From: a virus
Lineage: Duplodnaviria > Heunggongvirae > Uroviricota > Caudoviricetes
Strand: one strand, 5' to 3'
Virus record (IMG/VR): IMGVR_UViG_2623620505_000002
DNA length: 47,971 bases
In this document: positions 1 through 47,971 of the stretch, piece after piece
Numbering within the stretch: the first letter of the stretch is position 1
Layout of the letters: every line of letters begins with the position of its first letter
Notes under the pieces: generated by a model
The model's database searches: none
What the model was told of the DNA's origin: nothing
What the model saw: only the letters and a program-made list of their open reading frames with translations
Made by a program: the position numbers and the translations under genes

Positions 1-468
1 ATGCCAGATCAAAAAGAAAGTGAGAACACCAAACTCACTTGTGAAGAACAAAAGGATAATGAACTGGTTTCTCGAGTAATCGAAAATCCAGAGGTTTTAA
101 ACAGGGTTTTGGATAGTCCGCAGGTGCGGGCTATTGTTTGCCAGCATTTTCAGGGGCCTGTTCCGCCACCTTCAATGCTTAAAAAGTATGATCAACTGGT
201 GCCTGGGCTTGCAAATCGACTTGTTGAGTTGACCGAAAAAGAGCAGGCTCATCGCCATAAAACAGTGGCTGATAGCATTGATATTGCCAGAGATGGTCAA
301 ACAAAGGCTTTTTGGTTGGCAATATTGATCATCTTAGCTGCCACTGTCTTTGGCGTCATGGGGGAGACAGTTCTTGCCGGAACTCTCGTTTCAATAGATC
401 TTGTTGCATTGGTTACGGCATTTATTGTTGGAAAACATTATTCTAAGCAGGAACCTGATCAAGATTAG
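1..468 (+). CDS. Membrane protein, DUF2335-like (C-terminal pair of hydrophobic helices); flanks the integrase end, may be host or prophage cargo
   Basis: 155-aa ORF starting at base 1; hydrophobic C-terminal stretches (AFWLAILIILAATVFGV, LAGTLVSIDLVALVTAFIVG); followed by an intrinsic terminator. Family name is from memory. Confidence 0.5.
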   Translation: MPDQKESENTKLTCEEQKDNELVSRVIENPEVLNRVLDSPQVRAIVCQHFQGPVPPPSMLKKYDQLVPGLANRLVELTEKEQAHRHKTVADSIDIARDGQTKAFWLAILIILAATVFGVMGETVLAGTLVSIDLVALVTAFIVGKHYSKQEPDQD

Positions 469-474
469 TCTCTG

Positions 475-499
475 AACCCCGGTTGATGCCGGGGTTTTT
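475..499 (+). terminator. Rho-independent terminator downstream of the 1..468 gene
   Basis: CCCCGG ttgatg CCGGGG stem-loop followed by TTTTT. Confidence 0.6.
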
Positions 500-544
500 A
501 CACTAGCAAAGCAATATCAACATTTTTCAGCTGTATTTATTTCG

Positions 545-1663
545 TCAAACAACCAATTTAACCCATTCCTGACCACGAGTATCGTTATAACGATCGGTGG
601 TTGCTTGGACTTTATGTCCCAGTAATGTTTTTGTATCAATACCCTGCGCGCGGTACAGTCGTTCTGACAGGGAGCGTTGTTCATGAAATGTTGGCGGAGT
701 TTTTCCTGCTGGTGGAGTTATCCCAGCCAGATCCCGTGCTTTGGCAAAGTAGTCGCTCAGGTTGTCTTTACTCATCGGCTTTGGTTGTTTCTGGTGCCGA
801 CTATGGATTAGATATGGACTTAATATTCTGTCTCGGCACCCATCAATAACTTCTTTTAACGTTATCCCAATGGCATCACAGCGTAGTGTAAGCGGTAACG
901 CCAGACGCATTCCGGTTTTTCCCTGGGTGATATGCAAGTGTTCGTTCCACACATCTGAAAAACGCATGTGGCAAATGTCATCACGGCGCTGACCAGTAAC
1001 AAGCGCAAGAAGCATTGCGTTACGGATAAAGTGTTTTTCAGGCGTTGCGTTGTAAATTTTTTGCCAGTCTTCCAGGGTGAGCCTGGCTCTAGTTACTTTA
1101 GGGATCGGTTTACGGGTAGCCTCCGGAGGATTCCATCCAGGAGGAACTTCCCCTGCATGCTGTGCTTCTTTATAAATATCAACCCATAATCCACGATTTA
1201 CTCTCGCTGTGCTGACCATGTCTTTATCCAGCCACTCATCCAGTATTAATGCAAAGTCTCTTACTTCCAGTTCTTTCAATGGGTGGTTTCCCAGACGGGA
1301 AACCAGGTATGCAGCCATTCGGGCTTTTTCTTTGTGAGTTGTAGCTGCAATATCTCCATTTTTCAGTCGCGTGTCCTGTATTTTCAGATATCGATCAACC
1401 CATGCCTTTAATCTGATACCCCGACGCTTTGTTGCTGACGGACTTTCATCAATTTTGCGCATGAAATATTCAGCCTCTGCTGCAGCTATTCGCTGATTGG
1501 CTGTGGAAGCGATTTTTTCTGCCTTACCTTTGTCTGTTCCGAGCCCGTGAAATTTTCCAGTCACAGGGTTTTTATACTGGTAGTAAACTCTGCCAGTTCT
1601 GCGATCAAATTTTTCGTAAAGTCCGGCTACGTCAGTGCTGTTTTTTCGTGGCCTCGGTGACAT
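545..1663 (-). CDS. int: Lambda-family tyrosine integrase
   Basis: 372 aa, alignable by eye to lambda Int along its length; C-terminal catalytic region with conserved R, HxxR and Y (TFHEQRSLSERLY ... LLGHK ... TDRY); overlaps xis as in lambda. Confidence 0.9.
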   Translation of the reverse strand: MSPRPRKNSTDVAGLYEKFDRRTGRVYYQYKNPVTGKFHGLGTDKGKAEKIASTANQRIAAAEAEYFMRKIDESPSATKRRGIRLKAWVDRYLKIQDTRLKNGDIAATTHKEKARMAAYLVSRLGNHPLKELEVRDFALILDEWLDKDMVSTARVNRGLWVDIYKEAQHAGEVPPGWNPPEATRKPIPKVTRARLTLEDWQKIYNATPEKHFIRNAMLLALVTGQRRDDICHMRFSDVWNEHLHITQGKTGMRLALPLTLRCDAIGITLKEVIDGCRDRILSPYLIHSRHQKQPKPMSKDNLSDYFAKARDLAGITPPAGKTPPTFHEQRSLSERLYRAQGIDTKTLLGHKVQATTDRYNDTRGQEWVKLVV

Positions 1664-1910
1664 GAGTTAAAATCTCCTTCAGTGCATCATCATCGCCAGT
1701 ATGAATTTCCGGCGCAATTCCTGTTTCACCAGGTCCAACAAATACTGCTCGGCGATCTATCAGCCAACGCCCACGAATTTTTTGTGGTCTTGGAACGATG
1801 TATCCTAGTTTTCCGTATTTCACTAGGGTAGTGTTTGTTATTGGGAGACTGAACCGTTTTGGCTTCCACTCATCGAGCGTTATCAGGTACTGTTCGCTCA
1901 TGGCTATCAC
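1632..1910 (-). CDS. xis: Excisionase
   Basis: 92-aa ORF immediately upstream of and overlapping int; GGAG RBS 8 nt before the first ATG; small basic protein in the canonical xis position. Confidence 0.65.
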   Translation of the reverse strand: MIAMSEQYLITLDEWKPKRFSLPITNTTLVKYGKLGYIVPRPQKIRGRWLIDRRAVFVGPGETGIAPEIHTGDDDALKEILTHVTEATKKQH

Positions 1911-1962
1911 TCCGGAACGCGCCAGTTGCAGAATACCAACGACAACTGGCGACGGTTGAACA

Positions 1963-4434
1963 TTAAAAATCAGCCTGACTCGGGATCAGTTTTTGCCAGA
2001 TAGCTGAAACGTATTTTGCCTGGTAACGGGCGTCATCAAGTGCATTATGGCGCTCACCTTCGAATGGAATAGCCGTTCTGGCATCGAAGTCTATGGCTTT
2101 CCCCAGCTCAACGATTGTGCGTACATCGCGATCGTTGTAGTAACGCCACGGGCAGGGGATCCCCTGCCGTTCGTATGAACGGCGCAAAATCGTGTTGTCG
2201 AAGTTGGCTCCATTTCCCCAGACCTGAACAAAAAATTCACCGGAGTTTTCGTCGATAAATTCCCGCAATTGTAGCAGTGCATCATCTAACGGGATTTCAT
2301 CGGTCATAATGGCAGATTGCGCTTCGCGTGATTGCTTAAGCCACCATTTAATGGTGTCCCGATCAATGACTCCGCCAGCAGTTTCCAGATCGATAGTCTT
2401 ACTAAATTCCGGTCCCATATCTCCGGTTTGCGGATCGAAAAATATTGCACCTATTGAGATAATCGGGGCATCAGGATTTTTTCCCATGGTTTCAAGGTCG
2501 ATCATTAGATGGTCACACGTCCTGCTGGTGGATGTGATAACGCGATGACCGTTCACCGTAATTAAGGGATCTGCCGTCTCGCCAGTTTCACTATCGCTGG
2601 CGTGATCCTGAGCGCTGCCAGCATTCTCCTTGTGTGGATGTTCAGCGCCTTCCATTTTCTCCGAATCGTCTTCCTGAACTTCAACCTGGTTCTTGTCATC
2701 GAATGTTTCCTGGTATGTTGCGTCGCCCATCACTGCACCACAATCAGGGCAGTTGCCGCCACCGCTTTGACCGCAGGCGGTGCAGATCTTTTCCGGTTCC
2801 TGTTGCACTACTGGTTCAGGTTGTTTCGTTTCTGGCTCGTTTTGTTGCGTATTTGGGCTGTTTTGTTCCGCTTTCTGGTCGTTCTGTTCCGTTTCTTGCT
2901 GGTTCTGGTTCACAGAATCGCGGGTTTCAATCCCCTTCACCCATTTCGGATCATTCGGATCGCTAATCCCTGCAACAAATTCACCACGTGATACTGCAAG
3001 CAGTTCATCGGCGTCAGGCTGGCTGATATTGGCTGCCTGCATAATTTTGTTTACTTCGTCAGCGGTAACTTTTACCGGCCCTGGTTGTGCGGTCGTGTCA
3101 GATGCACCAGTATTTTGTTGTGAACCTGAGTATGTACCGTTTTTGCGGGCGAAATATTCTTCTTTCGTGATTTCAGTAGCCCCGGCAGCCAGTGCCTTAT
3201 CCAGACCAGAAAGTTTGTTTGCGCGACCGTATTTTTCGCCATCCTTGTCGGTGAAGAGGAAGTAGAACGGCCCCTCACGCTCTACAGATGGTTCGACTTC
3301 CACTTTGCATTCGGTTTTTTCGTTGTTCGGCATTGCCGTTTCCACTGCATCAGCTTCTGGTACTGGCGACGGGAGAGTATTAGTTGTGCTCTGATTTCTT
3401 CCTTCATCTTCAAACACGCCCTTTGTAGTCAGGTATTCAGTGATGTATTTGTTCAGCGCCACAGGATCTTTGTGAATGTCGATCGGACGCTCACGGACAA
3501 GGCCAAAAATAGTCTGACGGTCGTAGCGAACGGCATCGGGTTGTTTGCGCATTGATGCGGAAATGCGCTTCCAGTCTTCGCGATCTTTGTCGATAACTTC
3601 ATTTTTTGCCCAGCGATGGATGCTGCCGTCAATGTTTCCGGCATTAATATCGCCAGGCCACAGAGCGTAGGCCAGTTCTTCATCCAGCGTTTTCCATGTC
3701 TGCTTGTATTCGCGACGAATGGCGGCAGTGGCGGGGTTGATTTTTCCTGCTGAGTTTTCAGTGTGCTGCCGGTTGACTCTGGCGCGGGCAAGATCAACAA
3801 CAGACGTGTATTTCCCGGTTTCTTTGCGTTCACCTTCGCGACGTTTTTTCCAGATGCGCATCTCTGCCTGAATTTCGGGCCATTTGGCACCAGGCTTACA
3901 TTTATGCTTAACCCACCCGATGGCATGCAGCTTAAGCTCCGGATACATGGCGTTAACTTCTGGCATTTTCATCAACGCTTCAACGATATGTCCGTCGAAT
4001 GTTGCCATGTCTTCCTGCAACAATTCCTGCGCGCTAATCACCATATCAACGGTGATGTTTTCACATGTGTCGAACTTAACCATGACAGCGTTCTGTACTT
4101 CAGGGGCCAGCTTGTCAAAAGTGACGCTCATCGGATCTGATTCAGTCTCAACCGGGACAAAGGAAGCAGACTCCTCATCCCAGCGGTTTTCCTGCATATA
4201 TTCAGCATCCCAGGAATCGAGGGCAGGGCGGGGTATACCGGGTTTATCCTCGCAAACAAGAAATTTATAAGCGCAGTCCTGAGCAGCCGGATAATGTTCC
4301 AGGAATTGCCAGTGAAATTTTGCGCGGGCGCGACGTTCATCACCGGCTTCAATGGCAGTGGCTACAGCGACTGCACCTTCTTCCTTTATTGCCTGTTCGT
4401 CCGGAATGGCGGCGCAAATAAAGACTTTACTCAT
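1963..4434 (-). CDS. Large phage exonuclease (RecE/exodeoxyribonuclease VIII-like annotation class) with a C-terminal DEDDh 3'-5' exonuclease fold and an internal CxxC...CxxC zinc ribbon
   Basis: 823 aa; C-terminus carries DLETMG (Exo I) and HNALDDA (Exo III) motifs; CTACGQSGGGNCPDCG zinc-ribbon-like motif mid-protein; early-left position next to xis. Confidence 0.7.
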   Translation of the reverse strand: MSKVFICAAIPDEQAIKEEGAVAVATAIEAGDERRARAKFHWQFLEHYPAAQDCAYKFLVCEDKPGIPRPALDSWDAEYMQENRWDEESASFVPVETESDPMSVTFDKLAPEVQNAVMVKFDTCENITVDMVISAQELLQEDMATFDGHIVEALMKMPEVNAMYPELKLHAIGWVKHKCKPGAKWPEIQAEMRIWKKRREGERKETGKYTSVVDLARARVNRQHTENSAGKINPATAAIRREYKQTWKTLDEELAYALWPGDINAGNIDGSIHRWAKNEVIDKDREDWKRISASMRKQPDAVRYDRQTIFGLVRERPIDIHKDPVALNKYITEYLTTKGVFEDEGRNQSTTNTLPSPVPEADAVETAMPNNEKTECKVEVEPSVEREGPFYFLFTDKDGEKYGRANKLSGLDKALAAGATEITKEEYFARKNGTYSGSQQNTGASDTTAQPGPVKVTADEVNKIMQAANISQPDADELLAVSRGEFVAGISDPNDPKWVKGIETRDSVNQNQQETEQNDQKAEQNSPNTQQNEPETKQPEPVVQQEPEKICTACGQSGGGNCPDCGAVMGDATYQETFDDKNQVEVQEDDSEKMEGAEHPHKENAGSAQDHASDSETGETADPLITVNGHRVITSTSRTCDHLMIDLETMGKNPDAPIISIGAIFFDPQTGDMGPEFSKTIDLETAGGVIDRDTIKWWLKQSREAQSAIMTDEIPLDDALLQLREFIDENSGEFFVQVWGNGANFDNTILRRSYERQGIPCPWRYYNDRDVRTIVELGKAIDFDARTAIPFEGERHNALDDARYQAKYVSAIWQKLIPSQADF

Positions 4435-4526
4435 TTTGTTTTACCTCATTACAGATTTAAGGGTGAACAAATCCCTGCCATTGCTGGCATATAAGAATGA
4501 AATCGGATGTTTATTACGGAACTGTT

Positions 4527-4718
4527 TTAAAGACCTGCCGGGATTTCGTTATTGTCCATGCGAATAACTTTATCAACCGGATAACAGTTGCCGGGAATTT
4601 TCTGTTCCGCTGCGGCAGCCATGCATTCTTTCATTGAGTCATGTATACCAATAACAAGATCGACTGGTTCGCCTGTATTAAGAAAAACTGTCAGAACGAG
4701 TGCAAATGCTGTATTCAT
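4527..4718 (-). CDS. DUF1482-family small phage protein (YdaE-like)
   Basis: 63-aa product MNTAFALVLTVFLNTGEPVDLVIGIHDSMKECMAAAAEQKIPGNCYPVDKVIRMDNNEIPAGL from the internal Met of the 81-aa track ORF; family recalled from lambdoid prophages. Confidence 0.55.
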   Translation of the reverse strand: MNTAFALVLTVFLNTGEPVDLVIGIHDSMKECMAAAAEQKIPGNCYPVDKVIRMDNNEIPAGL

Positions 4719-4720
4719 TG

Positions 4721-4903
4721 TCAGCGTCCTTTTTGCATCAGGCGTAAACGGGCCAGCATTGAAACAATGCATATTTGATTTAATAGCTCCCGTTCGTGTT
4801 TTCTCTTATTAATGGCATCTTCAGTAAATACAGGGTTACTGATTCTGACACCAATTTCAAAACAACCTTCAGACGTATTAACGTTTGGTAATAACGTTTC
4901 CAT
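4721..4903 (-). CDS. Small early protein at the kil position (KilR-like candidate)
   Basis: 60-aa ORF whose stop sits 3 nt before the DUF1482 start; position matches kilR in Rac-type early-left operons; identity not verified. Confidence 0.4.
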   Translation of the reverse strand: METLLPNVNTSEGCFEIGVRISNPVFTEDAINKRKHERELLNQICIVSMLARLRLMQKGR

Positions 4904-5090
4904 TATCGCGTCCTCAACAATGAATTTTGTGATGCGGTGCCTGGTGCCTCCAGGTGACGTTAACCAGTTAACAATTAACGCCGGATACAGGGAAACCCAT
5001 AAACACCCGATACGGGGGAACTAATCGCTTTTTAACTGTTCCGCGTGCGCTTAGCCGCATTCACCGCATCACAAAATTCACTTTAAAAAG

Positions 5091-5128
5091 GGCGGACATC
5101 AGCCAGCAATTAAACTGATGCCGCCAAA
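5091..5128 (-). terminator. Candidate Rho-independent terminator for a leftward transcript inside a 0.7-kb region with no long ORF
   Basis: On the minus strand GGCGGCATCAG ... CTGATGTCCGCC hairpin followed by TTTTTAAA. Confidence 0.4.
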
Positions 5129-5447
5129 GGTCTCACACAAGCCTCAACATGGAGATGTTGTGGCGGGGTTGTCACTCAGGCGTATGGTCAACCTGACAAC
5201 CCGGTGCTACCAGTGGGGGTAAGGATAACCCCGCCATACTTACCGCCGCGCCATTTCGCGGAGTGCCACAACCGGAAGCGCACGGTCGAAGATACCGGCG
5301 ACACGCAACAGAGGGAGAAATGACTTCGCCGTGCGCTTTCGTGTTGTGTGCCTGCTTTTAACCACGTCAGGCGAGGTGGTTCCTGTCATTCCCCAACGAC
5401 AAGAAATCTGTATAATCTGGATATCCCCAACGATCCAAGGAAATCAT

Positions 5448-5594
5448 ATGACAGAGCAAAGAGCACAAGCAGGTGGTGGCAATTCGACACATAAAACAGT
5501 CTGGGATCACATACCAGAGAAAAACATTCGACCAAAACCATCTCCAGCTCCTTCGGAGGAGAGGGGGAACAGCAACAACCAAACAAGCAGGTGA
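5448..5594 (+). CDS. Candidate 48-aa ORF upstream of the SieB-like gene
   Basis: ATG at 5448 with AAGGAA RBS; perfect TATAAT at 5411-5416 upstream; may instead be a 5' leader. Confidence 0.25.
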   Translation: MTEQRAQAGGGNSTHKTVWDHIPEKNIRPKPSPAPSEERGNSNNQTSR

Positions 5595-5600
5595 TGATGT

Positions 5601-6047
5601 ATGGACCGGGATGATATTCTTGACAGAATTTTATATGGCTATTTTCTTGAGCAACTATTTTCTGTAGCGACTGGTCGTCTCGATAAACTTCTCTCAGTGG
5701 TGAGTATTATCCTCGGTTCATCTGTCATTGGCGGATTCATTCCGGAAATTTCTGGCGTTTTTATTGTTGTGATCGCAACCGTCCAAACGATTTATGGATT
5801 CGGACAAAAGTCAGGTAACGCCATGAGAAAATCCGCAGAATATTTGCAGCTTTTTGATGATGCAGAAAAATATTCTGATTCTGAATTGAAAATGCAGTTA
5901 AAAATTCTGGAAAAAACGGATGATCATATTTGGTCATCACTTAAAGATATTGCGATCTTAAAAACACAGATCAAAATAGGCGTTTCCATCGAACAACAAG
6001 AGAAGCTGCCCACAAAATCTAAATTGATGCGATTTCTTTGTGGTTAG
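5601..6047 (+). CDS. Two-helix membrane protein in the sieB position (superinfection-exclusion candidate)
   Basis: 148 aa; two adjacent hydrophobic helices (VVSIILGSSVIGGFIPEI, GVFIVVIATVQTIYGF) after a ~30-aa N-terminus; AT-rich; oriented opposite to the leftward early operon, as sieB is in Rac-type prophages. Confidence 0.5.
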   Translation: MDRDDILDRILYGYFLEQLFSVATGRLDKLLSVVSIILGSSVIGGFIPEISGVFIVVIATVQTIYGFGQKSGNAMRKSAEYLQLFDDAEKYSDSELKMQLKILEKTDDHIWSSLKDIAILKTQIKIGVSIEQQEKLPTKSKLMRFLCG

Positions 6048-6125
6048 GAATATCCAGAATGTTAAAGAGCATGCCGGAGATTTATCCGTGTCCGGCGCAT
6101 GTTCTCCACCTCACCCGTGGAGAAC

Positions 6126-6512
6126 TTAATGATTAATTGATATTTTATAGTTGGCTTCAACTTTCCCATCTGAAGTGGGATGCTTTAAATCACAGGAATT
6201 AATGTTGCACTCAGTAAAATGGTTTTTAAGGGGTTCTATTCGAATCCCTTTCTTTTCCATCAACAAACCAAACCCCTTGTTAATGATATCCATTAATTCC
6301 AGGAAGTATTTTTCAGAGGAATCATGCTTATCAGAGTGCTGCTTCTCTTCGTACAACCCGATAAAGGCACGGCGCACGTTACCGGATATATTATCTATGG
6401 TTTCTTTTTCTACGGTACTCAGGTCAAGAGTCGCCAATTGAGAACGAACTATATTCGCTGCCATTTCCTGGAAAGGTGTTGGTAAATCTTTAAATTCCAT
6501 CGTTAACCTCAT
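6126..6512 (-). CDS. Hypothetical protein, translationally coupled to the upstream small gene
   Basis: 128-aa ORF; start codon shares one base with the upstream stop (TGATG on the minus strand); no recognisable motif. Confidence 0.5.
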   Translation of the reverse strand: MRLTMEFKDLPTPFQEMAANIVRSQLATLDLSTVEKETIDNISGNVRRAFIGLYEEKQHSDKHDSSEKYFLELMDIINKGFGLLMEKKGIRIEPLKNHFTECNINSCDLKHPTSDGKVEANYKISINH

Positions 6513-6664
6513 CAGTCAGTATTTCTGGATAACCAGCGACGCGCGCTAGCTTCGGTTTTAAACGTTTTGCTTTTGGTATACGTCATCGCGGTGAACGTAC
6601 CGTCCTGGTTGGGAAACACGCCACATACCAGAGATTCGCTGTTGCCAAGATCGATAGTATCCAT
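6512..6664 (-). CDS. Small protein downstream of the repressor, YdfA/YdaF-like (DUF1391 class); longest ORF would start at 6742
   Basis: 50-aa product from the internal Met (MDTIDLGNSESLVCGVFPNQDGTFTAMTYTKSKTFKTEASARRWLSRNTD); size and position match the small genes that follow dicA/racR-type repressors; family name from memory. Confidence 0.45.
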   Translation of the reverse strand: MDTIDLGNSESLVCGVFPNQDGTFTAMTYTKSKTFKTEASARRWLSRNTD

Positions 6665-6835
6665 GTTGACCTCATTTCCCCTTAACGCCGGGGTAGCGGA
6701 ACAAAAACCTGCTGCATAGTTAAAGTTGAACCCTGCCGTCATGTTCTTACGCCTCGGGCTGGCTACTTAACCCCTGATCACTGCCTGGTAACTCGAAGTA
6801 TTGCCCGGCGTTCTGTGGGGCGGGGTGGGTTGGTA

Positions 6836-6849
6836 TGTTGTTAAGGTAA
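6836..6849. promoter_or_regulatory. GTAAC-N4-GTTAC palindrome (operator-like) between the cI terminator and the next leftward gene
   Basis: Perfect inverted repeat GGTAACaagaGTTACC; same half-sites as the two palindromes in the cI-cro intergenic region. Confidence 0.35.
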
Positions 6850-6902
6850 CAAGAGTTACCATCTGAGTCAATACAATGTTGCAAAAGGTACGTTTGAGGG
6901 CA

Positions 6903-6927
6903 TAAAAAACCCGCAATGAATGCGGGT
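6903..6927 (-). terminator. Rho-independent terminator just downstream of the repressor gene
   Basis: On the minus strand ACCCGCA ttcat TGCGGGT followed by TTTTTT, 7 nt after the cI stop codon. Confidence 0.6.
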
Positions 6928-6933
6928 TCTGAC

Positions 6934-7608
6934 TCAATCTAAGTATTGATGTATTTGTGAAACTTTACCTTTAATGGTGTAACCGCCATTCAGTTCGATG
7001 GGTTTGTAAAGCGGATTCAGTGACAACAGATAGATGTTTGGTCCGTCAATCGCAACTTTTTTTAGTGTTACGTTTGGCGTTCCTTCCAATTGGATTAAGA
7101 TTATTTTCCCCACCAGTTCTCTAATGTTACTTGAGCATGGTGTGATCAGCACGGTAGATCCGTCGGGGATGGTTGGGAGGCCGTTAGAGTTTGTCATCGC
7201 ATCTCCCTCAACATGCAATAAAAAAGAGTTTTCAGCGGTTTTTGTCATGACATCAACCCAATTCTTAATACCAGGAATCTCGGTTACTGGGCAACTCATA
7301 TCCCAATAACCAGCCTGTTCCCACGTTAAAACGGGCAACCGGGCGATGTTGTCACTAATGTAAAGGTACTGATTCAGACGCAGATCATCGGTTTTATCGT
7401 GACCGTCCTTTCCATAAAGAATCCATTCAGGAGATTTGGAAAGCAATTTTGACAGTAGATGTAAATTCTCACCGTCAGGTTTTGAAGAGCCATTTTCCCA
7501 TTTTGTTACGGATACACGAGATATGCCGATTGCTTTCGCAACCTGCTGTTGGGTTAATCCAACGTCTTTTCGACGATTCCGAATACGTTCGCTGATAGTG
7601 TTTTTCAT
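6934..7608 (-). CDS. cI: CI-type prophage repressor (N-terminal XRE helix-turn-helix, C-terminal LexA/S24 peptidase-like domain); alternative upstream starts at 7650 and 7707
   Basis: HTH segment LTQQQVAKAIGISRVSVTKWENG; C-terminal S24-like domain with HVEGDAM serine motif and downstream KK; divergent from cro; start at 7608 chosen because operator palindromes lie directly upstream. Confidence 0.8.
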   Translation of the reverse strand: MKNTISERIRNRRKDVGLTQQQVAKAIGISRVSVTKWENGSSKPDGENLHLLSKLLSKSPEWILYGKDGHDKTDDLRLNQYLYISDNIARLPVLTWEQAGYWDMSCPVTEIPGIKNWVDVMTKTAENSFLLHVEGDAMTNSNGLPTIPDGSTVLITPCSSNIRELVGKIILIQLEGTPNVTLKKVAIDGPNIYLLSLNPLYKPIELNGGYTIKGKVSQIHQYLD

Positions 7609-7670
7609 GTAACCAATGTTACCACCAAGTGATGTTACTATGGTTGACATTGCTATGTAACTATTGTTAC
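7609..7670. promoter_or_regulatory. Immunity-region operator/promoter segment with two GTAAC-N4-GTTAC palindromes (PRM/PR candidates)
   Basis: GTAACCAATGTTAC at 7609-7622 and GTAACTATTGTTAC at 7657-7670; TTGACA at 7644-7649; lies between divergent cI and cro. Confidence 0.45.
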
Positions 7671-7699
7671 CCTCCTGCTCGAAATAACAGGAGAGTTTT

Positions 7700-7915
7700 A
7701 TGTTCAAAGATGATGTTCTGCGCTATTTCAAAAAAAAACGACTAGTAGCTGAGGCTCTTGGAATTTCACATGTGGCTGTTGTGCGGTGGAAAGCAGTTAT
7801 TCCCAAACTTCGCGCAATGGAGCTGGATGAAATTACTAACGGTGAATTGAAATACAACCCAGAACTTTACAAGAAGCAGGATAGCACCTCGAACGAAGGA
7901 AAGAATGATTCATGA
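7700..7915 (+). CDS. cro: Cro-like DNA-binding regulator
   Basis: 71 aa, divergent from cI; HTH-like segment RLVAEALGISHVAVVRW; AGGAGAG RBS. Confidence 0.7.
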   Translation: MFKDDVLRYFKKKRLVAEALGISHVAVVRWKAVIPKLRAMELDEITNGELKYNPELYKKQDSTSNEGKNDS

Positions 7916-8337
7916 AAATCAAGCATGAACACATCCGCATGGCGATGAATGCCTGGGCGCATCCAGACGGCGAGAAAGTACCGGCTGCGAAAATTACCAA
8001 AGCGTATTTCGAACTGGGAATGACGTTCCCGGAACTGTATGACGACAGCCATCCGGAAGCCCTGGCTCGCAATACCCAGAAAATTTTCCGCTGGGTAGAG
8101 AAAGACACTCCTGATGCGGTTAAAAAAATTCAGGCGTTGTTACCGGCTATCGAAAAAGCAATGCCACCTCTGCTGGTGGCCCGAATGCGCAGCCACAGTT
8201 CAGCCTGGTTTCGGGAGCTGGTGGAGACGCGGGAACGACTGGTGAGAGACGCTGATGATTTTGTCGCAGTGGCGATCGCTGGTTTCAATCAGATGAATCG
8301 TGGCGGCCCAGCGGGAAATGCCGTGGTCGCGCATTGA
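7912..8337 (+). CDS. YdaT-like protein (cII-position regulator)
   Basis: 141 aa starting MKIKHEH; ATGA start/stop overlap with cro; position matches ydaT in Rac-type prophages; identity from memory. Confidence 0.55.
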   Translation: MKIKHEHIRMAMNAWAHPDGEKVPAAKITKAYFELGMTFPELYDDSHPEALARNTQKIFRWVEKDTPDAVKKIQALLPAIEKAMPPLLVARMRSHSSAWFRELVETRERLVRDADDFVAVAIAGFNQMNRGGPAGNAVVAH

Positions 8338-8357
8338 TAACGTGTTATGGGGGGGGG

Positions 8358-17578: not shown

Positions 17579-17954
17579 TATTCAGCAGGTTATGGAGCGG
17601 TGGGGAGCATGGGCTGCGAACAATCACGAAGATGTGTCATGGGCGTCAATCGCTGCTGGTTTTAAAGGATTAATCCCGCCGAAAGTGAAATCACGCCCTC
17701 AGTGTTCTGATGATGATGCAATGATAATTTGTGGCTGTATGGCCCGGTTGAACAAGAAAAATCAGGATTTGCACGATTTGTTGGTGGATTATTACGTAGG
17801 TGGAATGACTTTTATGGGGTTGGCACGAAAGCATGGGTGTTCGGATACCTGTATTGGCAAGCGCCTGCAGAAAGCGGAAGGGGTTATTGATGGCATGTTG
17901 ATGATGCTTGATATCCGACTGGAGATGGACAGATACGTAGAACGAATCATGTAG
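17568..17954 (+). CDS. Late-gene antiterminator Q
   Basis: 128-aa ORF overlapping the rusA stop; Cys-rich (ICGCMARL ... CSDTC); followed by a promoter-terminator pair typical of PR'/tR'. Confidence 0.65.
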
Positions 17955-17958
17955 GAGC

Positions 17959-17988
17959 TTGACCAGACACATTGTCCGGGGCTATATT
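17959..17988 (+). promoter_or_regulatory. Candidate late promoter PR'
   Basis: TTGACC (17959-17964), 18-nt spacer, TATATT (17983-17988); followed by hairpins CGCCAGcaaaatCTGGCG and TCGGGAttggcgTCCCGA. Confidence 0.4.
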
Positions 17989-18047
17989 CCTCACGCGCCA
18001 GCAAAATCTGGCGTCGGGATTGGCGTCCCGGATGAAAAAGGCGACAA

Positions 18048-18072
18048 CAGACGCGCCAGCGTCTTTTTTATT
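18048..18072 (+). terminator. Rho-independent terminator, tR'-like
   Basis: GACGC gcca GCGTC followed by TTTTTTATT, about 90 nt downstream of the candidate PR'. Confidence 0.55.
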
Positions 18073-18227
18073 GTCGTTTGCACTGTCACATCTCAATGGT
18101 GGGCTGTGTGGGGGCGGAGCGATCCGCGCCGGTTCCTTTTTCCCGGTTACGCCAACCCTGCACAGTTCACCACCATACTGATTGGCGTCAGCAGTGGTGA
18201 TGATTCACATAGAAAAAGGATCATCCT

Positions 18228-18716
18228 ATGGCTATTCAAATCTCAATTGAAACTCTTTCCCCGATCACTCATAACCAAATCCCTGTCATTACTACCGAGC
18301 TTTTGGCACAACTTTATGGCACCGAAACTAATAACATCAAAGTGAACTATACACGCAATGCCGAGCGTTTTGTTTGTGGGAAACACTACTTCAAATTGGA
18401 AGGGGCTGAGTTGCGGGAATTTAAGAACAAGGTTACTCAAAGTAACTTAGTTGCACCGCGTACAAAGCACCTCATCCTCTGGACAGAACGCGGAGCAGCC
18501 CGTCACGCCAAAATGCTGGAAACCGATCAGGCGTGGGAAGTGTTCGAAAAACTGGAAGACTGTTATTTCAGCCAAAAACAACCACCAGCAGCACAAAACA
18601 CCCCAACCCAAAATGATGGATGCGCATTACTGATCCACTTCGATAAACACGGTCAGGTCGACTTCACGGAAAAACTACCCGCCGATGCGATGGTATGCAC
18701 TCTGGAACGGTTTTAA
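18228..18716 (+). CDS. ORF6N-domain protein (antirepressor-type DNA-binding domain)
   Basis: 162 aa; N-terminal segment TTELLAQLYGTETNNIKVNYTRNAERFVCGKHYFKLEG resembles ORF6N/KilA-N class; AAGGA RBS. Confidence 0.55.
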   Translation: MAIQISIETLSPITHNQIPVITTELLAQLYGTETNNIKVNYTRNAERFVCGKHYFKLEGAELREFKNKVTQSNLVAPRTKHLILWTERGAARHAKMLETDQAWEVFEKLEDCYFSQKQPPAAQNTPTQNDGCALLIHFDKHGQVDFTEKLPADAMVCTLERF

Positions 18717-18791
18717 AAATTTTCCCCGAACGCTTTACGATCGTAAAAAGTTGAATATCCTGTTAAGAGTGGTTACTACGCCAAACAGCTT

Positions 18792-18818
18792 AAACCCGCC
18801 ACTGAGCGGGTTTTTTTA
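18792..18818 (+). terminator. Rho-independent terminator after the ORF6N gene
   Basis: CCCGCC actga GCGGG followed by TTTTTTT. Confidence 0.55.
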
Positions 18819-18939
18819 TGCCTGAAAAACGGTACAGGACGTTAAACGCGCTGGTAGTTGCGAATACTGGTCTTTCGGCTTGTATTTTTGTAAATCGATA
18901 TATACTTATCTTGTGACCAGTAATGTCAGGGCAATTGAT

Positions 18940-19683
18940 ATGAATGAAGCTTGTTCTGTTGTTTTTGTTCATTCCCCGTTTGTTGTGCTCTTTGAAGGAA
19001 AAGAGCTCTCTCTGGAAAGTGGTAGTGCACTTCTTGTCAGGGGGGGAGCTGGATCGTTATTGCCCTTTTCGGAATGTTTTCGGCGAATAAGTCTCAGTGA
19101 ATCGACAATTATCCGTTACCTGTTGTGTGGAGACGAAAAACAGGATGTAGTTTTAGTCCGGCAAATACCACGATATCTTTGCGTGAGTTTTCCCAAGGCA
19201 GAATTGATGGGCATCCTGATTGATTATCTTTGTGAGGAAAAGATTCATACGGACAATTTAGCGGAAATGCTTTCCTTTTCGTGTCTGGCGTTTTTCTCAT
19301 CAGAGAAAATGTTTTCGTCGTTTCTGACCGCGTGTATTGGCAATATTAGTGACAGGCTTAGTGCATTGTTTCGTACGGACATTGCAGCAAACTGGACTCT
19401 GAGAGATGTGTCTTCGCGGTTATGTATCAGTGAAAGTTTGTTAAAAAAAAGACTGAAAGAAGAAGGCACCTGTTTCAGTGAGTTGTTGCTTACAGAGAGA
19501 ATGAGAATGGCAGCAATGCTGTTGAATCAATCTCGTTGCGCCATCAACAGAATCGCTGCTCAGTGTGGCTATAATTTTACATCTTATTTTATCAGCGTAT
19601 TCAGGAGTTATTTTGGTGTTACACCGGCAGGTTACAGGATGGCTGCATTCAATGAGATGAGTTTAGGTGTTACTCAAGAATAA
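18940..19683 (+). CDS. AraC/XylS-family transcriptional regulator (prophage cargo)
   Basis: 248 aa from the internal Met; C-terminal AraC-type double HTH (WTLRDVSSRLCISESLLKKRLK ... AINRIAAQCGYNFTSYFISVFRSYFGVTPAGYR); AT-rich. Confidence 0.8.
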   Translation: MNEACSVVFVHSPFVVLFEGKELSLESGSALLVRGGAGSLLPFSECFRRISLSESTIIRYLLCGDEKQDVVLVRQIPRYLCVSFPKAELMGILIDYLCEEKIHTDNLAEMLSFSCLAFFSSEKMFSSFLTACIGNISDRLSALFRTDIAANWTLRDVSSRLCISESLLKKRLKEEGTCFSELLLTERMRMAAMLLNQSRCAINRIAAQCGYNFTSYFISVFRSYFGVTPAGYRMAAFNEMSLGVTQE

Positions 19684-19706
19684 TTGAATTTTGCACTCAT
19701 TGAAAA

Positions 19707-19733
19707 CAGGCTCGCTGCGGCGGGCCTTTTTTA
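19707..19733 (+). terminator. Terminator after the AraC-family gene
   Basis: GGCTCGC tgcg GCGGGCC (one mismatch) followed by TTTTTT. Confidence 0.45.
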
Positions 19734-19821
19734 TATCCGCGCCACGTCCGGCGCACATCACATCAGATAACACCACACAAAAGGTATCTGCGGGTGCCTT
19801 TGACGGGGTGTTGTTTTTTTA

Positions 19822-19848
19822 CGGGCCGACAGTGGCCCTTTTTTATTT
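19822..19848 (+). terminator. Terminator immediately upstream of the lysis genes
   Basis: GGGCC gacagt GGCCC followed by TTTTTTATTT. Confidence 0.55.
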
Positions 19849-19862
19849 ACAGGAGAAAAAGT

Positions 19863-20255
19863 ATGTCTGAACCCTTATCCGGTTCCGGCACGGCTGCGGC
19901 GCTCGGCGGGGCGACGGTATTCGGGCTGTTTACCGGAACGGATTTCGGGATTGTGTTTGGCGCATTTGCCGGGGCGCTGTTTGTGGCCACAATGCCGCAG
20001 GCACTATCTGCCTGGCGTGTGGCAGCGCATTTTCTGGTGTCGTTTATCGTTGGCGTGCTGGGTGCGCATGTGCTGTCAGCCTGGATTGCATCAAAAACAG
20101 GTTATGACGGTACATCGGCGGATGCACTGTGTGCGGTGCTGGTGGCGGTGGTGTCGGTGAAGATTCTCTCGTTCATCCACCAGCAGGATATTGCATCGCT
20201 GGTGTCCGGCCTGTTCTCCCGCCTGCGGGGTGGAGGAGGCGGCAATGTTAAGTAA
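19863..20255 (+). CDS. Holin-like membrane protein
   Basis: 130 aa with three or four hydrophobic helices; AGGAGA RBS; first gene of the lysis cassette. Confidence 0.5.
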   Translation: MSEPLSGSGTAAALGGATVFGLFTGTDFGIVFGAFAGALFVATMPQALSAWRVAAHFLVSFIVGVLGAHVLSAWIASKTGYDGTSADALCAVLVAVVSVKILSFIHQQDIASLVSGLFSRLRGGGGGNVK

Positions 20256-20523
20256 CCTTCCCGGATTGCTGAATGTGGCGTTATGCACGGTTATCGTGCT
20301 GACGCTCTTTTTTTATCGTCGTCGTGATTCCAGACATAAACCGCTGATGTCATGGCTGGCCTGGTTGCTGATGCTGCTGTATGCCTTTGCGCCCCTCAGC
20401 TATCTGTGTGGTCGCCCGTTAGCAACGGGCTGGCTGGAAGTGTTTTTTAACCTGCTGTTCTGCGTGCTGGTGGTTCGTGCTCGTGGGAACGTTTCAAAAA
20501 TCTTTGTATTACGAAGGCGCTGA
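20245..20523 (+). CDS. Second small membrane protein of the lysis cassette (holin/antiholin candidate)
   Basis: 92 aa; GGAGGAGG RBS; two or three hydrophobic helices; overlaps the previous gene by 11 nt. Confidence 0.45.
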   Translation: MLSNLPGLLNVALCTVIVLTLFFYRRRDSRHKPLMSWLAWLLMLLYAFAPLSYLCGRPLATGWLEVFFNLLFCVLVVRARGNVSKIFVLRRR

Positions 20524-20524
20524 G

Positions 20525-21070
20525 ATGAAGTCGAAAGATGAAATTTTTGATGCTGTTCTTGGCAAAGAGGGCGGCTACGTCAACCACCCTGATGATAAAG
20601 GTGGTCCGACTAAATGGGGCATTACTGGAAAAGTTGCCCGTGCACACGGTTATCAGGGGGATATTCGTGACCTGACGCGTGGGCAGGCCCTCGAAATTCT
20701 TGAAGCGGACTACTGGTACGGGCCACGTTTTCACAAGGTTGCGAGCCTGTCTCCGGAGATCGCTGCTGAATTGTGTGATACCGGCGTAAACATGGGGCCG
20801 TCAGTGGCATCCAGAATGCTTCAGCGCTGGCTTAATGTATTTAACCAGAAAGGAGAGTTGTATCCGGACATTGATGCAGATGGTTGTATCGGCCCACGTA
20901 CCATTAATGCGTTACGCGCCTATTTGTCAAAACGTGGCAGGGATGGTGAGTTGGTGATTCTGACAGCGCTAAACTGTACGCAGGGAGATCGCTACCTTGA
21001 ACTGGCAGAAAAACGTGAGGCTAATGAATCGTTCGTGTATGGCTGGATGAAAGAGCGCGTGGTGGTGTAG
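20525..21070 (+). CDS. Endolysin, glycoside hydrolase family 108 with peptidoglycan-binding domain
   Basis: 181 aa; N-terminal EGGYVNHPDDKGGPTKWGIT matches the GH108 signature; follows the holin-like genes. Confidence 0.75.
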   Translation: MKSKDEIFDAVLGKEGGYVNHPDDKGGPTKWGITGKVARAHGYQGDIRDLTRGQALEILEADYWYGPRFHKVASLSPEIAAELCDTGVNMGPSVASRMLQRWLNVFNQKGELYPDIDADGCIGPRTINALRAYLSKRGRDGELVILTALNCTQGDRYLELAEKREANESFVYGWMKERVVV

Positions 21071-21387
21071 TTGGCATTAATGAGGCCAGTAAATCCAACC
21101 TGCGGTTAGCTTGTTATTAGACTTACCGAACAAGAAAAACGACTGGAGAAAGAGTTCGGTTTTTATACCAAACAAAGAGGAGAATATGAATCAGTGAGTA
21201 CAGAGAAAAATCCTCGGCAGATCGTATAAATCTTCTTTTAAAGCCGTCCGTTATGAAAGGAATAGAAAAGAAAGTAACTGCACGTCTTTATGTGACACGG
21301 TCTGCTTTTGCTATTTTTCTTTTGGAGGTTGTTATTTGCGCATCAAGTGCAGATAGAGTTGCCCATCGAGATGGGCAACTTATGATA

Positions 21388-21681
21388 TTATTGTGAGCAA
21401 TATACCCGAGCTTCCAGCGGAGTATAAATGCCGAAAGTGATAAAACCGAGCAATCCATTTACGAATGTTTGCTGGGTTTCAGTCTTAACAACTTTTTCTG
21501 CGCCACCACAAATTTTGGCTGCATCGACAGTTTTCTTCTGACCAATTCCAGAAACGAAGAAATGATGAGTGATGGTTTCCTTCGGTGTTACTGTTGTCGG
21601 TTGGTTTTCAACAGTAAACGTCTGTTGAGCACATCCAGAGATAAGCAGGGCCAGCGTGAAAGTGAGTAGCGTTTTTTTCAT
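21388..21681 (-). CDS. bor: Bor lipoprotein (Bor/Iss serum-resistance family)
   Basis: 97 aa; near-identical by eye to lambda Bor, including the LISGC lipobox. Confidence 0.9.
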   Translation of the reverse strand: MKKTLLTFTLALLISGCAQQTFTVENQPTTVTPKETITHHFFVSGIGQKKTVDAAKICGGAEKVVKTETQQTFVNGLLGFITFGIYTPLEARVYCSQ

Positions 21682-21905
21682 AGTGTTATTCCCGTTGTGT
21701 TTTTAAGGTTGTTGAATCGTATTTGTAGAAATTTAAACAAAACCTAAACAATGAGTTGAAATCTCATATTTTTAATGTTTATTAAAGTATGCCAGATGTG
21801 CTGTATTTTCATTGTATTCCCGGATTAACTATGTCCTCAGTACCGACTGGTAACTCCTGTGTGGGAGTGCCGGATAGTGAGGGGGATTAAACCGGGCGAT
21901 ATGGT

Positions 21906-22316
21906 TTAGCGTGGAAAAAATTGTGTCGTGTTCTGAATGCTTTCGGTAAACAATAATGAGTTGTCAAAGGTATAGTAATACCTTTTGTGTTCATGGACAT
22001 TTGTAACCCATCGGAAAACTCCAGCCTTAGCCAGATTTTCCCTGTATTCATGAAATGTGATTTCTCTTGATTTCAACTTATGAGAGTAAGTTTCTATAAG
22101 TCGCGTGTCTCTGCGAAATTTAACATTCACAACCTCCTCAAGTCCTTTTATTAACACTGCGTTATCATTTTTCAATACAACGTGAATATTACCTGTGGCT
22201 AAATAGTAAATGTAATGTGAGACATTGTGACGTTTTAGTTCAGAGTAAAATCGGTCACAGTTTAAATCTTTCCGCACTTGATCAAATATTTCTTTAAAAA
22301 TGGCAACCTGAGCCAT
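21906..22316 (-). CDS. YbcV-like protein (DUF1398 class)
   Basis: 136 aa; position after bor as in DLP12; sequence identity recalled, not verified. Confidence 0.55.
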
Positions 22317-22469
22317 CAGTATAACCTTGTATATGATATGGGGTGCGTAGTCTGCATGAGAGCTTTTAATACTGCAATCTGGTCAGATGTCTTTATCCTG
22401 TGTGGATGATAATTGATCTTACCCAGCAATAGTGGACACGCGGCTAAGTGAGTAAACTCTCAGTCAGAG

Positions 22470-22778
22470 GTGACTCACATGACAAAAACAGTATCAACCA
22501 GTAAAAAACCCCGTAAACAGCATTCGCCTGAATTTCGCAGTGAAGCCCTGAAGCTTGCTGAACGCATCGGTGTTACTGCCGCAGCCCGTGAACTCAGCCT
22601 GTATGAATCACAGCTCTACAACTGGCGCAGTAAACAGCAAAATCAGCAGACGTCTTCTGAACGTGAACTGGAGATGTCTACCGAGATTGCACGTCTCAAA
22701 CGCCAGCTGGCAGAACGGGATGAAGAGCTGGCTGTCCTCCAAAAGGCCGCGACATACTTCGCGAAGCGCCTGAAATAA
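22470..22778 (+). CDS. insE: IS3 transposase OrfA
   Basis: Product matches IS3 InsE by eye ([32 protein letters not shown]...). Confidence 0.9.
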
Positions 22779-23641
22779 AGTATGTCTTTATTGAAAAACA
22801 TCAGGCTGAGTTCAGCATCAAAGCAATGTGCCGCGTGCTCCGGGTGGCCCGCAGCGGCTGGTATACGTGGTGTCAGCGGCGGACAAGGATAAGCACGCGT
22901 CAGCAGTTCCGCCAACACTGCGACAGCGTTGTCCTCGCGGCTTTTACCCGGTCAAAACAGCGTTACGGTGCCCCACACCTGACGGATGAACTGCGTGCTC
23001 AGGGTTACCCCTTTAACGTAAAAACCGTGGCGGCAAGCCTGCGCCGTCAGGGACTGAGGGCAAAGGCCTCCCGGAAGTTCAGCCCGGTCAGCTACCGTGC
23101 ACACGGCCTGCCTGTGTCAGAAAATCTGTTGGAGCAGGATTTTTACGCCAGTGGCCCGAACCAGAAGTGGGCAGGAGACATCACGTACTTACGTACAGAT
23201 GAAGGCTGGCTGTATCTGGCAGTGGTCATTGACCTGTGGTCACGTGCCGTTATTGGCTGGTCAATGTCGCCACGCATGACGGCGCAACTGGCCTGCGATG
23301 CCCTGCAGATGGCGCAGTGGCGGCGTAAGAGGCCCCGGAACGTTATCGTTCACACGGACCGTGGAGGCCAGTACTGTTCAGCAGATTATCAGGCGCAACT
23401 GAAGCGGCATAATCTGCGTGGAAGTATGAGCGCAAAAGGTTGCTGCTACGATAATGCCTGCGTGGAAAGCTTCTTTCATTCGCTGAAAGTGGAATGTATC
23501 CATGGAGAACACTTTATCAGCCGGGAAATAATGCGGGCAACGGTGTTTAATTATATCGAATGTGATTACAATCGGTGGCGGCGGCACAGTTGGTGTGGCG
23601 GCCTCAGTCCGGAACAATTTGAAAACCAGAACCTCGCTTAG
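22775..23641 (+). CDS. insF: IS3 transposase OrfB (DDE integrase domain), expressed by -1 frameshift from orfA; start approximate
   Basis: Frame overlapping the orfA 3' end; DDE-domain sequence (WAGDITY ... HTDRGGQY ... DNACVESFF). Confidence 0.85.
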
Positions 23642-23747
23642 GCCTGTGTCCATATTACGTGGGTAGGATCAAATTGTCAGAGATTATGAGGTTTTTTTAA
23701 CCTATGGAATTACCGGAAGGTGCGAAAATTACAAAGTAAGAAGCGTT

Positions 23748-23780
23748 ATAGAAGTCCTTCATACAGTGAAGGACTTCTAT
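23748..23780. repeat. Perfect 14-bp-stem inverted repeat between IS3 and cos
   Basis: ATAGAAGTCCTTCA tacag TGAAGGACTTCTAT. Confidence 0.5.
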
Positions 23781-24136
23781 AATCTTAGAAATAAAAAAAC
23801 CGGTCATAGGGAGCTACACAGAACCGGTCGGCGAAGATCGCCAATACCACCCATGCATCGATACAACATACTACTGACAATAGCTGCTATTGATGTAAAA
23901 GCAATGTTATGCATCGATGAAAATAAAAAACCGGCAGGGGAAATCCATTGAAGATTTGCCGGTGGCAAAAGTAGCCAATGCTTTTATAACCGTAGTCGCA
24001 GAGTTATGAAGTGCAACACCGAATGCTGTCGGTATATGACTGAATGGTGTTTCAATGATGTACATCATTCCTACTGTAAATGTAATTAATAATAACTCTA
24101 TTTGTACGGGTCCTTCCGGTGGGGTGGTCTGCCACG

Positions 24137-24148
24137 GGGCGGCGACCT
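24137..24148 (+). other. cos cohesive-end site (cosN); cosB-like tract follows up to the nu1 start
   Basis: GGGCGGCGACCT identical to the lambda 12-nt cohesive end; about 170 nt upstream of nu1. Confidence 0.8.
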
Positions 24149-24317
24149 CGCGCGTTTTCACTATTTATGAAAATTTTTCGGGAAAAAGTAGATCCGTTCT
24201 TCTTCTTTTTAACTGATTGATTATCAATAGAATATTAAAAATATAAAAGGATCTGACAAAGGCTGTTTTTGTCCGAAAACGCCATTTTCAGATCCTTTCT
24301 GGTTTCCGGATGAGTGT

Positions 24318-24866
24318 ATGAACGTCAATAAGAAAAAACTGGCCGATATTTTTGGCGTTGATGTCAGGACTATCACCGCCTGGCAGAGTCAGGGGGTACC
24401 ACTAGTTTCTGGTGGAGGGAAAGGGACTGAATCAGTTTTTGATACAACTGCTGCCATTCAGTGGTATGCGCAGCGCGAAGCTGATATTGAAAACGAAAAA
24501 CTCCGTAAAGAGGTCGAGGATTTGAGGGCTGCCAGCGAATCAGACCTTCAGCCCGGCACCATTGATTACGAACGTTACCGACTGACGAAGGCACAGGCAG
24601 ATGCACAGGAACTGAAAAATGCCCGCGACAGTGGGCAGGTCATTGATACAGGGTTTTGCCTTTTTGCTCTGGGAAGACTGGCACAGGAGATCTCTGCCAT
24701 TCTTGACTCCATTCCATTGTCCATGCAGAGACAGTTTTCGGCACTGACGCCCGCTATGCTTGATTTCCTGAAAACCGATATAGCAAAGGCGGCAAACCGA
24801 TGCGCATCAACGGCAGAGAAGTTACCGGAGATGCTGGATGAATACCTCAGAGAAGCAGCTAAATAA
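24318..24866 (+). CDS. nu1: Terminase small subunit Nu1
   Basis: 182 aa; strong identity by eye to lambda Nu1. Confidence 0.9.
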
Positions 24867-26766
24867 CTTTGCTGTTGTTTGTGGAGTGGCACTTCGTGGG
24901 CTTTTACGCCCACTGCCTGTAACCACCGTTGAATGGGCCGATCAAAATTATTATTTGCCCCCGGAGTCCTCTTATCTTGCTGGGCGGTGGAAGACGTTGC
25001 CATTTCAGGTGGCAATAATGAACTGCATGGGTAATGACCGGATCCGCACGATTAATCTTATAAAATCAGCTCGAGTCGGTTACACCAAAATGCTGATGGG
25101 CGTTATTGGTTACTTTATTGAGCATAAAAACCGTAACAGTCTTCTGTTTCAGCCTACGGATTCTGCCGCTGAAGATTTTATGAAGTCTCATGTGGAGTCA
25201 ACATTACGGGATGTTCCCTGTCTGAAAATTCTTTCCCCCTGGCTGGGACGTAAGCACCGGGATAACACGCTGACATTAAAAAGATTCACTTCCCGTGTGG
25301 GTTTCTGGTGCCTGGGTGGTGCTGCCGCCAAAAACTACCGTGAAAAATCCGTGGATGTGGTCTGCTATGACGAACTTTCCTCGTTCGAGCCGGATGTTGA
25401 AAAAGAGGGCTCGCCAACCCTGCTGGGGGATAAGCGTATTGAGGGCTCTGTATGGCCAAAATCCATTCGCGGCTCGACGCCTAAAATAAAAGGCTCCTGC
25501 CAGATCGAAAAAGCGGCCAACGAGTCGGCGCATTTCATGCGTTTTTATGTGCCCTGCCCGCACTGTGGGGAGGAGCAGTATCTGAAATTTGGCGATGAAT
25601 CCACGCCTTTTGGCCTTAAATGGGAGAAGGACAGCCCAGAAAGCGTTTTCTACCTCTGTGAACATCATGGCTGCGTGATCCATCAGTCTGAGCTTGACCA
25701 GAGCAACGGGCGGTGGATCTGTGAAAACACGGGCATGTGGACCCGTGACGGTCTGATGTTTTTCAGCGACCGGGGTGATGAAATTCCGCCGCCGCGCTCC
25801 ATCACTTTCCATATCTGGACGGCGTACAGTCCGTTCACCACCTGGGTACAGATTGTCTATGACTGGCTGGATGCACTGAAAGATCCCAACGGCCTGAAAA
25901 CCTTTGTGAACACCACGCTGGGCGAGACCTGGGAAGAGGCCGTGGGCGAAAAACTCGATCACCAGGTACTGATGGATAAGGTTGTGCGTTACACGGCGGC
26001 GGTGCCTGCCCGGGTGGTTTATCTGACGGCGGGCATTGACTCGCAGCGAAACCGTTTTGAGATGTATGTCTGGGGATGGGCTCCGGGAGAGGAAGCCTTT
26101 CTGGTGGATAAAATCATCATTATGGGGCGTCCCGATGAGGAAGAGACGCTGTTACGTGTGGATGCGGCGATCAACAAAAAATACCGCCATGCAGACGGAA
26201 CCGAAATGACTATTTCCCGTGTCTGCTGGGACATCGGGGGGATCGATGGAGAAATCGTTTATCAGAGGTCAAAAAAACACGGTGTTTTCCGGGTGCTGCC
26301 GGTAAAAGGCGCATCTGTCTATGGCAAGCCGGTGATCACCATGCCAAAAACCCGCAATCAGCGGGGCGTGTATCTGTGTGAAGTGGGGACGGACACCGCA
26401 AAAGAAATTCTCTATGCCCGTATGAAAGCCGATCCCACGCCTGTGGATGAAGCCACGTCGTATGCCATCCGTTTTCCTGATGATCCGGAGATTTTTTCGC
26501 AGACAGAGGCGCAGCAACTGGTCGCGGAAGAGCTTGTGGAGAAGTGGGAAAAAGGAAAGATGCGTCTGCTGTGGGATAACAAAAAGCGGCGTAACGAAGC
26601 GCTGGACTGCCTGGTGTATGCCTACGCGGCATTACGTGTGTCCGTGCAACGCTGGCAGCTTGATCTGGCTGTACTGGCAAAATCCCGGGAAGAAGAGACG
26701 ACCCGGCCAACCCTGAAAGAACTGGCAGCGAAGCTGTCCGGAGGAGTGAATGGTTACAGTCGCTGA
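24838..26766 (+). CDS. A: Terminase large subunit A
   Basis: 642 aa; collinear with lambda gpA, including the Walker A-like [11 protein letters not shown] segment. Confidence 0.95.
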
Positions 26767-26956
26767 ACTGCAGGCGCTGCGTCAGGCGCGCCTTGATTTA
26801 TTAACCGGTAAACGGGTGGTGTCTGTCCAGAAAGATGGTCGCAGAATTGAATATACGGCGGCTTCTCTGGATGAGCTTAACCGGGCGATCAATGATGCGG
26901 AGTCGGTACTGGGGACAACCCGGCGTCGCCGTCGTCCGCTGGGAGTGAGGTTATGA
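26750..26956 (+). CDS. W: Head-tail joining protein W
   Basis: 68 aa; similar to lambda gpW (LTGKRVVSVQKDGRRIEYTA). Confidence 0.85.
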   Translation: MVTVAELQALRQARLDLLTGKRVVSVQKDGRRIEYTAASLDELNRAINDAESVLGTTRRRRRPLGVRL

Positions 26957-28545
26957 AACTAACGCCTGTCCTGATTGATGTGAACGGCGTTCCGCTTCGT
27001 GAGAGTCTCAGCTACAACGGGGGCGGCGCAGGATTTGGCGGGCAAATGGCGGAGTGGTTGCCACCGGCGCAGAGTGCCGATGCGGCCCTGCTGCCCGCGT
27101 TGCGTCTGGGGAATGCCCGGGCAGATGATCTGGTGCGCAATAACGGAATAGCGGCTAATGCGGTGGCCCTGCATAAAGATCACATTGTCGGGCATATGTT
27201 TCTGATCAGCTACCGTCCGAACTGGCGCTGGCTGGGGATGCGGGAGACCGCAGCAAAAAGCTTTGTCGATGAGGTGGAGGCGGCCTGGTCGGAATACGCC
27301 GAAGGGATGTTTGGCGAGATCGACGTGGAAGGAAAACGCACGTTCACGGAATTTATCCGTGAAGGTGTGGGCGTTCATGCGTTTAACGGCGAAATCTTTG
27401 TGCAGCCGGTCTGGGATACGGAAAGCACGCAGTTATTCCGTACGCGTTTTAAAGCCGTGAGTCCGAAACGGGTGGACACGCCTGGACACGGTATGGGGAA
27501 CCGTTTTCTGCGGGCCGGTGTGGAGGTCGATCGATATGGCCGTGCCGTCGCGTACCACATCTGTGAGGATGATTTTCCGTTCTCTGGTAGTGGAGGATGG
27601 GAACGGATCCCGCGTGAACTTCCCACCGGGCGTCCGGCCATGCTGCATATTTTCGAGCCGGTGGAGGACGGGCAGACCCGTGGGGCTAATCAGTTTTACA
27701 GCGTCATGGAGCGGCTGAAGATGCTCGATTCCCTGCAGGTAACACAGCTTCAGTCGGCCATTGTGAAGGCCATGTATGCAGCCACAATCGAAAGTGAACT
27801 TGATACCGAAAAGGCCTTTGAATATATCGCCGGTGCGCCGCAGGGGCAGAAGGATAATCCGCTTATTAATATTCTGGAGAAGTTCTCCAGCTGGTATGAC
27901 ACGAATCACGTGACGCTGGGCGGTGTCAAAATTCCGCACCTTTTCCCTGGGGATGATCTGAAACTGCAGACCGCGCAGGATTCAGACAATGGATTTTCTG
28001 CGCTTGAACAGGCGCTGCTGCGGTATATCGCCGCCGGTCTTGGCGTTTCCTACGAACAGTTGTCCCGTGACTACTCGAAGGTCAGTTACTCAAGTGCCCG
28101 CACCTCTGCCAATGAGTCGTGGCGCTATTTTATGGGGCGGCGAAAATTTATTGCGGCCCGGCTGGCCACGCAGATGTTTTCCTGCTGGCTGGAAGAGGCA
28201 CTTCTTCGGGGGATTATTCGTCCGCCACGGGCACGTTTTGATTTTTATCAGGCGCGATCAGCCTGGTCACGGGCAGAGTGGATTGGTGCCGGAAGAATGG
28301 CCATTGACGGGCTCAAGGAAGTCCAGGAATCAGTGATGCGCATTGAGGCCGGACTGAGCACGTATGAGAAAGAGCTGGCGCTGATGGGCGAGGATTATCA
28401 GGACATTTTCCGCCAGCAGGTCAGGGAATCTGCTGAGCGGGAAAAAGCCGGACTCTCACGTCCGGTGTGGATAGCGCAGGCGTATCAGCAGCAGATAGCG
28501 GAGAGTCGCAGGCCGGAAGAGGAGACAACACCACGTGAGACGTAA
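26953..28545 (+). CDS. B: Portal protein B
   Basis: 530 aa; collinear with lambda gpB. Confidence 0.95.
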   Translation: MKLTPVLIDVNGVPLRESLSYNGGGAGFGGQMAEWLPPAQSADAALLPALRLGNARADDLVRNNGIAANAVALHKDHIVGHMFLISYRPNWRWLGMRETAAKSFVDEVEAAWSEYAEGMFGEIDVEGKRTFTEFIREGVGVHAFNGEIFVQPVWDTESTQLFRTRFKAVSPKRVDTPGHGMGNRFLRAGVEVDRYGRAVAYHICEDDFPFSGSGGWERIPRELPTGRPAMLHIFEPVEDGQTRGANQFYSVMERLKMLDSLQVTQLQSAIVKAMYAATIESELDTEKAFEYIAGAPQGQKDNPLINILEKFSSWYDTNHVTLGGVKIPHLFPGDDLKLQTAQDSDNGFSALEQALLRYIAAGLGVSYEQLSRDYSKVSYSSARTSANESWRYFMGRRKFIAARLATQMFSCWLEEALLRGIIRPPRARFDFYQARSAWSRAEWIGAGRMAIDGLKEVQESVMRIEAGLSTYEKELALMGEDYQDIFRQQVRESAEREKAGLSRPVWIAQAYQQQIAESRRPEEETTPRET

Positions 28546-30040
28546 TCTTTCACACATTATTGCCGCAGCATTCAATGAACCGCTGCTTCTGGAGCCCGCC
28601 TATGCGCGGGTTTTCTTTTGCGCGCTCGGGCGCGAGATGGGGGCAGCAAGTCTTTCGGTACCACAACAACAGGTACAGCTTGATGCTCCCGGAATGCTGG
28701 CTGAAACGGACGAGTATATGGCCGGAGGTAAACGACCGGCCCGTGTTTACCGGGTGGTGAACGGTATTGCTGTACTGCCGGTGACCGGCACGCTGGTGCA
28801 CCGGCTGGGTGGTATGCGGCCATTTTCCGGAATGACAGGCTATGACGGCATTGTCGCCTGTCTTCAGCAGGCAATGGCGGATAGCCAGGTGCGGGGCGTA
28901 CTGCTGGACATTGACAGTCCGGGCGGGCAGGCCGCCGGCGCGTTTGACTGCGCTGACATGATTTACCGCTTCCGTCAGCAGAAGCCGGTCTGGGCATTGT
29001 GCAATGACACGGCCTGTTCTGCAGCCATGCTGCTGGCGTCGGCCTGCTCCCGACGGCTGGTTACCCAGACATCCCGTATCGGCTCCATTGGCGTGATGAT
29101 GAGCCATGTCAGCTATGCCGGTCATCTGGCGCAGGCCGGTGTGGATATCACGCTGATTTACTCAGGGGCGCACAAGGTGGATGGCAATCAGTTTGAAGCG
29201 TTGCCGGCAGAGGTTCGCCAGGACATGCAGCAGCGGATTGATGCGGCGCGCCGGATGTTTGCCGAAAAAGTGGCGATGTATACCGGTCTGTCTGTTGATG
29301 CCGTCACGGGAACAGAGGCTGCCGTTTTTGAAGGTCAGTCCGGCATTGAGGCCGGGCTGGCGGATGAATTAATCAATGCGTCGGATGCCATCAGTGTGAT
29401 GGCCACGGCGCTGAACAGTAATGTCAGAGGAGGCACTATGCCGCAATTAACTGCAACGGAAGCCGCCGCGCAGGAGAACCAGCGAGTGATGGGGATCCTG
29501 ACATGCCAGGAAGCGAAAGGACGTGAACAGCTTGCCACGATGCTGGCAGGACAACAGGGTATGAGCGTTGAACAGGCCCGGGCGATTCTGGCCGCGGCGG
29601 CACCGCAGCAGCCGGTGGCATCCACGCAGAGTGAAGCCGATCGCATTATGGCGTGTGAAGAAGCGAACGGTCGTGAACAACTGGCGGCAACGCTGGCGGC
29701 GATGCCGGAGATGACGGTGGAAAAAGCCCGCCCGATCCTGGCTGCTTCACCGCAGGCGGATGCCGGACCATCACTCCGTGATCAGATCATGGCACTGGAT
29801 GAGGCAAAAGGGGCTGAGGTGCAGGCTGAACAGCTGGCTGCCTGCCCGGGAATGACTGTGGAGAGCGCCCGGGCTGTGCTGGCTGCGGGATCAGGTAAGG
29901 CAGAACCGGTCTCTGCATCCACAACCGCCATGTTTGAACATTTCATGGCGAACCATTCACCGGCAGCGGTACAGGGTGGCGTGCCACAGACGTCAGCAGA
30001 TGGTGATGCGGACGTGAAAATGCTCATGGCCATGCCATGA
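28535..30040 (+). CDS. C: Head maturation protease / scaffold C (S49 ClpP-like), with C-terminal tandem repeats
   Basis: 501 aa; N-terminal S49 protease-like region; three ~40-aa tandem repeats (EAKGREQLA..., EANGREQLA..., EAKGAEVQA...). Confidence 0.85.
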   Translation: MRRNLSHIIAAAFNEPLLLEPAYARVFFCALGREMGAASLSVPQQQVQLDAPGMLAETDEYMAGGKRPARVYRVVNGIAVLPVTGTLVHRLGGMRPFSGMTGYDGIVACLQQAMADSQVRGVLLDIDSPGGQAAGAFDCADMIYRFRQQKPVWALCNDTACSAAMLLASACSRRLVTQTSRIGSIGVMMSHVSYAGHLAQAGVDITLIYSGAHKVDGNQFEALPAEVRQDMQQRIDAARRMFAEKVAMYTGLSVDAVTGTEAAVFEGQSGIEAGLADELINASDAISVMATALNSNVRGGTMPQLTATEAAAQENQRVMGILTCQEAKGREQLATMLAGQQGMSVEQARAILAAAAPQQPVASTQSEADRIMACEEANGREQLAATLAAMPEMTVEKARPILAASPQADAGPSLRDQIMALDEAKGAEVQAEQLAACPGMTVESARAVLAAGSGKAEPVSASTTAMFEHFMANHSPAAVQGGVPQTSADGDADVKMLMAMP

Positions 30041-30076
30041 AGCCAGTGCTGACCATCAATAGGAGGTTTTTACAAT

Positions 30077-30424
30077 ATGGTGACGAAAACCATCACTGAA
30101 CAGCGTGCGGAAGTACGTATTTTTGCCGGTAATGATCCGGCTCATACCGCCACAGGCAGCAGCGGGATTTCCTCGCCAACACCGGCACTGACGCCCCTGA
30201 TGCTGGATGAAGCCACCGGGAAACTGGTGGTCTGGGACGGACAGAAAGCCGGTAGTGCGGTTGGCATACTGGTACTGCCGCTTGAAGGCACAGAGACGGC
30301 GCTGACGTATTACAAGTCGGGAACCTTTGCGACGGAGGCAATCCACTGGCCTGAAAGTGTGGATGAACACAAAAAGGCCAACGCCTTTGCCGGCAGTGCC
30401 CTGAGTCACGCGGCGCTGCCGTAA
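30077..30424 (+). CDS. D: Head decoration protein D
   Basis: 115 aa; similar to lambda gpD (NDPAHTAT ... LTYYKSGTF). Confidence 0.9.
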   Translation: MVTKTITEQRAEVRIFAGNDPAHTATGSSGISSPTPALTPLMLDEATGKLVVWDGQKAGSAVGILVLPLEGTETALTYYKSGTFATEAIHWPESVDEHKKANAFAGSALSHAALP

Positions 30425-30481
30425 CACGTTATCAGGCCACCGCGGTGGCCTGACTGATTTCTGAATGAAAGGAACTGATTT

Positions 30482-31510
30482 ATGGGATTGTTTACGACCC
30501 GCCAGTTACTCGGTTATACCGAACAAAAAGTTAAATTTCGTGCGCTGTTTCTGGAGCTGTTTTTCCGCCGTACGGTGAATTTCCATACCGAAGAGGTGAT
30601 GCTGGACAAAATTACCGGAAAAACGCCGGTGGCGGCCTATGTCTCCCCGGTTGTTGAAGGAAAAGTGCTGCGTCATCGTGGTGGTGAAACCCGCGTGTTG
30701 CGTCCGGGCTACGTCAAGCCGAAACACGAATTTAATTACCAGCAGGCGGTTGAGCGCCTTCCTGGTGAAGATCCATCTCAACTGAATGATCCGGCTTACC
30801 GCCGTCTGCGTATCATTACCGATAACCTCAAACAGGAAGAGCACGCGATTGTCCAGGTGGAAGAAATGCAGGCGGTAAATGCTGTGTTGTATGGCAAATA
30901 CACCATGGAAGGAGACCAGTTCGAGAAAATTGAGGTCGATTTTGGCAGGTCGACGAAGAATAACATCACTCAGGGTAGTGGTAAGGAGTGGTCAAAACAG
31001 GATCGTGACACGTTCGATCCTACACATGATATTGACCTCTACTGCGACCAGGCCAGCGGTCTTGTGAATATTGCCATTATGGACGGTACCGTCTGGCGTC
31101 TTCTGAATGGTTTTAAGCTGTTCCGCGAAAAACTGGATACCCGTCGCGGTTCAAATTCTCAACTCGAAACGGCAGTGAAAGATCTGGGCGCAGTGGTGTC
31201 CTTCAAGGGGTATTACGGCGATCTGGCCATTGTGGTGGCGAAAACGTCTTATATAGCAGAAGACGGTATCGAAAAACGTTATCTTCCAGATGGCATGCTG
31301 GTTCTGGGGAATACTGCTGCAGATGGGATCCGTTGTTACGGTGCCATTCAGGATGCTCAGGCGTTGTCCGAAGGTGTGGTGGCCTCTTCCCGTTATCCGA
31401 AACACTGGCTGACGGTAGGGGATCCCGCCCGTGAATTTACCATGACGCAGTCCGCGCCGCTGATGGTGTTGCCGGACCCGGATGAGTTTGTGGTGGTACA
31501 GGTGAAATAA
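30482..31510 (+). CDS. E: Major capsid protein E
   Basis: 342 aa; collinear with lambda gpE. Confidence 0.95.
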   Translation: MGLFTTRQLLGYTEQKVKFRALFLELFFRRTVNFHTEEVMLDKITGKTPVAAYVSPVVEGKVLRHRGGETRVLRPGYVKPKHEFNYQQAVERLPGEDPSQLNDPAYRRLRIITDNLKQEEHAIVQVEEMQAVNAVLYGKYTMEGDQFEKIEVDFGRSTKNNITQGSGKEWSKQDRDTFDPTHDIDLYCDQASGLVNIAIMDGTVWRLLNGFKLFREKLDTRRGSNSQLETAVKDLGAVVSFKGYYGDLAIVVAKTSYIAEDGIEKRYLPDGMLVLGNTAADGIRCYGAIQDAQALSEGVVASSRYPKHWLTVGDPAREFTMTQSAPLMVLPDPDEFVVVQVK

Positions 31511-31561
31511 TCCGTGAGCGGGGGCGAAATGCCCCCGTGTCTTTTTTCACAGGGGGCTGAT

Positions 31562-31936
31562 ATGGCAACGAAAGAGCAAAATCTGAAACGGCTTGATGAA
31601 CTGGCCCTGATTCTGGGGCGTGAGCCGGATATATCCGGGAGTGCCGCAGAGATAGCGCAGCGGGTGGCAGAATGGGAAGAGGAAATGCAGTCATCCGGCG
31701 ATGATGTACAGGTTATGAATATGGATATCCGGGAGCGGGAAACCGCGGCTCATGATGTTCGTGAGGAAACATCCGGCGCGTTAACGCGCATCAGAGTTCT
31801 GACCTGCCTCCATCTCTGTGGCGTTGATGGTGAAACGGGGGAATCCGTTGAGCTTGCGGATGTTGGTCGGGTGATTCTGATTATGTCCTCAGATGCAAAA
31901 ACACACGTTGATGGTGGAATGGCTGTTTATGCGTGA
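31562..31936 (+). CDS. FI: DNA-packaging protein FI
   Basis: Internal ATG at 31562; position between E and FII. Confidence 0.6.
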   Translation: MATKEQNLKRLDELALILGREPDISGSAAEIAQRVAEWEEEMQSSGDDVQVMNMDIRERETAAHDVREETSGALTRIRVLTCLHLCGVDGETGESVELADVGRVILIMSSDAKTHVDGGMAVYA

Positions 31937-32282
31937 TTTTCAGAATGCCTTTGATGCCGCCCTTGCCGGGGTGGACAGTACGATTGTTGAAGTGATGGGC
32001 ATCAGTGCGCAGTTCACCTCCGGTGCACAGCGTGGCGGCGAGGTTCATGGCGTTTTTGACGATCCGGAGTCGCTGGGTTTTGCCAGTGGTGGGATCCGTA
32101 TTGAAGGAAGTAACCCGTCATTATTTGTGCTTACGGATACGGTTTGTGCTGTACGGCGTGGTGACACGCTGACCATTAACGGCGAGATGTTCTGGGTGGA
32201 CCGTGTTTCTCCGGATGACGGAGGGAGTTGTTATCTCTGGCTCAACCGGGGGCAACCACCTGCCGCCAGCCGTCGTCGCTGA
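31929..32282 (+). CDS. FII: Head-tail joining protein FII
   Basis: 117 aa from the ATG at 31929; similar to lambda gpFII. Confidence 0.85.
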   Translation: MRDFQNAFDAALAGVDSTIVEVMGISAQFTSGAQRGGEVHGVFDDPESLGFASGGIRIEGSNPSLFVLTDTVCAVRRGDTLTINGEMFWVDRVSPDDGGSCYLWLNRGQPPAASRRR

Positions 32283-32294
32283 AAAGGGGGATGT

Positions 32295-32873
32295 ATGGCC
32301 ATACAGGGTCTTGAGCAGGCCGTTGAAAACCTCAGCCGTATCAGCAAAACGGCGGTGCCTGGTGCCGCCGCAATGGCCATTAACCGCGTTGCTTCATCCG
32401 CGATATCGCAGTCGGCGTCACAGGTTGCCCGTGAGACAAAGGTACGCCGGAAACTGGTAAAGGAAAGGGCCAGGCTGAAAAGGGCCACGGTCAAAAATCC
32501 GCAGGCCAGAATCAAAGTTAACCGGGGGGATTTGCCCGTAATCAAGCTGGGTAATGCGCGGGTTGTCCTTTCGCGCCACAGGCGTCGTAAAAAGGGACAG
32601 CGTTCATCCCTGAAAGGTGGCGGCAGCGTGCTTGTGGTGGGTAACCGTCGTATTCCCGGCGCGTTTATTCAGCAACTGAAAAATGGCCGGTGGCATGTCA
32701 TGCAGCGTGTGGCCGGGAAAAACCGTTACCCCATTGATGTGGTGAAAATCCCGATGGCGGTGCCGCTGACCACGGCGTTTAAACAAAATATTGAGCGGAT
32801 ACGGCGTGAACGTCTTCCGAAAGAGCTGGGCTATGCGCTGCAGCATCAACTGAGGATGGTAATAAAGCGATGA
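32295..32873 (+). CDS. Z: Tail completion protein Z
   Basis: 192 aa; essentially identical by eye to lambda gpZ. Confidence 0.95.
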   Translation: MAIQGLEQAVENLSRISKTAVPGAAAMAINRVASSAISQSASQVARETKVRRKLVKERARLKRATVKNPQARIKVNRGDLPVIKLGNARVVLSRHRRRKKGQRSSLKGGGSVLVVGNRRIPGAFIQQLKNGRWHVMQRVAGKNRYPIDVVKIPMAVPLTTAFKQNIERIRRERLPKELGYALQHQLRMVIKR

Positions 32874-33265
32874 AACATACTGAACTCCGTGCAGCCGTAC
32901 TGGATGCACTGGAGAAGCATGACACCGGGGCGACGTTTTTTGATGGTCGCCCCGCTGTTTTTGATGAGGCGGATTTTCCGGCAGTTGCCGTTTATCTCAC
33001 CGGCGCTGAATACACGGGCGAAGAGCTGGACAGCGATACCTGGCAGGCGGAGCTGCATATCGAAGTTTTCCTGCCTGCTCAGGTGCCGGATTCAGAGCTG
33101 GATGCGTGGATGGAGTCCCGGATTTATCCGGTGATGAGCGATATCCCGGTACTGTCAGATTTGATCACCAGTATGGTGGCCAGCGGCTATGACTACCGGC
33201 GCGACGATGATGCGGGCCTGTGGAGTTCAGCCGATCTGACTTATGTCATTACCTATGAAATGTGA
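32870..33265 (+). CDS. U: Tail terminator protein U
   Basis: 131 aa; essentially identical by eye to lambda gpU. Confidence 0.95.
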
Positions 33266-33272
33266 GGACGCT

Positions 33273-34013
33273 ATGCCTGTACCAAATCCTACAATGCCGG
33301 TGAAAGGTGCCGGGACCACCCTGTGGGTTTATAAGGGGAGCGGTGACCCTTATGCGAATCCGCTTTCAGACGTTGACTGGTCGCGTCTGGCAAAAGTTAA
33401 AGACCTGACGCCCGGCGAACTGACCGCTGAGTCCTATGACGACAGCTATCTCGATGATGAAGATGCAGACTGGACTGCGACCGGGCAGGGGCAGAAATCT
33501 GCCGGAGATACCAGCTTCACGCTGGCGTGGATGCCCGGAGAGCAGGGGCAGCAGGCGCTGCTGGCGTGGTTTAATGAAGGTGATACCCGTGCCTATAAAA
33601 TCCGCTTCCCGAACGGCACGGTCGATGTGTTCCGTGGCTGGGTCAGCAGTATCGGTAAGGCGGTGACGGCGAAGGAAGTGATCACCCGTACGGTGAAGGT
33701 CACCAATGTGGGCCGTCCGTCAATGGCAGAAGATCGCAGCACGGTAACAGCGGCAACCGGTATGACCGTGACGCCTGCCAGCTCCTCGGTGGTGAAAGGG
33801 CAGAGCACCACGCTGACCGTGGCATTCCAGCCGGAGGGCGCAACTGACAAGAGCTTCCGTGCGGTGTCAGCGGATAAAACAAAAGCCACCGTGTCGGTCA
33901 GTGGTATGACCATCACCGTGAAAGGCGTTGCTGCAGGCAAGGTCAACATTCCGGTCGTATCCGGTAATGGTGAACTTGCTGCGGTTGCAGAAATCACTGT
34001 CACCGACAGTTAA
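33273..34013 (+). CDS. V: Major tail protein V
   Basis: ATG at 33273 with GAGGA RBS; matches lambda gpV. Confidence 0.95.
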
Positions 34014-34028
34014 TCCGGAGAGTCAGCG

Positions 34029-34451
34029 ATGTTCCTGAAAACCGAATCATTTGAACATAACGGCGTGACCGTCACGCTTTCTGAACTTTCAGCCCTGCAG
34101 CGTATTGAGCATCTCGCCCTGATGAAACGGCAGGCAGAACAGGCGGAGTCAGACAGCAACCGGAAGTTTACAGTGGAAGACGCCATCAGAACCGGTGCTT
34201 TTGTGGTGGCGATGTCCCTGTGGCATAACCATCCGCAGAAGACAAAGCAGCCTTCCATGAATGAAGCCGTTAAACAGATTGAGCAGGAAGTGCTTACCAC
34301 CTGGCCCACAGAGGCAATTTCTCATGCTGAAAACGTGGTGTACCGGCTGTCCGGTATGTATGAGTTTGTGGTGAATGATGCCCCTGAACAGGCAGAGGAC
34401 GCCGGGCCTGCAGAGCCTGTTTCTGCGGGAAAGTGTTCGACGGTGAGCTGA
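34029..34451 (+). CDS. G: Tail assembly chaperone G
   Basis: 140 aa; matches lambda gpG. Confidence 0.9.
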   Translation: MFLKTESFEHNGVTVTLSELSALQRIEHLALMKRQAEQAESDSNRKFTVEDAIRTGAFVVAMSLWHNHPQKTKQPSMNEAVKQIEQEVLTTWPTEAISHAENVVYRLSGMYEFVVNDAPEQAEDAGPAEPVSAGKCSTVS

Positions 34452-34867
34452 GTTTTGCCCTGAAACTGGCGCGCGAGATGGGGCGACCCGACTGGCGTGC
34501 CATGCTTGCCGGGATGTCATCCACGGAGTATGCCGACTGGCACCGCTTTTACAGTACCCATTATTTTCATGATGTTCTGCTGGATATGCACTTTTCCGGG
34601 CTGACGTACACCGTGCTCAGCCTGTTTTTCAGCGATCCGGATATGCATCCGCTGGATTTCAGTCTGCTGAACCGGCGTGAGGCTGACGAAGAGCCTGAAG
34701 ATGATGTGCTGATGCAGAAAGCGGCAGGGCTTGCCGGAGGCGTCCGCTTTGGCCCGGACGGGAATGAAGTTATCCCCGCTTCCCCGGATGTGGCGGACAT
34801 GACGGAGGATGACGTAATGCTGATGACAGTATCAGAAGGGATCGCAGGAGGAGTCCGGTATGGCTGA
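34029..34867 (+). CDS. T: Tail assembly chaperone G-T fusion made by -1 programmed frameshift at GGGAAAG (34427-34433)
   Basis: Slippery heptamer GGGAAAG near the G 3' end; the -1 frame (track ORF 34433..34867) encodes a gpT-like sequence. Confidence 0.8.
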
Positions 34868-37421
34868 ACCGGTAGGCGATCTGGTCGTTGATTTAAGTCT
34901 GGATGCGGCCAGATTTGACGAGCAGATGGCCAGAGTCAGGCGTCATTTTTCCGGTACGGAAAGTGATGCGAAAAAAACAGCGGCAGTCGTTGAACAGTCG
35001 CTGAGCCGACAGGCGCTGGCTGCACAGAAAGCGGGGATTTCCGTCGGGCAGTATAAAGCCGCCATGCGTATGCTGCCTGCACAGTTCACCGACGTGGCCA
35101 CGCAGCTTGCAGGCGGGCAAAGTCCGTGGCTGATCCTGCTGCAACAGGGGGGGCAGGTGAAGGACTCCTTCGGCGGGATGATCCCCATGTTCAGGGGGCT
35201 TGCCGGTGCGATCACCCTGCCGATGGTGGGGGCCACCTCGCTGGCGGTGGCGACCGGTGCGCTGGCGTATGCCTGGTATCAGGGCAACTCAACCCTGTCC
35301 GATTTCAACAAAACGCTGGTCCTTTCCGGCAATCAGTCGGGTCTGACGGCAGATCGCATGCTGGTCCTGTCCAGAGCCGGGCAGGCGGCAGGGCTGACGT
35401 TTAACCAGACCAGCGAGTCACTCAGCGCACTGGTTAAGGCGGGAGTAAGCGGTGAGGCTCAGATTGCATCCATCAGCCAGAGTGTGGCGCGTTTCTCTTC
35501 TGCATCCGGCGTGGAGGTGGACAAGGTCGCTGAAGCCTTCGGGAAGCTGACCACAGACCCGACGTCGGGGCTGACGGCGATGGCACGCCAGTTCCATAAC
35601 GTGACGGCGGAACAGATTGCGTATGTTGCTCAGTTGCAGCGTTCCGGCGATGAAGCCGGGGCATTGCAGGCGGCGAACGAGGCCGCAACGAAAGGGTTTG
35701 ATGACCAGACCCGCCGCCTGAAAGAGAACATGGACACGCTGGAGACCTGGGCAGACAGGACAGCACGGGCATTCAAATCCATGTGGGATGCGGTGCTGGA
35801 TATTGGTCGTCCTGATACCGCGCAGGAGATGCTGATTAAGGCAGAGGCTGCGTTTAAGAAAGCAGACGACATCTGGAATCTGCGCAAGGATGATTATTTT
35901 GTTAACGATGAAGCGCGGGCGCGTTACTGGGATGATCGTGAAAAGGCCCGTCTTGCGCTTGAAGCCGCCCGAAAGAAGGCTGAGCAGCAGAGTCAACAGG
36001 ACAAAAATGCGCAGCAGCAGAGCGATACCGAAGCGTCACGGCTGAAATATACCGAAGAGGCGCAGAAGGCTTACGAACGCCTGCAGACACCGCTGGAGAA
36101 ATATACCGCCCGTCAGGAGGAACTGAATAAGGCACTGAAAGACGGAAAAATCCTGCAGGCAGATTACAACACGCTGATGGCGGCGGCGAAAAAGGATTAT
36201 GAAGCGACGCTGAAAAAGCCGAAACAGTCCGGCGTGAAGGTGTCTGCGGGCGATCGTCAGGAAGACAGTGCTCATGCTGCCCTGCTGACGCTTCAGGCTG
36301 AACTCCGGACGCTGGAGAAGCATGCCGGAGCAAATGAGAAAATCAGCCAGCAGCGCCGGGATTTGTGGAAGGCGGAGAGTCAGTTCGCGGTACTGGAGGA
36401 GGCGGCGCAACGTCGCCAGCTGTCTGCACAGGAGAAATCCCTGCTGGCGCATAAAGATGAGACGCTGGAGTACAAACGCCAGCTGGCTGCACTTGGCGAC
36501 AAGGTTACGTATCAGGAGCGCCTGAACGCGCTGGCGCAGCAGGCGGATAAATTCGCACAGCAGCAACGGGCAAAACGGGCCGCCATTGATGCGAAAAGCC
36601 GGGGACTGACTGACCGGCAGGCAGAACGGGAAGCCACGGAACAGCGCCTGAAGGAACAGTATGGCGATAATCCGCTGGCGCTGAATAACGTCATGTCAGA
36701 GCAGAAAAAGACCTGGGCGGCTGAAGACCAGCTTCGCGGGAGCTGGATGGCAGGCCTGAAGTCCGGCTGGAGTGAGTGGGAAGAGAGCGCCACGGACAGT
36801 ATGTCGCAGGTAAAAAGTGCAGCCACGCAGACCTTTGATGGTATTGCACAGAATATGGCGGCGATGCTGACCGGCAGTGAGCAGAACTGGCGCAGCTTCA
36901 CCCGTTCCGTGCTGTCCATGATGACAGAAATTCTGCTTAAGCAGGCAATGGTGGGGATTGTCGGGAGTATCGGCAGCGCCATTGGCGGGGCTGTTGGTGG
37001 CGGCGCATCCGCGTCAGGCGGTACAGCCATTCAGGCCGCTGCGGCGAAATTCCATTTTGCAACCGGAGGATTTACGGGAACCGGCGGCAAATATGAGCCA
37101 GCGGGGATTGTTCACCGTGGTGAATTTGTCTTCACGAAGGAGGCAACCAGCCGGATTGGCGTGGGAAATCTCTACCGGCTGATGCGCGGCTATGCCACCG
37201 GCGGTTATGTCGGTACACCGGGCAGCATGGCGGACAGCCGCTCGCAGGCGTCCGGGACGTTTGAGCAGAATAACCATGTGGTGATTAACAACGACGGCAC
37301 GAACGGTCAGATAGGGCCACAGGCGCTGAAGGCGGTTTATGACGTAGCCCGTAAGGCGGCAATGGATGTTGTGACCGGGCAGATGCGCGATGGTGGTCTG
37401 TTCTCCGGAGGTGGACGATGA
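34860..37421 (+). CDS. H: Tail tape-measure protein H
   Basis: 853 aa, same length as lambda gpH; coiled-coil and Gly-rich C-terminal region. Confidence 0.95.
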   Translation: MAEPVGDLVVDLSLDAARFDEQMARVRRHFSGTESDAKKTAAVVEQSLSRQALAAQKAGISVGQYKAAMRMLPAQFTDVATQLAGGQSPWLILLQQGGQVKDSFGGMIPMFRGLAGAITLPMVGATSLAVATGALAYAWYQGNSTLSDFNKTLVLSGNQSGLTADRMLVLSRAGQAAGLTFNQTSESLSALVKAGVSGEAQIASISQSVARFSSASGVEVDKVAEAFGKLTTDPTSGLTAMARQFHNVTAEQIAYVAQLQRSGDEAGALQAANEAATKGFDDQTRRLKENMDTLETWADRTARAFKSMWDAVLDIGRPDTAQEMLIKAEAAFKKADDIWNLRKDDYFVNDEARARYWDDREKARLALEAARKKAEQQSQQDKNAQQQSDTEASRLKYTEEAQKAYERLQTPLEKYTARQEELNKALKDGKILQADYNTLMAAAKKDYEATLKKPKQSGVKVSAGDRQEDSAHAALLTLQAELRTLEKHAGANEKISQQRRDLWKAESQFAVLEEAAQRRQLSAQEKSLLAHKDETLEYKRQLAALGDKVTYQERLNALAQQADKFAQQQRAKRAAIDAKSRGLTDRQAEREATEQRLKEQYGDNPLALNNVMSEQKKTWAAEDQLRGSWMAGLKSGWSEWEESATDSMSQVKSAATQTFDGIAQNMAAMLTGSEQNWRSFTRSVLSMMTEILLKQAMVGIVGSIGSAIGGAVGGGASASGGTAIQAAAAKFHFATGGFTGTGGKYEPAGIVHRGEFVFTKEATSRIGVGNLYRLMRGYATGGYVGTPGSMADSRSQASGTFEQNNHVVINNDGTNGQIGPQALKAVYDVARKAAMDVVTGQMRDGGLFSGGGR

Positions 37422-37747
37422 AAACCTTCCGCTGGAAAGTGAAACCCGGTATGGATGTGGCTTCGGCCCCTTCCGTAAGAAAGGTGCGCTTTGGTGATGG
37501 CTATTCCCAGCGAGCGCCTGCCGGGCTGAATGCCGACCTGAAAACGTACAGCGTGACGCTTTCTGTTCCCCGTTGGGAGGCCACGGCGCTTGAGTCGTTT
37601 CTGGCTGAGCACGGGGGCTGGAAATCCTTTCTGTGGACGCCGCCTTATGAGTGGCGGCAGATAAAGGTGACCTGCGCAAAATGGTCGTCGCGGGTCAGTA
37701 TGCTGCGTGTTGAGTTCAGCGCAGAGTTTGAACAGGTGGTGAACTGA
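37418..37747 (+). CDS. M: Minor tail protein M
   Basis: 109 aa, lambda gpM position and size. Confidence 0.9.
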   Translation: MKTFRWKVKPGMDVASAPSVRKVRFGDGYSQRAPAGLNADLKTYSVTLSVPRWEATALESFLAEHGGWKSFLWTPPYEWRQIKVTCAKWSSRVSMLRVEFSAEFEQVVN

Positions 37748-38445
37748 TGCAGGATATCCGGCAGGAAACACTGAATGAATGCACCCGTGCGGAGCAGTCG
37801 GCCAGCCTGGTGCTCTGGGAAATCGACCTGACAGAGGTCGGAGGAGAACGTTATTTTTTCTGTAATGAGCAGAACGAAAAAGGTGAGCCGGTCACCTGGC
37901 AGGGGCGACAGTATCAGCCGTATCCCATTCAGGGGAGTGGTTTTGAACTGAATGGCAAAGGCACCAGTACGCGCCCCACGCTGACGGTTTCTAACCTGTA
38001 CGGTATGGTCACCGGGATGGCGGAAGATCTGCAGAGTCTGGTCGGCGGAACGGTGGTCCGGCGTAAGGTTTACGCCCGTTTTCTGGATGCGGTGAACTTC
38101 GTCAACGGAAACAGTGACGCCGATCCGGAGCAGGAGGTGATCAGCCGCTGGCGCATTGAGCAGTGCAGCGAACTGAGCGCGGTGAGTGCCTCCTTTGTAC
38201 TGTCCACGCCGACGGAAACGGACGGCGCTGTTTTTCCGGGACGTATCATGCTGGCCAACACCTGCACCTGGACCTATCGCGGCGATGAGTGCGGTTATCA
38301 CGGTCCGGCGGTCGCGGATGAATATGACCAGCCAACGTCCGATATCACGAAGGATAAATGCAGCAAATGCCTGAGCGGTTGTAAGTTCCGCAATAACGTC
38401 GGCAACTTTGGCGGCTTCCTTTCCATTAACAAACTTTCGCAGTAA
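37747..38445 (+). CDS. L: Minor tail protein L
   Basis: 232 aa, lambda gpL position and size. Confidence 0.9.
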   Translation: MQDIRQETLNECTRAEQSASLVLWEIDLTEVGGERYFFCNEQNEKGEPVTWQGRQYQPYPIQGSGFELNGKGTSTRPTLTVSNLYGMVTGMAEDLQSLVGGTVVRRKVYARFLDAVNFVNGNSDADPEQEVISRWRIEQCSELSAVSASFVLSTPTETDGAVFPGRIMLANTCTWTYRGDECGYHGPAVADEYDQPTSDITKDKCSKCLSGCKFRNNVGNFGGFLSINKLSQ

Positions 38446-38449
38446 TCCC

Positions 38450-39193
38450 ATGACAGAGACAGAATCAGCGATTCTGGCGCACGCCCGGCGATGTGCGCCA
38501 GCGGAGTCGTGCGGCTTCGTGGTAAGCACGCCGGAGGGGGAAAGATATTTCCCCTGCGTGAATATCTCCGGTGAGCCGGAGGCGTATTTCCGGATGGTTC
38601 CGGAGGACTGGCTGCAGGCAGAAATGCAGGGTGAGATAGTGGCGCTGGTCCACAGCCACCCCGGTGGTCTGCCCTGGCTGAGTGAGGCCGACCGGCGGCT
38701 GCAGGTGCAGAGTGATTTGCCGTGGTGGCTGGTCTGCCGGGGGACGATTCATAAGTTCCGCTGTGTGCCGCATCTTACCGGGCGGTGCTTTGAGCACGGG
38801 GTGACGGACTGTTACACGCTGTTCCGGGATGCTTATCATCTGGCGGGGATTGAGATGCCGGATTTTCATCGTGAGGATGACTGGTGGCGTCACGGTCAGA
38901 ATCTCTATCTGGATAATCTGGAGGCCACAGGGCTGTATCAGGTGCCGTTGTCATCAGCACAACCGGGCGATGTGCTGCTGTGCTGCTTTGGTTCATCGGT
39001 GCCGAATCATGCCGCCATTTACTGTGGTGACGGCGAGCTGCTGCACCATATTCCTGAACAACTGAGCAAACGAGAGAGGTATACCGACAAATGGCAGCGA
39101 CGCACACACTCCCTCTGGCGTCACCGGGCATGGCGCGCATCTGCCTTTACGGGGATTTACAACGATTTGGCCGCCGCATCGACCTTCGTGTGA
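38450..39193 (+). CDS. K: Tail tip assembly protein K (MPN/JAB and NlpC/P60-like domains)
   Basis: Start MTETESAILAHARRCAP matches lambda gpK; HSHPGG JAB motif. Confidence 0.9.
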   Translation: MTETESAILAHARRCAPAESCGFVVSTPEGERYFPCVNISGEPEAYFRMVPEDWLQAEMQGEIVALVHSHPGGLPWLSEADRRLQVQSDLPWWLVCRGTIHKFRCVPHLTGRCFEHGVTDCYTLFRDAYHLAGIEMPDFHREDDWWRHGQNLYLDNLEATGLYQVPLSSAQPGDVLLCCFGSSVPNHAAIYCGDGELLHHIPEQLSKRERYTDKWQRRTHSLWRHRAWRASAFTGIYNDLAAASTFV

Positions 39194-39762
39194 AAACGGG
39201 GGCTGAAGCCATCCGCGCACTGGCCACACAGCTCCCGGCGTTTCGTCAGAAACTGAGCGACGGCTGGTATCAGGTACGGATTGCCGGGCGGGACGTCAGC
39301 ACGTCCGGGTTAACGGCGCAGTTACATGAGACTCTGCCTGACGGCGCTGTGATTCATATTGTTCCCAGAGTCGCCGGAGCCAAGTCAGGGGGCGTATTCC
39401 AGATTGTTCTGGGGGCTGCCGCCATTGCCGGATCATTCTTTACTGCCGGAGCCACCCTTGCAGCATGGGGGGCAGCCATTGGGGCCGGTGGTATGACCGG
39501 TATCCTGTTTTCTCTCGGTGCCAGTATGGTACTTGGTGGTGTGGCGCAGATGCTGGCACCGAAAGCCAGAACTCCCCGTACACAGACAACGGATAACGGT
39601 AAGCAGAACACCTATTTCTCCTCACTGGATAACATGGTTGCCCAGGGCAATGTTCTGCCTGTTCTGTACGGTGAAATGCGCGTGGGATCACGTGTGGTTT
39701 CTCAGGAGATCAGCACGGCAGACGAAGGGGACGGTGGTCAGGTTGTGGTGATTGGTCGCTGA
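39091..39762 (+). CDS. I: Tail assembly protein I
   Basis: 223 aa; matches lambda gpI; overlaps the K 3' end as in lambda. Confidence 0.9.
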   Translation: MAATHTLPLASPGMARICLYGDLQRFGRRIDLRVKTGAEAIRALATQLPAFRQKLSDGWYQVRIAGRDVSTSGLTAQLHETLPDGAVIHIVPRVAGAKSGGVFQIVLGAAAIAGSFFTAGATLAAWGAAIGAGGMTGILFSLGASMVLGGVAQMLAPKARTPRTQTTDNGKQNTYFSSLDNMVAQGNVLPVLYGEMRVGSRVVSQEISTADEGDGGQVVVIGR

Positions 39763-39822
39763 TGCAAAATGTTTTATGTGAAACCGCCTGCGGGCGGTTT
39801 TGTCATTTATGGAGCGTGAGGA

Positions 39823-42800
39823 ATGGGTAAAGGCAGCAGTAAGGGGCATACCCCGCGCGAAGCGAAGGACAACCTGAAATCATCCCAGATGCTGAGCGTG
39901 ATAGACGCCATCAGTGAAGGGCCGGTTGAAGGTCCGGTGGACGGATTAAAAAGTGTGCTGCTGAACAGTACGCCAGTGCTGGACAGTGAGGGGAATACCA
40001 ATATCTCCGGTGTCACGGTGGTGTTCCGTGCCGGTGAGCAGGAGCAGACACCGCCGGAGGGGTTTGAATCCTCCGGCTCCGAGACGGTGCTGGGTACGGA
40101 AGTGAAATATGACACGCCGATCACCCGCACCATCACGTCGGCAAACATCGACCGTCTGCGCTTTACCTTCGGTGTACAGGCACTGGTGGAAACCACCTCA
40201 AAGGGGGACAGGAATCCGTCGGAAGTCCGTCTGCTGGTTCAGATACAACGTAACGGTGGCTGGGTGACGGAAAAAGACATCACCATTAAGGGCAAAACCA
40301 CGTCGCAGTATCTGGCCTCGGTGGTGGTGGATAACCTGCCGCCGCGCCCGTTTAATATCCGGATGCGCAGAATGACGCCGGACAGCACCACAGACCAGCT
40401 GCAGAACAAAACGCTCTGGTCGTCATACACCGAAATCATCGATGTGAAACAGTGCTACCCGAACACGGCACTGGTCGGCGTGCAGGTGGACTCGGAGCAG
40501 TTCGGCAGCCAGCAGGTGAGCCGTAATTATCATCTTCGCGGGCGCATTCTGCAGGTGCCGTCGAACTATAACCCGCAGACGCGGCAATACAGCAGTATCT
40601 GGGACGGAACGTTTAAGCCAGCATACAGCAACAACATGGCCTGGTGTCTGTGGGATATGCTGACCCATCCACGCTACGGCATGGGAAAACGTCTTGGTGC
40701 GGCGGATGTGGATAAATGGGCGCTGTATGTCATCGGCCAGTACTGCGACCAGTCAGTGCCGGACGGCTTTGGTGGCACGGAGCCGCGCATCACCTGTAAT
40801 GCGTACCTGACCACACAGCGCAAGGCGTGGGATGTGCTCAGTGATTTCTGCTCGGCGATGCGCTGTATGCCGGTATGGAACGGGCAGACGCTGACGTTCG
40901 TGCAGGACCGACCATCAGATAAGGTGTGGACCTATAACCGCAGTAATGTGGTGATGCCGGATGATGGCGCGCCGTTCCGCTACAGCTTCAGCGCCCTGAA
41001 GGACCGCCATAATGCCGTTGAGGTGAACTGGATTGACCCGAACAACGGCTGGGAGACGGCGACAGAGCTTGTTGAAGATACGCAGGCCATTGCCCGTTAC
41101 GGTCGTAATGTTACGAAGATGGATGCCTTTGGCTGTACCAGTCGGGGGCAGGCACACCGCGCCGGGCTGTGGCTGATTAAAACAGAACTGCTGGAAACGC
41201 AGACCGTGGATTTCAGCGTCGGCGCAGAAGGGCTTCGCCATGTACCGGGCGATGTTATTGAAATCTGTGATGATGACTATGCCGGTATCAGCACCGGTGG
41301 TCGCGTGCTGGCGGTGAACAGCCAGACCCGGACACTGACGCTCGACCGTAAAATCACGCTGCCATCCTCCGGCACCACGCTGATAAGCCTGGTTGACGGG
41401 CAGGGGAGTCCGGTCAGCGTGGAGGTTCAGTCCGTCACCGACGGCGTGAAGGTGAAAGTGAGCCGTGTTCCTGACGGCGTTGCTGAATACAGCGTATGGG
41501 GGCTGAAGCTGCCGACGCTGCGCCAGCGCCTGTTCCGCTGCGTGAGTATCCGTGAGAACGACGACGGCACGTATGCCATCACCGCCGTGCAGCATGTACC
41601 GGAAAAAGAAGCCATCGTGGATAACGGGGCGCACTTTGACGGCGACCAGAGCGGCACGGTGAATGGTGTCACGCCGCCAGCGGTGCAGCACCTGACTGCC
41701 GAAGTCACCGCAGACAGCGGGGAGTATCAGGTGCTGGCACGCTGGGATACGCCGAAGGTGGTGAAGGGCGTGAGCTTTATGCTTCGCCTGACCGTGGCAG
41801 CGGATGACGGCAGTGAGCGGCTGGTCAGCACGGCCCGGACGGCGGAAACCACATACCGCTTCACGCAGCTGGCGCCAGGGAACTACAGGCTGACAGTCCG
41901 GGCGGTAAATGCGTGGGGGCAGCAGGGCGATCCGGCATCGGTATCGTTCCGGATTGCCGCACCTGCAGTGCCGTCGCGGATTGAGCTGACGCCGGGCTAT
42001 TTTCAGATAACCGCCACGCCGCATCTTGCCGTTTATGACCCGACGGTACAGTTTGAGTTCTGGTTCTCGGAAAAGCGGATTACCGATATCAGGCAGGTAG
42101 AAACCACAGCCCGCTATCTTGGTACGGCGCTGTACTGGATAGCCGCCAGTATCAATATCAGGCCGGGCCATGATTATTATTTTTACGTTCGCAGTGTGAA
42201 CACCGTTGGCAAATCGGCATTCGTGGAGGCCGTCGGTCGGGCGAGCGATGATGCGGAAGGTTACCTGGATTTTTTCAAAGGCCAGATAACCGAATCCCAT
42301 CTCGGCAAGGAGCTGCTGGAAAAAGTCGATCTGACGGAGGATAACGCCAGCAGACTGGAGCAGTTTTCGAAAGAGTGGAAAGACGCCAACGATAAGTGGA
42401 ATGCCATGTGGGCTGTCAAAATTGAGCAGACCAAAGACGGCAAACATTATGTCGCGGGTATTGGCCTCAGCATGGAGGACACGGAGGAAGGCAAACTGAG
42501 TCAGTTTCTGGTTGCCGCTAACCGTATCGCATTTATTGACCCGGCAAACGGGAATGAAACGCCGATGTTTGTGGCGCAGGGCAATCAGATATTCATGAAC
42601 GACGTGTTCCTGAAGCGCCTGACGGCCCCCACCATTACCAGCGGCGGTAATCCTCCGGCCTTTTCCCTGACACCGGACGGGCGGCTGACGGCGAAAAATG
42701 CGGATATCAGCGGTAACGTGAATGCGAACGCCGGGACACTCAACAACGTCACGATTAATGAGAACTGCCGGATTCTGGGAAAACTGTCTGCCAGCCAGAT

Positions 42801-43221
42801 TGAAGGCGATATTGTCAAAACAGTGGGGAAGGCCTTTCCCCGAAATAACAGTTATGCCAGTGGCAAGATAACTGTCACGGTTTATGATGACCAGGGCTTC
42901 GACCGGCAGATTATCATTCCCCCGGTGGTGTTTCGTGGGACGAAACACCAGAATTTCAACAGCCCGAATCAGCAGTCGTACTGGTACTCCACCTGCAAGC
43001 TGCAGGTGCTGAAAAACGGGGCTGAGATCTTCCATGAACCGGCAACGGATGTCAGCCGGGTGTTCTCATCGGTGATTGATATGCCAGCAGGACGGGGTCA
43101 TGTCACCCTGACGTTTAATGTGTCGTCGACCGGTGCGAACAACTGGACGCCGACAACGTACATCAGCGATTTACTGGTTGTGGTGATGAAGAAATCCACA
43201 GCAGGTATCAGTATCAGCTGA
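39823..43221 (+). CDS. J: Central tail fibre / host specificity protein J
   Basis: 1132 aa, same length as lambda gpJ. Confidence 0.95.
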
Positions 43222-43279
43222 ATGTTCAGAAACCAGACCGGGTGCCAGAAATGGCACCTTTTTTATTTGTGGAACGAAT

Positions 43280-45577
43280 ATGGCAGTAAAGATTTCAGGC
43301 GTGCTTAAAGACGGTGCAGGTAAACCGGTACAGAACTGCACAATTCAGCTGAAAGCAAAACGTAACAGCACCACGGTGGTGGTGAACACGGTGGCCTCAG
43401 AAAATCCGGATGAAGCCGGGCGTTACAGCATGGACGTTGAGTACGGTCAGTACAGCGTTGTTCTGTTGGTGGAAGGGTTCCCGCCGTCACATGCCGGGAC
43501 CATCACCGTGTATGAAGATTCTCAACCCGGTACGCTGAATGATTTTCTCGGTGCCATGACGGAGGATGATGCCCGTCCGGAGGCACTGCGCCGTTTTGAA
43601 CTGATGGTGGAAGAGGTGGCGCGTAACGCGTCCGCGGTGGCACAGAACACGGCAGCCGCGAAGAAGTCAGCCGGCGATGCCGGCACATCGGCCCGTGAGG
43701 CGGCAACCCATGCGACTGATGCTGCAGGCTCAGCACGCGCAGCCAGCACGTCAGCCGGGCAGGCCGCGTCGTCGGCACAGGAAGCGTCTTCCGGTGCAGA
43801 AACGGCATCAGTAAAGGCCACTGAGGCATCAAAAAGTGCAGCCGCTGCAGAGTCCTCGAAAAGCGCGGCGGCCACCAGTGCTGTTGCCGCGAAAACGTCA
43901 GAAACGAATGCGGCAGCGTCACAACAATCAGCCGCCACCTCAGCATCCACCGCGACCGCGAAAGCGTCAGAAGCTGCCACCTCAGCCCGTGAGGCGGAGG
44001 CCTCAAAAGAGGCAGCAAAATCATCAGAAACGAACGCATCATCAAGCGCCAGTGGTGCAGCCTCCTCGGCAACGGCGGCAGAAAATGCCGCGAAGGAGGC
44101 AAAAACATCCGAGATGAACGCCAGGTCTTCTGAAACGGCAGCGGCACAGAGCGCATCCACCGCGGCGGGCTATGAAGCAGCGGCGGCATCATTGGCCGGC
44201 GAGGCATTCGGTAAGGCGGAAGAGGCTGCAGGTAGTGCAGCGGTGGCAGTGCAGAGCAAAAGTTCTGCTGAGTCTGCAGCAACACGCGCAGAAAATGCGG
44301 CAAAACGGGCAGAGGAGATTGCATCTGCTGTGGGCCTGGAAGATGCCAGTACGACCACAAAGGGAGTTGTCAAGCTCAGTAACCGTACTGACAGCACTTC
44401 GCAGACAGAGGCCGCCACATCCCTTGCAGTCAGTAAGGTCATGAATGAGGTGAAGACAAAAGCGTCACTGGATAGTCCGGTCTTCACCGGTACCCCTATG
44501 ACACCGACACCACCGGACGATGCTTCAGGTCTGGAAACAGTGAATGCGGCGTTTGTCCGCAAACTGCTTGCTGCTCTTGTGGGTTCTTCTCCGGAAACCC
44601 TGGACACGCTGAACGAACTGGCGGAGGCGCTGGGTAATGACCCGGCGTTTTCCGTAACGATAATGAAGATGCTGGACGGAAAACAGCCTTTAAATCCCGT
44701 TCTGACTGCGTTAGGCCGTCTTCCATCCGGTGAAGATGGGTTTCCCAGTTTTAGCGGTAACGGGCAGTGTTCTCTGGCTCCTGTTTCTGAAAAAGGGAAA
44801 CAGCTGTTGTCACAATCCACAGCCGAAGAGATGTGTGACGTTCTGGGTATCAATGGAAATAGTGGAAACTCAGCAGCAGGCGGAAATTATGGGCTTCAGT
44901 CAGACATTTATGACAGAACGCAGGGGCGGGCCGCTGTTGCAGGAAGTCTGGGATTCGGGCATATCTTCACAAAAGGTGACGTTCTCAGCTTTTCGTCGAA
45001 GGAAGTGCTTCTTGACTGGATCTCAAATGCCACACCGGGGCGGTATACGGTCAGCGCTGACTGCGAAATTATACCGGAAGTACAGTTTACAGGTGTGATT
45101 GATTTATTTTTCGCTGATGAGATGCGGAATAACCTTACTGTCCCGCTGATGCTGAAGATGGCTGTTTTTTACGGGATGAACGGTGAACTGTATCGGGCAA
45201 CATACGATGCCATACATGGCCCTTCACTGAGTGAATGGGAGAAAATAAATATTGACCTGTATGATATTGCCAAAATCCTGAGCATGACCACAAACGATAA
45301 TTATGGTGATCCGTATGCTGGAAGCATAACACTGGCAGCCTTTAATAGCCGTGGCAGCACTAAAACAGCTAGCGTCGTACGAGGGCAATATTACCCGGGC
45401 TCCGTCCTTACTCCCGTGGTATTCAGTGTTCCGGATGGAGCATTATCGTCGCCGAAGATTGGGCTTTCTGGTACAGAGAAGCACACATTGCCGGGTGTTT
45501 ACCGTGCATTATCCGGAACTCCGGATTACACCGGAGAAGGTGAGTTTATTATTGCTGCTTTTATAAGGACGATGTGA
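43280..45577 (+). CDS. stf: Side tail fibre protein Stf with lambda-like N-terminus and a divergent C-terminal domain
   Basis: N-terminal ~330 aa align to lambda Stf (MAVKISGVLKDGAGKPVQNCTIQLKA ..., Ala/Ser-rich repeats); C-terminal ~300 aa unlike lambda Stf. Confidence 0.85.
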   Translation: MAVKISGVLKDGAGKPVQNCTIQLKAKRNSTTVVVNTVASENPDEAGRYSMDVEYGQYSVVLLVEGFPPSHAGTITVYEDSQPGTLNDFLGAMTEDDARPEALRRFELMVEEVARNASAVAQNTAAAKKSAGDAGTSAREAATHATDAAGSARAASTSAGQAASSAQEASSGAETASVKATEASKSAAAAESSKSAAATSAVAAKTSETNAAASQQSAATSASTATAKASEAATSAREAEASKEAAKSSETNASSSASGAASSATAAENAAKEAKTSEMNARSSETAAAQSASTAAGYEAAAASLAGEAFGKAEEAAGSAAVAVQSKSSAESAATRAENAAKRAEEIASAVGLEDASTTTKGVVKLSNRTDSTSQTEAATSLAVSKVMNEVKTKASLDSPVFTGTPMTPTPPDDASGLETVNAAFVRKLLAALVGSSPETLDTLNELAEALGNDPAFSVTIMKMLDGKQPLNPVLTALGRLPSGEDGFPSFSGNGQCSLAPVSEKGKQLLSQSTAEEMCDVLGINGNSGNSAAGGNYGLQSDIYDRTQGRAAVAGSLGFGHIFTKGDVLSFSSKEVLLDWISNATPGRYTVSADCEIIPEVQFTGVIDLFFADEMRNNLTVPLMLKMAVFYGMNGELYRATYDAIHGPSLSEWEKINIDLYDIAKILSMTTNDNYGDPYAGSITLAAFNSRGSTKTASVVRGQYYPGSVLTPVVFSVPDGALSSPKIGLSGTEKHTLPGVYRALSGTPDYTGEGEFIIAAFIRTM

Positions 45578-46140
45578 TGAAAATAAAAAAAATCAGCGAA
45601 CAAAGGTATCTTGAAACCGGAGATGTTGACTGCATGGTCGTGTTTTCAGGTATGGAAATGCCACTTCCATACACAGCTTCGGCAAATGATACAGCAGAAA
45701 CTGGCCGGCAAATCTGGCAGGAACTGCAGAGTGGCAGATGGGGTGAAATCGCCCCGTTCACAGTCACGCCTGAAGTTATTGCCGCAGCCAGAGATGCCAA
45801 AAAGCGGGAAATCGAAGCCTGGCGCACAGAACAGGAAGCGCAGCCGTTCACGTTCGAATGGAACGGTCGTACCTGGAATGCTGGGGCCGACTCACTGGCT
45901 CGTCTTTATCCGGCAGTAATGGCATCAAAGTCTGACACTGCGCGAAAAACCATGGTATGGGGCGATGCAGAAAACCAGCAGGTGAAACTGTCGATGCAAC
46001 AACTGGATGAACTGCTTACTGCAATGGTTCAGGCACAGGTCGATCGCAATGACGAGATTTATCGTCGCCAGCGGGAGATGAAGGAAGAGCTGAATAATAT
46101 GGCGGATTTGAAGTCGGTGAGGAATTTCGTGCCAGAATAA
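45574..46140 (+). CDS. Putative tail-fibre assembly chaperone (non-canonical Tfa)
   Basis: 188-aa ORF overlapping the stf stop (ATGA); lacks the typical Tfa terminal motifs, so assignment is by position. Confidence 0.5.
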   Translation: MMKIKKISEQRYLETGDVDCMVVFSGMEMPLPYTASANDTAETGRQIWQELQSGRWGEIAPFTVTPEVIAAARDAKKREIEAWRTEQEAQPFTFEWNGRTWNAGADSLARLYPAVMASKSDTARKTMVWGDAENQQVKLSMQQLDELLTAMVQAQVDRNDEIYRRQREMKEELNNMADLKSVRNFVPE

Positions 46141-46324
46141 CAGAAGCTGCGGCATGTCGTATGCAAGAACGTACTACAGCTGGCTGACTTGCGTTCGATA
46201 GGAGCCTGTACATAGATTATATAATTACAGAGCGGATACTCAATGTTGGTATTATTTATTTTATATGAATTTGTCTGAAAATAGTCCTGAAATTATTTTT
46301 CTGCTGAAAGTATAGAACTCAAAA

Positions 46325-46350
46325 ACAAGCGCCATTTTACAGGCGCTTCA
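46325..46350 (-). terminator. Rho-independent terminator for the leftward membrane/TPR-like gene
   Basis: On the minus strand AAGCGCC tgtaaaat GGCGCTT followed by GTTTTT. Confidence 0.55.
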
Positions 46351-46365
46351 AAGAACAAGGATGGG

Positions 46366-47370
46366 CTAGTTTGCTTTGCTCCCAACCATCTCTCTGATTC
46401 TGGCTAACTCATCATCATTAAACAGATCCTGTATATCTGAATCCAAGCGCGCCAAAACTTTTTCTATGATTTTTTTCTGCAAGGGTTTATGCGCCTCTTT
46501 CTCTGGAGTAACAGTCAAAGCTTTCATAATGAAATCTTTAACTTCTTGTTCATCTTTATGCTGCTTAGATAGCAAAAGGTAACAACCCATGTTGTAAAGC
46601 AAGACTGGATTTGTTTTATCTTTCACTAATAATTTTTTAACAATTTCCAGCGCGCCTGCAATATCATCAATTCGCTTTAGGGTAAATGCTTTCAAAACCA
46701 TGAATCTGTCAAATGAATGATAGTCATCTTCTTCATTGATTTCTCTAAGCCCCTCATCTAAAAAAGCAAGGGCATCATTGTATTTCTTCTTAGAAGCTAG
46801 CTTATCTTCTTCAGTTGTTTTCTCACCATATCGCTGACCTGACTCTACAGCATCTTTAGCTTTCAAATACAGCAGTTCGAGCCTGATTTTTTTCTCATTG
46901 CTCTTGATTTGCTTATTCTCATTAACTAAAGCTTCGATAGAGTGTTTGGCTTCTTTTTGCTCCTGGCCAATCTCTTGCACCTGGCTCTGAAGAACTTTGT
47001 TTGCAATGTTATCAAGTAGCCCATAACCAAGATAGGAAGCTATGCCTGCAAGAGATATCAGCATGAACAACTGTTCAATGTATACGGCTGCTGTTGTATC
47101 GGCTAGCGGAAGCAAAAGTGACTGATAATTTAGATGTAGAAATGAAGCTATGAAGGGGACGCAGATAAAAGCAGCACCAATACCTATCATATGCGTGCTA
47201 CCAATGAACTTGTTGTCACTAGTATCGCTGTTTTTTCCAGTTCGAAGCGTGCTTCCGAGCAGAGCTCCCATCACTATTACTAAAGCGAGAAAAAGAAAAT
47301 TAAGAAGGGCTATCACAGATTTACTTGTCAAGACAGCCAGACAGAATTCGATTGTCATACTTTGGTCCAT
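46366..47370 (-). CDS. Membrane protein with three N-terminal helices and a coiled-coil/TPR-like cytoplasmic domain (b-region cargo)
   Basis: 334 aa; hydrophobic segments at about residues 18-40, 62-80 and 100-120; Lys/Glu-rich helical region and TPR-like repeats; markedly AT-rich; own terminator. Confidence 0.6.
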   Translation of the reverse strand: MDQSMTIEFCLAVLTSKSVIALLNFLFLALVIVMGALLGSTLRTGKNSDTSDNKFIGSTHMIGIGAAFICVPFIASFLHLNYQSLLLPLADTTAAVYIEQLFMLISLAGIASYLGYGLLDNIANKVLQSQVQEIGQEQKEAKHSIEALVNENKQIKSNEKKIRLELLYLKAKDAVESGQRYGEKTTEEDKLASKKKYNDALAFLDEGLREINEEDDYHSFDRFMVLKAFTLKRIDDIAGALEIVKKLLVKDKTNPVLLYNMGCYLLLSKQHKDEQEVKDFIMKALTVTPEKEAHKPLQKKIIEKVLARLDSDIQDLFNDDELARIREMVGSKAN

Positions 47371-47377
47371 AAAAAGC

Positions 47378-47485
47378 TAAGGGCGGTTAAAAACCGCCCT
47401 TGTGCACTCATATCCCGACTTCGGTGCTTTTAGAGCCTAATCAGAAATCCGGATGCTCATCAGAGAATCGAAAGTTTCTAATCAT
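47378..47485 (-). promoter_or_regulatory. 5' leader of the membrane/TPR-like gene: 14-codon ORF with perfect RBS followed by a hairpin and U-tract (attenuator-like)
   Basis: Minus strand: AGGAG, 6 nt, ATG ATT AGA AAC TTT CGA TTC TCT GAT GAG CAT CCG GAT TTC TGA (47485..47441); then AAGGGCGGTT ttt AACCGCCCTT (47401..47378) and AGCTTTTT directly before the ATG. Confidence 0.35.
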
Positions 47486-47971
47486 GCTTTACTCCTAGTT
47501 TGTTGGGTGTTGTTAACAGTATTCTCAAGTCTAATAGGGAATGTTGTTAAATTTTAAGCAATGCTTATGCATCGGTGTAACTATAACTTTATCTGTTGAC
47601 TTTCGCAACCTCCGCTAACGACAAGGGATAGCACGAGTGCAACACTTTTTTGCATCGACTTCACGATATCATTTTCCCCTTGGGGCGGGAATTGATTTTT
47701 GTTTGTTGATGAAAACAGGAGAGGTTATAGATATAACACCTTGCCTTCATGCAGTTTGTGCTGTGGTTGTGTAGGCTCTGGTTGTACGTTCTTCATTGTG
47801 CGCGAACACACCCAGACTGAATAATCGCTGGATTGAAATGTTCGGGTATTGCAGGCGTATGATATGCCGTGGTGGGGCGGTTTTGAATCATGTGCATGGG
47901 ATGTGGCAAGCCTGATGGATTTTGCTGTGCTGGTGATGGTGTGTCTGCTGATCTGGCTGTTTATCCGTTAA

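What the first reader, a model, noticed from the sequence alone, without database searches (positions are those of the whole stretch)
4904..5447. About 0.5 kb of GC-rich, hairpin-dense non-coding DNA in the early-left region with a leftward terminator
No ORF of 60 aa or more lies between the KilR-like gene and the SieB-like gene, which is unusual for a compact phage genome. The stretch contains several strong inverted repeats (5091-5125, 5166-5202, 5215-5235) and a minus-strand terminator. A 49-codon arginine-rich ORF (about 5388..5239, minus strand) could be an N-like RNA-binding peptide. The region could equally encode a small RNA or nut-like sites.
Basis: seen in the sequence. Interest (0 to 1): 0.45.

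Follow-up and report, generated by a model that had tools for sequence, protein, structure and literature searches.

The report
Unannotated DicF small-RNA locus upstream of dicB
The 0.5 kb "empty" stretch is the well-known leader of a prophage dicB cell-division-inhibitor operon: it carries a rare, unannotated version of the DicF small RNA with its terminator and the hairpins that host RNases cut to release it, so it is mostly ordinary.

Summary
Window 4904-5447 is non-coding, GC-rich in its centre and hairpin-dense, and it has a minus-strand intrinsic terminator.

The "KilR-like" gene is DicB (Pfam E=1.5e-37). The stretch is homologous to the ydfC-dicF-dicB spacer of E. coli K-12 prophage Qin. 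Read on the minus strand it contains:
- a long hairpin matching the published RNase III site (5348-5267);
- a conserved 116-nt four-way-junction domain (5272-5157);
- a DicF-like sRNA ending in the terminator (5139-5085; Rfam DicF 45.4 bits, just under the cut-off of 48, so RefSeq leaves it unannotated);
- a structured spacer closed by a 20-bp helix (5081-5062 with 4939-4920) in front of the dicB ribosome-binding site.

The DicF allele has a different 5' seed and loop. It is present at ≥99% identity in only 9 of 5,426 complete E. coli genomes, and it lacks the anti-Shine-Dalgarno CUCC in the part of K-12 DicF that pairs with ftsZ.

The arginine-rich ORF is not coding: it is intact in 5 of 65 homologues. 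The right end (5360-5431) is the promoter-like flank of a reverse-oriented cargo-gene slot. No nut-like site lies in the range, but a perfect rrn-type BoxA sits upstream at 6071-6060 on the operon's sense strand.

The parts
4721..4903 (-). dicB (60 aa), the cell-division inhibitor gene served by this leader.
   Evidence: Pfam DicB E=1.5e-37. NCBIfam CellDivInhibDicB 126.5 bits against a cut-off of 100. RefSeq annotates it as dicB in an identical genome.
4911..4915 (-). dicB Shine-Dalgarno GAGGA, 7 nt upstream of the ATG at 4903. In the predicted fold of the read-through RNA it pairs with the 3' side of the DicF terminator.
   Evidence: Read directly from the sequence; MFE structure. The sequestration is an inference.
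4871..5092 (-). Structured dicF-dicB spacer, a sub-threshold relative of Rfam STnc100.
   Evidence: Rfam RF02076 36 bits, E=2.5e-5, cut-off 47. The K-12 spacer scores the same way, 34.4 bits. Fold z=-5.66. Identity among 68 homologues is 94-99% at 4904-5000.
4920..4939 (-). 3' arm of the 20-bp long-range helix that closes the spacer.
   Evidence: 19-nt perfect inverted repeat found by self-BLAST. All 20 pairs are kept in 94-100% of 69 sequences, and changes are G-C to G-U only.
5062..5081 (-). 5' arm of the same helix. By homology it holds the RNase III cut that gives the published 72-nt DicF 3' end.
   Evidence: K-12 position dicF+72 falls inside this arm, and the 72-nt RNase III product is described in PMC5069750.
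5085..5139 (-). DicF-like sRNA, a divergent allele. It has a 14-nt single-stranded 5' seed UGUGUGAGACCUUU (5139-5126), a terminator hairpin (5125-5091) and a U-run (5089-5085).
   Evidence: Rfam DicF 45.4 bits, E=7.4e-8, full model 1-52. Terminator scan. Hairpin -21 kcal/mol, z=-3.6. It aligns with K-12 dicF and with the annotated DicF of phage Tritos. The exact 5' end has not been mapped.
5157..5272 (-). Conserved 'pre-DicF' domain, predicted to be a four-way junction. The closing helix is GUUGUGGC (5272-5265) with GCCACAAC (5164-5157). Inside are hairpins CCGCG/CGCGG, CGGU..GGGG/CCCC..ACCG and GGUUGUCAGG/CCU..UGACAACC. It corresponds to the 5' part of the published 190-nt DicF species.
   Evidence: Blocks are 92-96% identical among 68 homologues. 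RNAalifold consensus. 97.8% of cells are paired against 35-63% when partners are shifted, and 6 pairs change on both sides against 1-3 in shifted controls. Homologues occur in phages P1 and P7, cdtI, 2H10 and Stx2c phages. No Rfam family matches.
5267..5348 (-). Long imperfect hairpin (H1; 26 paired positions in the fold, with bulges and an internal branch) with a variable apex, inferred to be the RNase III substrate. The homologue of the K-12 190-nt-species 5' end falls at about 5278 in its 3' arm.
   Evidence: Fold -40.5 kcal/mol, z=-3.8. Inverted repeats I4 and I9. K-12 mapping together with the RNase III dependence of the 190-nt species. Stem pairs are kept, with G-C to G-U and A-U changes.
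5240..5389 (-). The 49-codon arginine-rich ORF. It is judged not to be a gene; it overlaps H1 and the domain.
   Evidence: Intact in 5 of 65 homologues; no codon-position bias; indels that are not multiples of 3. No family match.
5360..5431 (+). Conserved promoter-like flank of a rightward cargo-gene slot. It has TATAAT at 5411-5416, bracketed by direct repeats TCCCCAACGA (5390-5399 and 5424-5433).
   Evidence: Repeat family D4. The same flank, with TATAAT and both repeats, precedes an unrelated cargo gene in L014, L016 and L060. The -35 is weak and the consensus scan calls no promoter, so promoter function is inferred.
5601..6047 (+). It is inserted antisense in the operon between the ydfC-side hairpins and H1.
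   Evidence: phrog_6315 E=1.4e-23, function unknown. Weak PADLOC RTasSLATT hit, E=0.002. No Pfam, NCBIfam or PDB match. Insertion boundaries.
6060..6071 (-). Context: rrn-type BoxA TGCTCTTTAACA on the operon's sense strand, just after a hairpin (6096-6073).
   Evidence: The only match in the window. It fits the functional consensus GYTCTTTAANA of PMC5725501. It is present in all 15 cargo-bearing loci and in none of 48 loci without cargo, and it varies only at the two degenerate positions.

Best explanation
Window 4904-5447 is the untranslated leader of dicB in the leftward, repressor-controlled early operon of a lambdoid prophage. This is the dicBF-operon module known from E. coli K-12 prophage Qin, and it is read on the minus strand.

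Proposed course of events:
1. Transcription starts about 1.6 kb upstream, next to the cI-like repressor gene (inferred), and enters the region at 5447.
2. RNase III cuts the long hairpin 5348-5267, at about 5278. This releases a precursor of about 190 nt whose 5' part folds into a conserved four-way-junction domain (5272-5157).
3. RNase E then cuts in the single-stranded stretch after that domain. This gives an sRNA of about 55 nt (5139-5085) whose 3' end is made by its own intrinsic terminator.
4. Polymerases that read through continue into a structured spacer closed by a 20-bp helix (5081-5062 with 4939-4920). This helix is a second RNase III site. It separates DicF from the dicB mRNA and probably frees the dicB ribosome-binding site.

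Steps 2-4 are shown experimentally only for the K-12 homologue. Here they are inferred from conserved sequence and structure.

The sRNA is a divergent DicF allele with a new 5' seed, a more stable hairpin and a different loop. It probably acts as an Hfq-type base-pairing regulator, but its targets are unknown and may not include ftsZ.

The right-hand 90 nt (5360-5447) do not belong to the leader's RNA function. They are the promoter side of a reverse-oriented cargo gene inserted into the operon.
For: Identity of the locus:
- DicB lies immediately downstream.
- The alignment with K-12 Qin and phage Tritos runs from about 5345 to dicB, with dicF in register.
- Rfam gives DicF E=7.4e-8 and STnc100 E=2.5e-5 in the same order as in K-12.
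- The module 5359-4721 recurs in 4,735 of 5,426 complete E. coli genomes and in the fetched DicB loci that hold enough upstream sequence; all but about four of 68 distinct upstream sequences align through DicF.

Processing:
- Published work shows DicF is cut out of the polycistronic transcript. RNase III makes the 5' end of the 190-nt form and RNase E that of the 53-nt form (bioRxiv 10.1101/2023.04.14.536235).
- The 3' ends come from the terminator (53 nt) or from RNase III (72 nt) (PMC5069750).
- Transferring those lengths to the alignment puts the 190-nt end inside the 3' arm of H1 and the 72-nt end inside the 5' arm of the 20-bp helix.

Structure:
- Fold z-scores run from -3.6 to -5.7.
- The helices are conserved, while the hairpin apices and the DicF seed and loop form the variable islands.

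Cargo flank.
Against: - There are no expression or end-mapping data for this allele.
- The DicF covariance-model score (45.4) is below Rfam's gathering score (48).
- The allele lacks the CUCC anti-Shine-Dalgarno found in the 3' part of K-12 DicF, the part shown to be needed for ftsZ repression. In co-folding it keeps its hairpin closed. Its predicted ftsZ interaction (ddG -6.3) is no better than that of shuffles, but neither is that of the validated K-12 pair, so this test has little power.
- Covariation support is thin. Only 3 of 55 pairs show compensatory changes in the lambdoid set, because the sequences are close relatives.
- The promoter near 6871-6843 was picked by eye; the consensus scan found none.
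- About 700 nt of antisense cargo now lie between the upstream genes and the leader, so the amount of transcription reaching dicF is uncertain.
Confidence: 0.88

Rival explanations
1. The conserved structured RNA upstream of the terminator (5348-5157) is a cis-acting antiterminator, analogous in role to the HK022 put RNAs. It would let RNA polymerase read through the DicF terminator into dicB, exonuclease VIII, xis and int. DicF processing would be secondary.
For: - The domain is more conserved than DicF itself.
- In three phage groups it sits just upstream of an intrinsic terminator that lies in front of further early genes: lambdoid dicBF operons, cdtI/2H10/Stx2c phages shortly after the putative pL, and the P1/P7 ban operon directly after the C1-controlled promoter.
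- No N-like protein is evident in the operon.
- A host-type BoxA is present upstream.
Against: - It was not compared with put sequences and has no Rfam match.
- In K-12, no transcript extending beyond dicF was detected, and the domain is known as part of a stable 190-nt processing product.
- Nothing here tests terminator read-through.
Confidence: 0.08
2. The DicF-like element here is only an intrinsic terminator or attenuator of the early-left operon. The allele no longer acts as a trans-acting sRNA: it is a decayed DicF.
For: - The score is below the Rfam gathering threshold.
- The seed and loop differ from the K-12 allele, and the CUCC anti-Shine-Dalgarno of the ftsZ-pairing part is absent.
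- The allele is rare, at ≥99% identity in 9 of 5,426 genomes.
Against: - The hairpin is intact and even stronger, with compensatory stem changes, and it keeps a U-run and a single-stranded 5' arm typical of Hfq sRNAs.
- All flanking processing elements are conserved.
- Seed-swapped alleles are the rule in this family: at least six seed/hairpin combinations were seen.
Confidence: 0.12
3. The 49-codon arginine-rich ORF (5389-5240, minus strand) encodes an N-like RNA-binding antiterminator peptide.
For: The ORF exists and is rich in Arg and Lys. It lies in an early-left operon.
Against: - It is intact in 5 of 65 homologous leaders, all near-identical to the window. Elsewhere it has no start codon, or has stops or frameshifts.
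- Substitutions are even over codon positions (386/369/425), and length varies by 1-2 nt.
- The start region lies outside the conserved block.
- It has no family match.
- It overlaps conserved RNA helices.
Confidence: 0.02
4. The stretch is a decaying remnant of former genes with no function.
For: It contains no annotated genes. The K-12 homologue sits in a cryptic prophage.
Against: - The core is conserved at 84-100% identity in most E. coli genomes and in intact phages.
- Conservation is patterned by RNA structure, with conserved stems and variable apices.
- Folding is much stronger than in shuffles.
- The K-12 homologue is experimentally functional.
Confidence: 0.02

Closest known systems
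dicF / dicBF operon of E. coli K-12 cryptic prophage Qin (Rfam RF00039 DicF)
   Same: - The same position in a repressor-controlled leftward operon, about 185 nt upstream of dicB (K-12: 175 nt).
- Homologous flanks from the RNase III hairpin to dicB, 86% identity over 5292-4727.
- The same architecture: single-stranded 5' arm, terminator hairpin and U-run.
- The same sub-threshold STnc100-like spacer.
   Different: - The 5' seed is UGUGUGAGACCUUU (K-12: UUUCUGGUGACGUUU).
- The loop is UUUAAUUGCUGG, without the CUCC anti-Shine-Dalgarno.
- The hairpin is more stable, -21 against -15.9 kcal/mol.
- The covariance-model score is 45.4 against 76.7 bits.
- ydfB and ydfC are replaced, and a reverse-oriented cargo gene plus a BoxA are inserted upstream.
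- The repressor here has a LexA-type S24 peptidase domain. K-12 DicA is reported not to be RecA-cleavable.
Other DicF-like alleles in lambdoid prophages and phages (Tritos, mEp460-type, PPompW/Stx2a phages; the multiple dicF copies of EHEC)
   Same: They are members of one mosaic family that shares the pre-DicF domain and the dicB spacer. The hairpin of the window allele is nearly the same as that of the 'GAUUACCUUUUGGCGGCAUCAG...' group.
   Different: The window's seed was seen in only 4 of 69 distinct upstream sequences sampled (the window among them) and in 9 genomes. Its closest relatives (L075-L078, 99% identical over 6200-4727) carry GAUUUGUACCUUU instead.
Rfam RF02076 STnc100 / PasD prophage sRNAs
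   Same: The dicF-dicB spacer matches the full STnc100 model (positions 1-206), including its long closing helix. STnc100 is described as prophage-associated (bioRxiv 10.64898/2026.05.13.724894).
   Different: The score is 36 bits against a gathering score of 47. Here the element is an internal operon spacer ending at the dicB start, not a free-standing sRNA gene. No terminator of its own was identified.
'dicF-like region' in the ban-operon leader of phages P1 and P7
   Same: It shares the core of the pre-DicF domain (about 77% identity over about 98 nt), with compensatory changes in two helices. This is followed by a short single-stranded stretch and an intrinsic terminator.
   Different: It lies directly after the C1-controlled Pban promoter, with no RNase III hairpin, no dicB, a different terminator hairpin and no clear closing helix.
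3'ETS-type sRNAs (for example 3'ETS-leuZ), released by RNase E downstream of a folded tRNA and ended by the operon terminator. This comparison is from my own knowledge and was not tested.
   Same: The logic is the same: a compact multi-helix domain, then an RNase E cut, then a short sRNA ending at an intrinsic terminator.
   Different: The domain is not a tRNA (ARAGORN found none; only chance-level Rfam hits).

Membership tests
DicF sRNA (Rfam RF00039) | Covariance-model score at or above the curated gathering score (48 bits) | tested here: not met
   45.4 bits, E=7.4e-8, full-length match to model positions 1-52. K-12 scores 76.7 and Tritos 72.5. Other accepted-context alleles score 34-39 or are missed altogether. 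The threshold therefore under-calls this mosaic family.
DicF sRNA (Rfam RF00039) | Location in the untranslated spacer of a dicB operon, upstream of dicB, with homologous flanks | tested here: met
   dicB starts 186 nt after the hairpin. The alignment with K-12 and Tritos is in register.
DicF sRNA (Rfam RF00039) | 3' end formed by a Rho-independent terminator; about 53 nt with a single-stranded 5' arm | tested here: met
   Terminator scan hit. Fold: 14 nt single-stranded, a 13-bp hairpin with one bulge and a U5 run, -21 kcal/mol. The ends have not been mapped experimentally.
DicF sRNA (Rfam RF00039) | Release from the polycistronic transcript by RNase III (190-nt and 72-nt forms) and RNase E (53-nt form) | not testable with these tools
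   Only the substrates can be checked. Both long helices that contain the K-12 cut positions are conserved.
DicF sRNA (Rfam RF00039) | Antisense pairing of the 3' part with the ftsZ ribosome-binding site (division inhibition) | tested here: inconclusive
   The CUCC anti-Shine-Dalgarno of the K-12 loop is absent. The longest complementary run to ftsZ -45..+21 is 6 nt. The co-fold ddG of -6.3 is no better than that of shuffles, but the validated K-12 pair also fails that control.
STnc100 (Rfam RF02076) | Covariance-model score at or above the gathering score (47 bits) | tested here: not met
   36 bits, E=2.5e-5. The K-12 dicF-dicB spacer scores 34.4 bits. It is a distant relative at best.
Lambda-type N / nut antitermination | A conserved small arginine-rich protein encoded early in the operon | tested here: not met
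   The candidate ORF is not conserved as a reading frame. The upstream proteins are DUF1391 and phrog_6937, neither arginine-rich.
Lambda-type N / nut antitermination | A BoxA followed by a BoxB hairpin within the region | tested here: not met
   No BoxA (YGCTCTTWA or GYTCTTTAANA) lies in 4904-5447. The single BoxA of the window is at 6071-6060(-) and follows a hairpin rather than preceding one, which is the rrn-like order.
rrn-type BoxA / Nus-factor site (considered for 6060-6071 only) | A match to the functional consensus GYTCTTTAANA on the transcribed strand, conserved among relatives | tested here: met
   A perfect 12-nt rrn BoxA (14 nt in L022 and L060). Every occurrence in about 300 kb of related loci is at this site and on the sense strand. 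Variation is confined to the Y and N positions. Binding of NusB/NusE and the effect on Rho were not tested.
tRNA / tRNA-like element (considered for the 5272-5157 domain) | Detection by a tRNA search or a tRNA-clan covariance model | tested here: not met
   ARAGORN found no gene. The only tRNA-like Rfam hit is mascRNA at 15.3 bits, E=1.3, which is chance level.

The most novel reading that the evidence does not exclude
The 116-nt four-way-junction domain (5272-5157) may be an autonomous, portable RNA module, conserved from lambdoid prophages to P1 and P7. In this reading phages place it in front of interchangeable 'seed plus terminator' cassettes. It would either dictate where RNase E releases the sRNA or let polymerase pass the terminator. 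Together with the host-type BoxA at 6071-6060, it would form an N-independent way to carry early transcription through more than 1 kb of untranslated RNA (antisense cargo plus sRNA leader). The window's DicF allele, with its new seed, would then be a re-targeted regulator rather than an ftsZ inhibitor.
Probability: 0.25. Interest if true: 0.6.

Novelty: new member of a known kind. Interest (0 to 1): 0.3.

Why it matters
For annotation: this is a real sRNA locus that the standard pipeline misses, because the allele falls 2.6 bits under the Rfam cut-off. The neighbouring genes should be named dicB and 'unknown two-TM cargo protein', not kilR and sieB.

For biology: DicF-family sRNAs affect host division, metabolism and, in EHEC, virulence. 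This locus shows that the family evolves by swapping the seed and loop while the processing scaffold is kept almost invariant. A lysogen carrying this allele may therefore regulate different host genes.

Two by-products deserve more attention than the original finding:
- The scaffold domain is more conserved than DicF, is shared with P1, and is absent from Rfam.
- A consensus BoxA accompanies a reverse-oriented cargo slot.

Neither changes the verdict that the 0.5-kb stretch itself is an already understood kind of element.

Tried and rejected
- N-like peptide: rejected on reading-frame conservation.
- tRNA or tmRNA in the domain: none found. A focused Rfam scan of 5135-5365 gave only chance-level hits, including C4 antisense RNA at E=3.7 and mascRNA at E=1.3.
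- ftsZ targeting: RNAduplex and co-fold energies were compared with shuffles for the window allele, K-12 and other alleles. The tests have no discriminating power, because even the validated K-12 pair is not better than shuffles. Only the qualitative loss of the CUCC anti-Shine-Dalgarno is reported.
- Phage-internal target of the seed: the reverse complement of the seed occurs nowhere else in the window.
- Second copy of the leader in the window: none.
- Sigma-70 promoter scan of 4400-8000: no site reached the tool's threshold. The promoters named in this report are eyeballed candidates.
- Genome-contig scan with DicB: only 7 loci, all Escherichia or Shigella except one probably mis-binned MAG, so it gave little extra diversity.
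- Literature: the Faubladier and Bouché 1994 paper (PMC205167) is not held. Searches for 'dicF-like' and for early dicF papers gave nothing usable.
- HK022 put comparison: the HK022 region was fetched, but put is not annotated there and no comparison was made.
- The alternative long pairing GGCGGGGUUAUC (5236-5224) with GACAACCCCGCC (5173-5161) chosen by the single-sequence MFE: rejected. Natural GGGG-to-GAGG variants are compensated inside the local hairpin, not in the distal strand.
Full report
**What is there**

The stretch 4904-5447 lies between a 60-codon minus-strand gene (4721-4903) and a plus-strand 148-codon gene (5601-6047).
- A RefSeq genome that is 100% identical over window 4700-5700 annotates nothing between them.
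- GC rises to 0.58-0.60 at 5100-5400, against about 0.38-0.46 around it.
- The minus-strand RNA folds far better than shuffled sequence: z=-4.06 for 5085-5350 and z=-5.66 for 4895-5095, with 0 of 200 shuffles as stable.

The observation therefore stands. The neighbours, however, were misnamed.
- The left gene is DicB (Pfam E=1.5e-37; NCBIfam above its cut-off).
- The right gene has no SieB or any other Pfam or NCBIfam match.

**Identity**

An Rfam scan places DicF at 5139-5090(-) with 45.4 bits and E=7.4e-8. It places STnc100 at 5092-4871(-) with 36 bits and E=2.5e-5.

The order of genes on the minus strand is the dicBF-operon layout of K-12 prophage Qin and of phage Tritos, where DicF is annotated:
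1. cI-like repressor;
2. a DUF1391 (YdfA-like) gene;
3. a small gene;
4. the non-coding stretch;
5. dicB;
6. a DUF1482 gene;
7. exonuclease VIII, xis and int.

A three-way alignment is in register from about window 5345 to dicB. A 1-kb query around the region hits 4,735 of 5,426 complete E. coli genomes. A gap of this size is normal for the module: K-12 has 567 nt between ydfC and dicB.

**Anatomy and mechanism**

For K-12, published work shows the following.
- DicF is cut out of the polycistronic transcript. RNase III makes the 5' end of a 190-nt form and RNase E that of the 53-nt form (bioRxiv 10.1101/2023.04.14.536235).
- The 3' end is made by the intrinsic terminator, or by RNase III 19 nt further on, which gives the 72-nt form (PMC5069750).

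I transferred these lengths through the alignment.
- The 190-nt end falls in the 3' arm of a long hairpin (window 5348-5267, -40.5 kcal/mol), at about 5278.
- The 72-nt end falls in the 5' arm of a 20-bp long-range helix (5081-5062 with 4939-4920).
  - It encloses the STnc100-like spacer and ends just before the dicB Shine-Dalgarno (4915-4911).
  - In the predicted read-through fold, that Shine-Dalgarno pairs with the 3' side of the DicF terminator. I infer that cleavage at the helix helps dicB translation.

These steps are shown for K-12. For this window they are inferred from conservation.

**Conservation pattern**

I fetched 87 DicB loci, which gave 68 distinct upstream sequences.
- Identity to the window is 84-99% through 5345-4904.
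- Four islands are variable: the apex of the RNase III hairpin (5320-5281), a hairpin apex at 5220-5201, the DicF seed and loop (5160-5101), and an internal part of the spacer (5040-5001).

Helix-forming segments are nearly invariant, or change G-C to G-U or A-U. Compensatory changes are few within the lambdoid set, 3 of 55 pairs, because the sequences are close relatives.

**The DicF allele**

DicF occurs in several mosaic versions that combine different 5' arms and hairpins. The window's version is UGUGUGAGACCUUU followed by GGCGGCAUCAG-UUUAAUUGCUGG-CUGAUGUCCGCC and a U5 run.
- It was seen in 4 of the 69 distinct sequences compared (the 68 homologues plus the window itself).
- It occurs at ≥99% identity in 9 of 5,426 genomes, with nothing annotated under most of the matches listed.
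- Its hairpin is stronger than that of K-12 (-21 against -15.9 kcal/mol).
- Its loop lacks the CUCC anti-Shine-Dalgarno found in the 3' part of K-12 DicF. That part is the one shown by mutation to be needed for ftsZ repression.

Energy-based tests of ftsZ pairing were uninformative, because even the validated K-12 pair is not better than shuffles. I file it as a DicF-family member by homology and architecture. It misses the Rfam cut-off by 2.6 bits, and its targets are unknown.

**The arginine-rich ORF**

The ORF 5389-5240(-) is not a gene.
- The frame is intact in only 5 of 65 homologous leaders.
- The start codon lies outside the conserved block.
- Lengths differ by 1-2 nt.
- Substitutions are even across codon positions (386/369/425).

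**The right end of the range**

Homology to K-12 stops at about 5345-5360 and resumes at 6072-6126. That second block holds the two hairpins that follow ydfC in K-12. The 754 nt measured from the second of those hairpins (CCGGACAC, about 6094) to H1 are an insertion carrying the reverse-oriented 148-aa gene; without the insertion that distance is 71-73 nt.

The segment 5360-5431 contains TATAAT (5411-5416) bracketed by direct repeats TCCCCAACGA. It is shared with loci that carry an unrelated cargo gene, a coiled-coil protein with CxxC motifs, in the same slot. This part of the 'non-coding DNA' is therefore the promoter-side flank of a variable cargo slot. Promoter function is inferred only, because the -35 is weak and the consensus scan is silent.

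The 48-codon ORF 5448-5594 is not conserved. A 118-bp segment bounded by 14-bp direct repeats is absent in L022.

**Beyond the range**

(a) *The pre-DicF domain.* The domain 5272-5157 is predicted to close into a four-way junction.
- The closing helix pairs GUUGUGGC (5272-5265) with GCCACAAC (5164-5157).
- The 5' strand of that helix is also part of the RNase III hairpin, so the two pairings are mutually exclusive.

More distant copies exist.
- One lies shortly after the putative pL promoter in phages cdtI, 2H10 and Stx2c-converting phages.
- Another is the 'dicF-like region' of the P1/P7 ban-operon leader.
- Each is followed by a different short seed and an intrinsic terminator.

With these copies included, 97.8% of cells pair, against 35-63% for shifted partners, and six pairs change on both sides. 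No Rfam family covers the domain. Its role is open: processing scaffold, stabiliser of the 190-nt form, or antiterminator.

(b) *The BoxA.* A perfect rrn-type BoxA (TGCTCTTTAACA) lies at 6071-6060 on the operon's sense strand, just after a hairpin.
- It fits the functional consensus GYTCTTTAANA (PMC5725501).
- It is found in all 15 cargo-bearing loci and in none of 48 loci without cargo.
- It varies only at the two degenerate positions.

BoxA/Nus complexes protect long untranslated transcripts such as rRNA and CRISPR arrays from Rho (PMC7665894, listed; that claim is from its abstract and my own knowledge). I therefore suggest that this BoxA shields the early transcript across the antisense cargo and the DicF leader. 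This is untested.

**Verdict**

The finding is a real feature of an already known kind: the dicF locus and dicB leader. It carries a rare, unannotated DicF allele.
- Its 'N-like peptide' option is wrong.
- Its 'nut-like' option is wrong for these coordinates, but a BoxA about 620 nt upstream echoes the idea.

Noticed in passing
window 6060-6071 (minus strand), with the hairpin 6073-6096: A perfect rrn-type BoxA (TGCTCTTTAACA) lies on the sense strand of the leftward early operon. It is present in all 15 related loci that carry a reverse-oriented cargo gene and in none of 48 that do not, and it varies only at the degenerate positions of the consensus GYTCTTTAANA. It may protect the transcript from Rho across about 1.2 kb of untranslated RNA.
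   Followed up: partly
window 5360-6126; loci L014, L016, L022, L060, L004: This is a variable cargo slot inside the dicBF operon. It has conserved flanks: a promoter-like TATAAT at 5411-5416 between TCCCCAACGA repeats, and hairpins plus BoxA at 6043-6126. The reverse-oriented genes in it are unrelated. One is the 148-aa two-TM protein (phrog_6315; weak PADLOC RTasSLATT hit, E=0.002). Another is a 143-162-aa coiled-coil protein with CxxC motifs. E. ruysiae has a third arrangement. It looks like a moron or defence hotspot.
   Followed up: partly
L092 (phage P1, NC_005856 68739-68892), L096 (P7), L093-L095 (Stx2c phage, cdtI, 2H10): The core of the pre-DicF domain is conserved outside dicB operons. 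In P1 and P7 it lies directly after the C1-controlled ban promoter and before tRNA genes. In cdtI-type phages it lies about 300 nt after a putative pL. Each copy is followed by its own seed and intrinsic terminator. The domain has no Rfam family.
   Followed up: partly
window 5465-5596: A 118-bp segment bounded by 14-bp direct repeats (ACAAGCAGGTGGTG and ACAAGCAGGTGATG) is absent from L022, L026 and L029. It creates or removes the 48-codon ORF 5448-5594, which is therefore unlikely to be a gene.
   Followed up: yes
loci L011, L054, L075 and others (DicF hairpin loop), compared with window 5103-5114: The commoner alleles that share this hairpin have the loop AGUUUCAUUG. It is complementary over 10 nt to ftsZ codons 4-7 (CAAUGGAACU). 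The window allele has A instead of C in the middle of it. This may be chance: about 0.2 such runs are expected.
   Followed up: no
window 6934-7707 (minus strand): The repressor next to the operon has an HTH domain plus a LexA-type S24 peptidase domain. K-12 DicA is reported not to be RecA-cleavable. The dicBF module here is therefore probably SOS-inducible. A 16-bp palindrome GGTAACTCTTGTTACC (6860-6845) sits between TTGACT (6871-6866) and a weak -10.
   Followed up: no
MT713136 (Aeromonas phage AP1), PP818812 (Actinobacillus phage vB_Apl-pPE4), L008 (a 'Veillonella parvula' MAG): Records attributed to non-enterobacterial hosts contain this E. coli-type dicF/dicB sequence at 84-92% identity. 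The likely causes are contamination or mis-binning rather than true host range.
   Followed up: no

What the first reader, a model, noticed from the sequence alone, without database searches (positions are those of the whole stretch)
6836..7700. Three copies of a GTAAC-N4-GTTAC palindrome define the putative operator of this immunity region
Perfect 14-bp palindromes occur at 7609-7622 and 7657-7670 in the cI-cro intergenic region and at 6836-6849 downstream of the cI terminator. The third site suggests the repressor also controls the downstream small-gene pair or forms a loop analogous to OL-OR. The choice of cI start depends on this: 7608 places both intergenic sites upstream of a leaderless cI, while 7650 places one inside the coding sequence.
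Basis: seen in the sequence. Interest (0 to 1): 0.4.

Follow-up and report, generated by a model that had tools for sequence, protein, structure and literature searches.

The report
Repressor operators of a P22-like prophage switch
The three GTAAC-N4-GTTAC repeats are very probably the binding sites through which this E. coli prophage's repressor and Cro protein control the three early promoters, so this is an ordinary phage lysis/lysogeny switch of the P22 type with a DNA specificity I did not find described.

Summary
**The motif is real.** GTAAC-N4-GTTAC occurs exactly three times in 48 kb, against 0.04 expected. The sites are 7609-7622, 7657-7670 and 6846-6859. The finding's 6836-6849 is 10 bp off. 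Only the 5-bp arms are symmetric; the 4-bp centres are not.

- The minus-strand gene 6934-7608 encodes a LexA-like repressor whose DNA-binding domain aligns without gaps to P22 C2. The plus-strand gene 7700-7915 is a P22-type Cro.
- Site 7657-7670 covers the -10 of PR.
- Site 6846-6859 covers the -10 of a leftward PL-type promoter just past the cI terminator.
- Site 7609-7622 abuts the cI ATG and contains a likely PRM -10.
- In 62 haplotypes the arms are almost invariant while the flanks vary about tenfold more.
- Across relatives the arm sequence tracks one recognition-helix residue. GTAAC sites go with TKWE (116/116) and GTAGG sites with TGWE (110/110). P22's TTAAG goes with SQWE, and Cro changes in parallel.

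**The cI start is 7608, not the annotated 7650.** The 14-codon extension shows 0 synonymous and 7 non-synonymous changes.

**Verdict.** This is a new member of a known kind. No binding, transcription start or looping data exist.

**Side observation.** The repressor's catalytic serine is alanine in 78 of 80 relatives.

The parts
6846..6859 (.). OL1: GTAAC-AAGA-GTTAC operator overlapping the spacer and -10 of the leftward PL-type promoter
   Evidence: Exact motif match. Conserved in 51 of 52 haplotypes of this region while the 5-6 bp next to it vary at almost every position. The same position, 6 bp after a TTGAC -35, holds in about 35 related lineages.
6866..6871 (-). PL -35 hexamer TTGACT (read on the minus strand)
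   Evidence: Sequence. TTGAC(N) is conserved 6 bp upstream of OL1 in relatives. The strict sigma-70 scan did not call it.
6843..6848 (-). PL -10 hexamer TACCTT preceded by TGT (extended -10), 17-bp spacer; inferred transcription start near 6836
   Evidence: Sequence. It is the same TGTTACCTT element that forms the PR -10 in Klebsiella-type relatives. Inferred, not mapped.
6878..6891 (.). Candidate weak OL2 (GTTGCAAAAGGTAC, 7 of 10 arm positions), centred 32 bp from OL1
   Evidence: Relatives have a second site 33-35 bp upstream of OL1, and annotated phage 21 OL1-OL2 are 35 bp apart. Three of its 14 columns vary. Low confidence.
6904..6929 (-). Intrinsic terminator of cI
   Evidence: Hairpin plus U-run, -16.5 kcal/mol, z = -3.9.
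6934..7608 (-). cI repressor, 224 aa: HTH_3 domain plus Peptidase_S24 domain; recognition helix SRVSVTKWE (7495-7521); Ala137 (7198-7200) replaces the catalytic Ser
   Evidence: Pfam E = 2e-16 and 9e-17. Ungapped match to the P22 C2 N-terminal domain, E = 2.5e-13. Start at 7608 supported. Ala at the lambda Ser149 position shown.
7609..7622 (.). OR3: GTAAC-CAAT-GTTAC operator directly abutting the cI ATG
   Evidence: Invariant except in 2 of 82 loci. The identical sequence GTAACATTGGTTAC|ATG occurs in Klebsiella and Pantoea phages whose repressors are only 42-44% identical.
7616..7621 (-). Candidate PRM -10 (TAACAT) inside OR3, 7 nt before the A of the cI ATG, implying a leaderless cI mRNA
   Evidence: A TAnnnT hexamer sits at the same place in all relatives examined (TAACAT, TAACGT, TAGGAT, TAAGAT). 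The spacer starts with AT in nearly all OR3-type sites (GT in ZF40) and in none of the OR1 or OL sites. Inferred; no start site data.
7634..7647 (.). Candidate weak OR2 (GTTACTATGGTTGA; 7 of 10 arm positions here, 6 of 10 in most relatives of this immunity type), overlapping the PR -35
   Evidence: It lies at the same offset (-39 from the ATG) as the middle site CAAAC-N4-GTTAC in 20 of 37 related lineages. Its conservation is confounded by the PR -35. Low confidence.
7644..7649 (+). PR -35 hexamer TTGACA
   Evidence: Sequence. Invariant in 23 intergenic haplotypes.
7657..7670 (.). OR1: GTAAC-TATT-GTTAC operator overlapping the spacer and -10 of PR
   Evidence: Invariant except in 1 of 82 loci. 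A site exactly 48 bp from OR3 is present in 37 of 37 lineages.
7668..7673 (+). PR -10 hexamer TACCCT preceded by TGT (extended -10), 18-bp spacer
   Evidence: Sequence. Same layout as PL and as PR of relatives. Not called by the strict consensus scan.
7700..7915 (+). cro, P22_Cro family, recognition helix SHVAVVRWK
   Evidence: Pfam PF14549 E = 2.9e-16. PDB 1rzs (P22 Cro) E = 9e-12. The residue before Trp changes in step with cI across phages.
6512..6664 (-). DUF1391 gene, first gene downstream of PL/OL1
   Evidence: Pfam PF07151 E = 6e-27. RefSeq annotation.

Best explanation
The three repeats are the high-affinity operators of a P22/phage 21-type immunity switch. Dimers of the LexA-like repressor cI (6934-7608, minus strand) bind 5'-GTAAC-N4-GTTAC-3' through a P22 C2-like helix-turn-helix. 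Dimers of the P22-type Cro (7700-7915) probably bind the same sites. The 5-bp arms would be read in the major groove and the central 4 bp left uncontacted, as in P22.

OR1 (7657-7670) covers the spacer and -10 of PR (TTGACA-18-TACCCT), so bound repressor blocks rightward transcription of cro, ydaT and the replication genes. OL1 (6846-6859) covers the spacer and -10 of a leftward promoter (TTGACT-17-TACCTT) just past the cI terminator. Bound repressor there blocks transcription into the DUF1391 gene, the next small gene and probably the rest of the leftward early region. OR3 (7609-7622) abuts the cI ATG and contains the likely PRM -10 (TAACAT). Its occupancy, by Cro or by excess repressor, would shut off cI, whose mRNA would be leaderless as in lambda.

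What is shown: the sites, their positions, their conservation and their covariation with the recognition helices. What is inferred: the promoter hexamers, the transcription starts, the order of site filling, the weak middle sites OR2 and OL2, and any cooperativity or looping.
For: **Statistics.** Three exact copies against 0.04 expected, all within 825 bp of a 48-kb window.

**Proteins.**
- cI has HTH_3 and Peptidase_S24 domains, and cro belongs to P22_Cro.
- The cI N-terminal domain aligns without gaps to the P22 C2 DNA-binding domain (2r1j, E = 2.5e-13).
- Cro matches P22 Cro (E = 9e-12).
- P22 repressor binds an 18-bp site with four uncontacted central base pairs (PMC4267663). That is the geometry seen here.

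**Selection.**
- In 62 distinct haplotypes from 82 loci, arm columns have a mean minor-allele fraction of 0.003. Other non-coding columns have 0.03-0.04 and cI third codon positions 0.011.
- 4 of 30 arm columns vary against 64 of 189 other non-coding columns (p = 0.03).
- Positions right next to OL1 take 2-4 states.

**Architecture.**
- In 37 of 37 diverged lineages a second site lies 48 bp upstream of the ATG-abutting site.
- Downstream of cI most of those lineages (about 33) have terminator, a further site, TTGAC, 6 bp, then a site. The same holds in the ZF40, AH07 and Klebsiella phage records.
- The phage 21 record annotates OR, OL, pL and the terminator in the same order.

**Covariation.**
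- A scan for GTAAC-N4-GTTAC|ATGAAA returns 116 of 116 cI-like ORFs with helix SRV(S/T)(V/I)TKWE, in 41 distinct N-terminal variants.
- A scan for TGGTAGG-N4-CCTAC|ATG returns 110 of 110 with (N/S)RVT(V/I)TGWE, in 44 variants.
- P22/phage 21 (TTAAG) has SQWE. Morganella phage IME1369_02 (GTAAG) has TQWE. Phage vB_EcoM-689R6 (CTAAG) has GYWE.
- At the aligned position Cro has R with GTAAC, G or E with GTAGG, and Q with TTAAG and GTAAG.
Against: - There are no binding, footprint or transcript data for this repressor.
- The strict sigma-70 scan found no promoter in 6000-8400. Both -10 hexamers match TATAAT at only 3 of 6 positions and depend on an upstream TG.
- Only two strong sites at OR and one at OL were found, where P22, phage 21 and lambda have three each. 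The candidate middle sites have 3-4 mismatches.
- If transcription starts at the ATG, the middle site is centred near -32. That does not fit lambda-style activation from about -42.
- The close relatives used for the conservation test are 97-100% identical in cI, so some of the conservation reflects recent common descent.
- The motif-to-protein scans select homologous regions, so part of the association is shared ancestry.
Confidence: 0.85

Rival explanations
1. The third site (6846-6859) works mainly as a distal anchor for a repressor-mediated OL-OR DNA loop of about 0.76-0.81 kb that tightens repression at OR. Under this reading it is not primarily the operator of its own promoter.
For: The site lies 763 and 811 bp from the two OR sites. 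Lambda CI and CP-933P PaaR2 octamerise, and looping is proposed for both (PMC8630535). The PL -10 is a weak consensus match.
Against: The site sits in the same register relative to a conserved TTGAC -35 as OR1 does at PR, in this phage and in about 35 lineages. That is what promoter occlusion predicts. Looping would add to direct repression, not replace it. Nothing is known about oligomerisation of this repressor.
Confidence: 0.15
2. cI starts at the annotated ATG 7650 and is 238 aa long. Site 7609-7622 would then lie inside the coding sequence and act, if at all, as an intragenic roadblock.
For: RefSeq/PGAP annotates this start. The frame from 7650 stays open in all 62 haplotypes.
Against: The 14 extra codons show 0 synonymous and 7 non-synonymous changes, against 39 and 17 in the cI body (p = 6e-4). 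The ATG at 7650 overlaps the invariant PR -35, which explains why it is conserved. In 27 of 39 related lineages an in-frame stop leaves the operator-abutting ATG as the only start. Homologues, including P22 C2, align from residues 1-5 of the short form.
Confidence: 0.07
3. The repeats are bound by another factor and not by cI. Candidates are Cro alone, YdaT, or a host CRP/FNR-type regulator, since HcpR2 regulators have the predicted consensus GTAACnnnnGTTAC.
For: The only literature hit for the consensus is the predicted HcpR2 motif (PMC1274295). Cro's helix also tracks the motif.
Against: HcpR2 belongs to other bacterial groups and to hcp promoters. The structurally characterised homologue of the window's YdaT recognises TTGATT-N6-AATCAA (PMC9986795), and a separate match to that motif exists at 7905-7922. 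The cI helix residue tracks the half-site in 226 of 226 ORFs. The sites always flank cI.
Confidence: 0.04
4. The repeats are conserved only as parts of duplicated promoter elements (the TGTTACC extended -10), with no protein recognition of the dyad.
For: GTTAC overlaps the TGT-TAC of the proposed -10 at both PR and PL.
Against: The distal arm (GTAAC), which is not part of a -10 at PR or PL, is conserved as strongly as the proximal arm. The arm sequence changes to GTAGG/CCTAC or TTAAG/CTTAA in step with the repressor helix.
Confidence: 0.03

Closest known systems
Immunity region (immC) of Salmonella phage P22 and coliphage 21: C2 repressor, Cro, OR1-3, OL1-3
   Same: - The repressor has a homologous helix-turn-helix domain (ungapped, E = 2.5e-13) and an S24 C-terminal domain, and Cro belongs to the P22_Cro family.
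- The operators are dyads with a 4-bp centre.
- One operator abuts the repressor ATG, one covers the PR -10 and one covers the PL -10 just past the repressor terminator.
- The gene and site order matches the annotated phage 21 record.
   Different: - The half-site is GTAAC where P22 has TTAAG, and helix 3 is SRVSVTKWE where P22 has SNVAISQWE.
- Only 2 + 1 strong sites were found where P22 has 3 + 3.
- There is no N gene or nut site after PL; a DUF1391 gene follows a 180-nt conserved leader.
- The cII position is occupied by a YdaT protein.
- The catalytic Ser is replaced by Ala.
Pectobacterium phage ZF40, Pantoea phage AH07 and Klebsiella phage ST101-KPC2phi6.3 immunity regions (sequenced; I found no description of their operators)
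   Same: - They share the TKWE recognition helix and the same GTAAC-N4-G(T/G)TAC sites.
- The 48-bp OR1-OR3 spacing is the same, OR3 abuts the ATG (identical GTAACATTGGTTAC|ATG in two of them), and OL1 lies 6 bp after TTGAC.
   Different: - Their repressors are only 42-44% identical to this one.
- They keep the catalytic Ser (GESM).
- Most have clearer middle (OR2) and second (OL2) sites.
- Most of their OR1 and OL sites use GGTAC as one arm.
Phage lambda cI/Cro switch (OR1-3, OL1-3, PRM, PR, PL, leaderless cI)
   Same: Divergent cI and cro genes, operators overlapping PR and PL, PL lying beyond the cI transcription unit, an S24-type repressor (PDB 3bdn, E = 1e-13), and a probable leaderless cI message.
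   Different: Lambda uses 17-bp operators of unrelated sequence. Lambda OR3 ends about 10 bp before the ATG, whereas OR3 here abuts it. The Cro fold family differs. Activation of PRM from OR2 is not supported by the geometry here.
CP-933P cryptic prophage switch of E. coli O157:H7 (PaaR2, YdaS, YdaT; PMC8630535, PMC9986795)
   Same: YdaT is nearly the same protein (PDB 8bt1, E = 9e-81). A TTGATT-N6-AATCAA-like site sits at the junction of the Cro-equivalent gene and ydaT. That system has experimentally shown PR, PRM and PL with a leaderless repressor gene.
   Different: The repressor and Cro are unrelated types, PaaR2 and YdaS. The operator consensus is different (18-bp repeats with half-site GTTTAGTAA). 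A toxin-antitoxin pair follows the repressor there and is absent here.

Membership tests
P22/phage 21-type lambdoid immunity region | Repressor with a Cro/C1-type helix-turn-helix N-terminal domain homologous to P22 C2, plus a LexA-like S24 C-terminal domain | tested here: met
   Pfam HTH_3 E = 2e-16 and Peptidase_S24 E = 9e-17. The P22 C2 N-terminal domain structures are the best PDB match, ungapped over residues 5-66.
P22/phage 21-type lambdoid immunity region | Divergently transcribed Cro of the P22_Cro family | tested here: met
   PF14549 E = 2.9e-16. PDB 1rzs E = 9e-12.
P22/phage 21-type lambdoid immunity region | Dyad-symmetric operators with a 4-bp central spacer, overlapping PR and PL and adjoining the repressor start | tested here: met
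   Three 5-N4-5 sites at those positions. The layout matches the annotated phage 21 operators.
P22/phage 21-type lambdoid immunity region | Three operators at OR and three at OL | tested here: inconclusive
   Only 2 + 1 strong sites were found. The candidate weak OR2 (7634-7647) and OL2 (6878-6891) match 7 of 10 arm positions, at offsets that correspond to sites in relatives.
P22/phage 21-type lambdoid immunity region | Repressor and Cro physically bind these operators | not testable with these tools
   Only indirect evidence: half-site and recognition-helix covariation in 226 of 226 ORFs and purifying selection on the arms.
P22/phage 21-type lambdoid immunity region | RecA-stimulated self-cleavage by a Ser/Lys dyad (SOS inducibility) | tested here: not met
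   Ala137 aligns with lambda Ser149 in the G-x-S-M motif. The Lys and the Ala-Gly site are present. 78 of 80 relatives have Ala. This is a sequence prediction only.
Leaderless cI transcribed from PRM (as in lambda and CP-933P paaR2) | The transcript starts at or next to the A of the initiation codon, with no Shine-Dalgarno sequence | not testable with these tools
   The sequence is consistent. The operator fills the 14 bp before the ATG, and a TAACAT hexamer lies 7 nt upstream, conserved as TAnnnT in relatives. 5' end mapping is needed.
CP-933P/Rac-type YdaS-YdaT switch | PaaR2/RacR-type repressor and YdaS-type Cro with their operator repeats | tested here: not met
   cI is LexA-like. Cro fits P22_Cro far better than YdaS_toxin, which scores 18.5 bits, below its cut-off of 30. 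The operator sequence is different.
CP-933P/Rac-type YdaS-YdaT switch | YdaT (CII equivalent) with its TTGATT-N6-AATCAA site at the end of the Cro-equivalent gene | tested here: met
   YdaT matches 8bt1 with E = 9e-81. ATGATTCATGAAAATCAA at 7905-7922 has one mismatch and is the only match in the window. The position is as described in PMC9986795.

The most novel reading that the evidence does not exclude
This immunity module, present in about 12% of complete E. coli genomes, may be a locked switch. The repressor has lost its self-cleavage nucleophile (Ser to Ala in 78 of 80 relatives), yet the three operators and the repressor stay under strong purifying selection. The host would then be keeping a non-inducible repressor/operator set as a permanent silencer of the leftward dicB-containing region and of the replication genes, and as superinfection immunity. 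With only two strong OR sites and one strong OL site, it may work without lambda-style cooperative OR1-OR2 binding.
Probability: 0.25. Interest if true: 0.45.

Novelty: new member of a known kind. Interest (0 to 1): 0.25.

Why it matters
- **Annotation.** The result gives a usable operator assignment (GTAAC-N4-GTTAC; OR1, OR3, OL1; PR, PL, PRM) for an immunity type that has no close relative among sequenced phages (at most 44% repressor identity) yet sits in 665 of 5,426 complete E. coli genomes.
- **Start codon.** It corrects the repressor start that RefSeq assigns.
- **Recognition code.** It yields a simple helix-to-half-site correspondence in the P22 C2 family: K goes with GTAAC, G with GTAGG and Q with (T/G)TAAG. 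This could be used to predict immunity groups from sequence.
- **Scope.** It does not change how such switches are understood. The predicted loss of self-cleavage is the one feature that might repay an experiment.

Tried and rejected
- **Species-representative genomes.** A scan with the cI protein gave only two irrelevant weak hits.
- **Promoter and terminator scan.** The consensus scan called no promoter in the region and missed the cI terminator. The terminator was confirmed by folding. The promoters rest on comparative layout only.
- **Known RNA families.** Rfam at gathering threshold (3500-9000) and at permissive threshold (6400-7000) found nothing credible. In particular there is no DicF and nothing for the PL leader.
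- **PL leader.** It does not fold better than shuffled sequence (z = -0.1). I dropped the idea that it is a structured antitermination RNA, for lack of evidence.
- **Further copies in the prophage.** None was found. The one-mismatch site at 10496-10509 is inside a gene and fits chance.
- **Literature.** A search for the motif returned only the unrelated HcpR2 consensus. Papers on ZF40 concern Aca2, not cI.
- **Middle site.** The window's GTTAC at 7634-7638 first looked like a half-site. Most relatives have GTTGC there, so the middle site is reported only as a weak candidate.
- **LexA box.** A search for one that might control an antirepressor found nothing convincing.
Full report
**1. What is in the sequence**

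A search for GTAACNNNNGTTAC finds three exact matches in the 47,971-base window: 6846-6859, 7609-7622 and 7657-7670. The chance expectation is 0.04, and none of 100 shuffles reached three. The finding's first coordinate, 6836-6849, is 10 bp off; that stretch reads TGTTGTTAAGGTAA.

Only the 5-bp arms are symmetric. The centres are AAGA, CAAT and TATT. Relaxing the pattern adds nothing convincing elsewhere in the prophage.

The window is 100% identical to a prophage of E. coli strain VG12A2. The 2.2-kb immunity region is present at 80% coverage or more in 665 of 5,426 complete E. coli genomes.

**2. Genes around the sites**

- Minus strand, 6934-7608: a 224-aa protein with HTH_3 and Peptidase_S24 domains.
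- Plus strand, 7700-7915: a P22_Cro-family protein.
- Plus strand, 7912-8337: a YdaT-family protein, followed by replication genes.
- Downstream of cI on the minus strand: a strong intrinsic terminator at 6904-6929 (-16.5 kcal/mol, z = -3.9), then the third site, then a leader of about 180 nt and a DUF1391 gene (6512-6664).

The best solved-structure matches are P22 C2 for the cI N-terminal domain (ungapped, E = 2.5e-13), lambda cI for the C-terminal domain, and P22 Cro for Cro. No sequenced phage has a repressor more than 44% identical.

**3. Position relative to promoters**

- **PR.** On the plus strand, TTGACA (7644-7649) is followed after 18 bp by TGT-TACCCT (-10 at 7668-7673). Site 7657-7670 covers the spacer and the start of the -10.
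- **PL.** On the minus strand, TTGACT (6871-6866) is followed after 17 bp by TGT-TACCTT (-10 at 6848-6843). Site 6859-6846 occupies the same register. This is the layout of a PL promoter with its OL1 operator, pointing at the DUF1391 gene.
- **PRM.** The third site ends at the base before the cI ATG (7608). It contains TAACAT (7621-7616), 7 nt upstream of the A.

The strict sigma-70 scan called none of these. Both -10 hexamers match the consensus at only 3 of 6 positions and rely on the TG. The promoter assignments therefore rest on comparison, not on consensus score.

**4. Conservation**

A scan of IMG/VR gave 80 loci with 97-100% identical repressors. Together with the window and one RefSeq genome they make 62 distinct haplotypes.

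| Column class | Variable columns | Mean minor-allele fraction |
|---|---|---|
| Operator arms | 4 of 30 | 0.003 |
| Other non-coding | 64 of 189 | 0.03-0.04 |
| cI third codon positions | 36 of 224 | 0.011 |

The difference in variable columns between arms and other non-coding positions gives Fisher p = 0.03. The positions between the PL -35 and OL1 take 2-4 states, yet OL1 is intact in 51 of 52 haplotypes. At OL1 the changes in the centre are confined to its first base.

Natural exceptions exist. L013 carries one change in OR1, L078 and L079 carry one change in OR3, and L081 has a degraded OL1.

**5. Start codon**

RefSeq starts cI at 7650. Four results favour 7608.

- The 14 extra codons show 0 synonymous and 7 non-synonymous differences, against 39 and 17 in the rest of cI (p = 6e-4).
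- The 7650 ATG overlaps the invariant PR -35, which explains why it is kept.
- Homologues align from residues 1-5 of the short form.
- In a DNA-first scan, 119 of 120 contigs carrying GTAAC-N4-GTTAC|ATGAAA encode a cI-like protein starting at that ATG. In 27 of 39 distinct lineages an in-frame stop rules out any longer form.

So both intergenic sites lie upstream of cI, and there is no room for a Shine-Dalgarno sequence. A leaderless PRM message, as shown for lambda cI and for paaR2 of CP-933P (PMC8630535), is the natural reading. It remains untested.

**6. Comparison with relatives**

| Phage(s) | Site abutting the cI start | cI helix 3 | Cro helix |
|---|---|---|---|
| This window | GTAACATTGGTTAC\|ATG | SRVSVTKWE | SHVAVVRWK |
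| ZF40 | GTAACGTTAGTTAC\|ATG | SRVTITKWE | KHPAVCRWG |
| AH07, Klebsiella ST101-KPC2phi6.3 | GTAACATTGGTTAC\|ATG | SRVSVTKWE | SHPAVCRWG |
| YeP1, mEp390, Lys8385Vzw | GTAGG-N4-CCTAC\|ATG | (S/N)RVTVTGWE | ..SGW.. or ..SEW.. |
| P22 / phage 21 | TTAAG-N4-CTTAA, 2 bp before the ATG | SNVAISQWE | SDAAVSQWK |
| Morganella IME1369_02 | GTAAG-N4-CTTAC, 21 bp before the ATG (Shine-Dalgarno leader) | SASAVTQWE | SHSAVCQWV |
| vB_EcoM-689R6 | CTAAG-N4-CTTAG, about 23 bp before the ATG | SDVAVGYWE | different type |

Sources.

ZF40 has a second perfect site 48 bp away, as here. ZF40 also has an OL site 6 bp after TTGACA. The phage 21 record annotates OR, OL, pL and the terminator in the same order as found here.

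At scale, the GTAAC scan gave 116 of 116 TKWE helices in 41 N-terminal variants. A control scan with TGGTAGG-N4-CCTAC|ATG gave 110 of 110 TGWE helices in 44 variants. In both classes a second site lies 48 (or 47) bp upstream in every lineage. Downstream of cI most of the 37 lineages (about 33) show terminator, a second site, 8-9 bp, TTGAC, 6 bp, then OL1.

The residue before the conserved Trp corresponds to Gln37 of P22 C2. It tracks the inner bases of the half-site in both cI and Cro. That is what is expected if both proteins read these sites.

P22 repressor is known to bind an 18-bp site and to leave the central 4 bp uncontacted (PMC4267663).

**7. Weak sites**

At the offsets where relatives have a middle OR site (-39 from the ATG, in 20 of 37 lineages) and a second OL site (33-35 bp from OL1), the window has GTTACTATGGTTGA (7634-7647) and GTTGCAAAAGGTAC (6878-6891). 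Each matches 7 of 10 arm positions. Most haplotypes of this immunity type match the middle site at only 6 of 10. I report both as candidates only.

If transcription of cI starts at the ATG, the middle site is centred near -32. That does not fit lambda-type activation of PRM.

**8. Mechanism proposed**

Repressor dimers at OR1 and OL1 occlude PR and PL. OR3 overlaps the PRM -10 and start site and gives negative autoregulation, and it is also the target through which Cro would shut off cI.

- Shown: the sites, their placement, selection on them and covariation with the recognition helices.
- Inferred: the hexamers, the transcription starts, the order of filling and cooperativity.
- Open: OL-OR looping over about 0.8 kb.

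**9. What is known and what is new**

This is the P22/phage 21 kind of lambdoid immunity region with a different operator specificity. It is joined to a YdaT-type CII equivalent nearly identical to that of CP-933P (8bt1, E = 9e-81).

I found no description of this operator. The only literature hit for the consensus is the unrelated HcpR2 motif. The library searched is incomplete.

I classify it as a new member of a known kind, of low to moderate interest.

**10. Other observations**

- **Catalytic serine.** The repressor's G-x-S-M motif reads GDAM. Ala137 aligns with lambda Ser149. 78 of 80 close relatives share the Ala, and only L078 and L079 keep Ser. This predicts a repressor that cannot cleave itself. 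No convincing LexA box for an antirepressor was found in the window.
- **YdaT site.** ATGATTCATGAAAATCAA (7905-7922) at the cro/ydaT junction matches the footprinted YdaT site of CP-933P with one mismatch, in the same position.
- **PL leader.** It is strongly conserved and travels with other immunity types. It shows no known family and no unusual folding.

Noticed in passing
window 7198-7200 (minus strand; cI residue 137): The catalytic serine of the S24 self-cleavage domain (G-x-S-M; lambda Ser149) is alanine (GDAM). The Ala-Gly cleavage site (residues 99-100) and the lysine (183/184) are kept. 78 of 80 close relatives share the Ala, two (L078, L079) keep Ser, and all more distant relatives have Ser. 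This predicts a repressor that cannot cleave itself, so a prophage not inducible by the classical SOS route.
   Followed up: partly
window 7905-7922: ATGATTCATGAAAATCAA has one mismatch to the footprinted YdaT operator TTGATT-N6-AATCAA of CP-933P. It is the only match in the window and sits at the cro/ydaT junction, as in CP-933P. The window's YdaT is nearly identical to the crystallised one (8bt1, E = 9e-81). It is a likely YdaT site of a PRE-type promoter reading back into cI.
   Followed up: partly
window 6660-6838 (minus strand): The roughly 180-nt leader between the PL-type promoter and the DUF1391 gene is very strongly conserved. It persists where the downstream gene differs, and it is found next to other immunity regions in about 15 E. 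coli phages. A core GTAGCC-N-GCCCGAGGCGTAAGAA is shared with the PL leaders of AH07, ZF40 and YeP1. There is no Rfam match and folding is no better than shuffles (z = -0.1). Function unknown.
   Followed up: partly
window 6934-7650 (RefSeq CDS WP_040081872.1): RefSeq/PGAP starts the repressor at 7650, 14 codons upstream of the start supported here. That places one operator and the PR -35 inside the annotated coding sequence. The same problem affects the annotated cI of ZF40 (27 extra codons, overlapping cro) and of AH07 (8 extra codons).
   Followed up: yes
L013, L078/L079, L081 (IMG/VR relatives): Natural operator variants exist. OR1 reads GTAACAATAATTAC in L013. OR3 reads GTAACATTGATTAC in L078 and L079, the same two loci that keep the catalytic Ser. 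OL1 is degraded to GTAACTCCTATCAC in L081. They could serve as ready-made operator mutants.
   Followed up: no
window about 12837-14033: An IS110-family element (ISEc20 transposase) is inserted in the early right region of the prophage, so the prophage may be defective.
   Followed up: no
window 10496-10509: GTAAATTTCGTTAC, a single one-mismatch copy of the motif, lies inside the DUF1627 gene. It is consistent with chance and not associated with a promoter.
   Followed up: partly
window 4721-4903 and 3500-9000: The leftward region carries dicB and DUF1482 genes as in the Qin and Rac prophages, but no DicF sRNA was detected by Rfam. A plus-strand 148-aa ORF (5601-6047) lies convergent to the PL transcription unit.
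   Followed up: partly

Follow-up and report, generated by a model that had tools for sequence, protein, structure and literature searches.

The window, i.e., the whole stretch of 47,971 nucleotides that was analysed, contains the mosaic late-leader region of a lambdoid E. coli prophage located at potC, in which two unrelated units stand between the Q gene and the lysis genes. The initial annotation had described an ORF6N gene, an AraC-family gene, and terminators in this interval, and all of these were indeed found where it had placed them, the ORF6N gene at 18228-18716 and the AraC-family gene at 18940-19683. At the start of the interval or just ahead of it, it had overlooked two curated RNA families, IsrK (17995-18069) and a C4 antisense RNA (18092-18177). 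The features of the region are the following:

17571-17954, + strand: Q antiterminator gene, 127 aa (PF06530, Pfam E 2.5e-52; RefSeq annotation)
17959-17988, + strand: promoter of the IsrK module, TTGACC-N18-TATATT, matching 10 of 12 sigma-70 positions
17995-18069, + strand: IsrK-like sRNA (Rfam RF01394, 79.4 bits against a gathering score of 50)
18019-18026 and 18034-18041, + strand: b1 and a1 elements, respectively, within IsrK (element mapping)
18092-18177, + strand: C4-type antisense RNA, equivalent of the Gifsy-1 STnc1160/orf45 region (Rfam RF01695, 74 bits against a gathering score of 45)
18096-18200, + strand: orf45-like small ORF of 34 codons, overlapping C4 and stopping 27 nt ahead of the ORF6N ATG
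18134-18142 and 18149-18156, + strand: a' element (hairpin loop) and b' element (unpaired joint) within C4
18181-18220, + strand: downstream C4 targets b2 (18181-18188) and a2 (18212-18220), by complementarity to b' and a'
18228-18716, + strand: putative AnrP-like ORF6N antirepressor gene, C-terminally truncated, 162 aa (Pfam ORF6N PF10543, E 1.2e-21, 77.2 bits)
18792-18813, + strand: Rho-independent terminator, native 3' end of the antirepressor gene (-12.4 kcal/mol)
18814-18882, + strand: generic leader common to prophages with other cargo at this place (matches TUM9757 and STEC308)
18883-19707, + strand: AraC-specific cassette, about 825 bp, 40.6% GC (boundaries from comparison with other loci)
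18940-19683, + strand: AraC/XylS-family regulator of the YdeO/GadW/AppY/PatE/Psr clade, 247 aa, intact (HTH_18, HTH_AraC)
19708-19727, + strand: strong terminator after the AraC gene, part of a generic pre-holin leader (-17.8 kcal/mol, z -4.57)
19823-19838, + strand: terminator, 25 nt ahead of the first holin gene (hairpin scan, folding)
19863-21070, + strand: lysis cassette with a PF16931 holin, a 3TM holin, and a GH108 endolysin (Pfam, RefSeq annotation)

The first unit opens with an IsrK-like sRNA that folds into two hairpins with a single-stranded linker and a Rho-independent terminator (18049-18064) followed by a U-tract. This fold, together with the covariance-model score, the promoter, and the position upstream of an orf45-like ORF and an anrP-like gene, is that of IsrK (RF01394), and a match to c4-a1b1 (RF03163) was obtained at 17982-18034 (52.2 bits). 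The C4 RNA (MFE -43.5 kcal/mol, z -4.36) leaves a' and b' unpaired in its MFE fold, and its stems carry compensatory changes relative to Gifsy-1. With a' and b' exposed, a1/b1 upstream, and a2/b2 over the ribosome-binding site, the arrangement is that of the C4/immI type (RF01695, RF03163). Indeed, a2 (GAAAAAGGA) covers the Shine-Dalgarno sequence of the ORF6N gene, and a' (UCCUUUUUC) is its perfect 9-nt complement. The b1-b' and b'-b2 helices were 100% paired in four loci, with compensatory changes in three of seven pairs each, whereas slid controls reached 18-50%, and the a1/a'/a2 elements likewise covary. These element tables and pair counts were used instead of RNAduplex energy matrices, which were too noisy for specificity between C4 and the downstream targets. 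When mapped onto our alignment, the Gifsy-1 compensatory mutants G28A/C162U and G31A/C159U (Table 1, PMC4825925) fall in b1 and b'. The frame of the orf45-like ORF is not conserved with Gifsy-1 orf45, and no icd-/orf45-like coupled ORF was found between C4 and the antirepressor gene. What is functionally conserved appears to be a core of RNA-RNA contacts and not the orf45 peptide. The sequence and family identities and the covariation are direct observations, as are the deletion, the cassette boundaries, the distribution of the AraC gene, and its purifying selection presented below, whereas we infer the regulatory activities.

No sigma-70-like site other than the promoter at 17959-17988 was found in 17500-20500, and this promoter begins 5 nt past the Q stop codon. 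A promoter directly after Q with a short terminated transcript has the form of a lambdoid PR'/tR' late leader, and the initial annotation had read it in this way: the ORF6N and AraC genes would be late-operon cargo like stx, placed behind PR' and tR' and expressed essentially only upon Q antitermination. The classical PR' position of this sole consensus-like promoter between Q and the holin is in line with such a model, as is the recurrence of the Q-IsrK junction in 35 genomes, 88-93% diverged copies included. By contrast, the promoter and terminator proved to belong to a portable IsrK module, the supposed tR' being the IsrK terminator. In an Stx1c phage, the same block of promoter, IsrK, and C4 precedes Q by about 3 kb; many Stx phages have the block mid-genome, upstream of an ant gene, and it is also found next to tail-fibre genes at the end of a prophage. 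The IsrK/C4 antirepressor switch thus proves to be both widespread and modular among E. coli prophages and Stx phages; to our knowledge, it has been studied only in Salmonella Gifsy-1. The block moreover follows Q genes of two unrelated Pfam families, PF06530 in the window and PF06323 in Gifsy-1. The window Q is of the same family as DLP12 QuuD, with 80% identity to QuuD and 82% to the Q of Sakai Sp4, and is only 18% identical to Gifsy-1 AntQ; when the sequences that follow quuD in DLP12 and Q in Sp4 were compared with the window in search of a late promoter of the QuuD type, no similarity emerged. The promoter itself is conserved in Gifsy-1, in an Stx1c phage, and in a further locus (L018), and in Gifsy-1 it is active in non-induced cells (PMC4825925). 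The promoter at 17959-17988 possibly doubles as a late promoter; since it also occurs far from Q and behind unrelated Q genes, this Q-dependent role stays that of a candidate, and we find the stx-like cargo model somewhat doubtful.

The ORF6N gene, which had been taken for cargo, is instead the predicted antirepressor gene of the IsrK/C4 module, homologous to Gifsy-1 isrK-orf45-anrP and truncated at its 3' end in the window. This putative assignment is made from similarity to the phrog_2379 anti-repressor family (261.9 bits, covering only positions 1-163 of 187) and to Gifsy-1 STM2616/AnrP (58-59% identity). Full-length relatives have 184-195 aa, and homologs with 94-96% identity have 186 aa, so that the C-terminal region is incomplete here: the last 24 codons were lost by a clean 72-bp deletion between CGGTTT repeats, at about 18711-18716. 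Recombination with the AraC cassette was also considered as the origin of this 3' end; it was ruled out, as comparison with collinear full-length loci reveals a simple deletion of 72 bp inside the gene, the native flank being kept. An antirepressor devoid of its C-terminal 24 residues may leave the switch crippled, and NCBI annotates the ORF6N gene of the identical locus in strain VG12A2 as a pseudogene.

As regards known systems, the unit at 17959-18813 is the E. coli counterpart of Gifsy-1 isrK-orf45-anrP of Salmonella (Hershko-Shalev et al., 2016; PMC4825925). Both share the order Q, promoter, IsrK with its terminator, C4-like RNA (STnc1160/orf45), ORF6N antirepressor, cargo, and lysis genes, with 83% nucleotide identity over the Q-to-anrP interval, RNA region included. 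They differ by the unrelated Q, by the antirepressor that is shorter by 24 residues, by the absence of an IsrJ homolog from the window, and by the cargo, tRNA-Arg and GogA in Gifsy-1 but an AraC gene here. The a elements also differ in sequence, which implies a different specificity. Finally, neither the orf45 frame nor its ATGA overlap with the antirepressor start is conserved in the window; as this reading frame is necessary for translational coupling in Gifsy-1 (PMC4825925), the published mechanism cannot apply unchanged. The immI operon (c4 - icd - ant) of P1/P7, in which C4 takes part in Ant control (PMC8201110), likewise has a C4 family RNA (RF01695) with targets a1/b1 upstream and a2/b2 downstream, the downstream copy covering the ribosome-binding site ahead of the antirepressor gene. 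However, the window has no icd, and a2 covers the antirepressor's own Shine-Dalgarno sequence; in addition, the antirepressor is an ORF6N protein and not P1 Ant1/2, and the phage is lambdoid.

From a mechanistic point of view, the first unit would thus resemble the P1 immI or Gifsy-1 IsrK-type switch. A constitutive-looking promoter would yield a short IsrK RNA ending at its own terminator, and read-through transcripts would comprise the C4-type antisense RNA and then the antirepressor mRNA. Pairing of C4 a' and b' with a2 and b2, just ahead of and across the Shine-Dalgarno sequence, would keep this mRNA untranslated. The a1 and b1 elements of IsrK may act as decoy copies of the target, so that an excess of IsrK would free the mRNA, and the antirepressor produced would then inactivate the prophage repressor.

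Downstream of this unit, the region is structured by terminators and shared leaders. Terminator-like hairpins with U-tracts were located at 18049-18064, 18792-18813, 19708-19727, and 19823-19838, all on the + strand and all intergenic, with folding energies of -10.8 to -17.8 kcal/mol and z-scores of -2.9 to -4.6; the terminator scan gave seven sites, compared with 3.6 +/- 2.0 in shuffles. The stacking of terminators pointed out initially is thus borne out, four strong ones standing between the only consensus-like promoter and the holin, which leaves the lysis and morphogenesis genes reachable only by antiterminated transcription. Rfam matches below threshold in 18746-19738 (Trp leader, rsmX, TarB, STnc100) were set aside because they only resemble terminators. 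In TUM9757 and STEC308, the 18792-18813 terminator is native downstream of a full-length ORF6N gene; in phages with other Q types (SA31-1, A2, STEC307), a homologous hairpin lies directly after Q, 83-84 nt downstream, where it may serve as tR'. The leader that follows (18814-18882) is matched in TUM9757 (L025 4086-4260) and STEC308 (L024 5113-5204), the genes that come next there being a small ORF and a DNA methyltransferase gene, and the 19708-19727 terminator is common to TUM9757 and W13-16, outside the AraC context. Equivalent junctions elsewhere carry other cargo, namely tRNAs and DNA methyltransferases. The lysis genes comprise two holins (19863-20255 and 20245-20523) and a GH108 endolysin (20525-21070) by Pfam, and no spanin ORF lies downstream of the endolysin. 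IS110-family and IS3 elements are annotated within the prophage, which may be defective.

These comparisons delimit the second unit, the AraC-specific cassette. We consider it likely that the interval combines a portable antirepressor switch (17959-18813) with an AraC moron (18883-19707), i.e., a low-GC cassette predicted to encode a YdeO/PatE/Psr-like AraC activator. The gene is AT-rich, as first noted (41.8% GC against 51.1% for the whole window), and among the usual traits of a moron we found low GC, a strong terminator directly 3' that belongs to the generic pre-holin leader, and only a -10-like TATACTTA upstream. The description of this gene as cargo in the slot between Q and lysis genes is also sound, and PsrA (ecs1087) occupies the equivalent slot in O157 Sakai Sp4. 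The late-leader slot of Stx phages (Q - PR' - tR' - tRNAs/stx - S) similarly holds accessory genes, which are inserted ahead of the holin and behind Q, are read in the late direction, and have terminators on both sides; it differs in that the promoter beside Q in the window is part of the IsrK module, and Q-dependence of the cargo is here only putative.

The AraC protein carries HTH_18 (51.5 bits) and HTH_AraC (49.9 bits) domains, both over the cut-offs (Pfam, E about 1e-13), and matches the GadX DNA-binding domain in the PDB (E 2.2e-22), onto which (3mkl) its modelled DNA-binding domain superposes with a TM of 0.90-0.92 and an rmsd of about 1 A; the N-terminal domain of the AlphaFold model is of low confidence (pLDDT about 50-70). 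The model also resembles Rns/ToxT, and no ligand-pocket inference was drawn from it. Among known prophage AraC regulators, the protein falls in the clade of PatE, PsrA, and AppY, at 30-39% identity. Aligned over its full length (232-250 residues), it is 39% identical to PatE, 36% to YdeO, 36% to GadW, 35% to PsrA, and 30% to AppY. It shares with this clade an N-terminal MxxxCSV motif (C5 invariant, S6 and V7 nearly so) and a near-identical first recognition helix, SESLLKK.LK.E. The best NCBIfam model was YdeO (NF007407 equivalog), with 147.1 bits against a cut-off of 348, which makes the protein a paralog and not a YdeO ortholog. PatE (z0321, OI-8/Sp1), YdeO, GadW, and AppY are of similar size (242-253 aa), but the window protein is the ortholog of none; PatE and AppY are encoded beyond tail-fibre genes and not after Q, while YdeO and GadW are chromosomal. 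The gene is thus a deep-branching, uncharacterised, and rare member of the group of prophage AraC regulators. PADLOC gave it no defence-system assignment, only weak ORF6N-domain matches being returned.

Within the clade, PsrA, which is 90% identical to PsrB, provides a positional parallel. The psrA gene of Sakai Sp4 (PMC13502914) also stands between Q and lysis genes, behind a Q 82% identical to that of the window, and part of its upstream leader is homologous (77% identity). Nevertheless, the protein identity of 35% is far from a close identity to PsrA/PsrB, psrA is preceded by two other genes and followed by the ileZ/argN/argO tRNAs, and the Q-to-lysis region of the window has no annotated effector loci or pch genes. 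When psrA and psrB were sought by the O-island numbers of two reviews, no AraC gene was found in Sakai Sp6, Sp7, and Sp10 or in EDL933 CP-933N.

The state of the AraC gene bears on whether the locus is still functional. The prophage could be defective and the locus mere debris: the antirepressor would be dead, and the AraC gene would be silenced by H-NS and devoid of phenotype. The ORF6N gene that is 24 codons short and flagged as a pseudogene, the IS110-family and IS3 elements, the missing spanin ORF, and the AraC fragments or frameshifts seen in some genomes (e.g., strains C3 and C7) would agree with this. On the other hand, the ORF6N deletion preserves the reading frame together with the native stop codon and terminator, and the AraC gene is intact and full length relative to all relatives. 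It evolves under purifying selection, with a dN/dS of 0.29 when the two main alleles are compared and of 0.21 for the half that binds DNA. It is also kept intact in 64 genomes out of the 5,426 complete ones of E. coli, and Q backgrounds differ among the five contexts examined, window included. Such decay is, in our opinion, decidedly unlikely.

Expression of the AraC gene brings the promoter question back. The promoter scan of 17500-20500 gave no sigma-70 consensus promoter for this gene, which stands behind a strong terminator, in line with expression upon Q antitermination as first proposed. Against this, an invariant -10-like TATACTTA at 18901-18908, 32 nt upstream of the ATG, suggests that the gene may have its own promoter; GATATATACTTATCTT is conserved in five alleles. 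With regard to this promoter usage and to the AraC regulon, we infer the following from sequence. Within the two-unit explanation, the gene would probably be read in the lysogen from its own weak sigma-S-like promoter; Q-coupled expression is possible, as Q-modified polymerase could add AraC transcription during induction. A tighter arrangement, in which the IsrK promoter is the late promoter for the window Q and places Q, the RNA-gated antirepressor, and AraC on one transcript, seems to us unlikely. If true, it would constitute a positive-feedback commitment switch, from Q to read-through, antirepressor, and more Q, and would couple a burst of a host acid-resistance/virulence regulator to induction, as for Stx in Stx phages.

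As to function, the cassette lies between a Q gene and the PF16931 holin in the four other contexts examined, the Q genes ahead of it representing three Pfam families, window's included. Such constancy upstream of the same holin cassette, whatever the Q type, might mean that the AraC protein controls phage functions, e.g., the linked lysis cassette, and not host genes. This linkage is, however, equally explained by the shared generic pre-holin leader, and prophages with the same holin lack the AraC gene: 1,561 genomes match the wider segment that takes in the start of the holin, compared with 64 for the gene. Prophage AraC regulators such as PsrA/B, PatE, and AppY feed the GadE acid-resistance circuit; in EHEC, they influence type III secretion as well, together with persistence in ruminants. 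Every characterised member of the clade acts on host acid-resistance promoters: PatE, PsrB, and AppY directly activate gadE and/or hdeA, PsrA induces GadE, and GadW, GadX, and YdeO modulate gadE expression (PMC10877973, PMC10057817). Control of phage functions is accordingly, to our mind, highly improbable. Taking the cassette as a host-directed moron, the likeliest role of the AraC protein, by analogy, would be the control of acid resistance (gadE/hdeA): it would most likely bind AT-rich promoters of the acid-fitness island (gadE, hdeAB) and increase acid resistance. In hosts that are LEE-positive, type III secretion could be damped by it. With an identity of only 30-40% to characterised regulators, its target set could differ. 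The locus does not overturn current understanding and mostly provides a further example of known things, a known sRNA-controlled antirepressor module together with a rare AraC relative. Strains with the AraC gene, STEC and porcine ETEC/O139 among them, came mainly from cattle, sheep, buffalo, and pigs, and the gene could thus contribute to gastric-acid survival in livestock reservoirs.

The window represents a lambdoid E. coli prophage, and strain VG12A2 is 100% identical to it across the region of interest; the VG12A2 prophage adjoins potC, an integration site common to Sakai Sp6 and EDL933 CP-933N. Genes were called from Pfam and RefSeq annotation, and RNA families from Rfam.

Features from the DUF968 gene to the lysis genes
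16145-17194, DUF968 gene
17207-17578, RusA gene
17571-17954, Q antiterminator gene (PF06530)
17959-17988, sigma-70-like promoter (TTGACC-N18-TATATT), directly upstream of IsrK
17982-18034, c4-a1b1 (Rfam, 52.2 bits)
17995-18069, isrK (Rfam, 79.4 bits)
18034-18041, a1 element, GAAAAAGG
18049-18064, terminator-like hairpin with U-tract
18092-18177, C4 antisense RNA (Rfam, 74 bits)
18134-18142, a' element, UCCUUUUUC
18212-18220, a2 element, GAAAAAGGA
18228-18716, ORF6N-domain gene
18792-18813, terminator-like hairpin with U-tract
18901-18908, candidate -10-like element, TATACTTA
18940-19683, AraC-family gene (247 aa)
19708-19727, terminator-like hairpin with U-tract
19823-19838, terminator-like hairpin with U-tract
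19863-20255, PF16931 holin gene
20245-20523, 3TM holin gene
20525-21070, GH108 endolysin gene

The ORF6N gene, the AraC gene and the terminators were all found as the initial annotation had described them, the four hairpins having folding energies of -10.8 to -17.8 kcal/mol (z-scores -2.9 to -4.6) and the AraC ORF a GC content of 41.8% versus 51.1% for the window, which confirms the observation. Contrary to the initial proposal, the left half of the interval is not cargo but an RNA-controlled antirepressor module. In the Q-to-ORF6N DNA, three Rfam families exceeded their gathering scores, and the ORF6N protein matched antirepressor family phrog_2379 (262 bits) and STM2616 of Gifsy-1 (58-59% identity). 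The hairpin read as a tR'-like terminator is that of IsrK. In Gifsy-1, Q is followed by IsrK, a C4-like RNA and STM2616, with tRNA-Arg and gogA next and the lysis genes last; between the Q stop and the antirepressor start, Gifsy-1 and the window share 83% identity. Experiments on that locus showed that IsrK transcripts passing the terminator form an untranslated orf45-anrP mRNA, whose translation is switched on in trans by short IsrK, and that AnrP next induces antQ and the prophage; orf45 is overlapped by a stable RNA, STnc1160 (PMC4825925). The Rfam C4 region of Gifsy-1 corresponds to this STnc1160/orf45 region. In the immI locus of P1, ant is under C4 control (PMC8201110), and the C4, a and b elements are arranged as in the window.

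Four homologous loci were aligned: the window, Gifsy-1, an Stx1c phage and a copy at a prophage end. The b element occurs three times per locus, in the second IsrK hairpin (b1), in C4 (b') and downstream of C4 (b2), and changes in concert among loci (GGCGU/ACGCC, GGAAC/GUUCC, GGUCU/AGACC). The b1-b' and b'-b2 helices were 100% paired in all four loci, with double changes in three of the seven pairs of each helix, against 18-50% pairing in slid controls. The a element covaries likewise, with CGGUGAU, UCACCG and AUCACCG as a', a1 and a2 of Gifsy-1; a2 spans the Shine-Dalgarno sequence of the ORF6N gene, 7 nt ahead of its ATG, and in the predicted C4 fold a' forms a hairpin loop and b' an unpaired joint. 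Such covariation supports a C4-type mechanism that would operate at the window locus. By our own mapping onto the alignment, the compensatory Gifsy-1 mutants G28A/C162U and G31A/C159U (Table 1 of PMC4825925) fall in b1 and b'.

By contrast, orf45 is not conserved. It has 45 codons in Gifsy-1 and its stop overlaps the anrP ATG, whereas the window ORF at this position (18096-18200, compared with 3871-4004 of the Gifsy-1 locus) has 34 codons and stops 27 nt short of the ORF6N start codon; the frame is shifted because the a' loop differs in length by 2 nt. Translational coupling in Gifsy-1 reportedly requires the peptide (PMC4825925). Since the E. coli copy has the peptide out of frame and uncoupled, yet keeps the overlapping C4 structure, the comparison suggests that RNA rather than peptide is conserved and that RNA-RNA contacts may be the functional core. 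The module is an ortholog, in E. coli, of the IsrK locus of Gifsy-1 and is related to P1 immI; its distinguishing marks are its Q partner, the absence of a conserved coupled ORF and a deletion. The deletion affects the antirepressor itself: homologs at 94-96% identity have 186 aa (184-195 aa in the wider family), while homology ends here at residue 162, and no remnant of the missing 24 codons was found in any frame searched. Full-length genes occur in the collinear STEC308 (identical Q protein) and TUM9757 (close Q), with the same 3' flank and terminator behind them as in the window. Their alignment revealed that 72 bp between short CGGTTT repeats have been cleanly deleted, with loss of K163-F186 and retention of the native stop codon, which accounts for the NCBI annotation as a pseudogene "missing C-terminus".

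The promoter behind Q may double as Q's late promoter, in line with the PR'/tR' assignment made initially, but the evidence points both ways. It stands at the classical late-promoter position, is the only sigma-70-like promoter within 17500-20500 and the sole consensus-like one before the holin, and 35 of 5,426 genomes contain the Q-IsrK junction, some of them in copies 88-93% diverged. However, the promoter, IsrK and C4 are found at 96% identity ahead of an ant gene mid-genome in many Stx1 and Stx2 phages, in the nin region; in the Stx1c phage examined (L013, 3766-4666), the module lies there, about 3 kb upstream of Q, and another copy sits at a prophage end beside tail-fibre genes (L018, 3760-4561). 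Furthermore, the Q genes ahead of it belong to PF06323 in Gifsy-1 and to PF06530 in the window, the two being only 18% identical, while the DNA downstream of DLP12 QuuD and Sakai Sp4 Q, both 80-82% identical to the window Q, is unrelated. Because it occurs away from Q, behind dissimilar Qs, and is absent downstream of close ones, the module is portable and has its own promoter, and the PR'/tR' assignment does not hold as stated. A single Q-driven transcript linking antirepressor feedback, regulator and lysis seems unlikely. It should be noted that antirepressor C-termini differ between module copies.

The AraC gene, on the other hand, is true cargo, and the general point that a prophage AraC regulator occupies the toxin slot between Q and the lysis genes was borne out. 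Comparison with prophages bearing other cargo delimited the AraC-specific DNA to about 18883-19707. On its left, the 18792-18813 terminator and a 70-nt leader are generic, as are, on its right, the 19708-19727 terminator and the pre-holin leader, which elsewhere flank methyltransferase or tRNA cargo. In SA31-1, STEC307 and A2, the cassette directly follows Q, and 83-84 nt past the stop codon of Q there is a homolog of the 18792-18813 hairpin, likely their tR'. In four other genomes examined, the gene stands behind Q and ahead of the same holin type, these contexts and the window together involving three Q families (PF06530, PF03589, DUF1133). The junctions that flank the terminators of the pre-holin leader, near 18882 and 19760-19767, are reused insertion points for other cargo, tRNA-Gly, tRNA-Thr and DNA methyltransferases among it (L016, 4771-4845; L017, 4354-5386; TUM9757, 4318-6034). 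The gene is rare, being carried by 64 of 5,426 complete genomes, with two allele groups, at ≥95% and about 90% identity, and no sequenced phage carried it at >60% identity. Carriers are mostly cattle, sheep, buffalo and pig strains, with platypus, otter and bat among the livestock and wildlife isolates (the sheep source being meat); the 90% allele is found chiefly in porcine ETEC/O139:H1 strains.

The AraC ORF is intact, and dN/dS between the two main alleles was 0.29 overall, the DNA-binding half giving a lower value (0.21) than the N-terminal half (0.41). The best NCBIfam model was YdeO (147 bits, under the 348-bit equivalog cut-off), and the PHROGs family, phrog_1450, is annotated "unknown function". 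Full-length alignments gave 39% with Sakai Sp1 regulator ECs_0287, which we take to be PatE from its OI-8/Sp1 position and length, 36% with YdeO and GadW, 35% with PsrA and 30% with AppY, the MxxxCSV N-terminus and the SESLLKK.LK.E recognition helix being conserved. The DNA-binding domain matched GadX (E 2.2e-22) and its model superposes (TM 0.9); in overall architecture the protein is similar to Rns, CsvR and ToxT, though the N-terminal model is of low confidence. Comparison with known prophage regulators, as initially suggested, thus yielded relatives at 30-39% identity (PsrA, PatE, AppY). While PatE, AppY and an mEp332 paralog lie beyond tail-fibre genes, psrA (ecs1087) of Sakai Sp4 occupies the same slot, behind a Q 82% identical to that of the window. 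The gene is an uncharacterised paralog of PsrA/B, PatE and YdeO, in a slot already known for PsrA. A 2026 paper (PMC13502914) and the Sakai record place psrA in Sp4, two reviews place it (z1789) on OI-50 (PMC10877973; PMC8565820), and the annotations of CP-933N (EDL933) and Sp6 (Sakai) contain no AraC gene; the islands seem to be numbered inconsistently in the literature.

From a functional point of view, PatE, PsrB and AppY act directly on gadE and/or hdeA as activators; PsrA induces GadE; GadW, GadX and YdeO modulate gadE expression; and PsrA and PsrB also repress LEE secretion via GadE (PMC10877973; PMC10057817). Given these homologs, at 30-40% identity, our best guess is that the AraC protein would act on the acid-fitness island. 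Regarding its expression, a scan of 17500-20500 found no sigma-70 consensus promoter upstream of the gene. However, the upstream sequence GATATATACTTATCTT, which includes TATACTTA, is invariant in five alleles with variable flanks, and TATACTTA resembles a sigma-S-type extended -10 element. We therefore favour expression in the lysogen from a putative promoter of its own, to which Q-driven read-through could add.

Other features of the prophage were recorded. The prophage may be defective, because an IS110-family element (ISEc20, 12836-14032) lies in the nin region and an IS3 element (22470-23641) separates the lysis cassette from the terminase genes. A hok/sok-type toxin-antitoxin pair (14709-15033; sok RNA RF01794, 111.7 bits, and hokD) precedes the DUF968-RusA-Q block, an arrangement that recurs in Sakai Sp4 and several AraC-bearing prophages. 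Between the endolysin gene and the reverse-strand bor gene (21388-21681), 21070-21388 holds no Rz/Rz1 spanin-like ORF, and a DUF1398 gene (21906-22316) follows bor. At the right end, a tail-fibre gene (43280-45577) and a DUF4376 gene (45574-46140) are followed by a 334-aa ORF on the minus strand (46366-47370; GC 0.37-0.41), which had no more than a sub-threshold YLATT match in Pfam and no PADLOC match, and may be another cargo gene.

What the first reader, a model, noticed from the sequence alone, without database searches (positions are those of the whole stretch)
46150..47520. AT-rich membrane/TPR-like cargo gene with an attenuator-like leader after the tail-fibre genes
A 334-aa protein (three N-terminal helices, then coiled-coil/TPR-like domain) is encoded opposite to the tail genes in the lambda b-region position, a classic moron and defence hotspot. 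Its GC content is clearly lower than the flanking lambda-like tail genes. It has its own terminator. Its 5' leader holds a 14-codon ORF with a perfect AGGAG RBS, then a 10-bp-stem hairpin with a U-tract abutting the start codon, which looks like a leader-peptide attenuator. I do not recognise it as any named exclusion or abortive-infection protein, so it is my top candidate for an undescribed phage-exclusion or membrane effector function.
Basis: partly seen in the sequence, partly recalled or inferred. Interest (0 to 1): 0.7.

Follow-up and report, generated by a model that had tools for sequence, protein, structure and literature searches.

The report
Mobile micro-peptide, terminator, membrane-TPR module
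At the end of an E. coli prophage sits a small portable gene unit in which a deeply conserved 14-residue peptide gene, a transcription terminator and a rare membrane protein always travel together, an undescribed pairing that looks like a mobile-element conflict (defence or addiction) module whose control logic can now be tested.

Summary
Window 46294-47675 (- strand) is a self-contained AT-rich cargo module at the right end of a lambdoid prophage of E. coli 1303. It holds a sigma-70 promoter, a 5' stem-loop and a strongly translated 14-codon ORF (MIRNFRFSDEHPDF). An intrinsic-terminator hairpin follows, then a weak RBS, a 330-aa protein (3 TM helices, long stalk helix, TPR domain) and a second terminator. 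The likely start is the second ATG (47358), not the one abutting the hairpin.

The peptide ORF plus terminator precedes every family member whose upstream DNA I could read. These include ~30%-identical members, other prophage types, a chromosomal island and a 3.99-kb Klebsiella plasmid type that has 69 records. The shared peptide core is D-E-x-P-x-[F/L/C]-stop. Within Enterobacterales its last seven codons change only synonymously (P~3e-5).

A classical attenuator is not supported. The terminator forms with probability 1.00 with or without a ribosome on the uORF, and main-RBS accessibility does not shift.

My best reading (~0.4) is a two-product module. A leaky terminator keeps the peptide in excess over a scarce membrane effector, as in type III toxin-antitoxin and microcin C operons, and the peptide is probably the TPR domain's ligand. 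The main rival (~0.3) is a cis-acting ribosome-arrest peptide. Function is untested. No defence model, Rfam family or paper matches.

The parts
46294..47675 (-). Whole portable module (promoter to downstream terminator), as delimited by homology
   Evidence: About 90% identical block shared with two other E. coli genomes, where it lies between tRNA-Ser attL and int of a different lambdoid prophage. tfa homology ends at about 46186. The widespread lambda-like hypothetical gene resumes at about 47780.
47580..47608 (-). Sigma-70-type promoter, TTGCGA-17-TATAGT
   Evidence: Scan hit. The motif GTTGCGAAAGTCAACAGATAAAGTTATAGTT is conserved in L002, L004, L005, L020, L024 and L026, and TTGCAC..TATAGT in L011/L012. 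By eye, the plasmid L042 has TTGTGA-17-TATATT in the equivalent place (sequence).
47558..47573 (-). 5'-terminal stem-loop of the leader transcript (GAUGC / GCAUU)
   Evidence: It covaries between loci: GATGC/GCATC, GGTGC/GCACC, AGCC/GGCT, TGCAT/ATGCA, ATGCT/AGCAT, GCAAGC/GCTTGC. A role as an mRNA-stabilising 5' hairpin is inferred.
47492..47496 (-). Shine-Dalgarno AGGAG of the peptide ORF
   Evidence: Read directly. Binding to the anti-SD is -5.1 to -8.9 kcal/mol in all 15 leaders. This is stronger than the main ORF's SD (-2.4 to -5.9) in every one of the 15.
47441..47485 (-). 14-codon ORF encoding MIRNFRFSDEHPDF plus TGA
   Evidence: Present in all loci. In codons 8-14 all 6 derived states are synonymous, P~2.8e-5. 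Distant versions are MRKFIVSDEHPDF, MKKIKLHDERPDL, MNAFIKLDEWPIF and ..NVTFCDEIPNC.
47402..47440 (-). Spacer; begins with the conserved non-coding UUAGGCU and contains a strand that pairs with the uORF's last codons
   Evidence: Length varies from 14 to 71 nt between loci. The duplex with uORF codons 9-14 beats shuffles at p<0.1 in 10 of 12 leaders. Its function is unknown.
47369..47401 (-). Intrinsic-terminator-like hairpin (47401..47379, 10 bp, 6 GC) plus T-rich tail AGCTTTTTAT
   Evidence: Scan hit. Hairpins are -12.6 to -17.5 kcal/mol in all 15 leaders. Compensatory changes are seen: GGGCGG/CCGCCC, GGGCGA/TCGCCC and GGGCGT/ACGCCC. Stems are entirely different in L022, L042, L038 and L040, at the same position and with a T tract.
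46366..47358 (-). Main ORF, 330 aa (334 aa if started at 47370)
   Evidence: ORF list. The RefSeq start is 47358. Homologs place the SD and ATG at this position. The family is tiny: 13 cluster representatives below 1e-30 among 1.84 billion.
47014..47316 (-). Three-TM N-terminal domain (aa 15-115), the most conserved part of the protein; remote YLATT-like
   Evidence: Hydropathy peaks at aa 15-33, 58-76 and 97-115. K/R residues occur only in loop 1, which implies an N-out, C-in topology (inference). Pfam YLATT E=2.9e-4, 21.1 bits against a cut-off of 26.7; 6 of 18 family members hit it. Invariant G31 G35 G59 F64 P68 F69 L100 G105 Y109 G111.
46825..47013 (-). Long stalk helix / coiled-coil continuing from TM3 (aa 116-178)
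   Evidence: The AF2 model has a single helix over residues 90-178, with pLDDT rising to 87-97 after residue 140.
46372..46812 (-). Cytoplasmic TPR-fold domain (aa 183-329)
46317..46348 (-). Downstream terminator of the module (AAGCGCC..GGCGCTT plus GTTTTTGAGT)
   Evidence: Scan hit 18 nt after the stop codon. It lies inside the block shared with L002/L003.

Best explanation
This is a horizontally mobile two-product module, not a single gene with a classical attenuator.

One constitutive promoter makes a leader RNA whose first cistron is a strongly translated 13-14-codon ORF. Its product is a soluble peptide ending D-E-x-P-x-Phe/Leu/Cys-COOH. Most transcripts then stop at the intrinsic terminator. 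A minority read through into the weakly translated second cistron, an inner-membrane protein with three TM helices, a stalk helix and a cytoplasmic TPR domain. The terminator therefore fixes a high peptide-to-protein ratio. Terminators between toxI and toxN in type III toxin-antitoxin/Abi loci, and between mccA and mccB in the microcin C operon, do the same job.

I infer that the peptide is the cognate ligand of the TPR domain and holds the YLATT-like membrane domain inactive. Short peptides turn over quickly. Any event that stops new synthesis, such as phage-induced shut-off or loss of the plasmid or prophage, would then free the membrane domain to damage the membrane. The outcome would be abortive infection, exclusion or post-segregational killing.

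Shown: the anatomy; peptide-level purifying selection; a structure-conserved terminator; strict co-occurrence; carriage on mobile elements; the TPR fold; and the absence of any RNA switch.
Inferred: a leaky terminator; peptide-TPR binding; toxicity of the membrane domain; and the conflict function.
For: The peptide ORF and terminator were present in every family locus whose upstream DNA was read: 15 leader types, with protein identity down to 29-30%, from prophages, a chromosomal island and a ColE1-type plasmid. Selection acts on the peptide rather than the RNA. All 6 derived states in codons 8-14 are synonymous, P~3e-5. The uORF-spanning hairpin shows no consistent covariation and is broken in L022, where the peptide is still intact.

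The terminator is conserved as a structure, with compensatory and wholesale stem replacements. No switch was found. P(terminator)=1.00 with and without ribosome masking in 12/12 leaders, and main-RBS accessibility does not change consistently in 15/15. The uORF SD is stronger than the main SD in every one of the 15 leaders.

The leader is never found without the gene or in front of another gene. The C-terminal domain has a TPR fold whose structural neighbours include receptors for small peptides or C-terminal peptides. By the positive-inside rule it is cytoplasmic, in the same compartment as the peptide. The module is the main cargo of a 3.99-kb plasmid type with 69 records and sits at prophage extremities.

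Architectural precedents: type III TA (PMC5086642) and microcin C (PMC4231749).

Against: I know of no described 13-14-aa peptide antitoxin; this is from my own knowledge, with no literature support found. Peptide-receptor pairs usually diversify, whereas this peptide core is conserved more deeply than the protein. That pattern fits a universal target such as the ribosome at least as well. Some two-fold synonymous sites of the uORF never vary, and the uORF's 3' codons pair with the spacer better than chance. Both point to an RNA-level role that this model does not explain. Terminator leakiness is assumed, not measured.
Confidence: 0.4

Rival explanations
1. Cis-acting regulatory nascent peptide. 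In this reading the 14-residue peptide arrests or destabilises its own ribosome at or just before the stop codon. It may do so constitutively or in response to a metabolite, an antibiotic or a phage-induced change. Ribosome occupancy then changes how much transcription passes the terminator into the membrane-protein gene. The logic could be ribosome-induced termination, as at mccA, or stall-induced read-through.
For: The layout of SD-uORF, terminator and gene is that of leader-peptide attenuators. Conservation is concentrated in the residues nearest the peptidyl-transferase centre and sits at a fixed distance from the stop codon: D-E-x-P-x-x-stop in all groups. The motif is conserved across very different hosts (GC 32-54%), as expected if the target is the ribosome. 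Length is tightly held at 13-14 codons in 14 of 15 leaders (the annotated uORF start in L040 gives 17); the known stop-codon arrest peptides PepNL and NanCL are 14 aa (PMC11890864). Even for PepNL, the RNA link to the downstream gene could not be found by folding. An acidic-plus-proline composition recalls intrinsic ribosome destabilisation sequences (bioRxiv 2021.02.02.429294 abstract). Invariant synonymous sites and the pairing between the uORF 3' end and the spacer indicate RNA-level constraints.
Against: No transduction path was found. The terminator is predicted to form with P=1.00 with or without ribosome masking in 12/12 leaders, and main-RBS accessibility is unchanged across all 15 leader types. 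A candidate 5-6-bp antiterminator (post-stop GCUCU with AGGGC) exists only in some Enterobacterial leaders and, by eye, is absent from L022, L038, L040 and L042 (sequences). The distance from stop codon to hairpin varies from 14 to 71 nt, too far for steric effects and too short in several loci for a Rho loading site. The motif matches no known arrest peptide (PepNL residues).
Confidence: 0.3
2. The peptide and the membrane protein form a non-toxic functional pair expressed from the lysogen or plasmid. An example would be a superinfection-exclusion or envelope-modifying complex in which the peptide is a stoichiometric cofactor rather than an inhibitor. The terminator only tunes expression levels.
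For: All the co-occurrence and anatomy evidence applies here as well. The module sits at lysogen-expressed moron positions. In Proteus and Providencia prophages it lies beside Arc/Mnt/Ant immunity-region genes. From my own knowledge, P22 carries its exclusion gene sieA in that region.
Against: Nothing distinguishes this reading from the inhibitor version in silico. A cofactor needed 1:1 would not obviously require a terminator that lowers the protein relative to the peptide. No similarity to known exclusion proteins was found.
Confidence: 0.15
3. The conserved element is an RNA, not a peptide. It could be a small RNA or structured leader (the ~55-nt hairpin spanning the 'uORF'), and the ORF would be incidental.
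For: The uORF region folds into a stable hairpin in which the start-codon region pairs with the stop-codon region and the conserved UUAGGCU. Several synonymous sites are invariant.
Against: Hairpin pairs are either invariant or break when they vary (pair 31-51 appears as CG, AA, AG, AT and CA). L022 disrupts many pairs yet keeps SDEHPDF. All changes in codons 8-14 are synonymous. Distant members keep the peptide motif with unrelated nucleotide sequences, and all have a good SD. No Rfam family matches.
Confidence: 0.04
4. Microcin-like arrangement. The peptide would be a bacteriocin precursor and the membrane protein its immunity or export factor.
For: A small peptide gene followed by a terminator on small plasmids resembles mccA (PMC4231749). 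The module is carried on a small Klebsiella plasmid type.
Against: No modifying enzyme, ABC exporter or leader or signal sequence accompanies the module in any context, and the 3.99-kb plasmid has only Rop, an HTH protein and a 90-aa ORF besides it. The peptide is hydrophilic and acidic at its C-terminus. The protein has no transporter or enzyme domain.
Confidence: 0.04

Closest known systems
Type III toxin-antitoxin / abortive-infection loci (ToxIN, CptIN, TenpIN, AbiQ)
   Same: One promoter, an upstream antitoxin element, a Rho-independent terminator, then the downstream toxin gene. The terminator keeps the antitoxin in excess (PMC5086642). These loci are carried on plasmids and other mobile elements and have an anti-phage role.
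   Different: There the antitoxin is a repetitive RNA processed by an endoribonuclease toxin. Here the upstream element is a translated 13-14-aa peptide with no tandem repeats, and the downstream protein is a 3TM-TPR membrane protein with no nuclease fold.
Microcin C operon mccA-terminator-mccB
   Same: A tiny, strongly translated peptide ORF is followed by an intrinsic terminator. This produces an abundant short transcript and a rare long one and so sets the peptide-to-protein ratio (PMC4231749).
   Different: MccA is an enzyme substrate and the operon encodes modifying enzymes and an exporter; none is present here. In mcc, upstream RNA attenuates the terminator unless a ribosome is bound, whereas no such competition is predicted here.
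Stop-codon ribosome-arrest leader peptides (TnaC, SpeFL, PepNL, NanCL)
   Same: A short uORF of about 14 codons upstream of a regulated gene, with peptide-level conservation strongest at the C-terminus and a fixed relation to the stop codon (PMC11890864).
   Different: There is no sequence resemblance (PepNL relies on Ile3, Leu4, Ile8, Tyr9 and Ile13). No arrest has been demonstrated. An unconditional intrinsic terminator with no alternative structure sits between the uORF and the gene.
RRNPP-type TPR receptors with adjacent peptide genes (Rap-Phr, PlcR-PapR, AimR-AimP)
   Different: RRNPP peptides are secreted, processed and re-imported. Their receptors are soluble regulators or phosphatases of Firmicutes, and the peptide gene usually lies downstream. 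Here the peptide has no signal sequence, the receptor is membrane-anchored, the hosts include Gram-negative Enterobacterales (the hosts of the distant metagenomic members are unknown), and a terminator separates the genes. The fold similarity is generic for TPR.
Pfam PF20303 YLATT (YEATS-Like-Associating Three TM)
   Same: A three-TM domain of similar length. The alignment covers model positions 3-101 of 107, and 6 of 18 family members hit it, best E=2.8e-5.
   Different: The window protein scores below Pfam's gathering threshold (21.1 against 26.7 bits), and I did not check the bit scores of the other five hits. No YEATS-like partner gene appears in any of the contexts examined. I could not find the paper that defines the family.

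Membership tests
Classical leader-peptide transcription attenuator (trp/his/pheA type; ARE-ABCF and erm/cat leaders) | Short translated leader ORF upstream of the regulated gene | tested here: met
   14-codon ORF with an AGGAG SD, conserved in all loci.
Classical leader-peptide transcription attenuator (trp/his/pheA type; ARE-ABCF and erm/cat leaders) | Intrinsic terminator between the leader ORF and the gene | tested here: met
   Hairpin plus T tract, conserved as a structure in 15 leader types. Its activity has not been measured.
Classical leader-peptide transcription attenuator (trp/his/pheA type; ARE-ABCF and erm/cat leaders) | Mutually exclusive antiterminator structure whose formation depends on ribosome position | tested here: not met
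   P(terminator)=1.00 free and ribosome-masked in 12/12 leaders, and no conserved competing helix. This is thermodynamic modelling only; kinetic effects were not modelled.
Classical leader-peptide transcription attenuator (trp/his/pheA type; ARE-ABCF and erm/cat leaders) | Regulatory codons (runs of one amino acid), or a known drug- or metabolite-dependent stall motif | tested here: not met
   No amino-acid runs. The motif D-E-x-P-x-F matches nothing in the literature search.
Ribosome arrest peptide acting at the stop codon (TnaC / SpeFL / PepNL class) | Peptide-sequence-dependent conservation, strongest near the C-terminus | tested here: met
   Only synonymous change in the last 7 codons, and the core is kept in distant members.
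Ribosome arrest peptide acting at the stop codon (TnaC / SpeFL / PepNL class) | Demonstrated ribosome stalling (toeprint, peptidyl-tRNA accumulation) | not testable with these tools
   Needs in vitro translation with toeprinting, or ribosome profiling.
Type III toxin-antitoxin system | Promoter, antitoxin, Rho-independent terminator and toxin in that gene order | tested here: met
   The same order is seen, with a peptide ORF in the antitoxin position (definition from PMC5086642).
Type III toxin-antitoxin system | Antitoxin is a tandem array of RNA repeats | tested here: not met
   By eye, no tandem repeats occur in the leader sequences read; no repeat-finding tool was run. The upstream element is a translated ORF under peptide-level selection.
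Type III toxin-antitoxin system | Toxin is a ToxN/AbiQ-type endoribonuclease | tested here: not met
   The protein is 3TM plus TPR, with no nuclease family or fold.
Pfam YLATT (PF20303) | Score above Pfam's gathering threshold | tested here: not met
   The window protein scores 21.1 bits against a cut-off of 26.7. The best E-value in the family is 2.8e-5, and 6 of 18 members hit at E<=0.01. I did not check whether any of those other hits clears the cut-off.
Pfam YLATT (PF20303) | Genomic association with a YEATS-like domain protein (from the family's name) | tested here: not met
   No conserved partner protein gene is present in any context; the only constant neighbour is the peptide ORF.
TPR fold | Tandem helix-turn-helix repeats forming a right-handed superhelix | tested here: met
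Carboxylate-clamp TPR (Hop/CHIP/FKBP/Sec72 type, binding acidic C-terminal peptides) | Conserved Lys/Asn/Asn/Lys/Arg clamp residues on the concave face | tested here: inconclusive
   Family invariants include K228, N256 and K274, with R229 nearly invariant. The profile alignment to HOP TPR1 (sequence given from memory) covered one repeat at 3% probability. Foldseek hits to clamp TPRs have E of only 0.01-0.1.
Known anti-phage defence systems (PADLOC-DB v2.0.0) | Match to a defence protein model | tested here: not met
   No hit for the window protein even at E<=10. Among 18 family members there are only two isolated weak hits, PbeC at 0.005 and PycC at 0.04. The database dates from 2023.

The most novel reading that the evidence does not exclude
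This would be a new class of mobile-element conflict module. A ribosomally made, unmodified 13-14-residue cytoplasmic peptide (core D-E-x-P-x-Phe-COOH) would be the dedicated partner of a membrane-anchored TPR receptor fused to a YLATT-like three-TM effector. A built-in intrinsic terminator would set the ratio of the two products. In effect this is a 'peptide-antitoxin' toxin-antitoxin/abortive-infection system, possibly doubling as a translation-status sensor because the peptide is also a nascent-chain regulator.
Probability: 0.3. Interest if true: 0.85.

Novelty: new variant of a known kind. Interest (0 to 1): 0.72.

Why it matters
If the peptide is a trans-acting inhibitor or ligand, this would be the smallest protein antitoxin-like component that I know of. 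It would also be the first peptide-TPR receptor pair I know of that works entirely inside a Gram-negative cell. That would extend both the toxin-antitoxin/abortive-infection repertoire and the RRNPP-like idea beyond Firmicutes.

If the peptide acts in cis, D-E-x-P-x-F-stop would be a new ribosome-arrest or ribosome-destabilising motif conserved across distant bacteria. It would also control a mobile-element effector without a recognisable RNA switch, which is the same unsolved problem as for PepNL.

Either way the module is compact (1.4 kb) and occurs naturally on a 4-kb plasmid type with 69 clinical, food and animal Klebsiella records. It is also rare in E. coli (3 of 5,426 complete genomes). 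That makes it easy to clone and to test for phage defence, plasmid stabilisation and membrane toxicity.

Tried and rejected
(1) Classical antiterminator. I folded 12 leaders free and with the uORF 3' end plus 15 nt masked, and also truncated before the 3' arm. The terminator always wins. A 5-6-bp pairing of the post-stop GCUCU with the terminator's AGGGC appears in some Enterobacterial leaders but, by eye, not in L022, L038, L040 or L042.

(2) Translational relay. Main-RBS accessibility is unchanged by masking the uORF.

(3) RNA-only element. The uORF-spanning hairpin is not supported by covariation, and there is no Rfam match even at E<=10.

(4) A promoter between the hairpin and the main ATG (leaderless or own transcript). 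I judged this by eye; there is no room and no conserved hexamers.

(5) Rare-codon signal. The Arg codons AGA and CGA in the uORF are also the main ORF's usual choice.

(6) Leader used with other genes. It was never found apart from this family.

(7) Known defence, phage or NCBI families. None match.

(8) Structural homologs. Foldseek against PDB and BFVD gives only generic TPR at E>=0.01. The afdb50 library was unavailable.

(9) Sequence profile against PDB. Only designer PPR/TPR repeats and SRP72 are hit.

(10) GTDB species-representative genomes. Distant members are also absent from IMG/VR.

(11) Literature. Nothing for the motif, the accessions or YLATT, and the 2020 conflict-systems paper does not mention YLATT.

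(12) Resemblance of the peptide tail to the SSB C-terminal tip (DDDIPF, from memory). The order of Pro and the hydrophobic residue differs, so I did not pursue it.
Full report
**Where the window comes from**

The window is a lambdoid prophage of Escherichia coli 1303, a bovine mastitis isolate (NZ_CP009166.1). The match is 100% identical. The prophage ends next to potB. The finding lies after the tail genes J, a 765-aa side tail fibre and a DUF4376 tail-fibre assembly protein.

**Checking the observation**

- There is a 334-aa ORF at 46366..47370 on the minus strand.
- GC is 0.34-0.42 across it, against 0.45-0.65 in the tail genes.
- A terminator-like hairpin lies 18 nt after its stop codon (46348..46327).
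- Upstream, AGGAG (47496..47492) is followed after 6 nt by ATG 47485, and the ORF runs to TGA 47441, encoding MIRNFRFSDEHPDF.
- A 10-bp hairpin, AAGGGCGGTT/AACCGCCCTT (47401..47379), is followed by AGCTTTTTAT.

One detail needs correcting. In homologous loci the hairpin is followed by 16-30 nt that carry an AAGGA-type Shine-Dalgarno and then the start codon. That arrangement aligns with the second ATG of the window ORF at 47358, which is also RefSeq's start. The protein is therefore most likely 330 aa, and the hairpin does not touch its start codon.

**The unit is portable**

Only 3 of 5,426 complete E. coli genomes carry the gene. In the other two, a ~90% identical block corresponding to window 46294..47675 lies at the opposite extremity of a different lambdoid prophage, between the tRNA-Ser attachment site and int. 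The block includes the promoter, leader, gene and downstream terminator. Tail-fibre-assembly homology stops at about 46186. A hypothetical gene common to lambda-like phages resumes at about 47780. The 1.4-kb block is therefore an inserted moron.

**The protein**

The family is very small.
- Sixteen homologs down to 49% identity were found among 5.8 billion clusters, all from Enterobacterales.
- An exhaustive profile search of 1.84 billion representatives found only 13 below 1e-30, about a dozen of them full length at 26-38% identity.

Hydropathy shows three TM segments, at aa 15-33, 58-76 and 97-115. Lys/Arg residues occur only in the first loop. By the positive-inside rule this puts the N-terminus outside and the large C-terminal part in the cytoplasm (inference).

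The TM domain is the most conserved part of the protein. It has a sub-threshold similarity to Pfam YLATT (21.1 bits against a cut-off of 26.7), and 6 of 18 family members hit the model. PADLOC gives nothing for the window protein and only two isolated weak hits among 18 family members. PHROGs, NCBIfam and BFVD give nothing informative.

**The leader is the real finding**

I read the DNA upstream of every homolog I could reach. All Enterobacterial loci have the same small ORF: M-I-[R/M]-[N/K/T]-[F/L]-R-[F/Y]-S-D-E-H-P-D-F-stop. The most divergent of them, with a 49%-identical protein, has M-R-K-F-I-V-S-D-E-H-P-D-F-stop.

Against the window, the uORF is 0.80-0.98 identical at nucleotide level. 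The coding sequence is 0.63-0.91 identical, the 5' UTR 0.54-0.84 and the spacer 0.51-0.89. In the last seven codons all six derived codon states are synonymous. If changes were random, the probability of that is about 3e-5. The stop codon alternates between TGA and TAA.

The architecture persists in much more distant members:
- A 29%-identical homolog on a chromosomal island has GGAG, MNAFIKLDEWPIF-stop, 18 nt, a GC hairpin with a T tract, and then the gene.
- A 30%-identical homolog from a 32%-GC organism has ..NVTFCDEIPNC-stop, a hairpin and T8.
- A 37.5%-identical homolog is the main cargo of a 3.99-kb ColE1-type Klebsiella pneumoniae plasmid type with 69 records. It has MKKIKLHDERPDL-stop, a hairpin and T6.

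The family-wide core is D-E-x-P-x-[F/L/C]-stop, preceded by a basic and hydrophobic N-terminal half. In 14 of the 15 leader types the ORF is 13-14 codons long; the annotated start in L040 gives 17.

**The hairpin behaves as a conserved terminator**

All 15 distinct leader types have a hairpin of -12.6 to -17.5 kcal/mol followed by a T-rich tail. Stems show compensatory changes: GGGCGG/CCGCCC, GGGCGA/TCGCCC and GGGCGT/ACGCCC. In four lineages the stem sequence is entirely different but sits at the same place.

The promoter TTGCGA-17-TATAGT (47608..47580) is conserved, and so is a covarying stem-loop at the predicted 5' end of the transcript. The uORF's Shine-Dalgarno is stronger than that of the main ORF in every one of the 15 leaders: -5.1 to -8.9 against -2.4 to -5.9 kcal/mol. 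The leader never occurs without this gene family or in front of another gene.

**Peptide or RNA?**

The uORF region can fold into a ~55-nt hairpin in which the start-codon region pairs with the stop codon and a conserved post-stop UUAGGCU. Its pairs are either invariant or break when they vary. The most divergent Enterobacterial leader disrupts many of them while keeping SDEHPDF. Distant members keep the peptide motif with unrelated nucleotides. Rfam has no match.

The conserved entity is therefore the peptide. Some RNA-level constraint remains, however. Three two-fold synonymous sites never vary. The uORF's last codons pair with the spacer better than shuffled controls in 10 of 12 leaders, and that pairing tracks the third base of the Pro codon. 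I cannot explain that helix.

**How it works: what was tested**

A classical attenuator needs an antiterminator that competes with the terminator, depending on where the ribosome sits. In 12 of 12 leaders the terminator stem has probability 1.00 both free and with the uORF's 3' end plus 15 nt masked. A short pairing between the post-stop GCUCU and the terminator's AGGGC appears in some Enterobacterial leaders. By eye, it is absent from L022 and from the three distant lineages.

The stop-to-hairpin distance varies from 14 to 71 nt. That is too far for steric interference and, in several loci, too short for a Rho loading site. On read-through transcripts, main-RBS accessibility does not change consistently when the uORF is masked. 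Thermodynamic modelling therefore finds no path from the uORF ribosome to the downstream gene. Kinetic or factor-dependent paths cannot be excluded.

**Best explanation (confidence about 0.4)**

The module makes two products in a fixed ratio. Most transcripts end at the terminator and encode only the peptide. A minority read through and give a little of the membrane protein. This logic is documented for two systems:
- In type III toxin-antitoxin/abortive-infection loci, a Rho-independent terminator separates the upstream antitoxin from the toxin gene (PMC5086642).
- In the microcin C operon, a terminator after the 7-codon mccA gives an abundant short transcript and a rare long one (PMC4231749).

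I infer that the peptide is the ligand of the cytoplasmic TPR domain and keeps the YLATT-like membrane domain inactive. Because short peptides are unstable, a stop in synthesis would release the effector. Phage shut-off, or loss of the plasmid or prophage, would have that effect. Carriage at prophage extremities, and as the main cargo of a 4-kb plasmid, fits a defence, exclusion or addiction role.

None of the binding, toxicity or phenotype steps is shown. The attempt to match carboxylate-clamp residues was inconclusive.

**Main rival (about 0.3)**

The peptide may be a cis-acting arrest or ribosome-destabilising nascent chain. Several observations favour it:
- Conservation is strongest next to the stop codon.
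- Length is held at 13-14 codons in 14 of the 15 leaders, and the motif is kept across hosts of very different GC content.
- PepNL and NanCL are precedents, and PepNL's link to its downstream gene is also unexplained by RNA folding (PMC11890864).

Against it, no transduction path was found here. A mixed model, in which a nascent-chain pause also yields a functional peptide, is possible.

Minor rivals are a non-toxic peptide-protein complex for exclusion (0.15), an RNA-only element (0.04) and a microcin-like system (0.04).

**Novelty and verdict**

I found no family, Rfam model, defence-system model or paper that describes the protein, the peptide motif or the module. Its parts resemble known kinds: leader peptides, terminator-separated TA loci and peptide-TPR pairs. 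It meets the defining features of none of them, so I rate it a new variant of a known kind.

The cargo nature and the conserved leader are right. The trp-style attenuator is not supported. The defence function is still a hypothesis. Interest is high because the module is compact, conserved in an unusual way, present on a common small Klebsiella plasmid type, and open to direct experimental test.

Noticed in passing
window 47558-47573 (- strand): A stem-loop at the predicted 5' end of the leader transcript, just after the -10 box, covaries clearly between loci: GATGC/GCATC, GGTGC/GCACC, AGCC/GGCT, TGCAT/ATGCA, ATGCT/AGCAT, and GCAAGC/GCTTGC in the plasmid. It is probably an mRNA-stabilising 5' hairpin.
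   Followed up: partly
window 43280-45577 (+): The side tail fibre is an intact 765-aa ORF in the window. RefSeq annotates only its first ~1.1 kb, as a partial pseudogene 'missing C-terminus'. This may be an annotation artefact caused by the Ala/Ser-rich repetitive middle region.
   Followed up: no
window 47727-47971 (+): The last ORF of the window is a frameshifted copy of a hypothetical gene that follows the tail-fibre genes in about 1,800 E. coli genomes and in lambda-like phages (ev243, 4A7, PhiR47_1 and others). The cargo module is inserted between tfa and this gene.
   Followed up: partly
window 47674-47691 (+): A terminator-like hairpin on the opposite strand (TTCCCCTTGGGGCGGGAA + TTGATTTTTG) lies exactly at the right-hand homology boundary of the module. 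A related palindrome is present at the same place in the other E. coli prophages. It may insulate the module from antisense transcription or mark the recombination joint.
   Followed up: no
L001 (NZ_CP009166.1 1366963-1368946), just beyond the window end: The prophage abuts potB and potA, and no potC or potD is annotated in the next 8 kb on that side. The prophage therefore seems to interrupt or border the potABCD operon.
   Followed up: no
L004, L020, L021, L024, L026, L011 (flanks of the homologs): In other hosts the module repeatedly sits beside umuDC-like genes (IMS + Peptidase_S24), SRAP/YedK and DinI. In Proteus and Providencia prophages (L008-L010, L017) it lies next to Arc/Mnt/Ant immunity-region genes. 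These are all typical lysogen-expressed cargo positions.
   Followed up: partly
L042 (NZ_CP086463.1, whole 3,989-bp plasmid): 69 small non-mobilizable ColRNAI-type Klebsiella pneumoniae plasmids, from human blood, urine and pus and from swine and food, carry the module as their main cargo. Their only other genes are Rop, an HTH protein and a Cys-rich 90-aa ORF. The module's gene has 37% GC against 49% for the rest of the plasmid.
   Followed up: partly
window 47402-47440 and uORF 47441-47485 (- strand): The non-coding heptamer right after the uORF stop (UUAGGCU/UUAAGCU) is conserved among most Enterobacterial leaders but not in the most divergent one, L022. The uORF's last codons pair with a movable site in the spacer, tracking the Pro codon's third base. 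The purpose of this helix is unexplained.
   Followed up: partly
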